The notes under the pieces are model-generated. The model had not been told where the DNA came from. It saw only the letters and a list, made by a program, of their open reading frames with translations, and ran no database searches. The position numbers and the translations under genes are program-made. A stretch of 64,000 nucleotides of DNA from an uncultured Actinomycetota bacterium (GTDB lineage: Bacteria > Actinomycetota > Acidimicrobiia > Spongiisociales > UBA4744). The stretch covers positions 133,513-197,512 of the forward strand of contig CAVRPP010000007.1 of assembly GCA_963723165.1 (NCBI GenBank), read 5' to 3'. This document shows positions 1 to 64,000 of this stretch, one piece after another (within the stretch, counting starts at the first letter, position 1; the number at the start of each line of letters is the position of its first letter).

Positions 1-866
1 TCGGCAAGTCGTACGTAGCGATGGAGAATCAAGGCAATCCCTGGGGTCTGAGTCAGGCGGCCCGTGCCGATTGGGCCAAAGCGCTCGACATTGATGTGAG
101 GATCCTGGGCGAAGATGGCGTCGATTCCGCCGAGTACCTGTACTGGGTCGGATGCGCCGGTTCCTTTGACGATCGCAACGTGAAGGTGACTCAGTCGATT
201 GCCCGGCTCTTGACCGAAGCCGGGATCGACTACGCAATTCTCGGCCCGAAGGAGCAGTGCACGGGCGACCCGGCCCGACGGTCGGGCAACGAGTACCTCT
301 TCCAGCAGCTGGCGTTGACCAACATTCAGACACTCAACGACCTCGGCGTGAAGAAGGTCATCACCCAGTGCCCGCATTGTTTCAACACACTCAAGAACGA
401 ATACCCTCAGCTCGGGGGAGACTATGAAGTGCTTCACCACAGTCAGCTGCTCATGTCTCTGGTGAACGAGGGTCGTCTCGCGGCTGCAGCGACAGGCGAG
501 AAGAAGAAGATCACCTACCACGATCCGTGCTACCTGGGCAGGCACAACGATATCTTCGTAGCGCCCCGGTCGGTTATCGCCTCCATCGGAGGCGTAGACC
601 TGGTCGAAATGGAACGCTGCGGCAACGAATCGTTCTGCTGTGGTGCGGGCGGTGCACAGTTCTGGATGGAGGAGCAGATCGGCAAGAAGGTCAGCGTGGA
701 GCGGGCCGGTGAGGCCATCGGGACCGGGGCCGACGAGGTGGCCGTCGGCTGTCCCTTCTGTTACATCATGATCGACGACGGGGTCAAAGAATTGGGCCGC
801 GGCGACGATGTGAAAGTGCGAGACCTTGCCGAGATCCTCGCCGAGCAGGTCTTTGAAGCCGACTGA
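1..866 (+). CDS. (Fe-S)-binding oxidoreductase with two cysteine-rich CCG domains (HdrD/GlcF/LutA-like). C-terminal part only; the 5' end lies outside the window.
   Basis: ORF 21..866 is open to the window start in frame. Motifs CPHCFNT, DPCYLGRHN, CCGAGG and GCPFCY are typical of CCG domains. Confidence 0.7.
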   Translation, partial: GKSYVAMENQGNPWGLSQAARADWAKALDIDVRILGEDGVDSAEYLYWVGCAGSFDDRNVKVTQSIARLLTEAGIDYAILGPKEQCTGDPARRSGNEYLFQQLALTNIQTLNDLGVKKVITQCPHCFNTLKNEYPQLGGDYEVLHHSQLLMSLVNEGRLAAAATGEKKKITYHDPCYLGRHNDIFVAPRSVIASIGGVDLVEMERCGNESFCCGAGGAQFWMEEQIGKKVSVERAGEAIGTGADEVAVGCPFCYIMIDDGVKELGRGDDVKVRDLAEILAEQVFEAD

Positions 867-1005
867 GGTTCCTCGCGCGTTCCGCGTTCGTAGCCGCACC
901 GCTGGTGACTAGTCACGAAACAGGTTTCCCTGATTGATACCCTCAGCGACGTGACGAACGCAGAGAGTAGCGGTAGGGTTCGATCTGTTGGAGCTGGGAG
1001 GCTCA

Positions 1006-1293
1006 ATGGCTCGCATCATCAATTGCAAAAAGGGACTGCACAACTACTCGTCGGCCGGTGAGGTAGGCGGAGGGATCGCCCGTCGCAGTTGCTTCGAGTG
1101 CGGCCAGGTACAGATCGATTTGAGTGGTTCGGCAGGCGTTGCCGACACCGACTTGTTCACCGAAACCAAGCTGGCCTCGATTTTCGAGGTGGAAGCCCTC
1201 CTGGCCAAAGTCGCCACCGCCCCCGTTGAGGTACGCCGCGCTTTTGGGGAAGCTCCGGCCAGAAGGCGCCGGCCTGCCCGGGCAGCCGGGTAA
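1006..1293 (+). CDS. Hypothetical small Cys-containing protein
   Basis: ATG is preceded by GGGAGG. CxxC-like pairs (INCKKG, SCFECGQ). No family recognised. Confidence 0.35.
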   Translation: MARIINCKKGLHNYSSAGEVGGGIARRSCFECGQVQIDLSGSAGVADTDLFTETKLASIFEVEALLAKVATAPVEVRRAFGEAPARRRRPARAAG

Positions 1294-1388
1294 AGAACAG
1301 TCAGTCTTGCACGGGAGGAGGGCGGCCCCACGGGCCGCCCTTCACGATCTGCCGGCGTCGCCGACCCGGATCGGTCGGTGGCCCATAT

Positions 1389-2861
1389 TCACGGGCCGGC
1401 TCGCCAGACGACTCCAGACCGTGGGGGGACCGTCATCTGTAGCAGCCGACCGTCCCTGCGGATCTCACCGGCTCCCCAGAGAGCCTCGAGGTGTTCTCCG
1501 CCGGTGGGGTTCTGCACAGAAGCGGTTGCCGCTTTCTGGCCTGCGTTGACGGCCACGACCAATTGCTCGTGTCCGGCTTCCCGGACGAACGCATAGAGGT
1601 CCGACCCCTGCGGGGCGGACAATTTCCGGTAGGAACCATGCGGCAAAGCAGCGTGGGTTTTTCGGAGCGCAATCAGCGTGCGGTAGGTGTCCAGGATTCG
1701 CTGGTTCCAAGACTCTTTCTTCTCCCACGGGAACGAGCCACGCGATCCCGGTTCCTTGCCGCCGGTCATTCCGATTTCGTCGCCGTAATAGACGCACGGT
1801 GCGCCAGGATGTGTGAACAACAGCAAAGCCGCCAGCACGACGGAGTCCACATCACCGCCGGCCACCGTCAAAGACCGGGCCGTGTCATGGGATCCGAGCA
1901 GATTGAGGTTTGATTTCACGGTGTGGTCGGGGTAGATCGTGAGGAGCCATTCCACGGTGTCGCCGTATCCGGCTGCGTCGATCGGGGGCGCGACCGGGTG
2001 GTCGACGTTCTCGGAGAGTCCGGGATCAACGCGATCTCCGGCTACAAAGGCGAGTGTTTTCCCGGCGAATATGTAGTTCATGGCGGCGTCGAATCGATCA
2101 CCCGGGTTGAGCCAGGCTCTGGCATCGCCCCAGATCTCGCCGACCAGATACGCATCGGGGTTGATCGCCCTCACCCGGGCGCGGAACTCTTCCCAGAACC
2201 CGGCCGTCTTGATTTCGTACGGAACGTCCAGCCGCCAGCCGTCGATTCCCCAACTGGTCCAATACTCGGCGACCTGCATGAGGTACTCACGGGCGTCCGG
2301 GTGCTCAGTATTGAACGTGGGGAGGGCCGGGTTTCCCCACCAGGCGTGGTAGTTGGCAGGCAGTCCGGCCCGATACGGGTTGAGTGGCAACCCGGTGATG
2401 GTGAACCACTCCAACCACGGAGAGTCGACTCCGTTCTCGAGGATGTCGTTGAATTGGCAGAAGCCGCGACTGGCGTGATTGAAGACCCCGTCGAGAATGA
2501 CTCGTATCCCGCGCTCGTGGCAGGCGGCCAGCAACGCGCGGAACGCTTCATCGCCGCCGAGCAAGGGGTCGACCCGGTAATAGTCGTGCGTGTGATAGCG
2601 GTGGTTGGACGCAGACTGGAAGATGGGGTTGAGATAGATGGCGTTGATGCCGAGATCGGTCAGCCAGTCCAGCCGTTCAACCACCCCGACGAGGTCGCCG
2701 CCCTTGTACCCATGCCGGGTGGGCGGTGAATCCCACTCCTCCAGGTTCGTTGGCTTGGACACCTGCGGGGAGCGGGCGAACCGATCCGGGAAGATCTGAT
2801 AGAAGACGGCGTCGGCGGCCCAGGCCGGTGGCCGGTCGAGTGCAGTTCGGGCTTCGGACAT
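1389..2861 (-). CDS. Glycoside hydrolase family 13 (alpha-amylase family) protein
   Basis: 490 aa with GH13 signatures: DGVFNH, GWRLDV, EIWGD, LLGSHDT, YYGDEIGM. Confidence 0.9.
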   Translation of the reverse strand: MSEARTALDRPPAWAADAVFYQIFPDRFARSPQVSKPTNLEEWDSPPTRHGYKGGDLVGVVERLDWLTDLGINAIYLNPIFQSASNHRYHTHDYYRVDPLLGGDEAFRALLAACHERGIRVILDGVFNHASRGFCQFNDILENGVDSPWLEWFTITGLPLNPYRAGLPANYHAWWGNPALPTFNTEHPDAREYLMQVAEYWTSWGIDGWRLDVPYEIKTAGFWEEFRARVRAINPDAYLVGEIWGDARAWLNPGDRFDAAMNYIFAGKTLAFVAGDRVDPGLSENVDHPVAPPIDAAGYGDTVEWLLTIYPDHTVKSNLNLLGSHDTARSLTVAGGDVDSVVLAALLLFTHPGAPCVYYGDEIGMTGGKEPGSRGSFPWEKKESWNQRILDTYRTLIALRKTHAALPHGSYRKLSAPQGSDLYAFVREAGHEQLVVAVNAGQKAATASVQNPTGGEHLEALWGAGEIRRDGRLLQMTVPPRSGVVWRAGP

Positions 2862-2929
2862 TGGGCAGACTCTATCGACTCGCCGCCCGTCCGATCGTCA
2901 GTCACTGATGCCGGCTGCCTGCTCTTGGT

Positions 2930-3121
2930 TCAGGACTGAGCCACCTGGCCGCGCACTCGCGGAAAGCGTACCGGGGTGTGCAGGCGGCACGTCTGCCTGG
3001 CGTTGTAAGTCGAAAGCCGTGTATCGCAGTCCTTTTGGGCGCACACACGTCCTGCCTCATACGTCCCGGGCTTGCGGACGTATCCGCCTGCCTTCTTTGC
3101 CTTCAGGATGTCGCTCATCAT
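2930..3121 (-). CDS. Hypothetical small protein with zinc-ribbon-like Cys cluster
   Basis: Internal ATG (MMSDILKAKK...) of ORF 2930..3226. C-x4-C...C-x2-H pattern. Divergent from an AT-rich promoter region. Confidence 0.35.
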   Translation of the reverse strand: MMSDILKAKKAGGYVRKPGTYEAGRVCAQKDCDTRLSTYNARQTCRLHTPVRFPRVRGQVAQS

Positions 3122-3374
3122 GATCCTTTCAGAAATCCCATCGTCCACTGAGACGGTGAAGATCGTGTGAAGGGTTTCTGAGAATTGTCTAAGAATTGAG
3201 CGCAGCTCGCAACTCGCAAGAACCAAACCAAATTATTTGGCAGTTTGTGGCAGGTCTAAGTCACGGTCGGGTCTAGTGTCACTGCACCAAGGCAGCCGTC
3301 CTGGTGAAACGAAACAACATCGTCCATCCGGACAACGCGCCGGGGGATCTTGAGACGCAGGAGGCGTGGGAGTT

Positions 3375-4097
3375 ATGGGGATCAAGTACGCGAAGTCTCT
3401 TCTGGCGACGATCGTGGTGGCGCTTGTCGCCTCGGCGTGCAGTGGTGCGGACGACAACGCCGAGCCCACGGTACTCACCACCGTGACCGTGGCTCCTTCC
3501 GATGCTGGTGGTGCCGGCGGCGACGATCCGGCGCCCGAACCCGGAGGCAGCGATTCGGATGAACCATCGTCCGTTGATGAGGCGCCTCCGGCAGACGCGG
3601 GCGGGAGCGGTTCGGGTGGAGATGGCGTCATCCTGGCCGACGTCTGCTCGGACGGCCAGCCGGTGAACGGTGCGGTCTCCTTGGATGACCTGGTGACTTT
3701 CGGCCTTTTCGCTTCCAACGAAGCAACGGTTGAGGGCAACGGTGCCTATGACGCTTCGACCTATGGTCTATTCGGATTCCTGTGCAACATCACGGAAGTC
3801 GGCGGCCAGGAGAACTTCATCACGATTGGCGTGAGCGATGGGAGCGGAGTTTGGGACATTGCCGTTGGCAGCGGGCCGATCGAGCAGATCGGAGACTGGG
3901 AAGTGATCGTCGGGAGCAACTGGTTGTCCCCGTTGACAATGCGAACGACCGACAGCGCAGGGAATCAGGACAGCCTGTTCGTCACATGGGTTCCCGGCGA
4001 CGGCTCCATTCCCGACGCGGAAACCCTTGAGCGAGTGATGCGTCCGCTCGCCGAGGCCATGGCTACCCGGACCACCGTGAACATACCTCGGGGCTGA
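3375..4097 (+). CDS. Secreted lipoprotein, function unknown
   Basis: Signal peptide with lipobox LVASAC, followed by a low-complexity Asp/Gly/Ser-rich linker and a C-terminal globular region. ATG at 3375 is better spaced from GGAGG than GTG at 3366. Confidence 0.6.
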   Translation: MGIKYAKSLLATIVVALVASACSGADDNAEPTVLTTVTVAPSDAGGAGGDDPAPEPGGSDSDEPSSVDEAPPADAGGSGSGGDGVILADVCSDGQPVNGAVSLDDLVTFGLFASNEATVEGNGAYDASTYGLFGFLCNITEVGGQENFITIGVSDGSGVWDIAVGSGPIEQIGDWEVIVGSNWLSPLTMRTTDSAGNQDSLFVTWVPGDGSIPDAETLERVMRPLAEAMATRTTVNIPRG

Positions 4098-4423
4098 CGC
4101 CGCGAAATGGGCGATCTCGCCTGCGAAGTGGTTTCCGGGGACATGGATCCTCCGGGATAATCGATCAGTGGCGATTCGGAGGCTGAGGCGCGGCCATCGT
4201 GCCGGGCCGGGGCGGGCTCTCGGGCCAACCAACGGGCGTCGAACATGTCGCGCACGACTTTCCCGGTGTCGACAACGTCGCGATCCAACCCAACGCCATC
4301 CGTCGAGAGGCGAGCACGGACCGCCGCGAATGTCGTGTTGCCCGGGACGGGCGGGCTGGAGCGACTACGAAATGGCCGAATCGCTCTACTGCTGCCGACT
4401 GCCTGACGACTAACCTCCGCGCC

Positions 4424-5233
4424 ATGGTGATCGGCTATCAAGGTGAGCGCTACTCATACAGCGACCGGGCATCCCGGGAGATGTTTCCGGACGGTGATCT
4501 GATCGGATATCCAAATTTCGTGGCAGCGTTCGCCGCGTTGGCGAACGGTGCAGTCGAACGACTAGTTCTCCCGATCGAGAACTCCACAACCGGGAGCGTG
4601 CTGGCCGTTCTCGATCGGCTGGTTGACGCCCCGGCCCGCATCGTCGCAGAACACCAGGTCGAAGTACGGCACGCCCTCCTGGGGTTGCCCGGAGCGTCGC
4701 TCGACGAAATCAAGCAGGTCCGTTCTCACCCCGAAGCGCTCTCGCAGGCCGAAGCAATAATCCAGGCCCGGGGTTGGCAACCGATACCAACTCATGACAC
4801 GGCGGGTGCGGTCCGGCAAACGGCCGAGCACCAGAACCCGGCTGAAGCGGCACTGGCACCGCCGGAGGCCGCTGGACCGCACAACCTCGAAGTATTGATG
4901 TCCGATGTGGTGGATCGAACCCACAACACCACACGGTTCGTTGTCTTGGCGGGAGGTCAACCGACCATCGCCGCCGAGGCCGATAAATCGAGCATGGCCT
5001 TCGAAACCCAGCATCGGCCGGGCGCGCTGGCCCTGGCGCTGACGGAACTCGGACTGCGCGGTGCCAACCTGACGCGAATCGAATCGCGCCCAACCGACAC
5101 CCCCTGGCGTTACCGCATGTTTGTCGATCTCATCCATCGGCCGGGCCCGGAAGGGTTTGCGGAGGTATTCAATCCGCTGCCCGGCTCGATGGCCGCGCTT
5201 CACCATCTCGGAACCTACCGGGCCGAGGTCTAA
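4424..5233 (+). CDS. pheA: Prephenate dehydratase
   Basis: Internal ATG of ORF 4199..5233. PDT domain (LPIENSTTGSV, TRF motif) plus C-terminal ACT domain (ESRP). Confidence 0.9.
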   Translation: MVIGYQGERYSYSDRASREMFPDGDLIGYPNFVAAFAALANGAVERLVLPIENSTTGSVLAVLDRLVDAPARIVAEHQVEVRHALLGLPGASLDEIKQVRSHPEALSQAEAIIQARGWQPIPTHDTAGAVRQTAEHQNPAEAALAPPEAAGPHNLEVLMSDVVDRTHNTTRFVVLAGGQPTIAAEADKSSMAFETQHRPGALALALTELGLRGANLTRIESRPTDTPWRYRMFVDLIHRPGPEGFAEVFNPLPGSMAALHHLGTYRAEV

Positions 5234-5280
5234 GAGGGGACGCCGGGTCCGCCTCGGTCCGCTGTTTCCCGGATCACCAC

Positions 5281-6333
5281 TCAATCGAGGTCCGCCGGGA
5301 ACAGTCGATGGAGGGGCTCCAGAAGCCTGACCATGTCGGAGCTCGGAGGGCCCGCCACCCGGGCAACATCGTGAATCTCCGGGAGGTGTGGCAGCAGTAC
5401 CTTGGGCTCCAGGCCCAGCCAGTGGCGGGCGGCACGGACGGTATCTTCCCGACGGTCGGCGGGTACACGGTTGAGGACCAGAGCGGGGAGCGGCGCCGCC
5501 CAGGCCTCGACGGTTGCCGCCGCTCTCACCAAACCCTTGGGAGTTGCCTCGCACGTCAGGATCCGGGAAGCGGCCCGATAGAGCAAAGGATCGTCCGGTT
5601 CGCTCACTCCGAGGTCGACGACGATGCGGTCGAAGGTTCCCTCCGCAGCCTGGATGACCTCGTTGATCAGTGCAGAGGTGAGGGGACCGGAGTGGCGAAT
5701 CGGCGGGCCGGCCAGGAGCGACAGCGGTCCTATCCGACGAACCTCGGAGGGGAATACTCCGGACAGCAAGACCGCGTCGGCTGCGTGTGCAACATCAGGA
5801 GCGGGCAGCACCCCCAGCCTCACGGAGAGCGAAGGTCCCTGCCGGTCCAGGTCGATCAACAGGGTCGACCGTTGCTCGGCGAGACCCCACGCCAGACTGA
5901 GAGCAATCTCGGAAATGCCGGGGGCACCTCGACCGCCCGTGACCGTGATCAAGCTGCCGGACCCGACGGGGGCCGGGGGCGGCTGCCGCAACGTTCGGAC
6001 GATGTGGAGGATGCGGTCCGGGGGCGTTGAGTCGGGGAGCACCTCATCGGCACCGCCGACCGTAAGCAAGCGGCGGCCCGGTCGGTCGCTGGGCGGATAC
6101 AACCCCAACACTGCCGACCCGCCGCTTCGCCATTTCTTGATCACCGTGGGAGTGACCCAGGCAGTTTCGGCTCCGGCGATAATCACGTCGAGCTCGCCGG
6201 TTCGACGATCGAGGTCGGACGGTTGATGGGCTCGCGCTACCAAACGGACCATGCTGGTCGAGCGTGCCATGTCCGCGAACGTGGACTCCCAGGGGCGGGC
6301 AGAGAGAACGGTGGCGACCCGCGGACGGGTCAT
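5281..6333 (-). CDS. CpaE/TadZ-like (ParA/MinD superfamily) protein with degenerate Walker A; Ssd-like helicase/secretion-neighbourhood CpaE-like family
   Basis: Start MTRPRVATVLS sits at an ATGA overlap with the upstream gene. N-terminal receiver-like region, then TVTGGRGAPGIS in place of GGKGGVGKT, then a MinD-like fold. Confidence 0.7.
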   Translation of the reverse strand: MTRPRVATVLSARPWESTFADMARSTSMVRLVARAHQPSDLDRRTGELDVIIAGAETAWVTPTVIKKWRSGGSAVLGLYPPSDRPGRRLLTVGGADEVLPDSTPPDRILHIVRTLRQPPPAPVGSGSLITVTGGRGAPGISEIALSLAWGLAEQRSTLLIDLDRQGPSLSVRLGVLPAPDVAHAADAVLLSGVFPSEVRRIGPLSLLAGPPIRHSGPLTSALINEVIQAAEGTFDRIVVDLGVSEPDDPLLYRAASRILTCEATPKGLVRAAATVEAWAAPLPALVLNRVPADRREDTVRAARHWLGLEPKVLLPHLPEIHDVARVAGPPSSDMVRLLEPLHRLFPADLD

Positions 6334-6635
6334 GTGCTGGTCGATTGGATGACAACGATGTGCGCCAGGGCAAGGCACATGGTGATGCGGTTTGTCAGGA
6401 GGATCACGTGATCCACCCCGACGGCCGCGATGGTGCCGGTCCTGGTCTCGCCGTCGATGGTGGTGACCCGGACGGCTTCGTCCCGATCCTCGGCGTCCAG
6501 CAATCGATCGCGGATGGTGCTTCGTCGTCGCAACGTGATGGCCGCAGCCTCTTGCTCGGCGTTCAGGACCTCGGCCAGCTGCAGCCGCAAGCGGCGGGAG
6601 ATCTCGATGAGGTCGGGATGTTGTAGCGGATCCAT
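6330..6635 (-). CDS. Hypothetical protein translationally coupled to the CpaE-like gene
   Basis: RBS AAGGTG upstream of ATG at 6635. Stop overlaps the downstream start as ATGA. AT-rich promoter region upstream. Confidence 0.5.
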   Translation of the reverse strand: MDPLQHPDLIEISRRLRLQLAEVLNAEQEAAAITLRRRSTIRDRLLDAEDRDEAVRVTTIDGETRTGTIAAVGVDHVILLTNRITMCLALAHIVVIQSTST

Positions 6636-6770
6636 CGCACCTTAGAATATTGTCGAATACTCTCATCAAACGATAACTTCACACTATTCGATCGACAACT
6701 GATCCGTTCTGTTTTGTTTCGCGCCCCGGGTCCCTTGCTCATCTGCGCTGGTTCCCATAGCCTGGGGCCG

Positions 6771-6992
6771 ATGGACTGGATCGACGTCAACATCCCCAAG
6801 GAATGGCTTTCAGTAGCCGACATTTGCGAATACATGGATGTGTCTCCCTTCGTGGTCACCAGCGTGTTGCGAAGCGGCCGCCTGCCCGCGGTGAAATTCG
6901 GCCGGGAGTGGCGGGTCGCCCGGAAGGACTTTGAGGTGTGGCTCAACGAGGAACGCGCCAGAGCGGTGAGCCTGGAAGAGCCTCAGCACTGA
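6771..6992 (+). CDS. Excisionase-family (MerR-like) helix-turn-helix DNA-binding protein
   Basis: LSVADICEYMDVSPFVVTSVLRSGRLPAVKFGREWRV matches the excisionase-family HTH. Divergent from the CpaE-like operon. Confidence 0.55.
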   Translation: MDWIDVNIPKEWLSVADICEYMDVSPFVVTSVLRSGRLPAVKFGREWRVARKDFEVWLNEERARAVSLEEPQH

Positions 6993-7011
6993 ACCCTCGG
7001 AGTAACGTGAC

Positions 7012-7296
7012 GTGATGACGACTACGCCGCGCCACGACCAGGTCGGAGACACCCGGGTTGATCTGGATCGACCCTGGAACGTTGTCGTGTGGAACGACCC
7101 GGTCAATCTCATGACTTACGTCGCGTATGTGTTCAGGAAGCTTTTCGGTTTCTCCAAGGAGAAGGCGACCCGGCTGATGCTGCAAGTGCACAACGAAGGC
7201 AGGGCGATAGTCGCCACCGGTCCCCGCGAGAAGATGGAAATGGACTGCTTCCGACTTCACCGGCACGGCTTGTGGGCCACGATGGAACGAGTATGA
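7012..7296 (+). CDS. clpS: ATP-dependent Clp protease adaptor ClpS
   Basis: [27 protein letters not shown]...LMLQVHNEG is the canonical ClpS core. Confidence 0.9.
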
Positions 7297-7763
7297 AGGG
7301 TCCCTTCCGGCTCGTGGCTGGTCAAGTTGAGCTGAGTCTGGATTCCCGGGAGGCCAATGCTCTGTTGGCCGTTCCCGACCTGCTCGATTCGGTCGGCGCC
7401 ACCGGTGTGGATCCCGGAGCCGATCGCCTGGACCAGGCTCCGTACCCGGATGACAAAGAGGCGGCCGCGGAATACCGGCGGCTGATGGCCGACGAGATGG
7501 CACAATCCCGGGCCGCCGATCGTTCGGCCTTTTCGCTCACGGTTGAGCAATCCCCTGGCGGCGTGACCCTTTCGGCCGGTGAGGGTGAAGCATGGTTGCG
7601 CGTCCTTGCCGAGGCGCGCCTGGTTCTTGCTTCGCGGATGGACATCAGCGAGGACGGATGGGAAGACGACCTCCATGAGGATGATCCGGCGGTGGCCCTC
7701 CTCCACTATTTGGGGTGGCTCCAGCAGTCGCTGGCGGAGACTCTTGAAAGCACCCTGTTGTGA
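7293..7763 (+). CDS. DUF2017 domain protein (ClpS-associated)
   Basis: ATGA overlap with the clpS stop. Acidic 156 aa protein. clpS followed by a DUF2017 gene is a conserved actinobacterial arrangement. Confidence 0.65.
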
Positions 7764-8974
7764 TGGATCCGACGGTTGAGATCGATGTCCACGATATGGC
7801 GCACGGGGGTGAGGGTGTTGGTCGCCACGACGGCAAGGCCGTTTTTGTAGCCGGGGCCATTCCCGGCGAGCGAGTTCGCGTGACTCTCGTCACCGAGAAA
7901 AGGAACTGGGCCCGCGCCGATCTCGAAGAGGTGTTGACCCCGGTTTCGGCCAGGGCCGTGCCTCCCTGCCCGCACTTCGACGATTGCGGAGGGTGTCAGT
8001 GGCAGCACATGGCCAACGCCGAACAGCTGAAATGGAAGTCGGCGATCGTGGCCGGTCAGCTGCGTCACCTCGGCGGGGTTGTCAGGCCCGAAATCGCCCC
8101 GATCGTGAACTCGAGCGAGCCCTTTGGCTACCGCAACCGGATGACGTTCCACGTCGGGAACGGCCACCCCGGTCTGTATCGCCATCGCAGCAAACAGCTG
8201 GTTCCCATCTTCGCTTGCCTCTTGCTAGTCCCGGGTCTGAGGGAGTTGTACGGGCGGCTCGGCGACCTGTCGGGTGTGGATGAAATCACGCTGCGGATGG
8301 GCGTCACCACCGGAGAACGGGCTGTACTCATCCGTGGGCGGGTGCCCGAGCAGGCGGCGGAATGGAAGGCCTCCGTCGTCCGTCTGGCCGGCCGGCGATT
8401 CGAACCCGTGATCGGGCCACCCTCCATCCACGAGGCAGTCGGCGGCGTTCGCTTCAGGATCACCGGCCCGGCCTTCTTCCAGGTGAACACTGCCGGGGCC
8501 GAAACACTTGCCGAAATCGTTGGCGACGCTCTGCAACCCACCGGCTCAGACACGCTGCTCGACGCCTATGCCGGCGTCGGGCTGTTTTCTGCAACGGTCG
8601 GTAGGTCGGCGGGCAGGGTGATCGCAGTGGAATCGAGCGGAGTCGCCCTGGGCGACTTACGCCACAACCTGGGCGAGGCCGGGATTGCGAATCACGAGGT
8701 TGTGCGGGGGCGGTTCGAAGAGGTCGCCCCCGCTACATCATGGAGCATCGCGGTTTGCGACCCTCCCCGGACCGGGCTCGGCGAGCTTGGGGTCGCTGCT
8801 CTGGTGGGGGGAGCGCCGCGGCGCATCGCCTATGTCTCGTGCGACCCGGCCAGCCTGGCGCGAGACACACGAATGCTCGACGGGGCGGGTTATCGCTTGA
8901 AGAAGGTGACCCCGGTAGATCTGTTCCCGCAGACCTTTCACGTCGAAGCCGTGGCCGAATTCGAGCTCAAGTAG
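7763..8974 (+). CDS. TRAM-domain class I SAM-dependent RNA (uracil-5)-methyltransferase (RumA/RlmD-like)
   Basis: N-terminal TRAM domain, CPHFDDCGGCQWQH Fe-S cluster, SAM-binding fold and C-terminal catalytic CDPPR motif. Start overlaps the upstream stop. Confidence 0.85.
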   Translation: MDPTVEIDVHDMAHGGEGVGRHDGKAVFVAGAIPGERVRVTLVTEKRNWARADLEEVLTPVSARAVPPCPHFDDCGGCQWQHMANAEQLKWKSAIVAGQLRHLGGVVRPEIAPIVNSSEPFGYRNRMTFHVGNGHPGLYRHRSKQLVPIFACLLLVPGLRELYGRLGDLSGVDEITLRMGVTTGERAVLIRGRVPEQAAEWKASVVRLAGRRFEPVIGPPSIHEAVGGVRFRITGPAFFQVNTAGAETLAEIVGDALQPTGSDTLLDAYAGVGLFSATVGRSAGRVIAVESSGVALGDLRHNLGEAGIANHEVVRGRFEEVAPATSWSIAVCDPPRTGLGELGVAALVGGAPRRIAYVSCDPASLARDTRMLDGAGYRLKKVTPVDLFPQTFHVEAVAEFELK

Positions 8975-8980
8975 GCTCCT

Positions 8981-10543
8981 CTACGGAACCGTACAACCGA
9001 GCGCGTCCGGGGGAGTCTCCCGCCAGGTTCCGGGCCGCGGGATGAACGCATCGGCCAGCGCCGGGTCGAACTCGAAACCGGCGACGGCTGAAACGCTGGG
9101 TGGCCGGAAGTGAATCTCGAGACGGTTGCTCGAAACGTCCTTATCGCCGTACATGGCGCCGTAGATGGTGGTCTGGCTAGACGCTCCGAAGGTTCCGCCT
9201 GCATAGATCAAATGATGGATCTGGCCCTCAACAGAGTTGGCACTGTTGGCCATCGTGACATCGCTCGTTGGCTCGACCCCGGCGATCACCACGGTGGCCG
9301 GTGCCAGAGCCGGGTCGCTCACTCCGTTGGGTGTGCCGCGCACTTCGAGGTCGCCCTTGAACGCCAGCACGAAATCGCCTGCCAGGATCGCCTTGTCCAT
9401 GTTGAGAGTGAATGAGCCGGGATCGTTGACGAAGTGCGCTCCGGTCAGGGCCGAGTCGTTGGCCTGGTACCAGGTGTCGAACTGCGCCCAGGTGGCGTGA
9501 TTGAACACCGTCACACCGGCGTCGGTGTACTTGGTTGGATCCCACACGAAATTCGGCAGCGAGATTTGGGGCACCGGGGCGATGCCGGTGGCGTTCCACA
9601 CATACCCCGCCGCAGTGGGTGGAGTGTCAACTGTGGTGGAGGGCCCTGCCACCTGCAGGTTGCGGCCGACCGAAGACTGATTTCCTTTGAACTTCGACTT
9701 GACGAACCCCGATACGGCCGTGTCGTTGAGGATGATGACATCGGCGCCGTTGGTTCCAAACTTGCTGCCCTTGTTGTCCTGTACAAAGCCGTTGACCTTG
9801 GTTTCTCCTGCGATTTCGGCGTTGGCCCCGTTGCTGATGAGCAGGTCGCCGTAGACCAACATCTGGCCAACGCCCGGCGCACCATCATCATTCGGATAGA
9901 TGCGCGTGTAGTTGCCGATGGCCAGGTCGTCGCCGGAGTACGCATCGCCGTAGATCTCTTTCCGGTTGCCGGCCGTCAAGCCGCCCTCGGCGGCGAACAG
10001 GGCGTAGTAAAACCCGCCACCGATCGGGACGAGTTCGACTTCGATCACGACTTTCTTCGAGACTGCCTGCACGGCATTGTGGTTGGGCGCCCATCCCCAC
10101 GACTCGATCAGATACGACCGGGCGGAAGCCAGGGGAAGGGCGCGAACCCAGTACTCACCCTGAACGTCGTTGGTGCCGTCGATGACCGTCTCGAGGGTAT
10201 CCAGATCACAGGTAGTTCCGGTGATGCCGGTGGTGGCCATGCCCGCATCAGCGTCGTCTCGTATGCCCCCCTCGTTGGAGGCAAGCAGGTACATCATTTC
10301 GCGTGCGCCCGCCTCGGCCACGTTGACTGCAGTGGCCAGATGCCGGTCGTACCCGACTTCCTCCAATTCGTGGACCGAGACGGAGTACCAGGTTGCACCC
10401 AGGATGAAGATCACGACGGCCACCGAAAGAGCCGAGGCAATGCCGATCCCGTCATCGTCAAGCAGCAGCTTCTTGAACAAGGCTTTCATGCTGGTGATAT
10501 CGGCACCCCGTGGTCGATTCTGGAGCAGGTCCTCGGCGTTCAT
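8981..10543 (-). CDS. Membrane-anchored large secreted protein with TadE/TadG-like N-terminal hydrophobic segment
   Basis: ATG at 10543 overlaps the stop of the upstream pilin-like gene (ATGA). N-terminus DDDGIGIASALSVAVVIFILGA resembles the Tad-like N-terminal helix. Rest is Gly/Asn/Thr-rich and probably extracellular. Confidence 0.5.
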   Translation of the reverse strand: MNAEDLLQNRPRGADITSMKALFKKLLLDDDGIGIASALSVAVVIFILGATWYSVSVHELEEVGYDRHLATAVNVAEAGAREMMYLLASNEGGIRDDADAGMATTGITGTTCDLDTLETVIDGTNDVQGEYWVRALPLASARSYLIESWGWAPNHNAVQAVSKKVVIEVELVPIGGGFYYALFAAEGGLTAGNRKEIYGDAYSGDDLAIGNYTRIYPNDDGAPGVGQMLVYGDLLISNGANAEIAGETKVNGFVQDNKGSKFGTNGADVIILNDTAVSGFVKSKFKGNQSSVGRNLQVAGPSTTVDTPPTAAGYVWNATGIAPVPQISLPNFVWDPTKYTDAGVTVFNHATWAQFDTWYQANDSALTGAHFVNDPGSFTLNMDKAILAGDFVLAFKGDLEVRGTPNGVSDPALAPATVVIAGVEPTSDVTMANSANSVEGQIHHLIYAGGTFGASSQTTIYGAMYGDKDVSSNRLEIHFRPPSVSAVAGFEFDPALADAFIPRPGTWRETPPDALGCTVP

Positions 10544-11187
10544 GGGCAATTGGCCGAGTTGGGGGTCCAGATGTTTCGACCCGAGATCTCTGTTGTACCG
10601 AGCCGGGCGTTGATCCGGTCGTTGATGTTCTGATCGACCCAGATCCGGATGGTGATGACCTTTCCCTGGGAAGGAAGCGCCGACGCCACCCCACCCTGGT
10701 TGGTGAACACGGGCACTCCGACCGTTCCCAGTGGCCGGCCCACTTTGGTGTTGTAGTCGTCGTCAACGATGGTCTCGTTCTGGACCCCGCCGATCACGGT
10801 GCGCCAGGTGACGCCATCGTCTGAGGATCGTCGCAAGTCGGTGGCTTGTCCGTCGCCGTCGTCGTCGCGGAGTTCGTAGATGAGGTCAACAAAACCCACG
10901 GCACTGGTGGTGGCCGTGTAAGCGCGAGTGCGGAATTCCAACCGATCGGAATCGAAGCCGGGGAGCGGGTCGCACACTCGTTCGGCGCTCCGAAAGTCGC
11001 GGTCCAGCTGCTGCAGAACGAGGCGAACGTCGTCGTTGGAGCGTGCGGTACCCTCCAGGTCACGGGTGGCGAACATCGTGGTTCGTAGCAGGGACAGGAA
11101 GACGGCCGCGACAATCGTCATCAGCATCATGGCCACCATCAGCTCGGCGAGGGACAGGCCACGATCTGAGCGGTGCAGGCGGCTCAT
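10540..11187 (-). CDS. Prepilin-type N-terminal cleavage/methylation domain protein (pseudopilin-like)
   Basis: Internal start MSRLHRSDRG|LSLAELMVAMMLMTIV matches the G|xxxxE prepilin motif followed by a hydrophobic helix. TGATG junction with the upstream gene. Confidence 0.6.
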   Translation of the reverse strand: MSRLHRSDRGLSLAELMVAMMLMTIVAAVFLSLLRTTMFATRDLEGTARSNDDVRLVLQQLDRDFRSAERVCDPLPGFDSDRLEFRTRAYTATTSAVGFVDLIYELRDDDGDGQATDLRRSSDDGVTWRTVIGGVQNETIVDDDYNTKVGRPLGTVGVPVFTNQGGVASALPSQGKVITIRIWVDQNINDRINARLGTTEISGRNIWTPNSANCP

Positions 11188-13118
11188 CAGCTGGCATCCG
11201 GATCGATGTAGAGAGCCGTGACCCCGACTCCGCCCAGGTCGAAGGTGAGGTTGACGTTGTAGAGGGTGCCGTCCAAGAGGAGGTCGGCGTCGACCAGGGT
11301 GTCGACCACGCGGTAACTGATGTTTCCGGTAACCATCCCCGTGGCCTGGAATCGAGCTTCGGAAACGTCCATGTTGGTGTCTTCGGTGTAGGACCGACAC
11401 GGCGTGCGGACCAGAATCGACCCCTGGATCTCGTAGTGCAGTTGAGGGTCACCGCTCGGTGTGATATCCCAGGTGAGCGGCCCGCCGGCACCGTCGCCGA
11501 TGTCTATTACGTCTGGTGCCGGAAGAGCCGAGCAACTCCCGATAGCACCAAATCCTGAGTAGATGGTGACGTATTTGCCGGGAGGGGATGGATCCCAGAC
11601 CTTGATGATCACATCCCCGCTGGTGGACACTGCGGGCGGACGGGCCGCATTCTGACCTGCAGCGAGATCGGTGCCGGATAACCGAGGGGTCTCAACAATG
11701 ACCCAGCCTTTGAACTTGTTGTTCTCCAGCGGGCCGACCGAGTCCGGGAAGAGGTAGATAGGCTCGCCCTCCCAGCTGTAGTCAATGCGCACCTGGCGGT
11801 CGGTGGAGGGAGAAGGAGCGTTGTAGCGGTCGACATTGGCCGAATAGTCGAGCGCCGGGCCGACGGAATCGTGTCCGCGGGCAACAAATGCGAATTCGTA
11901 GAACGCGGCATCCAAAGACGCGCCCAGTTTTGCTTCATACAAGGTGCGAACCGCAGCGTCCGAGTATTCGATGAAGCCCCCGTTGGTGCGGTCGGCCGAA
12001 ACCAACCCGAACCCGGCATATGGCAGGCCATCTACTTTCGGGTCCAGGCCCGTCGGGTTGTATTCGGTCCACAGCTCGGCCCAATACTCGCTGGCTTTCG
12101 GAGCCAGGAGGTTGGTGAGGTCGGCGACATTGAAGTCGTAAGGGTGGGCGCCGCTGATCTGAAATGGGGGCGGCAGGGTGGTCAGGATAGCGTTGGAGTC
12201 GTCCAAGGGTGCGGTCGAGACTGCGTCGTCATCGGCTGCTCGCAGCACGTCAACCGGTTCCGGACGAACAATGACATCGTCGGCGGTATTGAACAATCCG
12301 TCCGGCCCGGCGTACCTCACCTCTCCGGAGGTGGCCGAGCTTCGCACGATCTCGGATGAGATGTAGTCGCTGGTACCGGAGACAAACCCGTCTGAGAAGA
12401 CAAGATTTGCCTGGAAAAGCCCTCGTGGAGCTGCCACCCAGGCGCGGGATCCGCTCACATCGCCGGTTACGGTCAGCGAGCCACCGTCCATCGTCACCTC
12501 GCCGTGCATGAGCGGCTGCGACGGCTCGGTGAAGGGAGAAACGAGGGTGGAGAGGCGCACGTCGTGCGGCAGGCCGCCGGGAGCTTGCCAGGCAACCATG
12601 GAGGTTATGCGCCGGTACTTCTCGGTGGCCGGATCGAGCGGATCCGTCCGCACCGACGTCACGAACAAGTAGCGGTCGAAGTCGGTGTTATCTCGCGTTT
12701 GGAGATCGTGAAACGAGAGGAACGGGTCGAAGGTTGCTCCGTTCACGAAGACGATCTCCTCCCCTCCAAAATCCCAGTTGCTTGTCAATGGGTTCAATGT
12801 CAGGTCGGTGCCGAAGACACCCGTGACCGGGTCGCTGAACGTCGTACAGCCGACCTCGGTCGGACAGGTAGTTCCGTTGGCGAGTGATGTCAGGCCCATG
12901 TGATTCCACTCGAGCGACCGGGCCCTTTCCAGTAACTCCGAAGCGAAAGCCGTTGCCGACGCCTGGCGTTTGGTCTCGACGATGACGCGGGTTCCCGTGT
13001 CCATGGTTCGCAGCAGGGCGACTACCAGAGCGAAAACGATGGCCAGCGCCACGACCGACTCGACAATCGTGAACCCTGATTCCCCGTGCAACCGCGCGGC
13101 AAAGCGCTTCCCAATCAT
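11187..13118 (-). CDS. Large (643 aa) prepilin-type N-terminal domain protein (giant pseudopilin / tip-adhesin-like)
   Basis: N-terminus ESG|FTIVESVVALAIVFALV is a near-canonical type IV pilin G|FTLIE motif. The long C-terminal region is beta-rich and extracellular-looking. Confidence 0.6.
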   Translation of the reverse strand: MIGKRFAARLHGESGFTIVESVVALAIVFALVVALLRTMDTGTRVIVETKRQASATAFASELLERARSLEWNHMGLTSLANGTTCPTEVGCTTFSDPVTGVFGTDLTLNPLTSNWDFGGEEIVFVNGATFDPFLSFHDLQTRDNTDFDRYLFVTSVRTDPLDPATEKYRRITSMVAWQAPGGLPHDVRLSTLVSPFTEPSQPLMHGEVTMDGGSLTVTGDVSGSRAWVAAPRGLFQANLVFSDGFVSGTSDYISSEIVRSSATSGEVRYAGPDGLFNTADDVIVRPEPVDVLRAADDDAVSTAPLDDSNAILTTLPPPFQISGAHPYDFNVADLTNLLAPKASEYWAELWTEYNPTGLDPKVDGLPYAGFGLVSADRTNGGFIEYSDAAVRTLYEAKLGASLDAAFYEFAFVARGHDSVGPALDYSANVDRYNAPSPSTDRQVRIDYSWEGEPIYLFPDSVGPLENNKFKGWVIVETPRLSGTDLAAGQNAARPPAVSTSGDVIIKVWDPSPPGKYVTIYSGFGAIGSCSALPAPDVIDIGDGAGGPLTWDITPSGDPQLHYEIQGSILVRTPCRSYTEDTNMDVSEARFQATGMVTGNISYRVVDTLVDADLLLDGTLYNVNLTFDLGGVGVTALYIDPDAS

Positions 13119-13174
13119 GGGTTGGTTATCGGCGCCTCAGACCAGGTTCTGTATAGCCAATACCGACGATCGAA

Positions 13175-13519
13175 TCAGTGCGGCAGGGGTTCCAGGTCGA
13201 TCGGGAGCCCGGCTTGATGCCAGGCGATGATGCCGCCGGCCAGGTTGAGGACATTCTCCATCCCGGCCTCACGCATGAGGGCTGCAACGGCCATAGCGGA
13301 ACGGTTGCCCGACCGGCATTGCAGGATAACCGTACGGTCTCGCGGCAACTCCTCGAACCAGTCGTTGATCTCCGAAAGGGGCATGAACTCGGCTCCGGGG
13401 ATGCGGACTTCCTCCCATTCGTCGGCTTCGCGAATGTCCACCATCAGAGCTCCGGCAGCCATTAGGCCGGAAGCCCCGGTCGGATCGGTTTCGGGTACGC
13501 CCCCGAAGAGGTCGGTCAT
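13175..13519 (-). CDS. Single-domain rhodanese (sulfurtransferase)
   Basis: Active-site loop CRSGNRS and rhodanese fold motifs. Confidence 0.8.
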   Translation of the reverse strand: MTDLFGGVPETDPTGASGLMAAGALMVDIREADEWEEVRIPGAEFMPLSEINDWFEELPRDRTVILQCRSGNRSAMAVAALMREAGMENVLNLAGGIIAWHQAGLPIDLEPLPH

Positions 13520-13617
13520 GGCGAGGACGATAGTCGAGATGGGCTCTTCGCCAATTGTCGCCGGGAGCTCCAGTCGCCCGGTAGCCTTTGGTGGTGCAAA
13601 TCCCCACTTCTCGTTCT

Positions 13618-14853
13618 ATGCCTGGAACGTACCGGCCCGGTGCGACCCGGCGCCGGATCGGTTCGGTCGTGGTTGGAGCCTTGCTGATATCGGCGTTCTC
13701 CGTTGGTCCAGTCGCCGCCCTGGGTTCGGCAGAAGAACGGGTGTTGACGATTGGGGAGGTCGGTGGGATGTCCCCGGAGGTCGAGGCAACCATCACCTCC
13801 GCGGCGGAAAGGTTCGGTGCCCGTTGGGCAACGTTCCATCGCGGGACCTTACGGATGACTGCGGTGGAGCGAGGTGACGAGATCGTCCAGGAGGCGCCCT
13901 CCGGCTACTTCTACCCTATGTCGACGACTGCAGTGGAAGGGAGACGAGCGGCCCCTCTGCTGGGGGACAAAGTGACCGCGGTGCTCTTGAGCGGCCGGGT
14001 GGTGTTCGGTGAAACATCAGCGAAGTTGCGCGGGGCGATGGTGGGAGATCGGGTGACCCTGATCGGATGGGACGGACGGAGTTATCAATTCGACGTCGGC
14101 GCCATCGTGGCCGACGAGTTGATCGGCTGGGCGGAACTGGTTCTGGATGCGGAAGTTGCTTCGAAGATCGGCTTCGACCGTGCTTCGTTTGTCGCCCTGT
14201 GGGACTACGGACCCGAGGATGAGTTGTTGCTGGCCCTGTGGTCCCGTGTACCCGACGCCCTGCTCACCATCAACACTTCCTTCGACCCCGACGATCCCGA
14301 TGCGGTCTTGCCCACCGTCCTGGTCAAAGAGAAGTTTGGCGAGTTTGCCTACCGTCCTACGAGCGGGGACCGCATCATCCTGGATTCAGCATGGCGTCGC
14401 GCCAACATCGTCAATGTTGATCTCCCGTATCTGGGCCCTTTCCGCTGCCACAAAGACATCGTGCCGCTGCTCGAAGGAGCTATCGAGGAGATAGAGACCC
14501 AGGGTCTGGCCTGGATGATCGATCGCCAGGATTTTCAGATCGCAGGAGGGTGCTACAACGCCCGCCTGATCCGGGGCGGCGACAAGGGTGGGGCTGTGTC
14601 CCGCCACACGTGGGGCATTGCCGTTGACATCAATCCCGGCGACAACCCCTACGGTGGCCGGGTGGGAATGGACGTCCGTATCGGTGAGATCTTCCGCAAG
14701 TGGGGTTTTGCCTGGGGGGCCGGTTGGCGTTACACCGACGGCGGTCACTTCGAGTGGACCCACTCGGCGGCCGAAGCTGCGGTCGCCCTCAATCCCGGCA
14801 GCCGGTCACCCGCCACCGGCGATCTCTTCGGGGAATCCGACGGGTGGAGTTAG
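13618..14853 (+). CDS. Secreted peptidase M15 (VanY-like D-Ala-D-Ala carboxypeptidase) family protein
   Basis: Signal peptide after an internal start. C-terminal Zn-binding motifs HTWGIAVDINP and DGGHFEW. Confidence 0.75.
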   Translation: MPGTYRPGATRRRIGSVVVGALLISAFSVGPVAALGSAEERVLTIGEVGGMSPEVEATITSAAERFGARWATFHRGTLRMTAVERGDEIVQEAPSGYFYPMSTTAVEGRRAAPLLGDKVTAVLLSGRVVFGETSAKLRGAMVGDRVTLIGWDGRSYQFDVGAIVADELIGWAELVLDAEVASKIGFDRASFVALWDYGPEDELLLALWSRVPDALLTINTSFDPDDPDAVLPTVLVKEKFGEFAYRPTSGDRIILDSAWRRANIVNVDLPYLGPFRCHKDIVPLLEGAIEEIETQGLAWMIDRQDFQIAGGCYNARLIRGGDKGGAVSRHTWGIAVDINPGDNPYGGRVGMDVRIGEIFRKWGFAWGAGWRYTDGGHFEWTHSAAEAAVALNPGSRSPATGDLFGESDGWS

Positions 14854-15051
14854 CTCTACCGGAGAGACCGAACCCCGTGTAGTGTCAGAACTGAGTGAGG
14901 TGCTGTACGACGACTGAGTTTTGGCTGCGGTCCTCTCGCCCTGCGCTCGGCGTGCTTTTGCGCACCCGGGCCGACCAATGTGCTGTCCCCCCACTGCTCT
15001 GCTGCGCGCAACAACCATCTGCGGCCTTTGGCCGTCGGAGGAAGGAGACTC

Positions 15052-16185
15052 ATGCAGGTTGACCAGATTCGGCAATTCACCAACTCCACGTACCCGGTGT
15101 TGTCCGTTTATGTGAACCGGGTCGGCACTCCCCGGGACCGAACCTCGACCGGGGCCAGGCTTTCGGAGTTGCTCCGCCCGATTCGCGAGGCCGTCGACGG
15201 TGGAGGGCTGAGTCACGAGGCAGCCATGTCATTGCGATCCGATTTGAAGACCGTTCAGAATCTGGCCGATCGCATTGATGCCGACCCTGCATCGGTTGCC
15301 GTTTTTTCGTGTCATGGTGCCGACTGGTTTCACTACGTGCCTGTGAGCAGACCGGTGTGGGATGTAGCCCGGATCGGGAACCGGGCATACCTTCGTCCCC
15401 TCCGGTTGGCCGAGCAGGAATTCCGGTCGGCAGTTGTGATCTTCGAGCCTCGACGCTCGGTGTTGTTCGTCAAGAGTGGTGAGGTGTTCACCGAATACGG
15501 CGAGGTCGTCGAGGAGTCGATAAGAAAGTCCAACTACGGCGGTTTCGCCGGTTACGAGGAGCGCGGGGTCCGAAGCCATGCCGACGCAGTCGTGCAGCGC
15601 CATTTCAAGGAGACCGCCGACCTCGTGTTTCGCCTCTTCCAGAGCGAGGGATTCGATTTCCTCTTCCTGGGCGGACATCAGGATTCGATCGAGGAGGGGT
15701 CAGGACTCCTCCATCCGTACGTACAGGCGCGGGTCGCAGGCTCGTTTGTCATCGATACACACACGATGACACCTGCCCTGGTCAAAGAGCAGGTTGTCGT
15801 CCTCGAGCAGGCAGCCGTCGCCGCCCGCGAGGCGGACCGGGTGCAGGAACTACTCGATACGGCCGGAGCGGGAGGCCAGGCGGTGCTCGGCATCGCCGGC
15901 GTGCTGGCAGCGGTCAACGCTCGGGCGATCAACCGTTTGATCGTTTCCGGGAGCTTCACCAAGGAAGGAACCGTGTGCGAATCCTGCGGCTGGCTCGCCC
16001 GGAACGGCACGAACTGCCCGGTCTGCGGATCGGTGACCCGACCAACCGAGGACCTTGTGGACGAGATCATCGAGACAACGATCGGAGAGAGTGGCGAAGT
16101 TCTTCAGGTGTCGATTGCTTCGGCCCTCGACCGTCAGGCCATCGGAGCGTTGCTCCGCTTCCCGCTGCCGGCCGGCATCACGTAG
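15052..16185 (+). CDS. eRF1-like (bacterial archaeo-eukaryotic release factor family, Rv2629-like) protein with C-terminal zinc ribbon
   Basis: ATG preceded by GAAGGAG. eRF1-like domain organisation. CESCGW...CPVCG zinc ribbon at the C-terminus. Confidence 0.5.
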   Translation: MQVDQIRQFTNSTYPVLSVYVNRVGTPRDRTSTGARLSELLRPIREAVDGGGLSHEAAMSLRSDLKTVQNLADRIDADPASVAVFSCHGADWFHYVPVSRPVWDVARIGNRAYLRPLRLAEQEFRSAVVIFEPRRSVLFVKSGEVFTEYGEVVEESIRKSNYGGFAGYEERGVRSHADAVVQRHFKETADLVFRLFQSEGFDFLFLGGHQDSIEEGSGLLHPYVQARVAGSFVIDTHTMTPALVKEQVVVLEQAAVAAREADRVQELLDTAGAGGQAVLGIAGVLAAVNARAINRLIVSGSFTKEGTVCESCGWLARNGTNCPVCGSVTRPTEDLVDEIIETTIGESGEVLQVSIASALDRQAIGALLRFPLPAGIT

Positions 16186-16262
16186 GCGATCGCTGCCCTG
16201 TCGACCATGCAGAAACGCGCTGGAGATGTGGTCGGAGCTTTGCAGTCCGATAACGTAGGGCC

Positions 16263-17348
16263 ATGACGGACGAGCAGACACGCCTCGAGCAGTGGAAACA
16301 GGATGGCAAGAGCGCGGCTGTTGCCACAGTGGTACGTGTGCAGGGATCGGCCCCCCGACCGGAAGGATCGAGGTTGCTGGTGTCCTCGGCCGAGGAACTG
16401 GAGGGGTCGGTCAGCGGAGGTTGTGTCGAGAACGATGTAGCGCTCCATGCGCTGCAGGTGCTCACATCGGGTCAACCCAAACTGGTGACCTACGGCATCG
16501 CCGACGAGGACGCCTTCGAGGTTGGCCTGGCCTGCGGGGGGACGATCCAGGTGTATATCGAACCGGCCGAGGCAGATGAAATCACCGGGGCCGTCGAGCA
16601 GTTGGTTTCCGGCGGGCGCCTGGGCGCCCGCGTCATGGCAGTTACCGGTGGGGAATGGAAGGCCGTCATCGATGCGAAGGACGGCATCGTGGCCGGGTCG
16701 ATCCCCGACGCGCTCGTCGGCGATGTCACTAGTGATGCAGTTCGCCTCATGACCGACGAGAAGAGCCGGACCCTCAGCTATGGCGATACTGATGTCTTCT
16801 TCGAGTCGATCGCTCCGCCACCCCGGTTGCTGGTTTTCGGAGCCGGCCCCTTCGCAGAACCGCTCTGCAAGCTTGGTTCACAGGTCGGTTATCAGGTGAC
16901 GGTGATCGATCCGCGACCTGCTTTTGCCCGTGCCGAGCTGTTTCCCGATGCTCACGAGGTGATTGTTGCCTGGCCGGAAAGTGTGCTCGATACCCGGCCC
17001 TGGGATGGGAGTTATGTGGTCGTGTTAAACCACAATCAGCGTCTGGAGGATCCTGTGATCCGGCGGGCGCTGGCCGAACCCATTGCCTATCTCGGGGTGA
17101 TGGGCAGCAGGCGAACTCATGCCGACCGGCTGGCGAGGTTGACCGCAGATGGTTTCCCGCCGGCCGACCAGGAGAAGATCTACGGTCCGATCGGGTTGGA
17201 CATTGGAGCCGAGACGCCGGCGGAAGTCGCGCTGTCGATCTTGGCCGAAATGACGACAGTCCGTTACGGCAGCGGGGCAGGCGATTCATTGAAGGGGACA
17301 CAGGGAAGGATCCATCCGCAACGGAAGGACGACCAGGGAGACGTATAG
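16263..17348 (+). CDS. XdhC/CoxI family molybdoenzyme maturation factor
   Basis: XdhC_CoxI N-terminal domain plus Rossmann-like C-terminal domain (LLVFGAGPFAEPL). Confidence 0.85.
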   Translation: MTDEQTRLEQWKQDGKSAAVATVVRVQGSAPRPEGSRLLVSSAEELEGSVSGGCVENDVALHALQVLTSGQPKLVTYGIADEDAFEVGLACGGTIQVYIEPAEADEITGAVEQLVSGGRLGARVMAVTGGEWKAVIDAKDGIVAGSIPDALVGDVTSDAVRLMTDEKSRTLSYGDTDVFFESIAPPPRLLVFGAGPFAEPLCKLGSQVGYQVTVIDPRPAFARAELFPDAHEVIVAWPESVLDTRPWDGSYVVVLNHNQRLEDPVIRRALAEPIAYLGVMGSRRTHADRLARLTADGFPPADQEKIYGPIGLDIGAETPAEVALSILAEMTTVRYGSGAGDSLKGTQGRIHPQRKDDQGDV

Positions 17349-17379
17349 TGATCCGCGTCATCAATCACCCGTTTCACCC

Positions 17380-17970
17380 ATGAGCATTACCGCCCTCATC
17401 CTGGCCGCCGGACCTTCGACTCGTCTCGGTCGGCCAAAGCAACTGCTTCCGTGGGGAGGTCCGACACTTCTGGAGAAAGTTGTTCATCAGACGTTGACGT
17501 GGCCGGTTGATTCCGTGTGGGTGGTGCTTGGGAGCCGGTACCAGGAAATCCTGGACACGGTCGATTTCGGTGATGCCGGTGTCATTGAGAACCCCGAATG
17601 GGAGGAAGGGATGGCCTCATCGATGCGCGTCGGTCTCGACTCGGCCAGTCGCGATCCTTCCGCCGAAGCCGCCTTCATCGTGATGGGTGATCAACCCGGC
17701 ATCGATCCGACGGTGGTAGCTGCCGTGCTGGATCACCGCCATTCGAGTGATGCCCTTGCCATCGTCCCGAAGTACCGGTACGTGCGCGGCCACCCCGTCC
17801 TGGTCGCCCGGGCGCTATGGGCGCGACTGATGAGCCTGGAAGGCGACCAAGGGGGACGCAATCTTCTGCAAGCCCATCCGGACTGGGTCGAAGAGGTCTT
17901 CTTTGAGCAACTGGCCCCCCGCGACGTCGATACCTCCGACGACGTGACGGATCTGCAACCGCGCGGGTAG
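17380..17970 (+). CDS. mocA: Molybdenum cofactor cytidylyltransferase (MocA/MobA-like nucleotidyltransferase)
   Basis: ALILAAGPSTRLGRPKQLLP nucleotidyltransferase motif. Adjacent to xdhC. Confidence 0.8.
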   Translation: MSITALILAAGPSTRLGRPKQLLPWGGPTLLEKVVHQTLTWPVDSVWVVLGSRYQEILDTVDFGDAGVIENPEWEEGMASSMRVGLDSASRDPSAEAAFIVMGDQPGIDPTVVAAVLDHRHSSDALAIVPKYRYVRGHPVLVARALWARLMSLEGDQGGRNLLQAHPDWVEEVFFEQLAPRDVDTSDDVTDLQPRG

Positions 17971-18183
17971 GCATCAGTCATCCATGCCAACCGGGAGACA
18001 TTCTTCCTGTGGCCGATTGATCGGGTCTTGTGTTTGCCCGAACTTCGCATCAACCCGCATGGCAAGTCGGCCCGGGGTCCCACCGTCCGGCTTCGATTCC
18101 TCCCGGCATGCCGATCAGGTCGCTGGCTAGTCTGGCCGCTGGGCCGCGTTGCGGAGGATGTTGGAGCACAGGAAGGGAGTGGG

Positions 18184-18588
18184 ATGGCCACTATTGACGC
18201 GATTGCAGGATTGGATCCCAAGACTGCAACCAGGTTCCGCAAATCGAGAGTGCGGACCACCGAGGCTCTCCTCAAACGAGCTGCCACGCGGCGCGGGCGC
18301 AAGGAACTCGCCGCCGCTACCCGGCTGGACGAGAAGCAAATACTCGTTTGGTTGAACCGTGCCGACTTGATGCGCGTCAAGGGTATTGGTTCGGAATACT
18401 CAGACCTGCTCGAGGCCGCCGGCGTCGACACCATCAAAGAGTTGCGGAGACGCAATCCGGTTTCACTCGCAAAGAAGATGGTGCAGATCAATGAGGCGAA
18501 GAAGCTTGTGCAAAGGCTCCCGACCGAGGGGATGGTGGAGAGCTGGGTGGCTCACGCCTCGGAGTTAGAACCTGTGATCTCCCATTGA
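18184..18588 (+). CDS. DUF4332 domain protein
   Basis: Internal ATG with GGAAGGGAG RBS. DUF4332-like helix-hairpin-helix region (GIGSEYSDLLEAAGVDTIKEL). Confidence 0.55.
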   Translation: MATIDAIAGLDPKTATRFRKSRVRTTEALLKRAATRRGRKELAAATRLDEKQILVWLNRADLMRVKGIGSEYSDLLEAAGVDTIKELRRRNPVSLAKKMVQINEAKKLVQRLPTEGMVESWVAHASELEPVISH

Positions 18589-18610
18589 TTCTCTGACCGG
18601 ATAGATCGAG

Positions 18611-18635
18611 GGGGCCCGTCGTGGGCCCCCTCTCT
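18611..18635. terminator. Bidirectional intrinsic terminator (10 bp GC stem, 5 nt loop) between convergent genes
   Basis: GAGGGGGCCCGTCGTGGGCCCCCTC is followed by TCTTCTC on the plus strand. It sits between the two convergent stop codons. Confidence 0.6.
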
Positions 18636-18657
18636 TCTCGCCGGCTTGTCGCTCGGC

Positions 18658-19188
18658 TCAGGCGGTGGTGGTCGCCTTCTTGGCTACCGGCTTTTTGGCT
18701 GCGGTGGTCTTGGCTACCGGCTTTTTGGCTGCGGTGGTCTTGGCTACCGGCTTTTTGGCTGCGGTGGTCTTGGCTACCGGCTTTTTGGCTGCGGTGGTCT
18801 TGGCTACCGGCTTTTTGGCTGCGGTGGTCGCCTTGGCAACGGGCTTCTTGGCTGCGGTGGTCGCCTTGGCGGGTGCTTCCTTCTCGCCTACGGGCCGGAA
18901 GGACGACCGCCAGTTGCTCAACATGTCGTCGAGCTGCTCTCGGAGCTTGCCAACCTGCTCCTGGATCTGGTCGAAGTCCATCTTGGCGCCGATGTCCTCC
19001 ACGAAGTCCTCAACCATCGTGCGGTCGGTGACCTTCGTGACGACTTTCTCGCCTTCCTTGGCCCATACGTCGTAGTCCTTGGTGAGCTTTTCGCTCATCT
19101 CGTTGACGCGTTCCGACAACTTGCGAGCGGTGACGACGGGAACGCCCACTGCTGCGTAGAGCACTTTCTTGGTCGTGTCGACAATCAT
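18658..19188 (-). CDS. HbhA-like / phasin-family coiled-coil protein with C-terminal Lys/Ala/Pro-rich repeats
   Basis: N-terminal phasin/HbhA-like coiled coil. Six AKKPVAKTTA repeats at the C-terminus. ATGA coupling to the upstream XRE gene, as in the mycobacterial Rv0474-hbhA pair. Confidence 0.75.
   Translation of the reverse strand: MIVDTTKKVLYAAVGVPVVTARKLSERVNEMSEKLTKDYDVWAKEGEKVVTKVTDRTMVEDFVEDIGAKMDFDQIQEQVGKLREQLDDMLSNWRSSFRPVGEKEAPAKATTAAKKPVAKATTAAKKPVAKTTAAKKPVAKTTAAKKPVAKTTAAKKPVAKTTAAKKPVAKKATTTA
18661..18873. repeat. 30 bp tandem direct repeat (5 perfect copies plus degenerate copies) encoding the Lys-rich C-terminal repeats
   Basis: tggctaccggctttttggctgcggtggtct is repeated head-to-tail from 18681 to 18830, flanked by diverged copies. 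Confidence 0.9.
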
Positions 19189-19559
19189 TCCTTTTCCTCC
19201 TTTGCTCCCGATTGAACGAATGTTCGGTAGATATCGAGGAGCACTTGCTTTTGTCTTTGGTTCAGTTCCGGGTCCGTTTCGACCGCCTCGACGACCGTCG
19301 GCGGATTGAATCCGTCCTCCAACAGTCCGGCCCTCGAGTAGAGCGACTCGGCCTGGATGGAAAGGCCACGGGCGATCGACTTGAGAATCTCGGCAGAGGG
19401 CTTGCGAAGTCCCCGTTCGATCTGGCTCAGGTAGGGATTCGAGATCCCCGCCTTGTCGGCCAGCTTCCGAAGGGAGATGTTGGCTCGCTCGCGCTGTTGC
19501 CTGATGAAAGCGCCGAGGTCGGCACCTTTCTTCTCTTCAGTCGTGTCTTCTTTGGCCAC
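19185..19559 (-). CDS. XRE-family helix-turn-helix transcriptional regulator
   Basis: LRKLADKAGISNPYLSQIERG is an HTH_XRE motif. Confidence 0.85.
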   Translation of the reverse strand: MAKEDTTEEKKGADLGAFIRQQRERANISLRKLADKAGISNPYLSQIERGLRKPSAEILKSIARGLSIQAESLYSRAGLLEDGFNPPTVVEAVETDPELNQRQKQVLLDIYRTFVQSGAKEEKE

Positions 19560-19653
19560 CCTTAGCAGTATATTGCGGAGTGCTAACTATTGCAAGCAGG
19601 ACCACGGGTACCCATCCCATCAGGGAGGCGAGGAGAAGTTCGGCCCTCGCTGT

Positions 19654-19872
19654 TCAGTCAGGATCGAATGCCCGGGCGAGGTCGTCGAGGAATTCCTCTT
19701 CCCGGCCGGTGTGCCCGTCGAGGATCAGATCGCCGGAAATCGTCCAGGCGTGCAGGCACCAGGGACAGAAGTATTCGCCGTTTTCAAGGCGCACCGCGTC
19801 ACGAGCTGCGCAGTGGGGACAATCATTGGCAATGGGCACGTGAGGTGATTCTGCCCGATCCGGCCCGCGCAT
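19654..19872 (-). CDS. Small zinc-ribbon protein (CPHC...CPWC)
   Basis: 72 aa with two CxxC pairs. Lies 18 bp downstream of the acyltransferase gene on the same strand. Confidence 0.4.
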   Translation of the reverse strand: MRGPDRAESPHVPIANDCPHCAARDAVRLENGEYFCPWCLHAWTISGDLILDGHTGREEEFLDDLARAFDPD

Positions 19873-19889
19873 TGCGAACCGGGCTCGTT

Positions 19890-21074
19890 CTAGAAGATGG
19901 TGGTTCGCTCGCTCAGCATTCTGTCGAGTGCCCGTTGCACCCGGTTGCGGACTTCTTCGGCGAGTTCCAAGACCGTGAGCCGATCAGGGCGATCGGTGGC
20001 GGGCCCGACGTCGATTGGTTGCAGGAAGCGTATCTCCCAACGGACCGGCAATGGGATCGGGTTGAGCCAGACGGCCATCTCATCGACGCGCTGTTGGGGA
20101 AAAACCATCCGCACCAGTTGGGCAAGCCGTTTCGATGTGAATAAGGCCGGGTGTACGTCCTCGGAGCCCATGATGGCGACGGGGACGATCGGCGCACCGG
20201 AGCGCATCGCCAGCTTGACGAACCCGCCTCGGCCAAATCGCTGCAACCGGTAGGCATCAGCTCCTGACTTCTGAAATCCCTGGACGCCCTCGGGGAATAC
20301 GCCCAGGAGGTGACCGTTTTCGAGGACCCACTGCGCATCCTCCTTGGCCGCGTAGGCGGCTCCCGATTTGCGGTAGAGGTGCGAGTAGGTGGGGATCATG
20401 TTGAAGATCTCGGTCCCGATGACACGCACACGGCGGGGGAGGGGGCACTCATTGGTTACTGCCATCTGCAACATCAGAGCGTCGTACGGGATCGCCGCGC
20501 CGCCGTGGTTCGCAGCGAGGACGGCCGCACCATCCATAGGCACATGTTCGGTCCCGCGCGCCTCTACCCGGAAGTAGTCGAAGTACACGAAGTTGCCGAC
20601 GTGCCACATCATCTCGGCAATGACCGGATCCAGTCCGAGGGCGTCTATGTCGTAGCTGGCTATCTGCAAATGCCGGATGAGCTCAGGCCACGTGTCAAAG
20701 CCGAGGGCGCCGGCCGCTGGGATGGCCAGGTCCGAGAAGTTGCTGCCGCCGTGCAATGCGCATCGATTGCTGTCCATCACAGGTGGGAGACCGCAGGTGA
20801 AACCCTCAATCGTGACGAAGTCACAGACTCGATCCCGGTCGACCATCAATCCAAGTCGTTCGCGGGTCGCCCGCCGGCGCTCTCCGCCGCGCACCCGGAC
20901 GGACCGGGCGGTATCCGTCAACGGGGGACGCTGAGGTTCCTCACTAGCTTTGAGTCCTGCGGCGACGGATTGGACCAGCCCGGCCTTGCTCATCGAGGAT
21001 CGGCCTTTGATCGCCAGGGCTCGTGCCAGCGATCTGAGTTCCTTGACGCTGAGCCGGTTGAGGATCTCTTCCAT
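19890..21074 (-). CDS. Lysophospholipid (PlsC-family) acyltransferase with N-terminal Rho_N-like domain and Cys cluster
   Basis: N-terminus LSVKELRSLARALAIKGRSSMSKAGLVQSV is Rho_N/SAP-like. NHGGAAIPYD and FPEG acyltransferase motifs. Confidence 0.8.
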   Translation of the reverse strand: MEEILNRLSVKELRSLARALAIKGRSSMSKAGLVQSVAAGLKASEEPQRPPLTDTARSVRVRGGERRRATRERLGLMVDRDRVCDFVTIEGFTCGLPPVMDSNRCALHGGSNFSDLAIPAAGALGFDTWPELIRHLQIASYDIDALGLDPVIAEMMWHVGNFVYFDYFRVEARGTEHVPMDGAAVLAANHGGAAIPYDALMLQMAVTNECPLPRRVRVIGTEIFNMIPTYSHLYRKSGAAYAAKEDAQWVLENGHLLGVFPEGVQGFQKSGADAYRLQRFGRGGFVKLAMRSGAPIVPVAIMGSEDVHPALFTSKRLAQLVRMVFPQQRVDEMAVWLNPIPLPVRWEIRFLQPIDVGPATDRPDRLTVLELAEEVRNRVQRALDRMLSERTTIF

Positions 21075-21079
21075 GTGCG

Positions 21080-22024
21080 TTACCCGGACGACCCGGCCGG
21101 CAGACGTTCGTAGGTGGCCAGCACCAGGCGGCGGCAGTTCAGACTCGGGTTGAAACCCAGGGTCTCACGCATCGCCCGCGTGTCTACCACTCGCCCGTAC
21201 TTGAGGAGGCCGTCCAGGTGCCGCGGAAGTGAAGCACCAAATGGCCGCAACGCCTTCATGGCGAGTTGCCGCTGACGGGCCGGGAGGCGTTGGTTGATCC
21301 GACTGCCCAGGCGCAAGATTCTGCTCAGGTAGAGCTGCCCCTCGCTGCTGATGTTGAACGTACCAGGGGTCGGATGATCTATGGCATGTTCTATGCCCAG
21401 AACGGCGTCGTCTTCGTGCACGAACTGCAAGCGCGGGTCGCTGCCCAGCAAGGTCGGAACGACCGGCAGCCGCAGGTAGCGGCTGAGCCGATTCCCGATG
21501 GAGGCTCCCACGATCGGATTGAACCGCAAGACCGTGAAGGTGACATCCGGCAGTTCGTCCTCGAGCTGGGATACCGCCGCTTCGACATCTCGCAGGCTGC
21601 GTTCATATCGCGTCGGTCGGGCCGGTGTCGCCGTGGATTCGCGGATAACCGACGGATTGCGCGGTCCCGATCCGTACACGGCTGCGTCGGATTTCACGAT
21701 CACGTTCTTGACTTCGGTTAAGCGTCCGATGGCCCCGAACAAAGCCTGGGCGCCCAGGACGACGCTCGATCTTGAGTGATCGGACCCCAGGAGAGCGGAC
21801 CGGTCGAGCGTCTGCAGGTGCACCACAGTGGATGGTCGGACGGAGATCACGTGATCCGCGAACTCGAGGACGTCCAGAGTCGACAAGTGAAAGTTCGACG
21901 AGAATTCAACCGTCGGTTCGACCTCATCCACGGCGAAGACTTCTGTATTGGCGCGGGTTTCGAGGCTGCGGACCAAGCAGCCGCCCACCCACGACGATGC
22001 CCCGGTTACGAGGATCCTGTCCAT
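21080..22024 (-). CDS. NAD-dependent epimerase/dehydratase (SDR) family protein
   Basis: N-terminal Rossmann motif VTGASSWVGG. 5 bp upstream of the acyltransferase gene, probably one operon. Confidence 0.8.
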   Translation of the reverse strand: MDRILVTGASSWVGGCLVRSLETRANTEVFAVDEVEPTVEFSSNFHLSTLDVLEFADHVISVRPSTVVHLQTLDRSALLGSDHSRSSVVLGAQALFGAIGRLTEVKNVIVKSDAAVYGSGPRNPSVIRESTATPARPTRYERSLRDVEAAVSQLEDELPDVTFTVLRFNPIVGASIGNRLSRYLRLPVVPTLLGSDPRLQFVHEDDAVLGIEHAIDHPTPGTFNISSEGQLYLSRILRLGSRINQRLPARQRQLAMKALRPFGASLPRHLDGLLKYGRVVDTRAMRETLGFNPSLNCRRLVLATYERLPAGSSG

Positions 22025-22093
22025 GGTCGAAGTGTAGGCCCGGCAGACCCAACCGCTTCCTGCCGGGCCGGTACGTGGGTACCATTCCCAGTC

Positions 22094-22342
22094 ATGGAAG
22101 GACTCTTGCTCGAATTCGGCGAAGACCGAGCTCGCGAGTCGATTGTCGAGCTGGCCGAGGAACTCGTAGAGGATCCCCGTTGCCGGCTCGTGTTGATGGG
22201 CGCGGATCAGAATGGTGTCGTCCTGGTTACCATCTGGGATGCGGAAGTTATCGGCGAGGTAGAGGCCGGGTTGGCCGCCGACGGAACCCGGCTACGGCGT
22301 CTGACTCTGGTCAACCCGACTAGCCCGGGACTGCCGTCCTGA
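22094..22342 (+). CDS. Hypothetical small acidic protein (possibly DUF3107-like)
   Basis: This is the portion of ORF 21776..22342 that lies outside the antisense overlap with the epimerase gene. Weak resemblance to actinobacterial DUF3107. Confidence 0.3.
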   Translation: MEGLLLEFGEDRARESIVELAEELVEDPRCRLVLMGADQNGVVLVTIWDAEVIGEVEAGLAADGTRLRRLTLVNPTSPGLPS

Positions 22343-22388
22343 ACCCGAGAAGACCGACGAAAACAGTGAGCTGCCGCGAGATGGCGAG

Positions 22389-23411
22389 ATGAGTTCGATG
22401 ATCATTGTGATGAAACCTGAAGCGACTCAGGACGACGTGGACCAGGTCCTCGCCCGCCTCGACACGATCGGGTCCGAAGCGCACGTATCAGTCGGACAAA
22501 CCCATACCGTCATCGGGGTCATCGGTGATCGCGATCGGATTCAGCAGTTGCCGTGGGAGGCTTTCTCGGGGGTGGAGCGAGCGGTACCGGTGCTCAAGCC
22601 GTTCAAGTTCGTCAGCCGGGACTTCCGGGAAGCCGACACCATCGTCGAAGTCCGGGGGGCTCGGGTGGGGGGTGGGTACTTTGCCGTGGTCGCCGGCCCC
22701 TGTGCCGTTGAGAGTCGCGAACAGCTCTTCCGGACCGCAGAAGCCGTCAAGCAAGCAGGCGCCCACATCTTGCGCGGCGACGCTTTCAAACCTCGCACGT
22801 CGCCCTATGCCTTCCAGGGTCTCGGTGAGAAGGGCCTCGAGCTGATGGCCGAGGCCAGGGACGAATTCGATATGCCCTTCGTAGCCGAGGTGCTCGACCC
22901 TCGCGATGTCGAGCTGGTGTCTTCGTATGCCGACATTCTCCGGGTCGGCACTCGCAATATGGCCAACTTCACTCTGTTGACCGAGGTGGGCCGTCAGGGT
23001 CGCCCCGTCCAGTTGAAGCGGGGCTTCACCGCCACGGTGGAGGAGTGGCTGAACGCCGCCGAGTACATCTACAAAGAGGGAAACCACCAGATCATCATGG
23101 TCGAGCGGGGAATCAGGACTTTTGAAACCTCGACCCGCAACACTCTCGATATCAGCGCCGTCCCGGTTCTGAAGGGTCTGTCCCATCTGCCGGTGATGGT
23201 CGACCCTTCACATTCCGGAGGTCATCGTCCGCTCGTGGCACCGCTCTCCCGGGCGGCGATCGCCGTTGGTGCGGACGGGTTCATGGTCGATGTCCATCAC
23301 GCTCCCGATACTGCGCTGGTCGACGGCGCCCAGGCATTGCTCCCCGCCGAATTCGCGGCGCTGATGGATCAAATCAGGAGCTTGGCGGCTGCCCTCAATC
23401 TTCAGATCTGA
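22389..23411 (+). CDS. 3-deoxy-7-phosphoheptulonate (DAHP) synthase, type I-beta with N-terminal regulatory domain
   Basis: The ferredoxin-like N-terminal domain is followed by a KDSA-like barrel (GPCAVES, RGDAFKPRTSPY, VDPSHSGG). Confidence 0.85.
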   Translation: MSSMIIVMKPEATQDDVDQVLARLDTIGSEAHVSVGQTHTVIGVIGDRDRIQQLPWEAFSGVERAVPVLKPFKFVSRDFREADTIVEVRGARVGGGYFAVVAGPCAVESREQLFRTAEAVKQAGAHILRGDAFKPRTSPYAFQGLGEKGLELMAEARDEFDMPFVAEVLDPRDVELVSSYADILRVGTRNMANFTLLTEVGRQGRPVQLKRGFTATVEEWLNAAEYIYKEGNHQIIMVERGIRTFETSTRNTLDISAVPVLKGLSHLPVMVDPSHSGGHRPLVAPLSRAAIAVGADGFMVDVHHAPDTALVDGAQALLPAEFAALMDQIRSLAAALNLQI

Positions 23412-23415
23412 CGTC

Positions 23416-24438
23416 GTGCCAAACGCCGCCATCATCGGAACCGGGTTGATCGGAACCTCTGTAGGGCTGGCGCTGCGGGCTTCCGGATGGTTCGTGACCG
23501 GTTGGGATCCCGATCGGGATGCCTTGCAGGCTGCGCTGGACTTCGCCGGTATCGATGAGCGGGCGGATGACTCCGATCAGGCTATTGACGGGGCAGAGCT
23601 CGTTGTGCTGGCCGGCCCGCCCGCGACGGTGGTAGCCGGACTCCCCGGATTAGTCACGCAGACACTGGTCACCGACGTGGCCGGGATCAAGGTGCCGGTG
23701 GTCGCGGCCGCGGGGCATCTAGCCCACTTCGTCGGGGGCCACCCGATGGCCGGTCGGGAGCACGCCGGTCCCCGGGCGGCATCTGCGGCGCTCTTTCGGG
23801 GGGCGACCTGGATCCTCTGCTCCGACGGCGCCTCTCCGGGCGACCTTGCCCGGATGCAAGAGGTAGTCACCAGCGTCGGAGCCGTGCCGGTCGTCATGAC
23901 GGCTGCCGAACACGATGCGGCGGTTGCCACCATCAGCCACTTGCCGCAAGTTCTTGCGTCGGTCCTGGTCCGGTTGGCCGCCGAAGACCCGCACGCTTTG
24001 GACCTGGCCGCGGGAAGCTTCCGGGATCTGACCAGGGTTGCCCTCAGTGAGCCTGCCTGGTGGGCGGACCTGCTGATGATCAACCAAAACGAAGTGCGGA
24101 ATGTTCTGGGATCACTCGTCGAGGCTCTGGGCGATTGGTCCTCCGCCCTCGAGGGTGGTGCCGTTGAGCAGCTGGCGACCGAGCTCCAATCGGCGCGTCA
24201 TGTGCGTCGGGCCATGGCCCCCCCGGTTGTAGCCGTCGGCGTGATCATGCAAGATCGGCCGGGTGAACTCGGGGCGGTTGGCCGGGCCCTAGCCGCAGGC
24301 GGTGTAGACGTGAGAGACCTGCAACTTCGTCATGGCCCGCATGGTGGAGGAGGTGTGCTGACCCTGTCGGTGCGCCCCGGGGAAGCTGAGACACTTCGCG
24401 ACGCGCTGATCGCAGAAGGTTTCGACCTGGAGGAGTAG
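23416..24438 (+). CDS. tyrA: Prephenate dehydrogenase with C-terminal ACT domain
   Basis: GTG start 5 bp after the DAHP synthase gene. IIGTGLIGTS Rossmann motif, HPMAG motif and ACT domain. Confidence 0.85.
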   Translation: MPNAAIIGTGLIGTSVGLALRASGWFVTGWDPDRDALQAALDFAGIDERADDSDQAIDGAELVVLAGPPATVVAGLPGLVTQTLVTDVAGIKVPVVAAAGHLAHFVGGHPMAGREHAGPRAASAALFRGATWILCSDGASPGDLARMQEVVTSVGAVPVVMTAAEHDAAVATISHLPQVLASVLVRLAAEDPHALDLAAGSFRDLTRVALSEPAWWADLLMINQNEVRNVLGSLVEALGDWSSALEGGAVEQLATELQSARHVRRAMAPPVVAVGVIMQDRPGELGAVGRALAAGGVDVRDLQLRHGPHGGGGVLTLSVRPGEAETLRDALIAEGFDLEE

Positions 24439-24512
24439 GACTGCTCTGTTCCTCGATCGGTGCTCCTACATTCGACACGAGGGACAACGAGCGAAGAACG
24501 AAAAGCGAACGA

Positions 24513-24540
24513 TGTCCGGGGCGCATCGCAATGCGCCCCG
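24513..24540 (-). terminator. Hairpin terminator downstream of the cytochrome gene
   Basis: CCGGGGCGCAT-CGCA-ATGCGCCCCGG is followed on the minus strand by a T-rich tract. Confidence 0.45.
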
Positions 24541-24548
24541 GACGAGTC

Positions 24549-25649
24549 TCACGGCCCCGGCAAGACGTCGACGATGACGTCCTGATTGGCGGCCAGTTCC
24601 TCAGGGAGCACTTTGTCTGCCGTCAGGAACAGCGACTCGTTGCCGTGGCACGAGTCACATGAGGCGTTCTGCAGTGTGTTCCGCTGGATGTTGTGGGGTG
24701 TGGCCGGAGCAAATGTCGGCCGGGCATCGAACTCGGGGAGCAGGTTCGTCCCGTAGAACGAGAAGCTGTCCGGGTCGATGGGCACATGACGTACCACTGT
24801 GTAGCTCCAGGGTCGCTGCTCTGTGGGCTCGGCGTTCTTGCCGATGTAGAACGCCATTTCCGACGGTTCGATCTTGAAGTACGGCGTACCTGCATCCGAC
24901 GTCTGCACGTGGCAGCTGTAGCAGTTCTTGTAGTCGACCGAATGGCATACCTGACACGACAGGTTTGCCGAATGGATCGAGTGCTGCTGGTTGCCATCTG
25001 CCCCGCCTTCGACATCCGGGTGACAGTCGACGCATTCGACGGCCGCATCGTCGTAGCGATGCTCCTGTTCGGGAACGTCCCCATGCATCTCCGCAGCACC
25101 GTGACAGTCGAAACACGCCATGCCGCCGGGGTTGAAGTGGACGTCGGCGGGATACATACCGCCGTCTGCCGTCGCGTTCTTACCCTTGTACTCGTCGTTG
25201 ATCCGGCTCCCGTGGCAGCCCGTGCAGGTCAGGTTCATCGGTGGCGGATTCTTGAACGAGTGACCGTCAAGGAGTCCGCCCCCGGCGCTGGTCGGCCGGC
25301 TCACATGGCACTGGCCGCACGACGTGTGGCAACCGGCGCAATGATTCTCGAAGGCCAGCTCCAATCCGGGTGAGAGCTCCTCGCTGCCGGTCCTTTCGGC
25401 CAAAACGGTCAGGTAACCGTCGAGGGTCGAGTGCAGGCTCATCGCTTCGGTGGTGCTGATGTCGTTGTGGCAGCTGGCGCACGTCTCGATGGAGTTCGGG
25501 TCTCGGACCATGCCGGTGTGGGCGGCCTCTATCCCGTTCGCCTGGCCATCACCACCGTGGCAGGCGATACAGCCGAGAGCTCCGTGAGTTGTCTCAAAGA
25601 AAGCGTCGTCACTGACGAAAACCTGTTCCCATGCCTCTAACTGAGGCAC
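24549..25649 (-). CDS. Decaheme c-type cytochrome (no signal peptide of its own)
   Basis: Ten CxxCH motifs in 366 aa. GTG start preceded by GGAGG. In frame with the upstream lipoprotein heme gene across one TGA. Confidence 0.8.
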   Translation of the reverse strand: MPQLEAWEQVFVSDDAFFETTHGALGCIACHGGDGQANGIEAAHTGMVRDPNSIETCASCHNDISTTEAMSLHSTLDGYLTVLAERTGSEELSPGLELAFENHCAGCHTSCGQCHVSRPTSAGGGLLDGHSFKNPPPMNLTCTGCHGSRINDEYKGKNATADGGMYPADVHFNPGGMACFDCHGAAEMHGDVPEQEHRYDDAAVECVDCHPDVEGGADGNQQHSIHSANLSCQVCHSVDYKNCYSCHVQTSDAGTPYFKIEPSEMAFYIGKNAEPTEQRPWSYTVVRHVPIDPDSFSFYGTNLLPEFDARPTFAPATPHNIQRNTLQNASCDSCHGNESLFLTADKVLPEELAANQDVIVDVLPGP

Positions 25650-25658
25650 TGAACCTCC

Positions 25659-25964
25659 TCAGCCTTCACCTTCGCTGAGGGTCTCGGTGGCCACGGGTTC
25701 CACGGCCATGGCTTGCAGGGTGGCTTTGTCGGTGTGGCAGACGACACAACTGGCGTCGGCCGCCGCGGATGGGTCGGTAGTGGTCGTTGTCTGGACAGCA
25801 GTGGTAGTAGTTGTTTCCGGCGCCGTAGTCTCACTCGAAGTTGTCGTGTCATCGGCACCGCTGGTGCAACCGGCGGCCAGGAGGCCGACGAGCATCACGC
25901 CAAACACGGATAGGGTTGCTTTTCTCATCTCACCTCCTTTGGAGGAGGAGGGGCGCCGGAACAC
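25659..25964 (-). CDS. Lipoprotein with Thr-rich linker and one c-type heme motif (CVVCH)
   Basis: Start at MRKATLSVFGVMLVGLLAAGC (lipobox) with RBS AAGGAGGTG. Thr/Ser linker. One CxxCH. Confidence 0.7.
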   Translation of the reverse strand: MFRRPSSSKGGEMRKATLSVFGVMLVGLLAAGCTSGADDTTTSSETTAPETTTTTAVQTTTTTDPSAAADASCVVCHTDKATLQAMAVEPVATETLSEGEG

Positions 25965-25985
25965 CGACGCCCCTCTACCGGAGGG

Positions 25986-27065
25986 TTATCCGGTGACCGT
26001 CGGGTAGTCGGGGGCGGAGCTGAACGGCGTTTGGGCCAAGATGTCGACGTCGTCGGTCCAGCCCATCATTCCGAACTTCATGTTGATGACGTCGTAGCCG
26101 AGCAGTTTAAGGGCAGTAGCCGCTACCTGGCCGGTGTGGCCGGTGTAGCAGTACACCATGATTGGCTGATCGGTCGGCAGCGAAGGCAGGTTGGCCGTGT
26201 CGGCGATCTCTTTCCAGTAGATATTGATGGCCCCTTCGACATGCCCCAGGTCATACGACTCGGCGGCTCGCACGCTCACGACGAAGTAGTCGTTGGAATC
26301 GTCACCATCCGCCATGTTGTCGAACAGTGCCGACGCTCCCGCAACGGGCGTCCAGTCGGCCAGCATGGCCCGGGCGGAGGCGAGAGCAATGGCCGAAGCC
26401 TCGGTCTCACCGGTAGCCAGGACCGGAAGGTCGTAGGTTTCGGTGGCAACGGTTGGCTCGGTGACGGTCGGATAGCCGGGGGAAGTTGTGAAGGGGGTGG
26501 TTGCCACGACGTCGAGGTCGTTGGTCCAGCCCATCATCCCGTACTTCATGTTCTGGACGTCATAACCCAGCAACTTCAGCAACGTTGCGGCTACCTGGCC
26601 GGTGTGACCGGTGTAGCAGTAGACCACGATCGGTTGATCGGTGGGCAACTGGGCCAGGCTGTCCTCGTCGACGATGGTTTTCCAGGGGATGTTGATGGCC
26701 CCTTCGATATGACCGAGCGCGTAGGCGTCGGGGGCCCGCACGCTGACGACGAACGGATCGTTGGAGTCGTCACCGTCGGTCAGGTTCTCGTAGAGGGCGT
26801 CGGCGCTGATGACCGGCTTCCACTCAGTCAGCACAGCATTGACATGCTCGGCGAGCACCAGCTCCTCGGCGACCATGGCCTCCGTGGTGGTCGGCGCTTC
26901 GGTGGTCGTCGTGGCTTCGGTGGTCGTCGTTGTGGCCTCGGTTGTGGCCGGCGCCGCAGTAGTGGTGGTCTCTTCAGCCGCGTCGTCGGCACATCCCGCC
27001 AGCACGATCATGCTGAATACCGTGAACACCGCCAGCAGCTTGAAGACTTTGGTTCTCCGTGACAT
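25986..27065 (-). CDS. Tandem-rhodanese lipoprotein (two rhodanese domains, each with a CYTGH active-site loop)
   Basis: Lipobox VLAGC with RBS AAGGAG. Thr-rich linker. Two duplicated domains of about 150 aa with VYCYTGHTGQ. Confidence 0.85.
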   Translation of the reverse strand: MSRRTKVFKLLAVFTVFSMIVLAGCADDAAEETTTTAAPATTEATTTTTEATTTTEAPTTTEAMVAEELVLAEHVNAVLTEWKPVISADALYENLTDGDDSNDPFVVSVRAPDAYALGHIEGAINIPWKTIVDEDSLAQLPTDQPIVVYCYTGHTGQVAATLLKLLGYDVQNMKYGMMGWTNDLDVVATTPFTTSPGYPTVTEPTVATETYDLPVLATGETEASAIALASARAMLADWTPVAGASALFDNMADGDDSNDYFVVSVRAAESYDLGHVEGAINIYWKEIADTANLPSLPTDQPIMVYCYTGHTGQVAATALKLLGYDVINMKFGMMGWTDDVDILAQTPFSSAPDYPTVTG

Positions 27066-27076
27066 CAGGTTGCTCC

Positions 27077-27094
27077 TTGTGAAACAATTCACAA
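27077..27094 (-). promoter_or_regulatory. Perfect CRP/GlxR-type palindrome TTGTGAA-TTGT-TTCACAA (TGTGA-N6-TCACA) abutting the rhodanese RBS
   Basis: Seen directly in the sequence. The AAGGAG RBS overlaps its 3' end and the ATG follows 12 nt later. Confidence 0.45.
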
Positions 27095-27206
27095 CCTCCC
27101 TCGTGGGGAATCCTACAGGGCGTACGCATGGTCAAAAGCCCCTGTAGCGGGGCAAAGGGGCCCAACAAATGGGGCATTTCGACCCTATGCGCCTTTGTGC
27201 ATCGAG

Positions 27207-30070
27207 TCAGAGCTCAGGACCTATGAGCAGACCGGCCAACCTTGCCGCGGCTGCGCCGGGCCGGGCCAACCAGCGGCTCTGAAAGCAGTCGGTAATGCGC
27301 CACCCGGCTCGGCGGAGAGCCTGATGACGTTCGATGTGCGCCTCAGGTCCGGAAGGATGGACGACGCACTCAACTCCGATGGCCCCCCTTTCGTCCCCGA
27401 CGGAGAGGTCTACGTGCCATCCGGCCACCGGGTAGTTGGCGGTCACAGCCACCGAATAGGTGTCGAGTTCGCCTGCCAGGTCGGCGATCCACTCGACCGG
27501 GCGGGCGGATGCCTGGGAAGGAAGAGGCGGGTGGTGAGCGTGCCTCAGGTAGTCGGCCAGGAGACCCTTGGGGAGATGGTCGGGTTCCAGTGATGTGACG
27601 AGAATCATCTGGGTCCGTGCCCGGGTCACCAGCACATTGAGAAGATTCGGGTCCTCCACGAACCGCAGAGAATTTCCGAGGTCCTCTTTCGAGATCGTGA
27701 GCGAGGCGATCACTACGTCCCGTTCGTTTCCCTGGAAGGCATGAACTGTGCCGGTCCGCAACCCGAGCCGCTCCAGCTCCTCGGGGCCGAAATCGTCGAG
27801 GACGGCTTCCTCGAGGGCGTCGGCCTGAGCCCGAAAAGGGGTGATAACACCGACGCTCGTAGCGCCGGCCGCCCGGGCGTTCCGGATTTCCTCCAACACA
27901 GCCTCTACTTCTGCCCGATTGACTCCGCTTGTGTCCCGGTTCCCGCGCGGGTACGCACGCGAATGGCATCCCGGGTTTCCGTTGCAGGGTGCTGGGTCAT
28001 ATATCGCAACTTCCCGTCGTAGAAGGTTCGATCCGAGAAGGCGATGATGTGCGGCACCGAGCGGAAATGTTCATCGAGCCAGGTGACCGGTGCCGCTCCG
28101 GCGGCCGCGTCGAACAGGCTATTGCGGCGCACATCGAGCAGGCGGGCCAGGTCACCGTCGATCCCGTGAGCCCGGGCAGCGGTGGCGCCGGCCTCGTCGG
28201 CGACGAAGGAAACGTGACGGAGCTGGCGCGGGTCCCCAACAATCAAGGCCCGTCGAGCTCTGGCTAATGCTGGAGCGGCGCGGGTCTGATCGATTTGGCT
28301 CGCCTCGTCGAATATGACCACGTCGAAAATCCCGGGCGTTGTGGGAAGGGTGTCATCGATCTCGGTCAGTGTGCCCAGCCAGAGCGGGAGCACATCCAGG
28401 AAGTGATCTCCCGACAGTTCTCGGAGGGCACGGCGGCGTTGCACCCGACCGGCGCGAAGCGCTGAGGCCAGCGCCGCAACGGCTCTTGTCGACGTGCGAC
28501 GGTTGTTCCGGCGGGCCCGGCGACGGGCTTCGATCGCTTCACCGGCCGCGATTCGCCAACTCGATTCGGCTTGTTCGAGTTGCCGCCATAGAGGTTCGAG
28601 GGTGAGACCTCCACCGGTCAGCCCGTCCCGCACCGCAGCTTCTGCGTGGGCCGCATCAATCGCGACGGCAATCTGTTCGAGGGTGGCATCGGAGCGGGCG
28701 CCCACCCTCCGGCGAAGCTGTTTTTCGGCCTGGTTCCCGCGGAATCGGGCGAGCAGGCCCCGTGTCCCTGTTGCCCTGGTATGCAAGCGATCGACCTCCT
28801 GCAGGTCGGTGTCCTCGTCGAGCACTCCGGGGGCCTGCGAGGTCATCAAGGCGAGAGCATCTCTCCGTTCGAGGCCCTCCGAGAAGGCCTGTTCCCTTGC
28901 CAGCAAGTCTTGAAGCCGCGCCCGCACGCCGTCGGCCTGCCGCCGGGCCTTCGCCAGTCCCTCCTCGAGCTGGTTGAGTTCTGCAGGCGAATACGGACGT
29001 GCCATGCCTTCCGAGAGCTCGGCCGCAGCGGAGGCACGATGCTCGCGACGGCCGAATCGGATGAAGCGCGGCCCCGGGTTACGTTCCAGGAGATCGGCTA
29101 TGACATCCGCGGCGTAGGTGGACTGGGTGGCGACGAGGACCGTGTGCCCGCGTCCGACCTCATCGATGGCAGCTGCAGCAACCAGGTGGCTCTTGCCGGT
29201 TCCCGGCGGACCGGAAACGACCGTGATGTTTTCGTGACGCGCCCTCGCCAGCGCTTCTCGCTGGCGGGCGTTGAGCGGCAAAGGGGATTCAATCGGCAAC
29301 TCGGCGCCGTGGGGCTCATCATCACGAGATGCGTACAGTGTCTCGAAGGCAGTGCCGGAAAGGTTTTCGGAAGCCCAGCCGAGGAGCGCTCCGCGTACAT
29401 TCGGCGCTGCAGTATCACGAACGGTGTAGACCGCAGCTCCCGCAAACACTCGGAGTCCTGGTCCTTGTCGCCCGGCCATAGGGTCGGCGTCGGGACCTTC
29501 GACTCGCGCAGGCGGCAGGCCCGCCTTGTTCACCGCCTCGGCAATCCAGGACTGGAATCGTGGCATACGGTCGAGCAGTTCCCGGCCGGCAGGTACGGCG
29601 CCACCCCCAAACGGGTCCGATGAGTTCTCCAGCGGTTCACGGGCGGTGTCGTCGAAAAGCGCGTCGGGCATTTCAACATCGCCTTCATGGATCACGCGAT
29701 GGGTCCCCGGTCCCCACCGCTGCAGCCGGATCGGCGCGGACAGCAACGGCACACAGAAACGCGTCGGTTTGTCGTGGAAGTTGGCCGAGCCGCACAAGAA
29801 AAGCCATCCGATCCGGAGCAAACGTTCCGCCGGGTGCAACGAGTCGATGGCCGCGAGTCGGTTCAGGTCGCGATTGGCTACCTCGCGCAGCGTCGACGAA
29901 CCGTCCGTGACAACCGGTTCAACGAGGGAGGGGCGCCAGCCGAGGTAGGCGAATTCACTGCTCCGGTGGACGACGTCGAACACCTTCCGACCTTCCGGGG
30001 CGAGATCGGCGAGATAGCGGAGTATGTCCTGGGAGCCGGCCATTAGATGCGCATTCTTGGATCGGACCAT
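27207..30070 (-). pseudogene. SF1 (Upf1-like, AAA_11/AAA_12) DNA helicase with C-terminal DUF559 endonuclease-like domain, interrupted by a frameshift near 27940-27990
   Basis: ORF 27905..30070 carries Walker A GPPGTGKSH through FYDGKL. The downstream frame reads ...SGVNRAEVEAVLEEIRNARAAGATSVGVITPFRAQ...VHAFQGNERD...NVLVTRAR, then the DUF559 motif GW.VD....AIGVECVVH.....GWRI. Confidence 0.75.
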
Positions 30071-30188
30071 TCAACCATCGGTCACGGCGACGTTCTTTGT
30101 TATTCGTTCTTGGTCCGTCGGTGTGGTCCGCGGCCCGGCGATCCCGGCGACACGCGAAGGACCAAATACGGGAACGGGTAACGCCCCC

Positions 30189-31367
30189 CTAGCTCCAGTC
30201 GCAGGCCATCAACCGCAGCATTGCTGTAGTACCGGCCACGATGCCGGTTTCGATGGCGGCTTCGTCGAGGTCGAACCAGGCAGAGTGCAGGTCGGTTTTG
30301 CGATCCGGCAACCGGGCTCCGAGCCGAAACAGCGCTCCGGGGATCTCCTGCAGAAAATACGAGAAATCCTCTGCTCCGAGACTTGCGTGCGTCAATGCCA
30401 CCGCCTGGGTTCCGAGCACACTGGAGACGGCATACTCGACCTCGGCCACCACGAATTGGTCGTTTACCACCGGGGGGATCCCGACTTCGTAGTCGATGAT
30501 GGCAGTCGCCCCGAGCGGCGCCACGATCTCGTGGACGAGCCGTTCGATGAGTTTCGGCATCCGTTCCCAGGTGTCCTGATCGAGGGTTCTGCACGTTCCG
30601 CTCAGCTCAACCGAGGCGGGGATCACGTTACCGGCGATGCCTCCCTGCACCCGTCCGAAGACAAGTGACAGGGGCTTACGGGCGTCGACCAGGCGGTCGA
30701 GGAACGCCGGCAACTGGGTGATGACCTGGCCTGCGGCGAAGATCGTGTCGACTGAGTCGTGAGGTCGGGCTGTATGGCCGCCCGGCCCGTCGATGGTGAT
30801 GAGGAACCGATCCGACGAGCTGGTGATCGGGCCGGTCTTGAAACCGATCTGCCCGGGAGGAAGGGTCGGATCGACGTGAAAGGCGATGATGGCCTGCACT
30901 CCGTCGATGGCGCCCTCACGGAGGAGGTCGTCGGCGCCGCCAGGGAACAGCTCCTCGGCAGGCTGAAAGAGGAATCGCACCCGGCCCGGGAGAGGGCCAA
31001 GTTCTTTGAGTGCAAGGGCGATCCCAACCGCGATCGCGGTATGGGCATCGTGACCGCAAGCGTGCATGAGACCGGGCAGTTCTGATGCGAACGGCAGACC
31101 GGTTTGCTCCCGAATGGGGAGGGCATCCAGGTCGGCCCTGAACGCCACCAGCGAACCGGAATCTCCGAGCTCGGCGATCAAACCGGTGTCTGCGGACCGC
31201 ACCCGGCTCGATATTCCCGCACCGGCAAGGGCCCTGACTACCAACTGGGTGGTGGCAAACTCCTGGCGGCCGAGCTCGGGACGGCGATGGATGGCCCGTC
31301 GCAACTCAACGGCGCGCGGTGCCACCCGGGCGGCAATAGAGCGTATTTCGTCGAGGTCGTATTCCAT
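30189..31367 (-). CDS. M20 family amidohydrolase (N-acyl-amino-acid amidohydrolase / hippurate hydrolase-like)
   Basis: Internal ATG (MEYDLDEI...). Metal-binding motifs HACGHD and FQPAEE. Confidence 0.85.
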   Translation of the reverse strand: MEYDLDEIRSIAARVAPRAVELRRAIHRRPELGRQEFATTQLVVRALAGAGISSRVRSADTGLIAELGDSGSLVAFRADLDALPIREQTGLPFASELPGLMHACGHDAHTAIAVGIALALKELGPLPGRVRFLFQPAEELFPGGADDLLREGAIDGVQAIIAFHVDPTLPPGQIGFKTGPITSSSDRFLITIDGPGGHTARPHDSVDTIFAAGQVITQLPAFLDRLVDARKPLSLVFGRVQGGIAGNVIPASVELSGTCRTLDQDTWERMPKLIERLVHEIVAPLGATAIIDYEVGIPPVVNDQFVVAEVEYAVSSVLGTQAVALTHASLGAEDFSYFLQEIPGALFRLGARLPDRKTDLHSAWFDLDEAAIETGIVAGTTAMLRLMACDWS

Positions 31368-31450
31368 ATAGCTGCGGTGGCTCCCGGAGAGCGGATTCGG
31401 CTGGATGCATGCTATCGGGTTGGGTCGGTGGCCGGTAGTGGCCGACACGG

Positions 31451-34396
31451 TCAATCCTTATAGAACCGCTCCTCAACCAGTCGCCGCGCCCTCCTGGTGA
31501 GCCGCCGGTATTCCTCACGAACCGACGATCGCGGGGCGTCGAAACGGCCCAGAGAGAGAGCCAGGCGGGACAACTCATCCTGATCGGTCGGAAGCGAATC
31601 GACCGGGCGGCCGTATTGCAGGAACAAGCGGTTCCGGACGGTTCCGCAGAAGCGGTAAGCGGCGACCAGATCACGAGCGGCCGACGACGGCAGGCGGCCG
31701 GCCTCGGTGAGCACTTCGAGCGCAGCCTCCGTTCCCTGGGTGCGCAGATCGGGGTTCCGGCTCCCAAACCGCATCTGATGGAGCTGGACGAGGAATTCGA
31801 TGTCGTTCATGCTGCCTTTGCCGAGTTTGAGGTGGAAGTCCGGATCCTCGCCGGGCCCGAGCCGTTCCCGTTCGATGCGGGCTTTCATGGTGCGGATGGC
31901 GCGGATGGCGTCGGGGTTGAGGGTTTCGGGGTAGACGTGGGGGGCGATGAGTTGGGTGAATTGTTCTCCGAGGTGGGGGTCGCCGGCGGCAGGGCGGGCT
32001 TTGATCAGCGATTGGAATTCCCAGGTTTGGGCCCATTTGTCGTAGTAGCCGGCGTAACCGTCGAGGGAACGGGCCAGCGGACCGTTCTTGCCTTCCGGCC
32101 GGAGGTCGGCGTCGACCCTGAAGGCGGCCCCTTCGGGAGTGACTTTGCCGAGGGCGGCCATGAACTCGGCGGCGGTCTTGTTGGCGTAGAGGCGGACCTG
32201 TTCGGGGTCTGCCCCGGCGGGGGGGTCGTAGACGAACAGCATGTCGATGTCGGAGGAGTAGTTGAGTTCTTGTCCTCCCCATTTGCCCATGGCGATCACG
32301 GTGAAGGGGACGGCGGGCAGGTCTTTGAAGGTGGGGGAGCGTCGCAGTTCCTCACCAACGGCGGCCAGAGCGGCCGCTGCGGCGGCGTCGGCGGTGTCGG
32401 CCAGGTCCCGGCCCACTTCGGGCATCGTTGCCTGCCCCAACAAATCCCGCACCGCGATCCACAACAACCTCCGCCGCACAAACCGCCGCACCGCCCGGAA
32501 TCGTTCGGGATAGCTACTTCGCAGCAACACCCTCTGGGTGGCGTTATTGACGAGCTCCGCTTTGGTCGGCAGGGCTGCCAGTGCCCGGTCGTCTCCCAGC
32601 CTGGTGAGAAACTCGGGGATCCGGTCGAGCATCTGTCCGAGAAGGCGGCTGGTTCCCAACAACCGGCACAGGCGTTCGGCCGCGACGGGCGCATCACGGA
32701 GGGTGCCGATCAGTGCCGCATTGTCGGGGAGGGAGGTCACGAGGAGCCGCAGCTGCTCGAGACCGAGGTCCGGGTGGGGGGCGTCCGACAGCCAGTCCAT
32801 CATCAGCGGCAACAGCTGCTGCATCAGCCGGGAGCGTCGCGACAACCCGGTGGTCAACTCGGCCAGTGCCCGTTGAGCCGCTTCGGCGTCCTGGAAGCCG
32901 AGTACAGCTAGTTGACGAGCCGCGCCTTCGGGTGACAGATGCACGGTGGGCGAGGCGGCAAAGGCCTCAAGCAACGGTCGATAGAAGAGGCGCTCGTGAA
33001 TGGTGCGGATGGTTGCGCGGTGCCGCACCAATTCCTCCTCGAAGTGGTCGAGAGCGTCGTGCTGCTCGTCGTCCCGGAATCCCATGCTTTTCGCCAGGCG
33101 GGTCCGCGAGGGCCGGTCCTCCGGCAGCGTGTGGGTCTGCTGCAGATCGTATATCTGGATGCGATGCTCGAGGTTGCGCAACCACTCATAGGAAGCGGCC
33201 AGATCCCGGGCATCATCGTCGCGTACGTAGTCGTGTTCCCCGAGGGTCACGAGCACGTCCAGAGTGCTCGGTGAACGCAACGCCTCGTCGAAGCGGCCGT
33301 GGACGAGTTGGAGCAATTGCACGGCGAACTCGACGTCCCTGATTCCCCCGAATCCCCGCTTGATCTCAGAGTACGAAACCCCGCTTTCCTCGGCCCGACC
33401 CTCGATGCGGGCTTTCATGGTGCGGATGGCGCGGATGGCGTCGGGGTTGAGGGTTTCGGGATAGACGTGGGGGGCGATGAGTTGGGTGAATTGTTCTCCG
33501 AGGTGGGGGTCGCCGGCGGCAGGGCGGGCTTTGATCAGCGATTGGAATTCCCAGGTTTGGGCCCATTTGTCGTAGTAGCCGGCGTAACCGTCGAGGGAAC
33601 GGGCCAGCGGACCGTTCTTGCCTTCCGGCCGGAGGTCGGCGTCGACCCTGAAGGCGGCCCCTTCGGGAGTGACTTTGCCGAGGGCGGCCATGAACTCGGC
33701 GGCGGTCTTGTTGGCGTAGAGGCGGACCTGTTCGGGGTCTGCCCCGGCGGGGGGGTCGTAGACGAACAGCATGTCGATGTCGGAGGAGTAGTTGAGTTCT
33801 TGTCCTCCCCATTTGCCCATGGCGATCACGGTGAAGGGGACGGCGGGCAGGTCTTTGAAGGTGGGGGAGCGTCGCAGTTCCTCACCAACGGCGGCCAGAG
33901 CGGCTGCTGCGGCGGCGTCGGCGGTGTTGGCCAGGTCCCGGCCCACTTCGGGCATCGTTGCCTGCCCCAACAAATCCCGCACCGCGATCCACAACAACCT
34001 CCGCCGCACAAACCGCCGCACCGCCGTCAGGCGCCCGGCAGGGGAGTCGCCGTCGACCGGTTCATCCAGCTCCGGCACCTCCGCCGGTCTGAACCAATCG
34101 GGTTTGGCCCGAACCGTTGAGGCGAGAGCCCGGCTCGAACCGGTAATGGCCACGAGGGCCCGGCCGACGACGGGATCATCGAGCGCCTCTTCGGCCAACC
34201 GGGGTGCTGCTTCGAGGATGGCGATGATCCGGTCCAGGGTCGGTCCGGGTTCAGGCCCGTGCCGTGCCGTCCGCAACAACTCCCGGGCCGGTGGCGCGAC
34301 GAGCCCGTCCTCGCCGATCCACCCGACCGCGGCAAAACGCGGCACGAGTGGTTCGGCAATTCCGAGACGGGCCGGCGAAGCGTCGGTGGTCATCAA
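31451..34396 (-). CDS. glnE: Bifunctional glutamine synthetase adenylyltransferase/adenylyl-removing enzyme
   Basis: 981 aa with two GlnE nucleotidyltransferase halves (GKWGGQELNYSSDIDMLFVY twice). Confidence 0.9.
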   Translation of the reverse strand: MMTTDASPARLGIAEPLVPRFAAVGWIGEDGLVAPPARELLRTARHGPEPGPTLDRIIAILEAAPRLAEEALDDPVVGRALVAITGSSRALASTVRAKPDWFRPAEVPELDEPVDGDSPAGRLTAVRRFVRRRLLWIAVRDLLGQATMPEVGRDLANTADAAAAAALAAVGEELRRSPTFKDLPAVPFTVIAMGKWGGQELNYSSDIDMLFVYDPPAGADPEQVRLYANKTAAEFMAALGKVTPEGAAFRVDADLRPEGKNGPLARSLDGYAGYYDKWAQTWEFQSLIKARPAAGDPHLGEQFTQLIAPHVYPETLNPDAIRAIRTMKARIEGRAEESGVSYSEIKRGFGGIRDVEFAVQLLQLVHGRFDEALRSPSTLDVLVTLGEHDYVRDDDARDLAASYEWLRNLEHRIQIYDLQQTHTLPEDRPSRTRLAKSMGFRDDEQHDALDHFEEELVRHRATIRTIHERLFYRPLLEAFAASPTVHLSPEGAARQLAVLGFQDAEAAQRALAELTTGLSRRSRLMQQLLPLMMDWLSDAPHPDLGLEQLRLLVTSLPDNAALIGTLRDAPVAAERLCRLLGTSRLLGQMLDRIPEFLTRLGDDRALAALPTKAELVNNATQRVLLRSSYPERFRAVRRFVRRRLLWIAVRDLLGQATMPEVGRDLADTADAAAAAALAAVGEELRRSPTFKDLPAVPFTVIAMGKWGGQELNYSSDIDMLFVYDPPAGADPEQVRLYANKTAAEFMAALGKVTPEGAAFRVDADLRPEGKNGPLARSLDGYAGYYDKWAQTWEFQSLIKARPAAGDPHLGEQFTQLIAPHVYPETLNPDAIRAIRTMKARIERERLGPGEDPDFHLKLGKGSMNDIEFLVQLHQMRFGSRNPDLRTQGTEAALEVLTEAGRLPSSAARDLVAAYRFCGTVRNRLFLQYGRPVDSLPTDQDELSRLALSLGRFDAPRSSVREEYRRLTRRARRLVEERFYKD
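31872..32495. repeat. Intragenic direct repeat copy A (624 bp, about 99.5% identical to copy B) inside glnE
   Basis: Aligns base for base with 33402..34025 (offset 1530 bp) with 3 mismatches. Identical antisense ORFs confirm the offset. Confidence 0.9.
33402..34025. repeat. Intragenic direct repeat copy B inside glnE
   Basis: See copy A. Confidence 0.9.
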
Positions 34397-34420
34397 CGCC
34401 AGGCTAGGCCGTTGCCCAAT

Positions 34421-34475
34421 CCCGTTCTGGCGTCAATAAGTGAGGCACAGGCCCCGGAAGTGACGCCAGAACGGG
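34421..34475. repeat. 55 bp palindromic repeat element, copy 1 (15 bp perfect arms CCCGTTCTGGCGTCA / TGACGCCAGAACGGG, 25 nt loop)
   Basis: Lies between the stop of the NTF2-like gene and the glnE start. Related copies at about 39845 and 40848. Confidence 0.7.
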
Positions 34476-34934
34476 TTAGATCTGCGGCTCGGGGATCCTC
34501 TCGACGTATGGCGCCCGCCAGGCGGGGGCTTCGAACGGCTGGGCGAAATAGGTAGTGAGCTTGTAGACCTTCCCGTCCTTGAACTCGCCGATCCAGACCC
34601 CGAAATAGCGTTCGCCGTTCGGATACTCCAGGAATGCCTCGACGGTGAAGGTATGTCCGGCTTCTGAGACCTGGATGGTCGGCAGACCGAATGGCAGCGG
34701 CGACGGTATGACGTTGGTTCTGCCCGGCTCCGCTCCACTGGTGCTGATCACGTCACCCTCCGGTAGGCCCGGATACGCCGAGACGATGGCTTTGAACTTC
34801 TCTAGACCCCTGATCAGTTCGCCCGACTGCGGGTAGGTCTCAACAAAGTCGGGGTGCAGGATCTCGGCCAGCGACTCCAGGTCGTTGCTCATGAACGCTT
34901 CAACCCATAGGTCGACAAGTGCACGGATGTCCAT
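34476..34934 (-). CDS. NTF2-like (SnoaL / ketosteroid isomerase-like) protein
   Basis: 152 aa. The pattern DLWVEAF...DFVETYPQSG is typical of SnoaL-like folds. Confidence 0.55.
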   Translation of the reverse strand: MDIRALVDLWVEAFMSNDLESLAEILHPDFVETYPQSGELIRGLEKFKAIVSAYPGLPEGDVISTSGAEPGRTNVIPSPLPFGLPTIQVSEAGHTFTVEAFLEYPNGERYFGVWIGEFKDGKVYKLTTYFAQPFEAPAWRAPYVERIPEPQI

Positions 34935-35035
34935 TGTCTCTTTCCCTCTGATGCGGTTGCTGAGAACCTACTGAAACCGACCGGGTCGAAGCGGCCTCAA
35001 CCGGGTATTTGATACTGGTCTTCTAGGCTTCACTC

Positions 35036-36751
35036 ATGGACTTTCTTCGCGTTGCGGGCGCCCAGTTGAATCTGGTGGTGGGGGATCTCGAGGGAAATCA
35101 CGACCGAATCACCCGGGCGATGGCATGGGCCGAGAATGAGCAAGCAGACGTTCTGTTGCTCCCCGAGCTGGCCATCACCGGATATCCGCCCGAGGACCTC
35201 TTAATCCGCGGTGCCTTTGTCGACGCCAATCTCGACATTCTCCGCCGGTTGGCCGAAGCGGCAGCCGACGTTGTCACTGTGGTTGGGTTTGCGGATCGGG
35301 TCGGTCCAGTGGCCGACCCGCTCGAGGACGCTGCCGTTCGATCGGTGGCCAACGCCGCCGCCCTTCTCCACCGGGGCGAGATACGCGGGGTGTACCACAA
35401 GGTGTTGCTTCCCAATTACGGAGTCTTCGACGAGGACCGGTATTTCGTTCCCGGCCGGGAGCCGGCCCGGATCTGGGACGTCGGCGGCGTTCCGGTCGGC
35501 GTCTCGATATGTGAGGACATCTGGATTCCGGAAGGACCTCCCACCCACCAGGCCGCGGCCGGTGCCCGTCTGTTGCTCAACATCAACGCTTCGCCCTATC
35601 ACACCGACAAGGCCGAGGAACGGGCCAATTTGCTCGCCGGCCAAGCCTCCCGGTCGGCGGTGCCGGTCGTCTACGTCAACCTGGTCGGCGGCCAGGATGA
35701 GCTGGTCTTCGAGGGTGACAGCATGGTCTTCGACGCCTCCGGTGGTCTCCTGTACCGGGCGGCTGAGTTTGCCGAAGAACTGTTCGTGGTGGATGTGCCG
35801 CTCCCGGCACCTCGCTCTCCCGGTACTGCCGTTGTGAAGGTTCGCCACGACCCGGTGGTCACTCGATCGGCCCGGCCAATCCCCGATTCTGCCGCCCGGC
35901 TCGAACCGGAAGAGGCCGAGATCTACGCGGCGCTGGTGACCGGACTGCAGGATTACGTGCGTAAGAACGGCTTCACCGAGGTCGTGATTGGATTGTCGGG
36001 CGGCATCGATTCAGCCCTGTCCGCAGCCGTCGCCGCAGATGCCCTCGGCCCGGACGCCGTGTGGGGAGTAGCGATGCCCACCCGGTTTTCCTCAGAAGGC
36101 TCGGTGCTCGACGCGGCTGAGCTGGCCAGACTGCTCGGCATCCGATTCGACGTCATTCCTATCGACGACACCTTCGAAGAGTTCCTGACCTCGCTGAAAC
36201 CGGCCTTCGAAGGTACGGATTTCGGGGTCGCAGAGGAGAACCTCCAGGCGCGGATTCGCGGCGCGATCGTGATGGCCCTATCCAACAAGTTTGGACACAT
36301 GGTGGTAACGACCGGCAACAAGTCGGAAGTCGCCGTGGGTTACGCCACTCTCTACGGAGACATGGCGGGTGGTTTCTCGGTGCTCAAGGATGTCTTCAAG
36401 ACGCTTGTCTATCGGCTGGCAGAGTGGCGGAACTCTGAGGCTGAAGTTATCCCCCGATCGATCATCGACAAGCCACCGTCGGCCGAGCTGCGACCCGATC
36501 AGAAAGACAGCGACAGTCTCCCCCCGTACGACCTCCTCGATCAGATCCTGATCCGTTACGTAGAGGAAGACAGGTCGTTGCATGACATCATCGGAGACGG
36601 TTTTGATCCCGACCTTGTCCGTCGAGTTGCCGGCCTGGTTGATCGCAATGAGTACAAGCGGCGCCAGGCGGCACCCGGTGTGAGGATCACTCGCAAGGCA
36701 TTCGGGAAGGATCGCCGCCTCCCCATCACCAACCGCTACCGGGAGTCGTGA
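35036..36751 (+). CDS. nadE: Glutamine-dependent NAD+ synthetase
   Basis: N-terminal CN-hydrolase domain (LPELAITGYPPEDLL) and C-terminal NAD synthase domain (SGGIDSA). Confidence 0.9.
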   Translation: MDFLRVAGAQLNLVVGDLEGNHDRITRAMAWAENEQADVLLLPELAITGYPPEDLLIRGAFVDANLDILRRLAEAAADVVTVVGFADRVGPVADPLEDAAVRSVANAAALLHRGEIRGVYHKVLLPNYGVFDEDRYFVPGREPARIWDVGGVPVGVSICEDIWIPEGPPTHQAAAGARLLLNINASPYHTDKAEERANLLAGQASRSAVPVVYVNLVGGQDELVFEGDSMVFDASGGLLYRAAEFAEELFVVDVPLPAPRSPGTAVVKVRHDPVVTRSARPIPDSAARLEPEEAEIYAALVTGLQDYVRKNGFTEVVIGLSGGIDSALSAAVAADALGPDAVWGVAMPTRFSSEGSVLDAAELARLLGIRFDVIPIDDTFEEFLTSLKPAFEGTDFGVAEENLQARIRGAIVMALSNKFGHMVVTTGNKSEVAVGYATLYGDMAGGFSVLKDVFKTLVYRLAEWRNSEAEVIPRSIIDKPPSAELRPDQKDSDSLPPYDLLDQILIRYVEEDRSLHDIIGDGFDPDLVRRVAGLVDRNEYKRRQAAPGVRITRKAFGKDRRLPITNRYRES

Positions 36752-36803
36752 GCACCGACTCCGGTTCGTCGGTTCGGGACGGCACAGCACTATCCTCCTG
36801 CCC

Positions 36804-37625
36804 ATGCGAGTCATGATCGACGGCCATCCGGTCGACCCCCAAGCGGCAACCATCTCGGTATTCGATTGGGGCTTGTTACGCGGCGACGGCATCTTTGAAG
36901 CCATCCGTTGCTACCGGGGTCACCTGTTCCAACTCGACGCGCACCTGGCCCGTCTCCAACGCAGTGCGGCCAAGATGCAGATCGACCTGCCGGAGATATC
37001 AGAACTTGCCCGATGGGCGCAAGCGGTTGGAGAGGACGGCGGGGATTGCTCGATCAGGATCCTCGTGACCCGGGGAGGATCCGACCCGGACGTGGATAGC
37101 CCCGGGCGGGTCGTGGTGCTCTGGGAACCGGTTCCCGCAATGCCCGAAGCCGTCTCGGTGCGGCCCACACCGGCCCCGTGGCAGTCCGGGGGCCTTCCGT
37201 GGGAGTTGATGGGGGCGAAGACCCTCTCGTACGCGCCCAACATGGCGGCGTGGCGCACGGCCCGGGCGGAAGGCTTCAGCGACGCACTGCTGATATCCCG
37301 TGATGGTTATGTGCTCGAAGGCCCGACCTTCTCCGTTGGCTGGGTGGTCGACGGCAACGTCGAGACCCCTTCGCTCGACCTGGGGATACTTGCATCGATC
37401 ACCCGGATGGTCGCCCTCGAGGAGGCTGCCGGGCTCGGGCTGGTGGTCGTTGAAGGGCGCTTCGACCTCGATCGATTGTTGGGGGCCGATGAGGTCTTCG
37501 CACTGTCAACCCTTAAAGAAGTCAAACCAATTGACCGGGTGGGTTCCACCAGGTTTGCGGCGGGCCCGGTCACCGGGAAACTCGCTGCCGCTTATGCCGC
37601 CAGGGTTGTATCGGAGACATCCTGA
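36804..37625 (+). CDS. Aminotransferase class IV (aminodeoxychorismate lyase / branched-chain aminotransferase-like)
   Basis: Fold-type IV PLP-enzyme motifs (FDWGLLRGDGIFE, ILVTRG). Confidence 0.7.
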   Translation: MRVMIDGHPVDPQAATISVFDWGLLRGDGIFEAIRCYRGHLFQLDAHLARLQRSAAKMQIDLPEISELARWAQAVGEDGGDCSIRILVTRGGSDPDVDSPGRVVVLWEPVPAMPEAVSVRPTPAPWQSGGLPWELMGAKTLSYAPNMAAWRTARAEGFSDALLISRDGYVLEGPTFSVGWVVDGNVETPSLDLGILASITRMVALEEAAGLGLVVVEGRFDLDRLLGADEVFALSTLKEVKPIDRVGSTRFAAGPVTGKLAAAYAARVVSETS

Positions 37626-37696
37626 GCGAGCAAGCCCGGGAACTCACCGGGGACGGCATCCGTTTCAGATCTAGCGACAAAGGCAAAAGGACACCT

Positions 37697-38179
37697 ATGC
37701 GACGTTTCTCAATCCTCATCCTGGCTCTCGCCCTCGTTGCGACTGCCTGTAACCGTGGCGACGACACCGAACTGACGACCACCACCAGCACCAGCCTGTC
37801 GCAAACCACCTCGACGACGGCGGGTGGAGACGGAAGCGACGGCGGCACCACTACCACCGTGGGTGCCACTGCGCCGCCGGAGTACGAGATCATCGCCGGA
37901 GACACAGGAGCCGGGGAGTACGTGATCCTGGTTGAACCGGGAACCTATACCCAGCAGGATCTGCAGAACATCATGGAAGGCATCGTCGATGAGTATGCGC
38001 CGGTCACGGCCCATTTGATCGACAGCGAGGACGCCAGCGCTCTGGTGCTCCAAGAAGAGGTAACCGAAGCAGAACAGGCCATCCTCGACGCCCACTATTT
38101 CGCCCGGGTGGTGAATGGTACAACTCTCGAATTCCTCGGCCCCTACGCCGACCTGGATTCGGTGTATATCGGATCCTGA
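37697..38179 (+). CDS. Lipoprotein, function unknown
   Basis: Lipobox LVATAC and a Thr-rich linker. Confidence 0.6.
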   Translation: MRRFSILILALALVATACNRGDDTELTTTTSTSLSQTTSTTAGGDGSDGGTTTTVGATAPPEYEIIAGDTGAGEYVILVEPGTYTQQDLQNIMEGIVDEYAPVTAHLIDSEDASALVLQEEVTEAEQAILDAHYFARVVNGTTLEFLGPYADLDSVYIGS

Positions 38180-38237
38180 CGCTCAATTTTTCCGCCTCCC
38201 GGGTCGATACCTGTGTTGAGACCTGACGTGGAGGTTT

Positions 38238-39887
38238 GTGCTGGAACCGCGGGTATTGCTCGTTGACTCGGATCCTGTAGCCAGGACCGTGACATCCAAT
38301 GTTCTGTCGTCTGCGCGTCTCGAAGTAGTCGGCGAGGCCGCCAGCGGCGAGCAGGCCCTGGCGCTCGCCCGGTCCACCCATCCGACAGTGGCCGTCATCG
38401 ACGCTGGTCTGTCCGGGATCGGGCCGGCAAATACGGCCCGCCGGTTACGCGAAGAATCCGATCGGCGGATGGAGATTGTGGCCGTCGCCTCGTTCGAGAA
38501 CATCGGTCGTATCGGGGACATGGTTGCCGCCGGTGCCGCCGCCTATGTGGTCAAGGGCAAACCGGCCGAGCTGATAGCGGCAGTCAGATCCGTTTCCGTT
38601 GGCTCAGGGCTTCTGTCGGCGGAAGCGAGCCGCCCGGTGCTCGAAGAAGTGTCCCGGCTCTACGACCGGGAACGGGTGCGGAACGTTGAGTTGGAGAAGA
38701 TGGTGTCCCGCTTGCAGGCGCTGTCGGTCACCGATTCCCTGACGGGCCTCAAGAACCACGGGTTCTTTTTCGATCGACTGGCAGAAGAACTCGAACGAGG
38801 AGGGCGCTACGGCCGGCCGGTGGCTGTGATCATTGCCGATATCGACAACTTCAAGCTGGTCAACGACGCGTACGGCCACGCCGCCGGGGACGCCGTGCTC
38901 AGAACACTCGGTGATGTGTTCCGGACGCAGTTGCGGGAAGTGGACCTCGCCTGTCGGATCGGCGGCGAGGAATTCGGGTTTGTGCTGCCGGAGACCGACC
39001 AGGAGGGCGGCATGCGGGCGGCCGAAAGGATCCGAACCGCGGTCGCTGCTCACACCATTGCAGAAGTCGGGAACGTCACGGTGAGCCTGGGTGTTGCCGT
39101 ATTCCCCGAGCATGCGACCGAACGCGACGAACTACTCGAATCGGCCGACACCGCGCTCTATCAGGCCAAACATGAGGGCAAGAACTGCTCGAGGTTGGCT
39201 GGCAGCTCGTCGATGACGGTGCAGCTCACCAGGGCCCGGCCGACCACCGGACCCGTGGTCGGGGCGCTGCTGGCGGCGCTGCGAATGCGCGTGCCCTACC
39301 TGGCCGAACACTCGGTTCGGGTCGCCGAATTGGCTCCCGTGATCGGTGAAGGGCTGGGCCTTTCTGTTGCCCGGCTGGGCAGGCTGCGCCTGGCCGCCCT
39401 GCTCCACGACGTCGGCATGTTGGGCGTTCCGGATTCGATCCTCGTCAAGCCCGGGCCGCTGGATGAGGCCGAGTGGGACGTGGTGCGTGATCACCCGCAA
39501 AACGGTTTTGATCTCGTCGTCGACGCGGTCCATGTTGAGGTAGCGGAAGCGGTGCTGTGTCACCACGAACGTATGGACGGGGCCGGTTATCCACGAGGTT
39601 TGGCGGGTGCCGAGGTCCCTCTGCTCGCCAGGATTCTGCTGGTGGCAGATGCATTCGATGCGATGACGATGCCCCGCTCGTACCAGCGATCGCTCACCAG
39701 GGCCGACGCTCTTGCGGAACTCCAGCGCAACGTTGGCGCTCAGTTCGACGAGAAAGTGGTTGAGGTACTGGCCGCCCACCTCAGCGGTGGCGGCCCGTCG
39801 AACGTGCTCGAGTTCCCCGACGCGGCTTCGCCGGCTGACCAAACCCCGTTCTGGCGTCGATTTCTGAGTCCATGTGACGGCTTTTGA
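38238..39887 (+). CDS. Response-regulator receiver, GGDEF and HD-GYP three-domain c-di-GMP turnover protein
   Basis: GTG start after GGAGG. REC domain, GGEEF motif and HD-GYP (HHERMDGAGYP). The last 13 codons and the stop are supplied by palindromic repeat copy 2. Confidence 0.85.
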   Translation: MLEPRVLLVDSDPVARTVTSNVLSSARLEVVGEAASGEQALALARSTHPTVAVIDAGLSGIGPANTARRLREESDRRMEIVAVASFENIGRIGDMVAAGAAAYVVKGKPAELIAAVRSVSVGSGLLSAEASRPVLEEVSRLYDRERVRNVELEKMVSRLQALSVTDSLTGLKNHGFFFDRLAEELERGGRYGRPVAVIIADIDNFKLVNDAYGHAAGDAVLRTLGDVFRTQLREVDLACRIGGEEFGFVLPETDQEGGMRAAERIRTAVAAHTIAEVGNVTVSLGVAVFPEHATERDELLESADTALYQAKHEGKNCSRLAGSSSMTVQLTRARPTTGPVVGALLAALRMRVPYLAEHSVRVAELAPVIGEGLGLSVARLGRLRLAALLHDVGMLGVPDSILVKPGPLDEAEWDVVRDHPQNGFDLVVDAVHVEVAEAVLCHHERMDGAGYPRGLAGAEVPLLARILLVADAFDAMTMPRSYQRSLTRADALAELQRNVGAQFDEKVVEVLAAHLSGGGPSNVLEFPDAASPADQTPFWRRFLSPCDGF

Positions 39888-39896
39888 CGCCGGAAC
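39845..39896. repeat. Palindromic repeat element, copy 2 (left arm perfect, right arm partly degenerate)
   Basis: CCCGTTCTGGCGTCGA...TGACGCCGGAAC. It encodes ...PFWRRFLSPCDGF* of the GGDEF protein and sits immediately 5' of the DUF559 gene. Confidence 0.65.
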
Positions 39897-39939
39897 TGAT
39901 GGGGCGCTACGTGTCCCACCCGGGTGGCATGGTTGTCCG

Positions 39940-40890
39940 ATGGATGCCTACCGCAGTCTGGCGGTCATTGCCCAGCAACAACATGGGGTTGTCTCACTCG
40001 ACCAGGCCCGCACCGTTGGTCTCGCCGAACACGAGGTGCGTAGCCTCCTGGAACGCGGGCGCTTTCCGCGACCGGCCACGGGAGTCTTGACGATCGCCGG
40101 TTGCCCACCGAGCTGGGAACAAGACGTGATGATTGCCGTTTCCGCCGGCGGCGAAGCCGCCCTGGCCTCTCATCAGACCGCTGCATTTCTCTGGGATCTG
40201 ACCGGTTTCAGGCCGGACCGAATCGAAGTTGTGATGCCGCGTTGGGATCGTTCCCGCCGTGGGTTTTTGGTGCACGAATCCAAAGACCTCGAACCGGAGG
40301 ATGCCGATCGGGTGGACGGCATACCAGTCACCTCTGCCGTGCGAACGGTCGTCGACCTCGGGGCGACCGCACCCTGGTTGGTCGAGTCGGCTCTCGAGCG
40401 AGGAATCAGGCACCGGCTGTGCACCCTTGATGAAGTGTCCAGATTTGTGGCGCGGGTTGGGCGGCGCGGTCGCAGGGGAGTCGGGACGATCCGGCCCCTC
40501 ATCGAACATCGAGCACGGTGGGACGGCGCAACCGAGAGTGAACTCGAAGATCTGTTCAGGCGGGCGTGGAGCTTGCCCGGACGACCCGAGCCCATCGCCC
40601 AGCACCGCATTGAGGATGTCGACGGGTCCTTTGTTTGCCGGGCGGACTTTGCCTTTCCCGAGGCCCTCCTCAGGATCGAGCTCGATTCCGAGGCCTTCCA
40701 CATGGACCGTCCTACGTTCCGTAAGGATCGATCGGTGCAAAACCGCACCGAATTACTCGGGTGGCGGACCCTGCGTTACACGTGGTGGGATCTCACCACC
40801 CGTCCGGGTGAGGTGGTCAGAGAGGTCGGGGTGGCTCTCGGTGTAGACCCGTTCTGGCGTCGATCCTCGTCACCAGAAGTCGGATATTGA
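39940..40890 (+). CDS. DUF559 (Vsr-like endonuclease fold) protein with AbiEi-like N-terminal domain
   Basis: Internal start MDAYRSLAVIAQQQHGVVSL. C-terminal DUF559 motif FVCRADFAFPEALLRIELDSEAFH...LLGWRTLRYTW. The C-terminal tail and stop are encoded by palindromic repeat copy 3. Confidence 0.7.
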   Translation: MDAYRSLAVIAQQQHGVVSLDQARTVGLAEHEVRSLLERGRFPRPATGVLTIAGCPPSWEQDVMIAVSAGGEAALASHQTAAFLWDLTGFRPDRIEVVMPRWDRSRRGFLVHESKDLEPEDADRVDGIPVTSAVRTVVDLGATAPWLVESALERGIRHRLCTLDEVSRFVARVGRRGRRGVGTIRPLIEHRARWDGATESELEDLFRRAWSLPGRPEPIAQHRIEDVDGSFVCRADFAFPEALLRIELDSEAFHMDRPTFRKDRSVQNRTELLGWRTLRYTWWDLTTRPGEVVREVGVALGVDPFWRRSSSPEVGY

Positions 40891-40903
40891 CGCCAGAACG
40901 GGG
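40848..40903. repeat. Palindromic repeat element, copy 3 (16 bp arms CCCGTTCTGGCGTCGA / TGACGCCAGAACGGGG)
   Basis: Direct orientation relative to copy 2. Its TGA forms the DUF559 stop codon. Confidence 0.7.
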
Positions 40904-40910
40904 AGGAGGG

Positions 40911-42362
40911 CTAGAGCAGGGCGGCAGCGACCAGCAGGAAACCACCGAAGCCGACCAGGTCAGTGATCAGGGTCAGGAAGATGCTGGACGCCTGGGCAGG
41001 GTCGGCTCCCAGTTTGCGAAGGACCAGGGGGATGCTGGCCCCGGCCAACCCAGCAACGGACACGTTTCCGAATGCCGCCAGGGCAACAACCGCGCCGACC
41101 TCCACCGGCGGGGCCACCGACGAAAAAACCCCGGAGTCGATGAGAAACATCGCCAGCAATCCGGCGAGAATGCCCAGGGTCAGACCGTTGAGCATTCCGA
41201 TGCTGAACTGCCGGCCGACCACCTGCAGTACCTGGCTACGCGGAACATCATCGGTGGCCAGGGAGCGGATGACGACGGCCAAACTCTGAAAGCCGCCGTT
41301 GCCGCCGAGCAGCGCGATGACGGGCATGAGGGCGGCCAGCACCGGTTCGTCGCTGATGACCCCGGTCTGGCGCTCGATAACAAAGGCGACCAGCAGGGCC
41401 ATGATGAGGTTGAGGCTCAGCCAGGGGAGCCGCATCCGAACGGAGCCGAGAACGGGAGTGAAGATCGTCTCCCCGGCGCCGGCTCCTGTGGCCACGGCGA
41501 AGTCTTCGCTGGCTTCAGCCTGGATCGCTTCGATCAGTTCGTCGTTGGTGACCATGCCCAGCAGTCGTCCCCGGTCGTCAATCACCGGGATGCTGAACAG
41601 GTGGTAGCGCTGGGTCAGATCCGCAGCTTCTTCCCGGTCGGCCAAAGCACGGACGGCAACCGGATTAGAGATCATCGCCTCGTCCAGCCCTACCCCGGGC
41701 CGTTTGAAGACGAGATCGCGGAACGACAACACTCCCACCAGGGCATCGTCGTCGTCCACTATGTAGACGTACGAGAGGTCCTCGAGTTCCTCGTTCATCT
41801 GACGAACCCGTTCGATCGCCTCCCCGGCCGTCATCCCGACCGGCAGTTTGGCCACCTCGGTGGTCATGAGGCCGCCTGCCGAGTCGGGCGGATAGGCCAG
41901 CAAGCGGCGGACGTCTGCCTCCGCCGGGTCGTTCATCGCCTCGAAAATCTCTTCCCGGGCCTCAGGTTCGAGTGCTCCGACCAGGTCTGCAGCTTCGTCC
42001 GCCGGCATTCCTTCCAGGAAATCGGCGGCCGTTTCTGGATCGAGTTCCTCGAGGATGTCCGCGGCCAGGTCGTCCTGCATCTCCTCGAGGACGTCGGCCG
42101 CATTGTCCGGATGGAGGTCGGCGAGAAGGTCGGTGGCTGCGTCCTCGCCGAGTTCTTCGAGGATGTCGGCTGCGTCGTGTGGATCGGCCTCGGCGATGGC
42201 CGTCCACTCCTCAGCGTGGGTGTCCAGGTATTCCTCGACCTCGCGCGGCGCCAGTTGGGCGCGGCGCCGCAACAATTGGGCGACTTCGCGCGGTCTGCGG
42301 GGTCGCAGCTTCACGATGCTCGTGTCCTCGGCACGGGATACCTCCAACCCGCCGGAACGCAC
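40911..42362 (-). CDS. mgtE: Magnesium transporter MgtE
   Basis: MgtE_N acidic repeats, tandem CBS domains and a C-terminal MgtE membrane domain. Confidence 0.85.
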   Translation of the reverse strand: MRSGGLEVSRAEDTSIVKLRPRRPREVAQLLRRRAQLAPREVEEYLDTHAEEWTAIAEADPHDAADILEELGEDAATDLLADLHPDNAADVLEEMQDDLAADILEELDPETAADFLEGMPADEAADLVGALEPEAREEIFEAMNDPAEADVRRLLAYPPDSAGGLMTTEVAKLPVGMTAGEAIERVRQMNEELEDLSYVYIVDDDDALVGVLSFRDLVFKRPGVGLDEAMISNPVAVRALADREEAADLTQRYHLFSIPVIDDRGRLLGMVTNDELIEAIQAEASEDFAVATGAGAGETIFTPVLGSVRMRLPWLSLNLIMALLVAFVIERQTGVISDEPVLAALMPVIALLGGNGGFQSLAVVIRSLATDDVPRSQVLQVVGRQFSIGMLNGLTLGILAGLLAMFLIDSGVFSSVAPPVEVGAVVALAAFGNVSVAGLAGASIPLVLRKLGADPAQASSIFLTLITDLVGFGGFLLVAAALL

Positions 42363-42430
42363 CGGTGGGCGGAGTTCAGGGTAACGCCTGCGGGACGGCC
42401 ACTAGGTGTATCCGCCCGGGCTGCGCGAGG

Positions 42431-42907
42431 TCAGCCTTCGAAGGGCCGGATGCCGGTCACGGTCATGGAGAACTTTCCACCCGGCGCCTCGTAGGAGACC
42501 TCGTCGTCGATGCGGGCCCCGAGCAACGCTTTGCCCAAAGGTCCACCAGGCGAAGCGAGCAGATACGCCGGGACCCGGTTCTCGGCCGGCGCAACAAAGT
42601 ATTCCGACGTTTCGCCGTCGCTGTCGGTCACCGTAACGATGGAGCCGATTTCGACCTGTCCGGTATCGGCCACTTCACGGACCTCGGCGGTGTCAAGCAG
42701 ATGGCGAATCTGCCTGATCCGGGCTTCCATCATGCCTTGCTCGTTCTTGGCAGCGTCGTAGTCTGCATTCTCGCGAATATCCCCGTGCGAACGGGCTTCG
42801 GCGATGCGTTCAGATATCTCGTGCCGGGCGTCACCCTGCAGATAGGAAAGCTCCTCCTGCAGTTTGTTGTGAGCAGCCGGCGTGAGCCAGGTGGTCTCGT
42901 CGGTCAT
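42431..42907 (-). CDS. greA: Transcription elongation factor GreA
   Basis: Internal start MTDETTWLTPAAHNKLQEEL. Coiled-coil N-terminal domain plus FKBP-like C-terminal domain. Confidence 0.9.
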   Translation of the reverse strand: MTDETTWLTPAAHNKLQEELSYLQGDARHEISERIAEARSHGDIRENADYDAAKNEQGMMEARIRQIRHLLDTAEVREVADTGQVEIGSIVTVTDSDGETSEYFVAPAENRVPAYLLASPGGPLGKALLGARIDDEVSYEAPGGKFSMTVTGIRPFEG

Positions 42908-42926
42908 GACCGGGCAGGATAGCTCC

Positions 42927-43829
42927 ATGCAGGAGAAAGGTAACCCTAAGTTCGGGTCGGCCGTCGGTCTGGCCCTTTTCGCCGCTCTGCTGTGGGGTGT
43001 GAGCGGGACGGTGGCGGCAGACGCGTTCAATGAGGTGGCGCCCGCCAGGGTCGCCCAGGTTCGGTCCCTGATCGCACTCGTCTTCCTCGTCCCCTACGCG
43101 TGGCGCCGGCGGCTCTTGCGAACGCACGGGGCGGGGAGAGAGTTGGTCGCCTTCGGGTTGATCCTGGCCACCGTTCACGTCACGTACTACTGGGCATTGC
43201 AGCGATTGGGAGTAGGACCCGGGGTAACCGTTCAGTTCCTCGGACCGATCCTGGTCCTGGTGTGGATGGCTGTTGCTCAGAAGCGTCCGGTTCCCCGCCC
43301 CATGTGGCTGGCCGGGCTGGCGGCGCTGACCGGGACGGTGATGGTCACCCGGGCGTGGGATGTCGGCTCTCTTGACCTTCTCGGGTTGCTCGCAGGACTC
43401 GCTTCCGCCGTGACCTTCGGTGTCTACCTCTTGACCGGCGAGCATCTGACCAAACGACTATCCCCGGTGACCTTGCTCACCTATGGCTTCCTCGTCGCGG
43501 CGGTGTTCTGGGCGATAGCCCAGCCCCTGTGGGACTTCCCAACGGATCTGTCCACCAGGGTGTGGATCGAATTGGTCTGGGTGGGGGTGGGCGGAACGAT
43601 GATCCCGTTCCTCGCCACCATGGCCGCCCTGAAGCGGGCATCTGCCGGACTGGTGGGTGTAGTGGCCTCCATCGAACCGGTTGTGGCGGCTGTGTCCGCC
43701 TGGTTGTTTCTATCCCAATCGCTGCTGGCCGTTCAGATCGTCGGGGGTTTGTTCGTTGTCGCGGCCGTGGCGGCCGTTCAGCGCTGGGGTGTGGCCGAAC
43801 TGGAGGTCCCCCTCGATTCGGTTCGGTGA
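42927..43829 (+). CDS. EamA/DMT superfamily transporter
   Basis: Ten predicted TM helices in two EamA repeats. Confidence 0.75.
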   Translation: MQEKGNPKFGSAVGLALFAALLWGVSGTVAADAFNEVAPARVAQVRSLIALVFLVPYAWRRRLLRTHGAGRELVAFGLILATVHVTYYWALQRLGVGPGVTVQFLGPILVLVWMAVAQKRPVPRPMWLAGLAALTGTVMVTRAWDVGSLDLLGLLAGLASAVTFGVYLLTGEHLTKRLSPVTLLTYGFLVAAVFWAIAQPLWDFPTDLSTRVWIELVWVGVGGTMIPFLATMAALKRASAGLVGVVASIEPVVAAVSAWLFLSQSLLAVQIVGGLFVVAAVAAVQRWGVAELEVPLDSVR

Positions 43830-43876
43830 CGGGCAGGTTCTGTTTGGCTTCCCCTCCACGCTGAGCGCCGAAACCC

Positions 43877-44209
43877 TCAGCCGGCCGTGACCTCTCCAAG
43901 AATTTTGCTCAGGACAGCGAGACGGTCGGGAACAGCCCGGTAGTACACCCAGCGTCCCCTCTTCTCCCGCTCGACGAGGCCGGCCTCGAAGAGCACCTTG
44001 AGGTGGTGGCTGACCGTCGGCTGCGATACCCCGATCGGTTCGACCAGATCGCAGGCGGCGCACGCTTCACCCATGCTGGCGATAACGCTGAGCAGTCGCA
44101 GACGGGCAGGGTCGCCGAGCACCCGGAACCACTCAGCCAGTTGGGCGGCCTGGGGCCTGTCGAGGGGTTCCGTCGCCAGGGGTGCGCAGCATTCGACGAT
44201 CGGTTCCAT
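43877..44209 (-). CDS. ArsR/SmtB-family metalloregulator
   Basis: ECCAPL metal-binding site and the HTH VSQPTVSHHLKVL. Start uncertain (44209 or 44239). Divergent from selD. Confidence 0.7.
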   Translation of the reverse strand: MEPIVECCAPLATEPLDRPQAAQLAEWFRVLGDPARLRLLSVIASMGEACAACDLVEPIGVSQPTVSHHLKVLFEAGLVEREKRGRWVYYRAVPDRLAVLSKILGEVTAG

Positions 44210-44306
44210 CTTTCGATGATCCCACATATTGATGCTCATCGCTATGACGACGGGCCGGTGATTGGAATGAATGTGGCAGACTGCCGATCGGAAAGGAGGT
44301 GGTGTC

Positions 44307-45350
44307 ATGGCGGAGAAACTGACTGAGTTCTCGCACGGCAGCGGCTGAGCATGCAAGCTCGGTCCTGACGAGCTGGCGCAGGTCTTGCGCCCTTTGCACA
44401 ACCATCCAACCACCCTCCACCCCGACCTGGTCGTAGGTTTGTCCTCCGGGGACGATGCCGGGGTCCTACGGCTGCCCGACGGACGCCTGATGGTGCAGAC
44501 GGTTGACTACTTCACGCCGGTGGTCGACGACCCTGGCGATTGGGGCCGGATCGCCGCGGCCAATGCACTGTCCGATGTCTACGCCATGGGAGGGACGCCA
44601 TCAACCGCTCTGCAGCTGATCGGTTGGCCCCGCGGGACGCTGTCCTTTGATCTGCTCGGTGAGGTGATTCTCGGTGGAATCGGCAAACTCGAGGAAGCCG
44701 GCTGTCTGCTGATCGGTGGCCACTCGATCGATTCCCCCGAACCAACATACGGCTTTGCGGTCACCGGATTTGTCGAACCGGATCATCTCACTACCAACGG
44801 GGGAGCCCGTACCGGCGACCGCCTCGTCCTCACCAAGCCGATCGGTACCGGGATCATTTCGACCGCCATCAAGAACCACAAGGCCAATCCCGGGATGATC
44901 GTTGAAGCGATCAGCGTCATGGCAGAGCTCAATGCGGGGGCGGCCCGGGCAATGTCCGCCGTGGGTGTCAACGGGGCGACGGACGTGACGGGCTTCGGGC
45001 TGCTCGGCCACCTCGGAGAGATGGTGGCCGCCAGCGGAGTGGCCGCAATCATCCGGCACGCCGCCGTGCCGCTGATCGACGGCGTACGCGACCTGGCCCT
45101 GGCCGGTGTGGTCCCTGGAGGCACGGCACGGAACCTGGTTGCTGTGGAACGGTTTACCGATTTCGGGAACCTCAACGCGGCCGATCAGCTGATCCTGGCC
45201 GACGCTCAGACCAGTGGCGGCCTCCTGATTTCGGTGGCCGCCGACCGGACCCGCGATCTGGTCGAAGCACTGACCAGCGAGGGGACGAGAACCGCGGCCG
45301 TCGTTGGCGAGATTACCGGGGATCAACCCGGCACGATCGCCGTCCGCTAG
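44307..45350 (+). CDS. selD: Selenide, water dikinase (selenophosphate synthetase), selenocysteine-containing form
   Basis: ATG after GGAAAGGAGG. Reads MAEKLTEFSHGSG-U(TGA 44346..44348)-ACKLGPDEL and continues in frame into ORF 44385..45350. A hairpin AGCUCG-GUCCUGA-CGAGCU starts 8-9 nt after the UGA. Confidence 0.9.
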
Positions 45351-45357
45351 GGGACTG

Positions 45358-46557
45358 ATGGGACAGGACACCGGGCCGGGGTTTGGCAGGCAAACGTGGG
45401 CACTGACCGTCGCAATTGCATTCGTGATGACGGGAGTGAGCCTGGTGGCCCCGATCATTCCGCTCTACGCCCTCGAGTTCGGCGTGAGTTATACCGCCGC
45501 CGGTGCCTTGATCACCGGGTTCGCCCTTGCCCGGCTCATGTTCAGCCTTCTGGGCGGCGTGGCCGGTGATCGGTATGGAGCCAGGCGAATCGCCGTCGGG
45601 GGCGCCCTCCTGCTGACCGTTTCGAGCGTGACTGCCGCCCTGGCCCCCTCATATGCGGCGCTCCTCGCTTCGCGCTTCGTCGAGGGGATGGGATCCGCAA
45701 TTCTGGCAACGACCGCCGCACAGTATCTGGTTCAGACGACCCCGAAGCCGCGTTTGGGTCGCACCATGGCGCTGTATCAGACCGGCCTGCTGATCGGGGT
45801 TGCCATCGGTCCCTTCATCGGTGGTCGCCTGGCCGAACTAGGAGACTTCCGGACGCCCTTCTGGGCGTACGCCGCCCTCGGGCTCGTGGTGGCCGTGCTG
45901 GTGACGGTGTTCATCACCGATCTGCCCCCGTCCGGCAAGACCGCGGGTGAGTCGTTCCGGGCAACCGGGGACATTCTCAAGATGCCCTCATTCCGGGTCA
46001 TCCTCTTTGTGGCGTTCTCGCTCTTCATCATGCGAGGAGGTGCCCGGATCACCCTCATTCCGCTTTTCGGCAGTGAGGTCGTCGGCCTGACCCCTTCTCA
46101 GATTGGAGACGTGCTGTCTATCTCGGCCGTCACCAATCTGTTGATCGTCAATCCGGGTGGGCAACTCGTTGATCGCATCGGTCGCAAGCCGGTCGCCATC
46201 GTGGGTCTCGTCCTGGCCGGTGTGGCCACTGCCGCATACGGCTTTTTCGAGACGTATGGTTCACTGCTCGTCGTGTCGGGATTGTTCGGGCTCACCTCTG
46301 GACTGGCGTCGATCCCGCCCCCGACCATGGTCGGGGACCTGGCGCCGGCAGGAGCCGAAGGTTCGGCCGTCGGCTTGTACCGCACTTCGGGCGATTTGGG
46401 TTTCATCGTTGGGCCAATCGTCATGGGAGTCGTGGCCGACGCCGGAGCCTTCGCGACCGGGTTCATCATCAGCGGCGTGTTGTTGGGCCTGGCCGCCCTG
46501 GCGCTGACCAGGATTCCCGAGACTCGCCACCGGTCCGGTACCGTGAAAACGACATGA
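45358..46557 (+). CDS. MFS transporter
   Basis: Twelve predicted TM helices. MFS motif [12 protein letters not shown]. Confidence 0.8.
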
Positions 46558-46985
46558 CCGACCGGGAACGCCTCGAGAAGATCGCCGGCGCCCTTTCGAT
46601 CGGCCGGGTGGAGCGTCATGTCTTCCTATGCGCCCAACAATCGACGCCGCGCTGCTCGACGGCGGCGGAAAGCGGAGAGGCCTGGACGTATTTGAAGAAC
46701 CGGCTCAAAGAACTGGACCTCACCAGTCCTCCTCCTCACTGGCGCGGTGATTTCACGGTCGATCCGCCGACGACGGCTCCGGGCGTTGGCAAGGTGTTGA
46801 GGAGCAAAGTGGACTGCTTCCGCGTCTGCGAACAAGGCCCCATTGCGGTCGTGTATCCCGATGGGGTGTGGTATCACTCGGTCGACGTCAACGTCATGGA
46901 GAGAATCATCCAGGAGCACCTCATCGGCGGATCGCCGGTCACCGAGTATGTGTTTGCCACCGGTCGGCTTGGACAGATGGATTGA
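46554..46985 (+). CDS. Thioredoxin-like [2Fe-2S] ferredoxin domain protein
   Basis: ATGA overlap with the MFS gene stop. Cys pattern HVFLC...C...[10 protein letters not shown]. Confidence 0.6.
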
Positions 46986-46995
46986 GGAGACCGTC

Positions 46996-47928
46996 ATGAA
47001 CACATTTTGGAAATGGGCAGTGGGCGCAGCGGCCTTTTGGAGGCTGTTCGGGCCGGAACCCGGCCACCGATATAGCACCAAGCAGGAGCACCCGCTGCGG
47101 GTGCCTGGACGCACAGTGTTCGTGGGCGACCGGGAATTCTTCCTCCGGGAAGCCGGGCCGATCGACGGTCCGCCTCTGGTCCTCATTCACGGTCTCGGCA
47201 ACAACTCTTTGGAGAATTGGTACGAGTTGATCAAACGGCTCCAGCATCGGTACCGGCTGATTGCCGTCGACATGCGCAATCACGGCAAGAGTGACAAACC
47301 GCGGGAACGTTTCGAAATCGGCCGGATGGCAGACGAGGTCGCCGCCATGATGGACGCGGTCGGTATCGACCGGGCGGCGGTGGCCGGGTTCTCGATGGGG
47401 GGCATGATCGCCCAGGAATTGGCTCACCGCCACCCGCACCGGGTGTCACGGATGGTGCTGATGGGAACTACCGCACACCACGCCCGCTTGCGTCGGGAAG
47501 TTGGCTGGCTCGGGTTCGTCTTCGGACGGGCTCTGGAGCGTTTGACCGGCAAGGCCCTTTCGCTCTTCACCTACCGGTACATGATCCTGACGGGCGCCGT
47601 TCCGGCCCGGTACGACCGGTGGTACCGGGAGACAACTCTCGATCGGGACGCCGATCTCTACTACGCGGCTGCCTTCGCGGTCATCAGCTTCGATAGCCGC
47701 GATTGGGTCGGCCGCTTGGACGTACCGGCGCTGGTGATCATTTCGGTGAAAGATCAACTGGTCCCCGTCTCATGGCAATACGACCTGGCCGGGAGGTTGA
47801 AAGACGCCCAAGTTGTCGAACTGGTCGACGGCGGTCACGAGCATCCCTGGACACACGCCGACCGTATCGCCACGGCCATCGACAAGTTCGTCGGCGGACC
47901 GAACCTGCGGGTGGTCGAAGCGTCCTGA
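46996..47928 (+). CDS. Alpha/beta hydrolase
   Basis: RBS GAGGAGA. HGLGNNS and GFSMGG (nucleophile elbow). Confidence 0.8.
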   Translation: MNTFWKWAVGAAAFWRLFGPEPGHRYSTKQEHPLRVPGRTVFVGDREFFLREAGPIDGPPLVLIHGLGNNSLENWYELIKRLQHRYRLIAVDMRNHGKSDKPRERFEIGRMADEVAAMMDAVGIDRAAVAGFSMGGMIAQELAHRHPHRVSRMVLMGTTAHHARLRREVGWLGFVFGRALERLTGKALSLFTYRYMILTGAVPARYDRWYRETTLDRDADLYYAAAFAVISFDSRDWVGRLDVPALVIISVKDQLVPVSWQYDLAGRLKDAQVVELVDGGHEHPWTHADRIATAIDKFVGGPNLRVVEAS

Positions 47929-48025
47929 GTTGCCGGCTAGCGGCGTCCAGTCGGCCGACCGACTGACGACTGATAACTGACAACTGATAACTGGAACTTC
48001 GAACCAACCCTGCCATCATGGACCC

Positions 48026-48505
48026 ATGACCGCTCCGCCGGCGATCCAGGAAACGTACCCGGAGGACGTGGCGCACTGCTACGGGTGTGGCCGCCTGAAC
48101 GAACACGGCTATCAGATCAAAACCCGGGCACACGGGGAAGGGACCATAACCGGGTTCGTCCCGGAGAGTTTTCACACAGCCATACCCGGGTACATCTACG
48201 GGGGGCTGATCGCGAGTCTCATCGACTGCCATTCCACGGGGTCGGCCGCAATCTTCTCGATGCAGGACGCGGGCCTAGAGATCGGTAGCGAACCATCTCC
48301 TCGCTTCCTGACCGCCCACCTCGAGGTCGACTACCTCGAACCGACGCCCTTGGCTCGGGTCACGCTGATCGGCAAAGCGATCGAAGTGAAAGATCGCAAG
48401 ATCACCGTCGTAACCGAATTCGTCGTCGACGGCGAGGTGACGGCCCGCGGGTACGCGGTCTTGGTCAAGATGCCAGAAGGGATGATCGAGGCCATGTCCG
48501 ATTAG
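48026..48505 (+). CDS. PaaI-family hotdog thioesterase with N-terminal Cys pair
   Basis: CYGCG, then a hotdog fold (GYIYGGLIASLID). Confidence 0.7.
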   Translation: MTAPPAIQETYPEDVAHCYGCGRLNEHGYQIKTRAHGEGTITGFVPESFHTAIPGYIYGGLIASLIDCHSTGSAAIFSMQDAGLEIGSEPSPRFLTAHLEVDYLEPTPLARVTLIGKAIEVKDRKITVVTEFVVDGEVTARGYAVLVKMPEGMIEAMSD

Positions 48506-48536
48506 TCGGCGGTGAACGGTCGGCTACCGTCAGGGT

Positions 48537-49070
48537 ATGTCGATGCCTCCTGTGCTGCTTTCCACGGAACAGATCGACGAACGGGTAGGCGCCCTTGCCG
48601 CGGAGATCGACGCTGCGTACGCAGGTGCGGGACGGTTGGTTCTGATCGGGGTGCTCAAAGGGTCGTTCATCTTCCTTTCCGATCTGGCGCGGAAACTGAC
48701 GATTCCCCATCGTGTGGAATTCATTGCCGTGTCCAGTTACGGCGCCAAGGAGAGCGAAGCTGCCGATCCGGTTCGTCTGCTCATGGATGTCCGCCACGCC
48801 ATCGACGGCGAGCATGTGCTGATCGTCGAAGACATCGTCGACACGGGCCACACGCTCGCCTATCTCCGGCGCCTGTTCGAAGTGCGCGGTCCCGCCTCGC
48901 TCAAGATCTGCACGATGCTGCACAAGCCGGATCGCACGGAGCAGGAGGTTGGTCTCGACTTTCTCGGGTTCACCATCCCCGATGTCTGGGTCGTCGGCTA
49001 TGGACTCGACTACGCAGAGCGTTACCGGACCCTTCCCTACATTGGTGAGCTTCCGCCGGAGATGCGCTGA
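48537..49070 (+). CDS. hpt: Hypoxanthine phosphoribosyltransferase
   Basis: PRPP-binding motif LIVEDIVDTGHTL. Typical Hpt length. Confidence 0.9.
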   Translation: MSMPPVLLSTEQIDERVGALAAEIDAAYAGAGRLVLIGVLKGSFIFLSDLARKLTIPHRVEFIAVSSYGAKESEAADPVRLLMDVRHAIDGEHVLIVEDIVDTGHTLAYLRRLFEVRGPASLKICTMLHKPDRTEQEVGLDFLGFTIPDVWVVGYGLDYAERYRTLPYIGELPPEMR

Positions 49071-49117
49071 CGGCGGCCCCGGCATCGTCGGTACATGACC
49101 CTTCTATCCTGTAAATC

Positions 49118-50908
49118 ATGAGCATCTACGACGCCCCCCTTCGTGACATCACCTTCACCCTCGAGCACCTGGCCGGTCTTCCCGAGCTCACCACGTGGGA
49201 GCAGTTTTCGCATGCCGATTCCGACATGCTCTATGGAGCCCTCGATGAGGCAGGGCGGTTTATCGGCGAGGTCATCGCCCCGACCAACGTGATCGGAGAT
49301 CAGACCGGGAGCAAGCTCAACGACGACGGAACCGTGACCACCCCTCCGGGTTTCAGGGAGGCCTACGCGCGCTTCGTCGACTCCGGATGGGGCACGCTTC
49401 CCTTCCCGAGCGCATACGGGGGACAGGACCTCCCCTGGGTGGTGGGGATCGCGGTGGTCGAGATGCTCAAATCCGCCAACATGGCCTGGTCACTCTGTCC
49501 GATGCTGACCCAAAGTGCAATCGATGCTCTCATCCATCACGGCAGTCCCGAACAGCAGGCGACCTACCTGGAGAAACTGGTGACCGGCGAATGGACCGGC
49601 ACGATGCTGCTCACCGAACCTGAGGCCGGATCCGACGTAGGAGCACTCCGGGCGAAAGCGACTCCGGACGGGGACGGCACGTGGCGCATCACCGGATCAA
49701 AGATCTTCATCACCTGGGGTGAGCACGACGTCGCCGACAACATCATCCACATGGTGCTGGCCCGCACCCCCGGCGCCCCGCCCGGAACGAGAGGCATATC
49801 CCTGTTCATCGTCCCCAAATACCTCGTGAACACAGACGGGAGCATGGGAGACCGCAACGACATCAAGACCGTTTCCCTCGAGCACAAGATCGGCATTCAC
49901 GGCAGCCCCACCTGCGTGATGTCCATGGGAGATGAGGGAGAAGGGGCGGTCGGATACCTCATCGGAGAAGAGAACCGGGGCATGGCCTACATGTTCACGA
50001 TGATGAATAACGCCCGTCTGGCCGTCGGGGTTGAAGGTCTGTCGATTTCCGAGCGGGCCTATCAGCAGGCGCTCGAGTTCGCCCAGGTGCGCCGACAAGG
50101 GCGGGCGATTGGAGCCCCAAAAACCGAGAGTTCGCTCATCATCGAACACCCTGATATCCGTCGCATGCTGATGACCATGAAGGCAAACATCGAGGCGATG
50201 CGCGGGTTGATATACCTGACGGCCGGCTCGATCGACCGGTCAAGGCACCACCCCGACGAGGCGGAACGGGTTCGACACGAGGAGTTGTTGGCTCTGCTGA
50301 CTCCTGTCGCCAAGGCCTGGCCCACCGATCGCGGCGTCGAGATGACCTCGCTCGGAATTCAGATCCACGGTGGGATGGGATACGTGGAGGAGACCGGAGC
50401 CGCCCAGCACTGGCGCGACTCGCGCATCGCTCCGATTTATGAAGGAACCAACGGGATCCAGGCCATAGACCTGGTTTTGCGCAAGCTCCCTTTGCGCAAA
50501 GGTGATGTAGCCCGGGAGTTGTTCGCAAAGATGGCGAGCCTGGATGCCGATCTCGAGACCGCAGGCGAAGACTTCGTTTCGATGCGCGCTTCGCTCGCCA
50601 CAGGGCTGGACGCTCTCGAAAGGTCCACAGAGTGGTTGTTGAGTTGTGAGGACCCCAACGATGCTCTCGCTGGAGCGACCCCGTACCTGGAGCTGTTCGG
50701 GACTGTGACGGGGGGATGGCTGTTGGCTAAGGGGGCCGTCGCAGCGTCCAAAGCGCTCGAGGAGAATGACGACCCGTTCCTGCGGGCCAAGTTCACAACG
50801 GCCCATTTCTATTGCACTCAATTGCTGCCGCGTGCCGTTGGGCTGGCCCCTTCGGTGATGGCCGGTGCGGCTGATCTCTTCGAAATCGGCCCCGAATCGC
50901 TCACCTAG
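49118..50908 (+). CDS. Acyl-CoA dehydrogenase (long FadE-type)
   Basis: ACAD N-terminal, middle and C-terminal domains (TEPEAGSD, GEENRGM, IYEGTNGIQ). Confidence 0.85.
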   Translation: MSIYDAPLRDITFTLEHLAGLPELTTWEQFSHADSDMLYGALDEAGRFIGEVIAPTNVIGDQTGSKLNDDGTVTTPPGFREAYARFVDSGWGTLPFPSAYGGQDLPWVVGIAVVEMLKSANMAWSLCPMLTQSAIDALIHHGSPEQQATYLEKLVTGEWTGTMLLTEPEAGSDVGALRAKATPDGDGTWRITGSKIFITWGEHDVADNIIHMVLARTPGAPPGTRGISLFIVPKYLVNTDGSMGDRNDIKTVSLEHKIGIHGSPTCVMSMGDEGEGAVGYLIGEENRGMAYMFTMMNNARLAVGVEGLSISERAYQQALEFAQVRRQGRAIGAPKTESSLIIEHPDIRRMLMTMKANIEAMRGLIYLTAGSIDRSRHHPDEAERVRHEELLALLTPVAKAWPTDRGVEMTSLGIQIHGGMGYVEETGAAQHWRDSRIAPIYEGTNGIQAIDLVLRKLPLRKGDVARELFAKMASLDADLETAGEDFVSMRASLATGLDALERSTEWLLSCEDPNDALAGATPYLELFGTVTGGWLLAKGAVAASKALEENDDPFLRAKFTTAHFYCTQLLPRAVGLAPSVMAGAADLFEIGPESLT

Positions 50909-51166
50909 AGAAGAGTTTGCCGCCCACGCTCGGAGCGAACAGGCGAAATTGTCGGAGAGAGTGGCAAGGACGGTCCCGGTCCCGAGTGACCACCCTCGGG
51001 TGCGGTGAGGTTATCTAGCCCGCTAGGTACGTGTCGATATCGGACACTCCGCTGATGGGGTCTTCTTGCTCGGCATCGGGTGATCTGCGTGCCTACGGAT
51101 CGGAGGCAAACTGATCCGTGCCTTCTCGCTAGCATTCGCTCTGAGCGATCAACATCGGAGTGGAGA

Positions 51167-51589
51167 ATGGCCGAGGCGCTCATAATTGTGGGTGTGGCCG
51201 CCAATGTGGTGTTCTGGATCGTGATGATTCTCGCCCGTGGCCCCTCGATGGAGACTCGCCAGGTTGTCAAGTGGGGAATCCTCCTGGCGCTCCTGCCCGG
51301 CTTGGGTGTGCTCGGCTTGTTCTTGTATCGATCAGATAGCTATGGGTTGTTCTTTGTCGTGATGCTGGTCGCGCTGGTGGTTCTGGGCCTCGTACTCCTC
51401 GCTCGTGACCGCCACTCGATGGAGACTGGCCAGGTTGTCAAGTGGGCAATCCTCCTGGTGCTCCTTCCCGGCTTGGGTGTGCTCGGCTACTTCTTCTGGC
51501 GGTTGGAAAACGCAATCCAGCGTGGCACTCCCGGCCGCCCGGACGAATCCGCGTCGTTCCTGCGAAGCCCTGGCTTCAAGGATAAGTAG
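51167..51589 (+). CDS. Small membrane protein with two tandem PLDc_N-like repeats
   Basis: RBS GGAG. Internal duplication SMET(R/G)QVVKW(G/A)ILL.LLPGLGVLG.F. Confidence 0.55.
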   Translation: MAEALIIVGVAANVVFWIVMILARGPSMETRQVVKWGILLALLPGLGVLGLFLYRSDSYGLFFVVMLVALVVLGLVLLARDRHSMETGQVVKWAILLVLLPGLGVLGYFFWRLENAIQRGTPGRPDESASFLRSPGFKDK

Positions 51590-51649
51590 GGCGACGCCAT
51601 CGAGGAGGTGACAGTTCAGCCGGCCACTCGGCGGACTGCCCACTCCTCG

Positions 51650-52843
51650 CTAATCCCTCCACGCTTCCCAATACACGCCAAGGCGTTGGACGAACCGATT
51701 GGTGGGTTCTGCATACACCCGCAGACCTTTGGCCCGCGCCCGCTGGTGGAGATCGCGGCGGCGTTGCTCGATGAGAGCGTCGAGAAGCTCACGTTGTCGT
51801 TTCCCTGAAGTGAGGGAGTGGTCGTCGTGGAGGAGTCTTCGCAGTTCGGCGAGGTCGTGAGCGGTTCCTAGTGTTTCTCCGAGATCATCGACCGCGAACG
51901 CCATCCCTCCGATCACCTCAGGCCACAAACCGTTGAGTGTTTCCAACTGGAAGCGGAGATATCGCACTCGTTTCCGCCAATCGTGGAAGCTCTCCGCCGA
52001 CGGTGACCGATAGGCGTCGGCCATGCGGAGTCGGCCCCGATGGTAAGTCCTGGCGAGACCGGGTGCGACCGCTGCATACGTGTTCCTGATTGAGGGTTTG
52101 GCGTTGGGCCTGCCGAGTGTGCCTTCCAACGGCAGGGCCGCGTGCCGGGCCCGGGCCGACCGCAGTGTGCGCACGATCTGTCGGCGTTGCTCTGGATCGC
52201 CGATGGAGTGTTTGACGGCGCTGGACCGCCGGGCCTTGAGGGCACGACGCACGTCGTCGAAGACGTCGGTGACAAGCACCTCGTCGAACCGGTCTTCGAT
52301 CGCGGATAGCGTGTCGACGGCCACTGCGGCGCTGCGAGCTTCGGAGATGAGGCGTCCGGCGTCCCGTAGTTGAACGTTCTCGAACTGGTAGACGTCGTGT
52401 CCCAGCTCGCCCAGAACGAGCCGGAGGAGGCCCCGGACCCGGCGCATTGCTTTGCGGGCCTCGTGAACCGTCTTTTTCGGGGAAAGGTCGCCTCCGACAA
52501 GAACGTCGATGGCGTAGTCGAGATGCTCGAGGCTGAGGCGCTGGACACCCTGTTGCAGTGACTCTCTTCTCCGCAGTCGAATGGATGGCTGTTTCAGCTT
52601 CCGTGCCGGGGGTAGGGGAACCTGGCGGGACTGTTGCGCCGGTTGAGAAGATGGGCTCTTCAACTGTGGCGGCTGTGCCGCTTGATGGTTTTCATCGAAG
52701 CGAATGACAAGATGGATCTCGGGCTGCTTGTTCCAGGGTGGCAGATGGTCTCTCAGGTCGACGACGACGGCGCCGGAGGGCGGGGGAGCCGGTGTGGGTG
52801 GTGGCGTGGTGACTACATGTAGGGGCGAAGGGGAAGTATCCAT
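51650..52843 (-). CDS. CHAD domain protein (start uncertain; the Pro/Gln-rich N-terminal 100 aa may not be translated)
   Basis: C-terminal 270 aa has the CHAD helical pattern with conserved His/Arg. Confidence 0.6.
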   Translation of the reverse strand: MDTSPSPLHVVTTPPPTPAPPPSGAVVVDLRDHLPPWNKQPEIHLVIRFDENHQAAQPPQLKSPSSQPAQQSRQVPLPPARKLKQPSIRLRRRESLQQGVQRLSLEHLDYAIDVLVGGDLSPKKTVHEARKAMRRVRGLLRLVLGELGHDVYQFENVQLRDAGRLISEARSAAVAVDTLSAIEDRFDEVLVTDVFDDVRRALKARRSSAVKHSIGDPEQRRQIVRTLRSARARHAALPLEGTLGRPNAKPSIRNTYAAVAPGLARTYHRGRLRMADAYRSPSAESFHDWRKRVRYLRFQLETLNGLWPEVIGGMAFAVDDLGETLGTAHDLAELRRLLHDDHSLTSGKRQRELLDALIEQRRRDLHQRARAKGLRVYAEPTNRFVQRLGVYWEAWRD

Positions 52844-53051
52844 CTTGTGAACGTTACACCTCGTCGATCTGCAGCCGGTGAGTTTCGATGTCGTCGCTGC
52901 ATTGAACCGGCCGTCCCCCCAAGGTCAGTCGTGCGCATCGGTTCGGTGAGAGGCACTGCGACTATCTGAGTTGTCGCCTCCACGATCTACCCGGGTAGGT
53001 TCGGCGGTAGGCTTGATGCGCCGCACCGGCTGACGTAGAAAGGGGGGCCTA

Positions 53052-53225
53052 GTGGACGACAGCTTCGTCTGGCCCGCAGGAGTCATGCTTGCGGGAGTGG
53101 GCGTCTGGATCGCACTGATCGTCTGGCGTGCGTTCATCGGCCGCCGGAGAGAATGGCCACCCTGGATAGAACCAGGCATGTGTCTCACCGCAGGTGGCCT
53201 CATCCTCATCTCCGGTTTCGCCTGA
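53052..53225 (+). CDS. Putative small two-TM membrane peptide
   Basis: GTG follows AAAGGGGGG. The 57 aa product is hydrophobic and is not in the ORF track because it is shorter than 60 aa. Confidence 0.25.
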   Translation: MDDSFVWPAGVMLAGVGVWIALIVWRAFIGRRREWPPWIEPGMCLTAGGLILISGFA

Positions 53226-53782
53226 CTCTTGATAGACGGCCCGGTCGTGGGCCAAATCGTTCGACTCGGACTACTGCTTGGCCTGGCCGCATACGCCTAC
53301 CGGAAGATCGGCAAGGGTGTGGCTCTAGCCCAGATGGCGGCGGCGGCCCTTGTAGGCGTCCTCGCCCTGGTGGTGACCTTCTAGCGACCCTGCATATCGA
53401 TTCAACCGCCGTCAATCATGGCGGTCGCATCGATAGCCGGTTTCGACTCGGAGTGCGGCGCCCAGACCCAGCCCCTTTCCAGGTTCCCCTCCTTGGCAGA
53501 AGCCAGATTGCGGCAATCGTTGGGTAATCGCCAGAGTTGACAGTCATCTCATCGTTGGGGGCATCCCGACCAGGTCGCCACCCGACGACTATCCGCAGCG
53601 GCGTCCGGGATGACCCAACGGCCACGGAAATTGCCACCAACCGTTCAGCTCGGTGGCGGTCCGGCGGGTGCGGCGATGGGGGATTCTTCTGTCCCCGCCA
53701 TCTCCCATAGTATGGAATTGGGAATTGGATGCGATCAGGAACAAGCGATCGTGCGATCGCTTTGTGCGAAAGCGAGGCAGGG

Positions 53783-54178
53783 ATGGGGAGTCGACCAGTT
53801 GGACCGGGTCTCGTGGACACGAAGGTGAACATACGGATACTGCTCGCTGCGTTCTGGATATGCCATTTCCTGCTGTGGACATTCGGTGACATGTTCTCAG
53901 TGGCACAGGAGATGGGCGAGCCTGTCACCGATTCGTTGTTCCTCTTCGTTGCGCCTACGACTGCGATCGTGCAGGCTCTGATGGTCGCCTTTTGCTTGGT
54001 GGGGCGTCCCGCCTCCGTTCGGCTGGCCAACCTGATCGTGGCTCCTGTGTACCTGTTGCTCAACGTAGTTTTCTTTGTTGATGCCACACAGGGTTGGGAG
54101 TATTACCTGGGCATCGGCTATGTGCTGTTCAACGTGCTGATCTTCTGGCATGCGTACAGGTGGCCCACGAACGAGTAG
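53783..54178 (+). CDS. Hypothetical four-TM membrane protein
   Basis: Internal ATG of ORF 53729..54178. Hydrophobic segments. Lies in a lower-GC region. Confidence 0.45.
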   Translation: MGSRPVGPGLVDTKVNIRILLAAFWICHFLLWTFGDMFSVAQEMGEPVTDSLFLFVAPTTAIVQALMVAFCLVGRPASVRLANLIVAPVYLLLNVVFFVDATQGWEYYLGIGYVLFNVLIFWHAYRWPTNE

Positions 54179-54756
54179 AGCCCCCGCCCATATCCCTCAC
54201 TCTGCGCTCCCGGCTCAGGTGACATTGAGTGAACCCCGATAACGGGGGGCAGGCGAGTCGCCCATACCTACGAGCGAACCGGCATTCTGCGCTACCCGCC
54301 GGGTGACATTCAGACACCCTCGCATGAGCCTGGCTTGGGTAGCTGCAGGGAAGTAGCACCTCGGAACCAATCGAACGGATGACCGACGATGGAGACCGCC
54401 ATGCTGTCCTGCCATGACCGGCGGCTGCCCCTAGACAGCAGGCGGAGTGCCGCCGGTGTGGGCGTAGTCTTTTCTGGCCGTTATCCACCAGCTGCCATCG
54501 ATGTGCGCCACGGTGAACAAGTCGAGGAAGTCGCAACCGAAGTAGTCGGTTTCGACCAACACTGCTATCCAAGGAGATCCTCGACAGGATGGACGGACTC
54601 AAGCCACCGTGCGAGATCGCAGACCAGGCAAGCCGGTTCGTGCAGCTCGGCCGGCAAAATCGCTACCTCTTGAAGGAGCGGGCCGATGCAGCGCGTGACA
54701 ACGACACTGCGGCTGCACCTCCGCTGGCTAACCCGTTAGGGCTTCATCAACAACAG

Positions 54757-55614
54757 TCAAACGGTCCGCCAATGGCTCAGGTCCCTCCCAAGAAGCTTCT
54801 CCAGCTCGAGAATGTCAGCTTCGAACGAGGGCAGCATGGCGGCCCGTTCCTCCGGTGTCATGTGCTGCCGGTCGAGATTGGCGTTCCTCGCGTTCCTCAG
54901 CGTCTTGATCAGACCTTTCGGTAGGAAAGGCGCAAGAGCCCGCTTGATCGGGTTCTTCCCACCCAAGAGCCAGTGAAAGGCCTTCACCTTCGGCACTCCA
55001 GAGACAGTGAACTGGACGTCCGTGTCGATATCCACCTCAGGATCGACCCCGAGGAATGTGAAGACCTCGCTCAGCACTTCCTTCGGTTTGGCCCTGAGAT
55101 CCTCGGTGAATACGACCTTGAGCTGCTCAGGTGGAAAGATGGTCAGATACCGGGACAAATGCTTGTAATAGAGGCCGTTATCGACGTAGTTGTGGCGCCG
55201 GTCTGCGGGTCGCTCCGCGTCTGCGGCGATAGCGTCGAGGAAATGCTCCTCTGGCTCTTCCTTCTCTCATTCCTTGGAAAGTGAACCCCGAGAACGCCCT
55301 GGCACATGGGTCTCTCAGGATGGCGATCAGGCGCACATGGGGAATGAGTTTGTGAATCTCATCCGGAGCATGCTCATCGGCGAGGTAGCCGGGGGAACCT
55401 TCGCCGACTGCGAGATAGCCATCTGACCCTTCGAAGAGCGCCTGGTAACTCTCCAGAGTTTGCGCTTTGCCTTCCTTGTAGACCTTGCCAGACCAGAAGT
55501 ACGCGGGCTCCTTTTGCTGCTCGTGAAGATCCCCGGATGCTGGCGTATGTATTGAAACAAAGACGTCGAACCCGCTTTCGGTGCGCCGATCAATAAGAAA
55601 TTGGGCAAAGCCAC
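54757..55614 (-). pseudogene. Sulfotransferase-family gene disrupted by at least two frameshifts
   Basis: Three ORF pieces in frames 0/1/0: the N-terminal PAPS-binding motif LLIGAPKAGSTSL (55327..55614), the middle KEPAYF...ILRDPCARAFSGF (55178..55687) and the C-terminal half (54757..55158). About 55% GC. Confidence 0.7.
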
Positions 55615-55861
55615 TACGTCTCCTTCTGCTCTTGAGGCAGCTTAGAGCCTGGTAGCGGAGCGTACGCAGGGATCCGGATGCCGGCAAACCGGCCCGCCAT
55701 TTTTGCTTTTGTGCGCGGAGACTTCATCCCTGCACGGAGCTCAGGAATCGGCGCCGCTCGGCAGGGGCTCAGCATGATCCCGGCACCGGGATCGGGGATG
55801 CTTGCTCGCACTCTCCCAAGTGTGCAACCATCCGTCACCACCCGACCGGGAGAAGGGTCGC

Positions 55862-56200
55862 ATGGATCGCAAGGACCTCGTGCGTCGATACAAAGAAACG
55901 CCGCGTCCTGCCGGCATATATCGGGTCGTGCATCGGCCGAGCGGTCGGACTGTGCTCGGGGCCAGTCCTGATGCACCGGCGATGCTCAACCGCATCCGGG
56001 CGCAGCTCACACTGAACAGCCATCCCAATAGGCAGATGCAGAGCGACTGGGATGCCGACGGCCAAGATGGCTTCACCTTCGACGTTCTGGACTTGCTCGA
56101 CCAGTCCGATCGTCCCGCTGAAGACGTCAGCGGAGACTTGCAGACGCTTCTCGAACTATGGCACGAGAAGCTGCGAGCCGAGCCGGGGTCTTCGTACTGA
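55862..56200 (+). CDS. GIY-YIG nuclease-family small protein
   Basis: Internal ATG. GIYRVVH...TVLGAS resembles the GIY-YIG motifs. Confidence 0.5.
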   Translation: MDRKDLVRRYKETPRPAGIYRVVHRPSGRTVLGASPDAPAMLNRIRAQLTLNSHPNRQMQSDWDADGQDGFTFDVLDLLDQSDRPAEDVSGDLQTLLELWHEKLRAEPGSSY

Positions 56201-56250
56201 ATCACCGCTGGTACTCCGAGCGCCGATTGACGGGCGGCAACCCTCTCGAT

Positions 56251-56274
56251 ATAGTTAACCAAGAGGTTAACTAT
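56251..56274. promoter_or_regulatory. Perfect 10-4-10 palindrome ATAGTTAACC-AAGA-GGTTAACTAT, candidate ArsR-family operator
   Basis: Lies immediately upstream of the regulator start (GTG 56276 / ATG 56285). Confidence 0.5.
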
Positions 56275-56275
56275 T

Positions 56276-56626
56276 GTGACTGAGATGGACGATCGGAATC
56301 GGGTCTTCGAGGCCCTCGCCAATGAACACCGACGAGAGATCATCGGTGCGTTGAGCTTGCAGCCGCACTCCATCAGTCGGTTGGCCGGTATGCGGGGCCT
56401 TTCCTTGCCCGCCATTCACAAGCACGTAGCGGTACTCGAGAGGGCAGGCATGGTCATCCGGAAGAAGATCGGGCGGACCAACTTCCTCGCACTCAACCGG
56501 GCCCCGCTACGCAGCCTGCAGGAATGGATAGGGCAGTTCAACCCCTACTGGGGCAACGAGGCAGAGACCCTGGAGAACTATGCCCGGCACCTGGGCACCA
56601 ATACCCCAGAAGGAGGGGACCTATGA
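56276..56626 (+). CDS. ArsR/SmtB-family helix-turn-helix transcriptional regulator
   Basis: HRREIIGALSLQPHSISRLAGMRGLSLPAIHKHVAVLERAGMV is a winged HTH. Confidence 0.75.
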   Translation: MTEMDDRNRVFEALANEHRREIIGALSLQPHSISRLAGMRGLSLPAIHKHVAVLERAGMVIRKKIGRTNFLALNRAPLRSLQEWIGQFNPYWGNEAETLENYARHLGTNTPEGGDL

Positions 56627-56916
56627 AGAAGTTCGTATTCCTGTACTACGGAGCATGGCCGGGGGAGCCGACCAGGGAGACCATGGACGCCTGGACGGCC
56701 TGGTTCGCGTCGATCGGCGAGAACCTGGTGGACGGCGGCAATCCGTTGGGACCAGGCAGGGAAGTCACGGCCGGTGCGAGTACGGACCTGTCCGACGCAA
56801 GCCCCATCACCGGATATTCGATCGTCAGCGCAGACAGCATGGACGACGCAGAGAAACTGCTGGTTGGCTGCCCGATCATCGACAGCGTCCGGATCTACGA
56901 AGCGATGTCCATGTAA
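56623..56916 (+). CDS. YciI-like (YCII-related) domain protein
   Basis: ATGA overlap with the regulator stop. RBS GGAGGGG. Starts MKKFVFLYYG. Confidence 0.5.
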   Translation: MKKFVFLYYGAWPGEPTRETMDAWTAWFASIGENLVDGGNPLGPGREVTAGASTDLSDASPITGYSIVSADSMDDAEKLLVGCPIIDSVRIYEAMSM

Positions 56917-56985
56917 GACGCCGATCCATGGGGAGGCCCGCACCGGGCGGTGCCTCTCCCGTGGGCGCCCCGACCTCGCCGCGCA

Positions 56986-57819
56986 TCAACCTACCGAGAC
57001 GAGGGCTACGGCAACCAGCGCCAGCGCCAGGCCGGCGAGTCGCCGTGGGGTGAGAATCTCTTTGAAAACGAGTCGGGCCAGCAGAACGCTGGCCGCAGGG
57101 AACATGGCAGCTACGACGGTGGCCACCGCCAGCGATTCGAGCCCGGCGGCGATGATGAAGAAGCCGTTTCCGATCGCCGTCAATGTCCCGGCAGCGATCC
57201 CGGGTGTCACGGCGTCGCGGGGGAGCAGTAGGTTCTTGCCGAGGCGAAGACCGATGGATGCGATCAACACTCCTCCGGCGACTCGGGCCGGGAGCAGCGC
57301 CCAGATACTCGACCCATCGGACGTGAAGCTGAAGAAGATGAGCTGGGCTCCGAAGCCGAGGCCGGCGATCAGGCCGAACCGAAGCCCGTGGCGGTCTCCG
57401 GCCAGGACCCGACTGCTGCCCCCGCTCACCAGCCAGATGGCAACGATCCCGATGACGATCCCCGCCACGACGAGGCCGGTCGGAAAGTCACCGAAGAACA
57501 CGCTCCAGACCACCGGCCAGGTGGCGGCTCCCACTGCGGCAATCGGGGAGACCACGGCGATGTCGCTGCGAGCGAAACCGGTATACAGGCCCATAACACC
57601 GATGGCGCCGCCGACGCCGGCCAGCGATCCCCACAAGATCAGCTCTCCGCTCAGGCTGCCGTCGAGGAACGGCGCGATAGCCAGCACGGTGACCGCTCCG
57701 GCCACGTGATTCCACGTCCCCACCGCCCAGGCATTGGCCCGACGACTCGCAAAACCTCCGAGGAAATCACCGGTTCCCGCAAACGCCGCCGCCAGGCCTG
57801 CTAGCAAAACGCCCATCAC
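56986..57819 (-). CDS. EamA/DMT family transporter
   Basis: 277 aa with 10 TM helices. Confidence 0.75.
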   Translation of the reverse strand: MMGVLLAGLAAAFAGTGDFLGGFASRRANAWAVGTWNHVAGAVTVLAIAPFLDGSLSGELILWGSLAGVGGAIGVMGLYTGFARSDIAVVSPIAAVGAATWPVVWSVFFGDFPTGLVVAGIVIGIVAIWLVSGGSSRVLAGDRHGLRFGLIAGLGFGAQLIFFSFTSDGSSIWALLPARVAGGVLIASIGLRLGKNLLLPRDAVTPGIAAGTLTAIGNGFFIIAAGLESLAVATVVAAMFPAASVLLARLVFKEILTPRRLAGLALALVAVALVSVG

Positions 57820-57906
57820 GGCACGCTAGCGGGTAAGGGCGTCCCGGCCGCCATCGCCCTCAAACCGCCCGACAAGCGCCCGATGGCGCGCCTCGTATGG
57901 CACCTG

Positions 57907-59152
57907 CTAGTCGGTCGCGGTCCGTTGGCGCCGCGAGGCTCGATGCAGGCGTGCATCCAGTGGGTGTGAGGCGCTTCTGCCGCCGTCCGCACGGAGCGGC
58001 CGCATGGCTGCAATTTCGACAACGTCGATGTGATGATCGAAGTGGAGCGCTCCTGCTGCGGCCAACTCGCTCTCCGCTGCCCGGCGGATGCCTGCGGTAA
58101 CCGCATTGAAGAAGTGGTAGCGGACAGATTCCACAGGATCGTCCGAGTATTGCCAGACTCCAATGATCCTGCCCCGATGCACGAGTGTGGCAGCGGAGTT
58201 GCCGCCCCCGTCGTAGACGAAATCGTGAAGCTCAGGCTCCAGAAACCGGACCCTGTCACGGTATCCCTGGACGTAAGGATCGAGCAGCGGAAGTGCCCTC
58301 ACAGATCCCTCCTGTTCATGTGCCGGATCGCTACCTCTCAGGCGGAACAGTGGTCCCGGCCAGCCTTCGACCGCTACCTCCTCGATCCGGTCACGGAGAG
58401 CTGCCAGGGCTGCTTGGGAACGCGCTTTGGTGAACCCCGTCCACCAGGAAATGTCGGCAACCGTGACCGGGCCGTATCCGGAGATGTATTGAAACACCAG
58501 TTCCTGGATGGCGGCTTCCTCCCCCCAACGGTCGAGATCCACGCCCCCAAGGACATCCTCCCAGCGGTGGTACTCGCGAACGCTCGATCGCCAGCTCCGG
58601 GGAGGAGCTCCTCCGACCAGTTGCCCTACCGTCACACATCCGGCCGACAATCCCCGACAGGTTGATCGACACCGGCAGGTCGAGTGCGTCGCGCAGGGCT
58701 CGCACGGTGAGCGGCCCCTCCGCCAGCGCTACGTAGACGGCCGCAGCAAGCTCGTCGAACCTCCGCTGCGAGAGGTTGGAATCCCGCAACCACCGGGCGG
58801 CCAATGGTTCCGCCAGGTGTCGGGTGGCGGCGGCCGCAATCTCGATGAGGTCCCCGGGAAAGATGAACATGGTCATTCGCATTGCCCGGAACCGGGCGAG
58901 GCGCCAGGAGCCCCACATCAACTCGTCGAGATCGGACCGGGTAAACCCGGGAAGACGAGCGCGAAGCGACAGGTAAGGGCTGACCGGGCTGGTGTTGTGA
59001 AGGCCGACGAGTTGGGTGGCGATGTCTTCAATGGACGACCCGGGGCAACAGAGCGAGTGGCGTCCGGCTGCACCGGCAAGCGCCGCATCGGCCGTGAGCG
59101 TTGACACGGGAGGCCCTCCACGTGTTGTCGGGCACTTCGAGGACAACCTCAC
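57907..59152 (-). pseudogene. AlkZ-like winged-helix DNA glycosylase (HTH_42 family) split by a frameshift near 58400-58650
   Basis: The N-terminal half (ORF 58391..59152) and C-terminal half (ORF 57907..58650) lie in different frames with an overlap. Confidence 0.6.
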
Positions 59153-59235
59153 TCTACGGAGGCTGCTCCATCAATCGGACGCGATCTCATGGACTCTGCA
59201 TGCTTTGGGCTGCCCCGAGTAGGTTCTATCGGGTG

Positions 59236-60045
59236 TCAGGGGAGTGTTCTCTGAAGCTCGAAGACACGGGTGGGACCCGGGAACCCTTTCAGGTCTCGTT
59301 CGTCGGCTTCGGAAAAGGCAAAACCCTTGACGACGCCGAGATCGCGAACGACGTCTGATACCAGAATGTGCCCGGCCTCGGAGGCATCACAGATCCGGCT
59401 GGCCAGGTTCACCGACGATCCGAAGATGTCATCGTGGTGGCGGACCGGCACACCTGCGGCGATACCGATCCGAACCCGGAGTTCGGGCGTTCCTCCGGCT
59501 GCGGTCCTCGCCTCGAAACCATCCTGGATTGCCACCGAGCACTCCAACGCACGGTCCACATCTTCGAAAGAAGCCATGATGCCGTCGCCGGTGTGTTTCA
59601 CCTCGCGCCCGTGCGCCGCCACCAGCGCCCGCCGGATGATCAGGTCGTGCTCGGTGAGCAGGACCATGAACGAGGACTCGCCGGCTTCTTGTAGCAATGA
59701 GGTTGAGCCTTCCAGGTCTGTGAAGAGAACCGTCCGGAACGGGTTCTTGAGTTCCGTCTCGTCTACGGGATCGTGGACGCCGCCCAGGAATCGAAAAACG
59801 TCATCCTCGGAAACGCTGATGATTTCGTTGGGGAGCATGCCGTGCGATTCCTGATGGACGGCGCTCAGGTCCTCCGGCCCGGACGCCTTGGCAAAGCAGA
59901 AGACGTTCCCATCTTCCCCGTCAAACCAGTAGGAGAGGAATTGCACGCCGTGTTTGGCCGACACTGCCAGATCGGCAGCATGTGCCTGGGCAACGTCCTC
60001 GGCGGTCGCGCCCGGCGTGTCGTGACGGTCCATGAAGAGTGGCAT
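59236..60045 (-). CDS. DUF4242 (SCO4226-like) domain fused to a class III adenylate/guanylate cyclase domain
   Basis: N-terminal MPLFMDRHD... DUF4242. Cyclase motifs FTDLEGST, HTGDGIMA and FGSSVNLASR. Confidence 0.8.
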   Translation of the reverse strand: MPLFMDRHDTPGATAEDVAQAHAADLAVSAKHGVQFLSYWFDGEDGNVFCFAKASGPEDLSAVHQESHGMLPNEIISVSEDDVFRFLGGVHDPVDETELKNPFRTVLFTDLEGSTSLLQEAGESSFMVLLTEHDLIIRRALVAAHGREVKHTGDGIMASFEDVDRALECSVAIQDGFEARTAAGGTPELRVRIGIAAGVPVRHHDDIFGSSVNLASRICDASEAGHILVSDVVRDLGVVKGFAFSEADERDLKGFPGPTRVFELQRTLP

Positions 60046-60259
60046 TCCGCATTCCTTCCTTGATGGCGCCGGCTGAGTCCTCAGACTGAGATTCCGGAGC
60101 TACATAATCGGGCCCGGTCTCAGCAGCGTACCCGGGCGGCAGGCGATCAGCACGGCGCGGGAGGGTGCCGCCGCCGGGATCACTAGTGTCCTCCCGAAGC
60201 TTCGCATCACATAGGAGAGACCGGCCGGTCTCGTGCCTCAGAACCCTGGGAGACGGAAC

Positions 60260-60550
60260 GTGTATGGACTGATTGGCAAGATCGTGACCGTCGATGGAAA
60301 ACGCGCAGAACTGGCGTCCATCCTGATCGGCATGGATGCCATGGCGGGATGCTCGAGCTACATCGTTGCCAACGACGCTTCGGATCCCAACGCCCTCTGG
60401 GTGACGGAGGTCTGGGCAAGTACCGAGGCTCACGCCGCCTCCCTCGAACTGCCGGTCGTCGTTGCGGCGATCGCAGAAGGGCGACACCTCATCGCCGGCG
60501 TTGAGAGCCGGGTGGAAACCGAACCGCTCGGAGGCATCGGCCTCGGCTGA
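60260..60550 (+). CDS. Antibiotic biosynthesis monooxygenase (ABM) family protein
   Basis: About 96 aa from the GTG start. The ferredoxin-like ABM fold is assigned from length and pattern. Confidence 0.55.
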   Translation: MYGLIGKIVTVDGKRAELASILIGMDAMAGCSSYIVANDASDPNALWVTEVWASTEAHAASLELPVVVAAIAEGRHLIAGVESRVETEPLGGIGLG

Positions 60551-60601
60551 TCGGTCGCCGGCACCTCCAACGCGCTTGTTCCGAGCACGGGGTGGCCGGC
60601 C

Positions 60602-61201
60602 TTGAGTAGCTTGGGGAAGGTGAACCGATGGAAACCACTCACTATTCGTTGGCTCGTCGGCCTCATCGTCGTCACAGCGCTGGTCCTGGCTGCGTGCGGG
60701 GGCGGAGACGCCGCGGACGAAACCACAACGACAACAACAGCTATCGCCACGACTTCGACGACAGCCGATTCGGACGGAGGCACCACCCAACCGGACGCTG
60801 TTGTCCCCGAACTGGCCGGCACGAATTGGAGCGTGGTGACGTACAGTCTTGTCGGGAGCATGACGAACCCCTGGCCGGGCACCGAACTCACGTTACGTTT
60901 CAATGATGACGGAACCGTTTCGGGCTCGACCGGCTGCAACGAATACAGCGTGATGTTCGAGGTCGAGGGTCCCTACGACGAGTTCGTGGAAGGCCAGCGA
61001 GACGAAAACGACGGTCAGGTCATCCGCTTTGGCGCCCTCACCATCACGGAGAGGGCCTGCGCTGAGTCCAACTACATGGAGCAGGAGGCAGAATTCGTCG
61101 ACCTCCTCGAGCAGGTCGGACGCTGGTTCGTCGCCAGGGGGAACCTCATTCTGCGAGCCGCCGACGCCTCCTTCTTGATTGAGGCTGAACCGATCGGGTA
61201 G
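60602..61201 (+). CDS. Lipoprotein with META (HslJ-like) domain
   Basis: Lipobox LAAC and a Thr-rich linker. META motifs LAGTNWSVV and GSTGCNEYS. Start is TTG or GTG near 60602-60620. Confidence 0.7.
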   Translation: MSSLGKVNRWKPLTIRWLVGLIVVTALVLAACGGGDAADETTTTTTAIATTSTTADSDGGTTQPDAVVPELAGTNWSVVTYSLVGSMTNPWPGTELTLRFNDDGTVSGSTGCNEYSVMFEVEGPYDEFVEGQRDENDGQVIRFGALTITERACAESNYMEQEAEFVDLLEQVGRWFVARGNLILRAADASFLIEAEPIG

Positions 61202-61313
61202 CGAAAGGTGGCCGTTGCCGCCCGGGTGGCGGACGGGAGCTCCTAAAGGGACCCGGGCATTAGTGTCGCGTCGGGAGCCGGGCTCAGGGTTTCACCTTTG
61301 CAGGAGGGTGCAC

Positions 61314-62721
61314 GTGCAGCAGTCGGATTGGGAGAAGGTCATCGAAGCGGCCATTGGTCCGGCTGTCCGATATCTCCAATCTTTGCCCGACCGACCCGTG
61401 TACCGGCCGGCCGACCCGGAGGAGATCCGGGCGCTGATCGGCGGACCTCTTCCCGAGACGGGCACCAGCCCCGAGGACGTCGTGGCGGCTCTGGCCGAAG
61501 ATCTCGAACCGTTCGTTGTCGCTCATGCTTCCGGCCGCTACTTCGGGTTCGTCATCGGCGGTCTCCATCCGGCTTCGTACGGGGCCGAACTGCTCGCTTC
61601 CACGTGGGATCAGAACTCCGGTTTGTACGCGGTCACTCCCGGAGTCGCAGTGGCCGAGGAGGTCGCAGCCGGTTGGGTTCTGGAGCTTCTCGACCTTCCC
61701 CGCGACGCCGGGGTCGGGTTCGTCACCGGCGGTCAGATGGCCACATTCACCTGTTTGGCCGCCGCTCGTCACCACGTTCTCCGAGAGGCGGGATGGGATG
61801 TTGAGGCCGACGGCCTCCAGGGAGGTCCCAAGATCAATGTGGTCGTCAAGTCCGAGTGGCACTCGACTGTTCCCCGGGCTTTGCGGTTCCTCGGTTTGGG
61901 CGACTCAACCGCAGTGGTGGTTCCCTCGGATGATCAATCGCGTATCGAACCCGAAGCGCTGGAGGAGGCTTTGGCCGGTCTGGAGGGGCCGACCATCGTG
62001 TGCGTTGAGTCCGCCAACGTCAACACCGGGTCGTTCGACCCGTTCGAGGCGGTGGCCGACATCGCCGACCGCCATCGGGAGCGGGGCAACCCGACCTGGG
62101 TACACGTGGACGGGGCGGTCGGGCTCTGGGCGCGGGCTTCTGCCGACCACAACAACCTCACGGCCGGTCTCGCAACGGCTCGATTCCTGGTCGACCGATG
62201 CCCACAAACTCCTCAACGTCTCGTACGACTCGGGGATTGCTATCTCCCGCCACGCCGCCGCACACCGGGCTGCCATGAGTATCCATGCCTCATATCTCAT
62301 TCAGTCCGACGGGGCGGCCCGCGACCAGATGGACTGGAATCCGGAGTTCTCCCGCCGGGCGCGGGGCCTGGCCGTGTACGCCACGCTGCGCTCCTTGGGC
62401 CGGAGCGGAGTCGCCGGGATTGTGGACCGAACGTGTTCCCTGGCGAGGCGCTTCGCCGACCAATTGGCAGCAAGCGGCCGGGCCGAGGTGATGAACGAAG
62501 TGGTGTTCAATCAGGTATTGGTCCGGTGGCTCTCTCCCGACGGGGACCACGATGCCTTCAACGACAGGGTGATAGCCGCAATTCAGGCCGACGGCACCGC
62601 CTTCTTCAGCGGCACCACCTGGGACGGGATGCGCCTGATGCGAATCTCCGTTTCTGACTGGGCGACCGATGAGGACGACATCGACCGGGCCGTCGAAGCG
62701 CTGCTCCGTTGTGCCGGGTGA
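61314..62721 (+). pseudogene. PLP-dependent decarboxylase (group II, aspartate-aminotransferase superfamily) with a +1 frameshift near 62140-62175
   Basis: GTG start after AGGAGG. The N-terminal 290 aa are in frame 0. The C-terminal part (ADSWSTDAHKLLNVSYDSG...) lies in ORF 61516..62721. Confidence 0.65.
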
Positions 62722-62764
62722 CCTTTTCGCAACGGACGCTGATAAGTCTTGCGGAGGGTTCGGA

Positions 62765-62912
62765 GTTCCGGCAGAATATGGCGGTCGAGGGGGAGTAGCC
62801 CCCGGGATCGACCGTCATTCCGGCAGATTGCTGCCCGGTTCCCCGGCCCACCCGTTCGGGTGGGAGCGAGACCTTCGACTGTCCGTCTGGTGATGGTCGA
62901 AAGGATGCTCCG
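62765..62912 (+). ncRNA. Candidate yybP-ykoY (manganese) riboswitch leader of the TerC gene
   Basis: GGGGGAGUAGC and GGGAGCGAGACC...AAAGGAUG motifs with flanking complementary segments (GGUCGA/UCGACC) upstream of the TerC-family gene. Recalled from memory of the consensus and not aligned. Confidence 0.5.
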
Positions 62913-63899
62913 TTGATTCTGGCCGCAGTCGAAGGCGACCGTTCGAATTTCGTCGATCTCGACGTCCCCATCTGGGCGTGGATCCTATTACTCGTGTTGA
63001 TCGTTGCCCTACTGGCGATCGACCTGTACCGGCACCGCGACGCACACGCTCCCTCCCCGAAAGAGGCTCTCCACGAGTCGCTTGTGTGGGTGGCGTGCGG
63101 GCTCGCCTTCTCGGTCTTCATTGCCGTCACCTTCGGTTACGACGCCTTCGGTGAGTACATCAGCGGTTATCTGATCGAGAAGTCCCTCAGCATCGATAAC
63201 GTCTTTGTTTGGTCGATGTTGTTCGCCACTCTGGCGATCCCCTTGAAATATCAGCATCGGGTGCTGTTCTGGGGCATCTTTGGCGCTCTCGCTCTGCGAG
63301 CGATCTTCATCCTGCTGGGGACCGCTCTCATCAGCCGGTTCTGGTGGCTGCTGCTGGTCTTCGGCGTGTTTCTCGTCTACACCGGCGTCAAGATCATCCG
63401 CCACCGGGCCGATGAGGGAACCAAAGAAGCCACCCGGGGCCTCGGGTTGTTGCGCAAGATCATGCCTGTCACCGAACAGCTCGACGGACAGAAGTTCTTC
63501 ACCAGACTCAACGGGCGGCGAGCAGCCACCCCTCTGCTATCCGCCCTGTTCGTCGTCGAGATCACCGACATCATCTTCGCCGTCGACTCGGTCCCCGCCA
63601 TCCTGGCCGTCTCCAACGAGCCCTACCTCGTGTTCGCCTCCAACGCTTTCGCCATCCTGGGTCTGCGGGCCATGTACTTCCTGCTGGCAAATGCCAAAGA
63701 ACGGTTCCACTTCCTGTCACACGCTCTCGGTGGCATCTTGATCTTTGTCGGCATCAAGATGGCCGTTTCGCACTGGTATCACATGAACACCTATCTGTCG
63801 CTGGCGATCATCGTGACAATGTTGGTCGCCGCCATCGTGTTCAGCACGAGGCGCGCTAAGCAGCTGGCGCCAAGGGATACGGCCTCCCACACCGGCTAG
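62913..63899 (+). CDS. TerC-family integral membrane protein (Alx-like putative Mn exporter)
   Basis: TTG start. TerC motifs (EKSLSIDNVFV, FAVDSVPAILAVS). Confidence 0.85.
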   Translation: MILAAVEGDRSNFVDLDVPIWAWILLLVLIVALLAIDLYRHRDAHAPSPKEALHESLVWVACGLAFSVFIAVTFGYDAFGEYISGYLIEKSLSIDNVFVWSMLFATLAIPLKYQHRVLFWGIFGALALRAIFILLGTALISRFWWLLLVFGVFLVYTGVKIIRHRADEGTKEATRGLGLLRKIMPVTEQLDGQKFFTRLNGRRAATPLLSALFVVEITDIIFAVDSVPAILAVSNEPYLVFASNAFAILGLRAMYFLLANAKERFHFLSHALGGILIFVGIKMAVSHWYHMNTYLSLAIIVTMLVAAIVFSTRRAKQLAPRDTASHTG

Positions 63900-64000
63900 A
63901 GGCGATCGGAGAGACGGTCGGCATGCTCCCGATCCCGTCGCGCTAGGTTCGGGCATGAGGGACCTTCATGGCCTATTCATCTTCTGTCCGGCTGGCGGCG

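Follow-up and report, generated by a model that had tools for sequence, protein, structure and literature searches.

A selD gene with an in-frame UGA predicted to encode selenocysteine, and an adjacent candidate SECIS hairpin, in an uncultured lineage of the Acidimicrobiia

The window, i.e. the whole 64-kb stretch of DNA that was analysed (G+C content 63%), contains a selD gene whose reading frame is interrupted by a TGA at the codon of the catalytic residue. With a probability of about 0.88 we read this locus as a selD gene with selenocysteine (Sec) as the catalytic residue and with the second of two hairpins downstream of the TGA, here called H2, as the best candidate for its SECIS element. 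The product is predicted to be a selenide, water dikinase of 347 amino acids. The first-pass annotation had proposed from the letters alone that selD encodes a selenoprotein, with UGA-Sec in the active site. This prediction is strongly supported by the match to TIGR00476, by the alignment to Cys17 of the Escherichia coli enzyme and by the TGA in nine of nine relatives. The gene and the features of its reading frame are the following.

44307-45350, forward strand: complete selD gene for selenide, water dikinase, with 347 codons and a TAG stop and with UGA (predicted Sec) as codon 14; based on the translation, TIGR00476, NF002098 and the structure 3u0o
44290-44299, forward strand: ribosome-binding site GGAAAGGAGG, 7 nt 5' of the ATG at 44307; read from the sequence
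44346-44348, forward strand: in-frame TGA, the predicted Sec codon (Sec14), aligned to the catalytic Cys17 of E. coli SelD; the same codon occurs in relatives
44385-45350, forward strand: truncated open reading frame (ORF) of 321 aa with a TTG start, from the mechanical ORF list; public calls give it instead of the real gene

From the ATG at 44307 the frame runs through 13 sense codons (MAEKLTEFSHGSG) into the TGA and continues as ACKLGPDEL, remaining open up to the TAG at 45348-45350; the translation after the TGA begins ACKLGPDELAQVLRPL. The frame MAEKLTEFSHGSG-TGA-ACKLGPDEL behind a strong ribosome-binding site, as described in the first-pass annotation, is thus present, with GGAAAGGAGG at the expected place. 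When Cys is put in for the TGA, the product of 347 aa reaches 387.5 bits against TIGR00476 (cutoff 125), residues 4-313 lying on profile positions 1-309, and 353 bits against NF002098 (cutoff 299); residues 3-344 are aligned in the searches with these profiles. The best match among solved structures is E. coli SelD (3u0o, E = 1.9e-77, residues 4-341), where SHGSG[U]ACK of the window protein lies over SHGAGCGCK, with U14 on Cys17 and Lys17 on Lys20. The glycine-rich loop with Sec or Cys, and with Lys three residues further on, shows no variation across the clade alignment (A1). Because the profile match begins at position 1 and the alignment to 3u0o runs across the TGA, the frame 5' of the TGA is itself genuine SelD sequence; the earlier expectation that it would align to SelD N-termini is confirmed by TIGR00476 from profile position 1 and by 3u0o from residue 4. 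In the precomputed Pfam annotation the PurM-like AIRS N- and C-terminal domains (PF00586 and PF02769) are assigned to the public gene call of this locus (P0001) and to all listed homologues.

Gene callers take the TGA as a stop, and the start of selD is therefore cut off in the annotation. As already remarked in the first-pass annotation, the ORF track truncates the gene (44385-45350, 321 aa, TTG), and the public call P0001 is the same truncated protein (321 aa, 100% identical). All homologues with at least 64% identity in the protein search are calls of 286-321 aa, covering 82-93% of the query, and P0002 and P0113 start 3' of the TGA. Full-length proteins of about 347 aa occur in this search only near 60% identity and carry Cys at the Sec position, as seen in P0056, P0057, P0063, P0071 and P0088.

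Nine species-level loci from metagenome-assembled genomes (MAGs) of Acidimicrobiia/Actinomycetota (L001-L009), which share 62-90% identity with the query and match its residues 1-347, served as close relatives. In an alignment with these SelD forms, a check of the kind suggested in the first-pass annotation, TGA stands at the identical codon in nine of nine, behind the peptide xxKLTx[YF]SHGSG. Seven of the nine (L001-L005, L008 and L009) have the GGAAAGGAGG motif in the same place, followed by an equally placed start codon, ATG or GTG. L008 and L009 carry a single-base insertion, which may be an assembly error and leads to a frameshift further downstream. Among the fetched SelD loci that could be classified, which belong to several phyla, 98 of 136 have TGA and the other 38 have TGC or TGT, so that the position of the TGA exceeds what chance would give. 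Bacillales and Planctomycetota are represented among the TGA forms, and the Cys forms are mostly cyanobacterial. Further sequences for the covariation analysis came from a metagenome scan with two patterns, of which the SHGSGCAC pattern matches Cys codons only; the relatives among the matches listed have identities of at most 67% and do not include those of 80-90%.

The codons in front of the TGA have diverged most at the third position. When 18 loci of the wider clade are compared over the ten codons before the TGA, 372, 370 and 611 differences are counted at codon positions 1, 2 and 3, respectively. In the last six codons (Y/F-S-H-G-S/A-G) nearly all changes are synonymous, including switches between TCN and AGC serine codons. 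The 13 upstream codons, the ribosome-binding site and the start codon are kept with a third-position bias in relatives down to about 56% identity. Judged by these substitution patterns, the peptide upstream of the TGA is under purifying selection, which is a mark of translated sequence.

The RNA directly downstream of the TGA can form two adjacent hairpins and possibly a stem that encloses both. Positions in the RNA are counted with the U of the UGA as nt 1.

44356-44374, forward strand: hairpin H1 (nt 11-29), named in the first-pass annotation; stem AGCUCG/CGAGCU, loop GUCCUGA
44375-44391, forward strand: hairpin H2 (nt 30-46), directly 3' of H1; stem GGCGCA/UGCGCC, apical loop GGUCU (44381-44385)
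44352-44398, forward strand: possible basal stem of UGCA (44352-44355) with UGCA (44395-44398), which would close around both H1 and H2 and so make a three-way junction

In the minimum-energy fold of the region it is H2 that forms; on its own this hairpin has a folding energy of -10.2 kcal/mol. According to the consensus for bacterial SECIS elements (bSECIS; PMC13188914) an apical loop of 3-9 nt is carried on a stem of 4-16 bp, with a G in the first two loop positions and usually a G or U after the leading G, a distance of 16-37 nt from the UGA to the loop and a minimum free energy (MFE) of at most -7.5 kcal/mol. H2 agrees with this consensus on four of four criteria, having a 5-nt loop, a 6-bp stem, a loop that starts G-G-U, a spacing of 32 nt (nt 4-35) and an MFE within the limit.

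Sec and Cys forms were compared in gapless alignments anchored at the Sec/Cys codon (A2 and A3). All six pairs of H2 are present in 65 of 93 Sec forms, with five pairs in 11 more, and in none of the 38 Cys forms, of which 30 are distant cyanobacterial sequences and seven are non-cyanobacterial ones that behave alike. Counted by alignment cells, H2 is paired in 86.9% among the 89 distinct Sec-form RNAs versus 48.7% among the Cys forms, and controls with a slid partner strand reach at most 53%. The covariation score of H2 is 0.368 versus 0.107 in shuffles, none of 500 shuffles reaching 0.368, although the sequences compared are mutually related and coding, so that shuffle statistics overstate the significance. 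Five of the six pairs change on both sides among the Sec forms, and pair 31:45 occurs as six standard pair types. Folding of nt 28-48 without a fixed register gives a mean z of -2.99 in Sec forms versus +0.19 in Cys forms (p ~5e-14; like the other comparisons of Sec and Cys forms, uncorrected for relatedness). In the loop, G37 and U38 are each at least 90% conserved among the 89 Sec-form RNAs, and G-U at nt 37-38 is found in about 85 of 93 Sec forms versus 8 of 38 Cys forms. On this comparative evidence H2 is likely the SECIS core, with the predicted SelB-binding stem-loop.

For the 47-nt piece the MFE fold includes the basal stem (-20.7 kcal/mol, z = -1.7), which is likewise predicted in several relatives; its cells (nt 7-10 with nt 50-53) are paired in 60.1% of cases in Sec forms versus 61.8% in Cys forms. 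A basal stem enclosing H1 and H2 may at most be suggested tentatively from these folds, and as its pairing is without Sec specificity, neither the stem nor the three-way junction is claimed here. An Rfam scan at the gathering threshold gave no match in the window, and a permissive scan of 44280-44460 returned only chance-level matches (E > 3) to unrelated families.

The first-pass annotation had placed the SECIS-like hairpin one step closer to the UGA. The 6-bp stem with loop GUCCUGA that it described is present as H1, but it is the adjacent H2 that agrees with the bacterial SECIS consensus throughout, and H1 is probably not the SECIS, in view of its spacing and its lack of Sec specificity. 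H1 is probably a side effect of the coding sequence, or has at best an accessory role: it may follow from the codons for K-[LIV]-x-P-x-[DE]-L, or be a helix, lower or accessory, that can be dispensed with and is melted by the ribosome.

A larger part for H1 would follow if the two hairpins formed a composite, Y-shaped SECIS, with H2 as the fdhF-like, SelB-binding apex and H1 as a functional spacer or pausing helix that fills 19 nt; the folding of these nucleotides would then allow the apex to work 14 nt beyond the strict E. coli spacing. We consider this unlikely. It draws on the perfect conservation of H1 in the close clade, with paired changes, and on a register-free fold of nt 4-29 that is slightly more structured in Sec forms (mean z -0.85 versus -0.20 in Cys forms, p ~2e-4); against it, the pairing of H1 in fixed register fails to separate Sec from Cys forms (65.5% versus 61.8% of cells paired).

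Less probable still is that H1 is itself the SECIS that recruits SelB, with selD as a selenoprotein gene all the same. H1 is stable, with -9.5 kcal/mol for the hairpin alone and none of 200 shuffles folding as well, and its loop begins with G-U. The close clade has it perfect, with apparent compensatory changes at 16:24 (G16-C24 is replaced by A-U in L006, L007, L083 and L086) and at 13:27 (C-G, G-C or A-U), and the difference between Sec and Cys forms over nt 4-29 applies here as well. In its 7-nt loop, 6-bp stem and MFE H1 also lies within the bSECIS consensus, but it starts at the eighth base after the TGA (7 nt between), which leaves its apical loop only 13 nt after the UGA (nt 4-16), below the range of 16-37 nt. 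To the nearly equal pairing in Sec and Cys forms comes a perfect H1 in three Cys forms (L036, L136 and L154), whereas many Sec clades are without it (1-3 of six pairs) and yet have kept H2. The pairing that does exist is explicable by the codons of the conserved motif K-[LIV]-x-P-x-[DE]-L.

The genes required for Sec insertion were searched for in the window and around the related loci. ARAGORN found no tRNA genes in the 64-kb window, and neither selA nor selB was detected in it with NCBIfam on 20 long ORFs or by tblastn with E. coli SelA and SelB. ARAGORN and tblastn also gave no selA, selB or tRNA-Sec within 10 kb of selD in L001-L009 and L081-L089. The same probes find tRNA-Sec, selA and selB beside selD in many distant loci and other SelD clades. 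In the present organism selA, selB and selC would be expected elsewhere in the genome, as the first-pass annotation had it. When the window was screened, crudely and non-exhaustively, for further coding frames that combine a TGA interruption with an H2-type hairpin, only selD came up. The genes that flank selD are the following.

43877-44209, reverse strand: divergent gene for an ArsR-family regulator (PF01022 HTH_5, 54.1 bits)
45358-46557, forward strand: gene for an MFS transporter (PF07690 MFS_1, 209.7 bits), starting 8 nt after the selD stop

Both neighbours recur in L001-L005, L008 and L009, the arsR-family gene in the same position with 83-89% identity and the MFS gene directly 3' of selD with 85-89% identity. 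The MFS gene is probably co-transcribed with selD.

Two further explanations do without Sec altogether, and both are very improbable. If the TGA were a true stop, the gene would either start downstream, as the 321-aa ORF with the TTG start, or be a decaying pseudogene. Public gene callers do give the downstream ORF only, the Sec machinery was not seen in the window, and two relatives (L008 and L009) have frameshifts; but the downstream ORF is without the glycine-rich loop, the catalytic Sec/Cys and the Lys (C17 and K20 in E. coli), and a true stop is hard to reconcile with the third-position bias across a conserved start, ribosome-binding site and upstream codons, with a TGA kept in 98 loci with no drift to other codons, or with a Sec-specific, covarying hairpin 3' of it. 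A pseudogene was rejected in view of the purifying selection 5' of the TGA. A sequencing error was rejected as well, since the TGA is present in independent assemblies.

Equally improbable is a read-through of the UGA without Sec, whether by reassignment of the code (Trp or Gly) or by a near-cognate tRNA that inserts Cys or Trp aided by the structure; the hairpin-aided, Sec-independent insect SPS1-UGA (PMC4561486) and the Sec machinery not seen in the 64-kb window speak for it, but TGA ends well-identified genes of the window at the profile ends, H2 fits the SelB-type consensus and the fdhF apex, and other clades with the same element at the same position have tRNA-Sec, selA and selB adjoining selD. 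The genes concerned are those for NAD+ synthase, GlnE and DAHP synthase, which end in TGA and are aligned to the profile ends; because TGA terminates such ordinary genes, the genetic code is taken to be standard, and code reassignment was rejected on this ground.

With Cys-type E. coli SelD (3u0o) the predicted Sec enzyme of the window shares a full-length alignment and the conserved motifs DDAGV, TVDYF, NALSD and TDVTGFG; unlike Cys-type genes, the window gene has UGA in place of the Cys codon and possesses H2, whose cells are only 48.7% paired in Cys forms. SelD of Aquifex aeolicus (PDB 2yye/2zod), which naturally contains Sec but was crystallised with Cys in its place, matches the window product with E = 2.2e-59. 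As in the known Sec-containing SelD proteins, there is one predicted Sec, placed in the glycine-rich N-terminal loop (G-U-x-C/A-K), and the likely SECIS is located within the coding region just after the UGA. In kind the window gene does not differ from them; it differs in coming from an uncultured lineage of the Acidimicrobiia/Actinomycetota in which all database entries are truncated. It is also located between arsR-family and MFS genes and not beside selA, selB or selC. Sec forms make up 19% of prokaryotic SelD genes, with Sec always at the same position, and their bSECIS elements were recovered by RNAz (Mariotti et al. 2015, PMC4561486). Among bacterial selenoproteins FdhA and SelD have the widest distribution, which includes Actinobacteria such as Rubrobacter (PMC1794560), and examples of Sec-containing SelD include Rubrobacter xylanophilus, Moorella thermoacetica, Geobacter and Clostridium species (Zhang et al. 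2006, PMC1794560).

The SECIS of E. coli fdhF, which has been defined by experiment, has an upper stem-loop at nt 15-31 that begins 11 nt past the UGA and has a bulged U17 (PMC8659212), and G23/U24 of its loop is needed for SelB function (PMC8659212). The apex of H2, GCAGGUCU-UGC (GCA-GGUCU-UGC), is almost identical to that of fdhF, GCAGGUCUGC (GCA-GGUC-UGC). Unlike the fdhF element, H2 begins 26 nt past the UGA, with its G-U at G37/U38 and its apex 14 nt further away, and its stem consists of six uninterrupted pairs with no bulged U. H2 accordingly departs from the strict E. coli rule of a 17-nt stem-loop 11 nt after the UGA with G23/U24 and U17, and agrees with the broader consensus of bSECISearch; H1 starts 7 nt after the UGA.

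Translation starts at the ATG at 44307 behind the strong Shine-Dalgarno site. In the proposed mechanism, the UGA, once in the A site of the ribosome, would be decoded by Sec-tRNA(Sec), delivered by SelB that is presumably tethered to the mRNA through H2 just downstream. The product would be a selenide, water dikinase of 347 aa with Sec14 and Lys17 in a flexible, glycine-rich N-terminal loop, an enzyme predicted to make selenophosphate from selenide and ATP. As selenophosphate is required for Sec-tRNA(Sec), the synthesis of SelD would therefore be self-reinforcing. Sec-containing SelD, its SECIS and this self-reinforcing synthesis are already established; the locus adds an uncultured lineage to them.

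For the annotation of this lineage the consequence is that all public selD calls lack the part before the TGA (286-321 aa versus 347 aa) and that the catalytic loop is thereby lost. The 6-bp hairpin at nt 30-46 together with G-U at nt 37-38 provides a simple marker for Sec-type selD in metagenomes. Other in-frame TGAs of the same genome may be Sec codons, too. In automated inventories the enzyme will be mislabelled or given the wrong size, and the use of Sec by Acidimicrobiia/Actinomycetota of soil and sediment may be missed.

Every public SelD call from the lineage of the window (P0001-P0055 and P0113 among the protein database matches) is truncated at the TGA, with lengths of 286-321 aa; P0113, which is named SelD by NCBI, has 327 aa and MAQVLRRLH as its first residues. 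The Cys-type homologue P0057, with approximately 60% identity, still reads SHGSGCACKLGPDELAQVL and thus retains the amino-acid motif which in the Sec forms encodes H1 and H2, the two hairpins 3' of the Sec codon. As judged from its protein sequence, P0057 may have been converted from Sec to Cys recently and may retain traces of a SECIS, as in the kind of conversion described in PMC1794560.

The selD genes of two close relatives, L008 (near 10503) and L009 (near 10130), each carry one extra base in almost the same place, at about codon 166-168, as judged against the nearest intact relative of each. Neither insertion lies within a long homopolymer, and in both loci the rest of selD is out of frame after the insertion. 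The extra bases could be errors of long-read assembly or could reflect real decay.

A separate clade of Sec-containing SelD is characterized by the motif SCAG-U-A[SA]KLSQ..QVL and includes the loci L110, L114, L116, L117, L119, L121, L127, L128, L130, L131, L135 and L140, among others. Here selD is directly flanked by tRNA-Sec on its 5' side and by selA, followed by selB, on its 3' side, and the genes form a compact selC-selD-selA-selB cluster. In the Bacillales loci L010-L030 selA adjoins selD, and tRNA-Sec was also found near selD in L021, L023 and L073.

The following features of the window were recorded:

24552-27131, minus strand: multihaem c-type cytochrome adjoining a two-rhodanese-domain protein
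43877-46557: divergent arsR-family gene, selD (plus strand) and MFS gene (plus strand)
44226-44245: imperfect inverted repeat ATAtTGATG-CT-CATCGcTAT in the arsR-selD intergenic region, conserved
46554-46985, plus strand: ORF of 143 aa, the ATG of which overlaps the MFS stop codon (ATGA)

The cytochrome possesses an MtrC/MtrF-like domain and weakly matches the selenite/tellurite-reduction cytochrome ExtM, and its neighbor gave weak, sub-threshold matches to selenouridine synthase and rhodanese selenoprotein models; since every one of these matches scores well under the cutoff, the pair is not put forward as linked to selenium. Two regions of about 1.8 kb each, 17349-19184 and 52925-54756, contain no ORF of at least 100 codons passing the GC3 filter, and neither delivered tRNA or Rfam matches.

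The order of divergent arsR-family regulator, selD and MFS transporter is kept in all seven close relatives with enough flank (L001-L005, L008 and L009). The 143-aa ORF encodes a Cys-rich protein without a Pfam match, and the overlap of its start with the MFS stop codon suggests translational coupling in a putative selD-MFS-orf143 operon. In the relatives the intergenic inverted repeat takes the form ATATCGATG-N2-CATCGCTAT, and a further conserved block of this region, ATGTGGCAGACTGCC, is located immediately 5' of the selD RBS; the repeat and this block may constitute an operator and a promoter. That selD and the transporter form a metalloid-responsive unit is only a guess.
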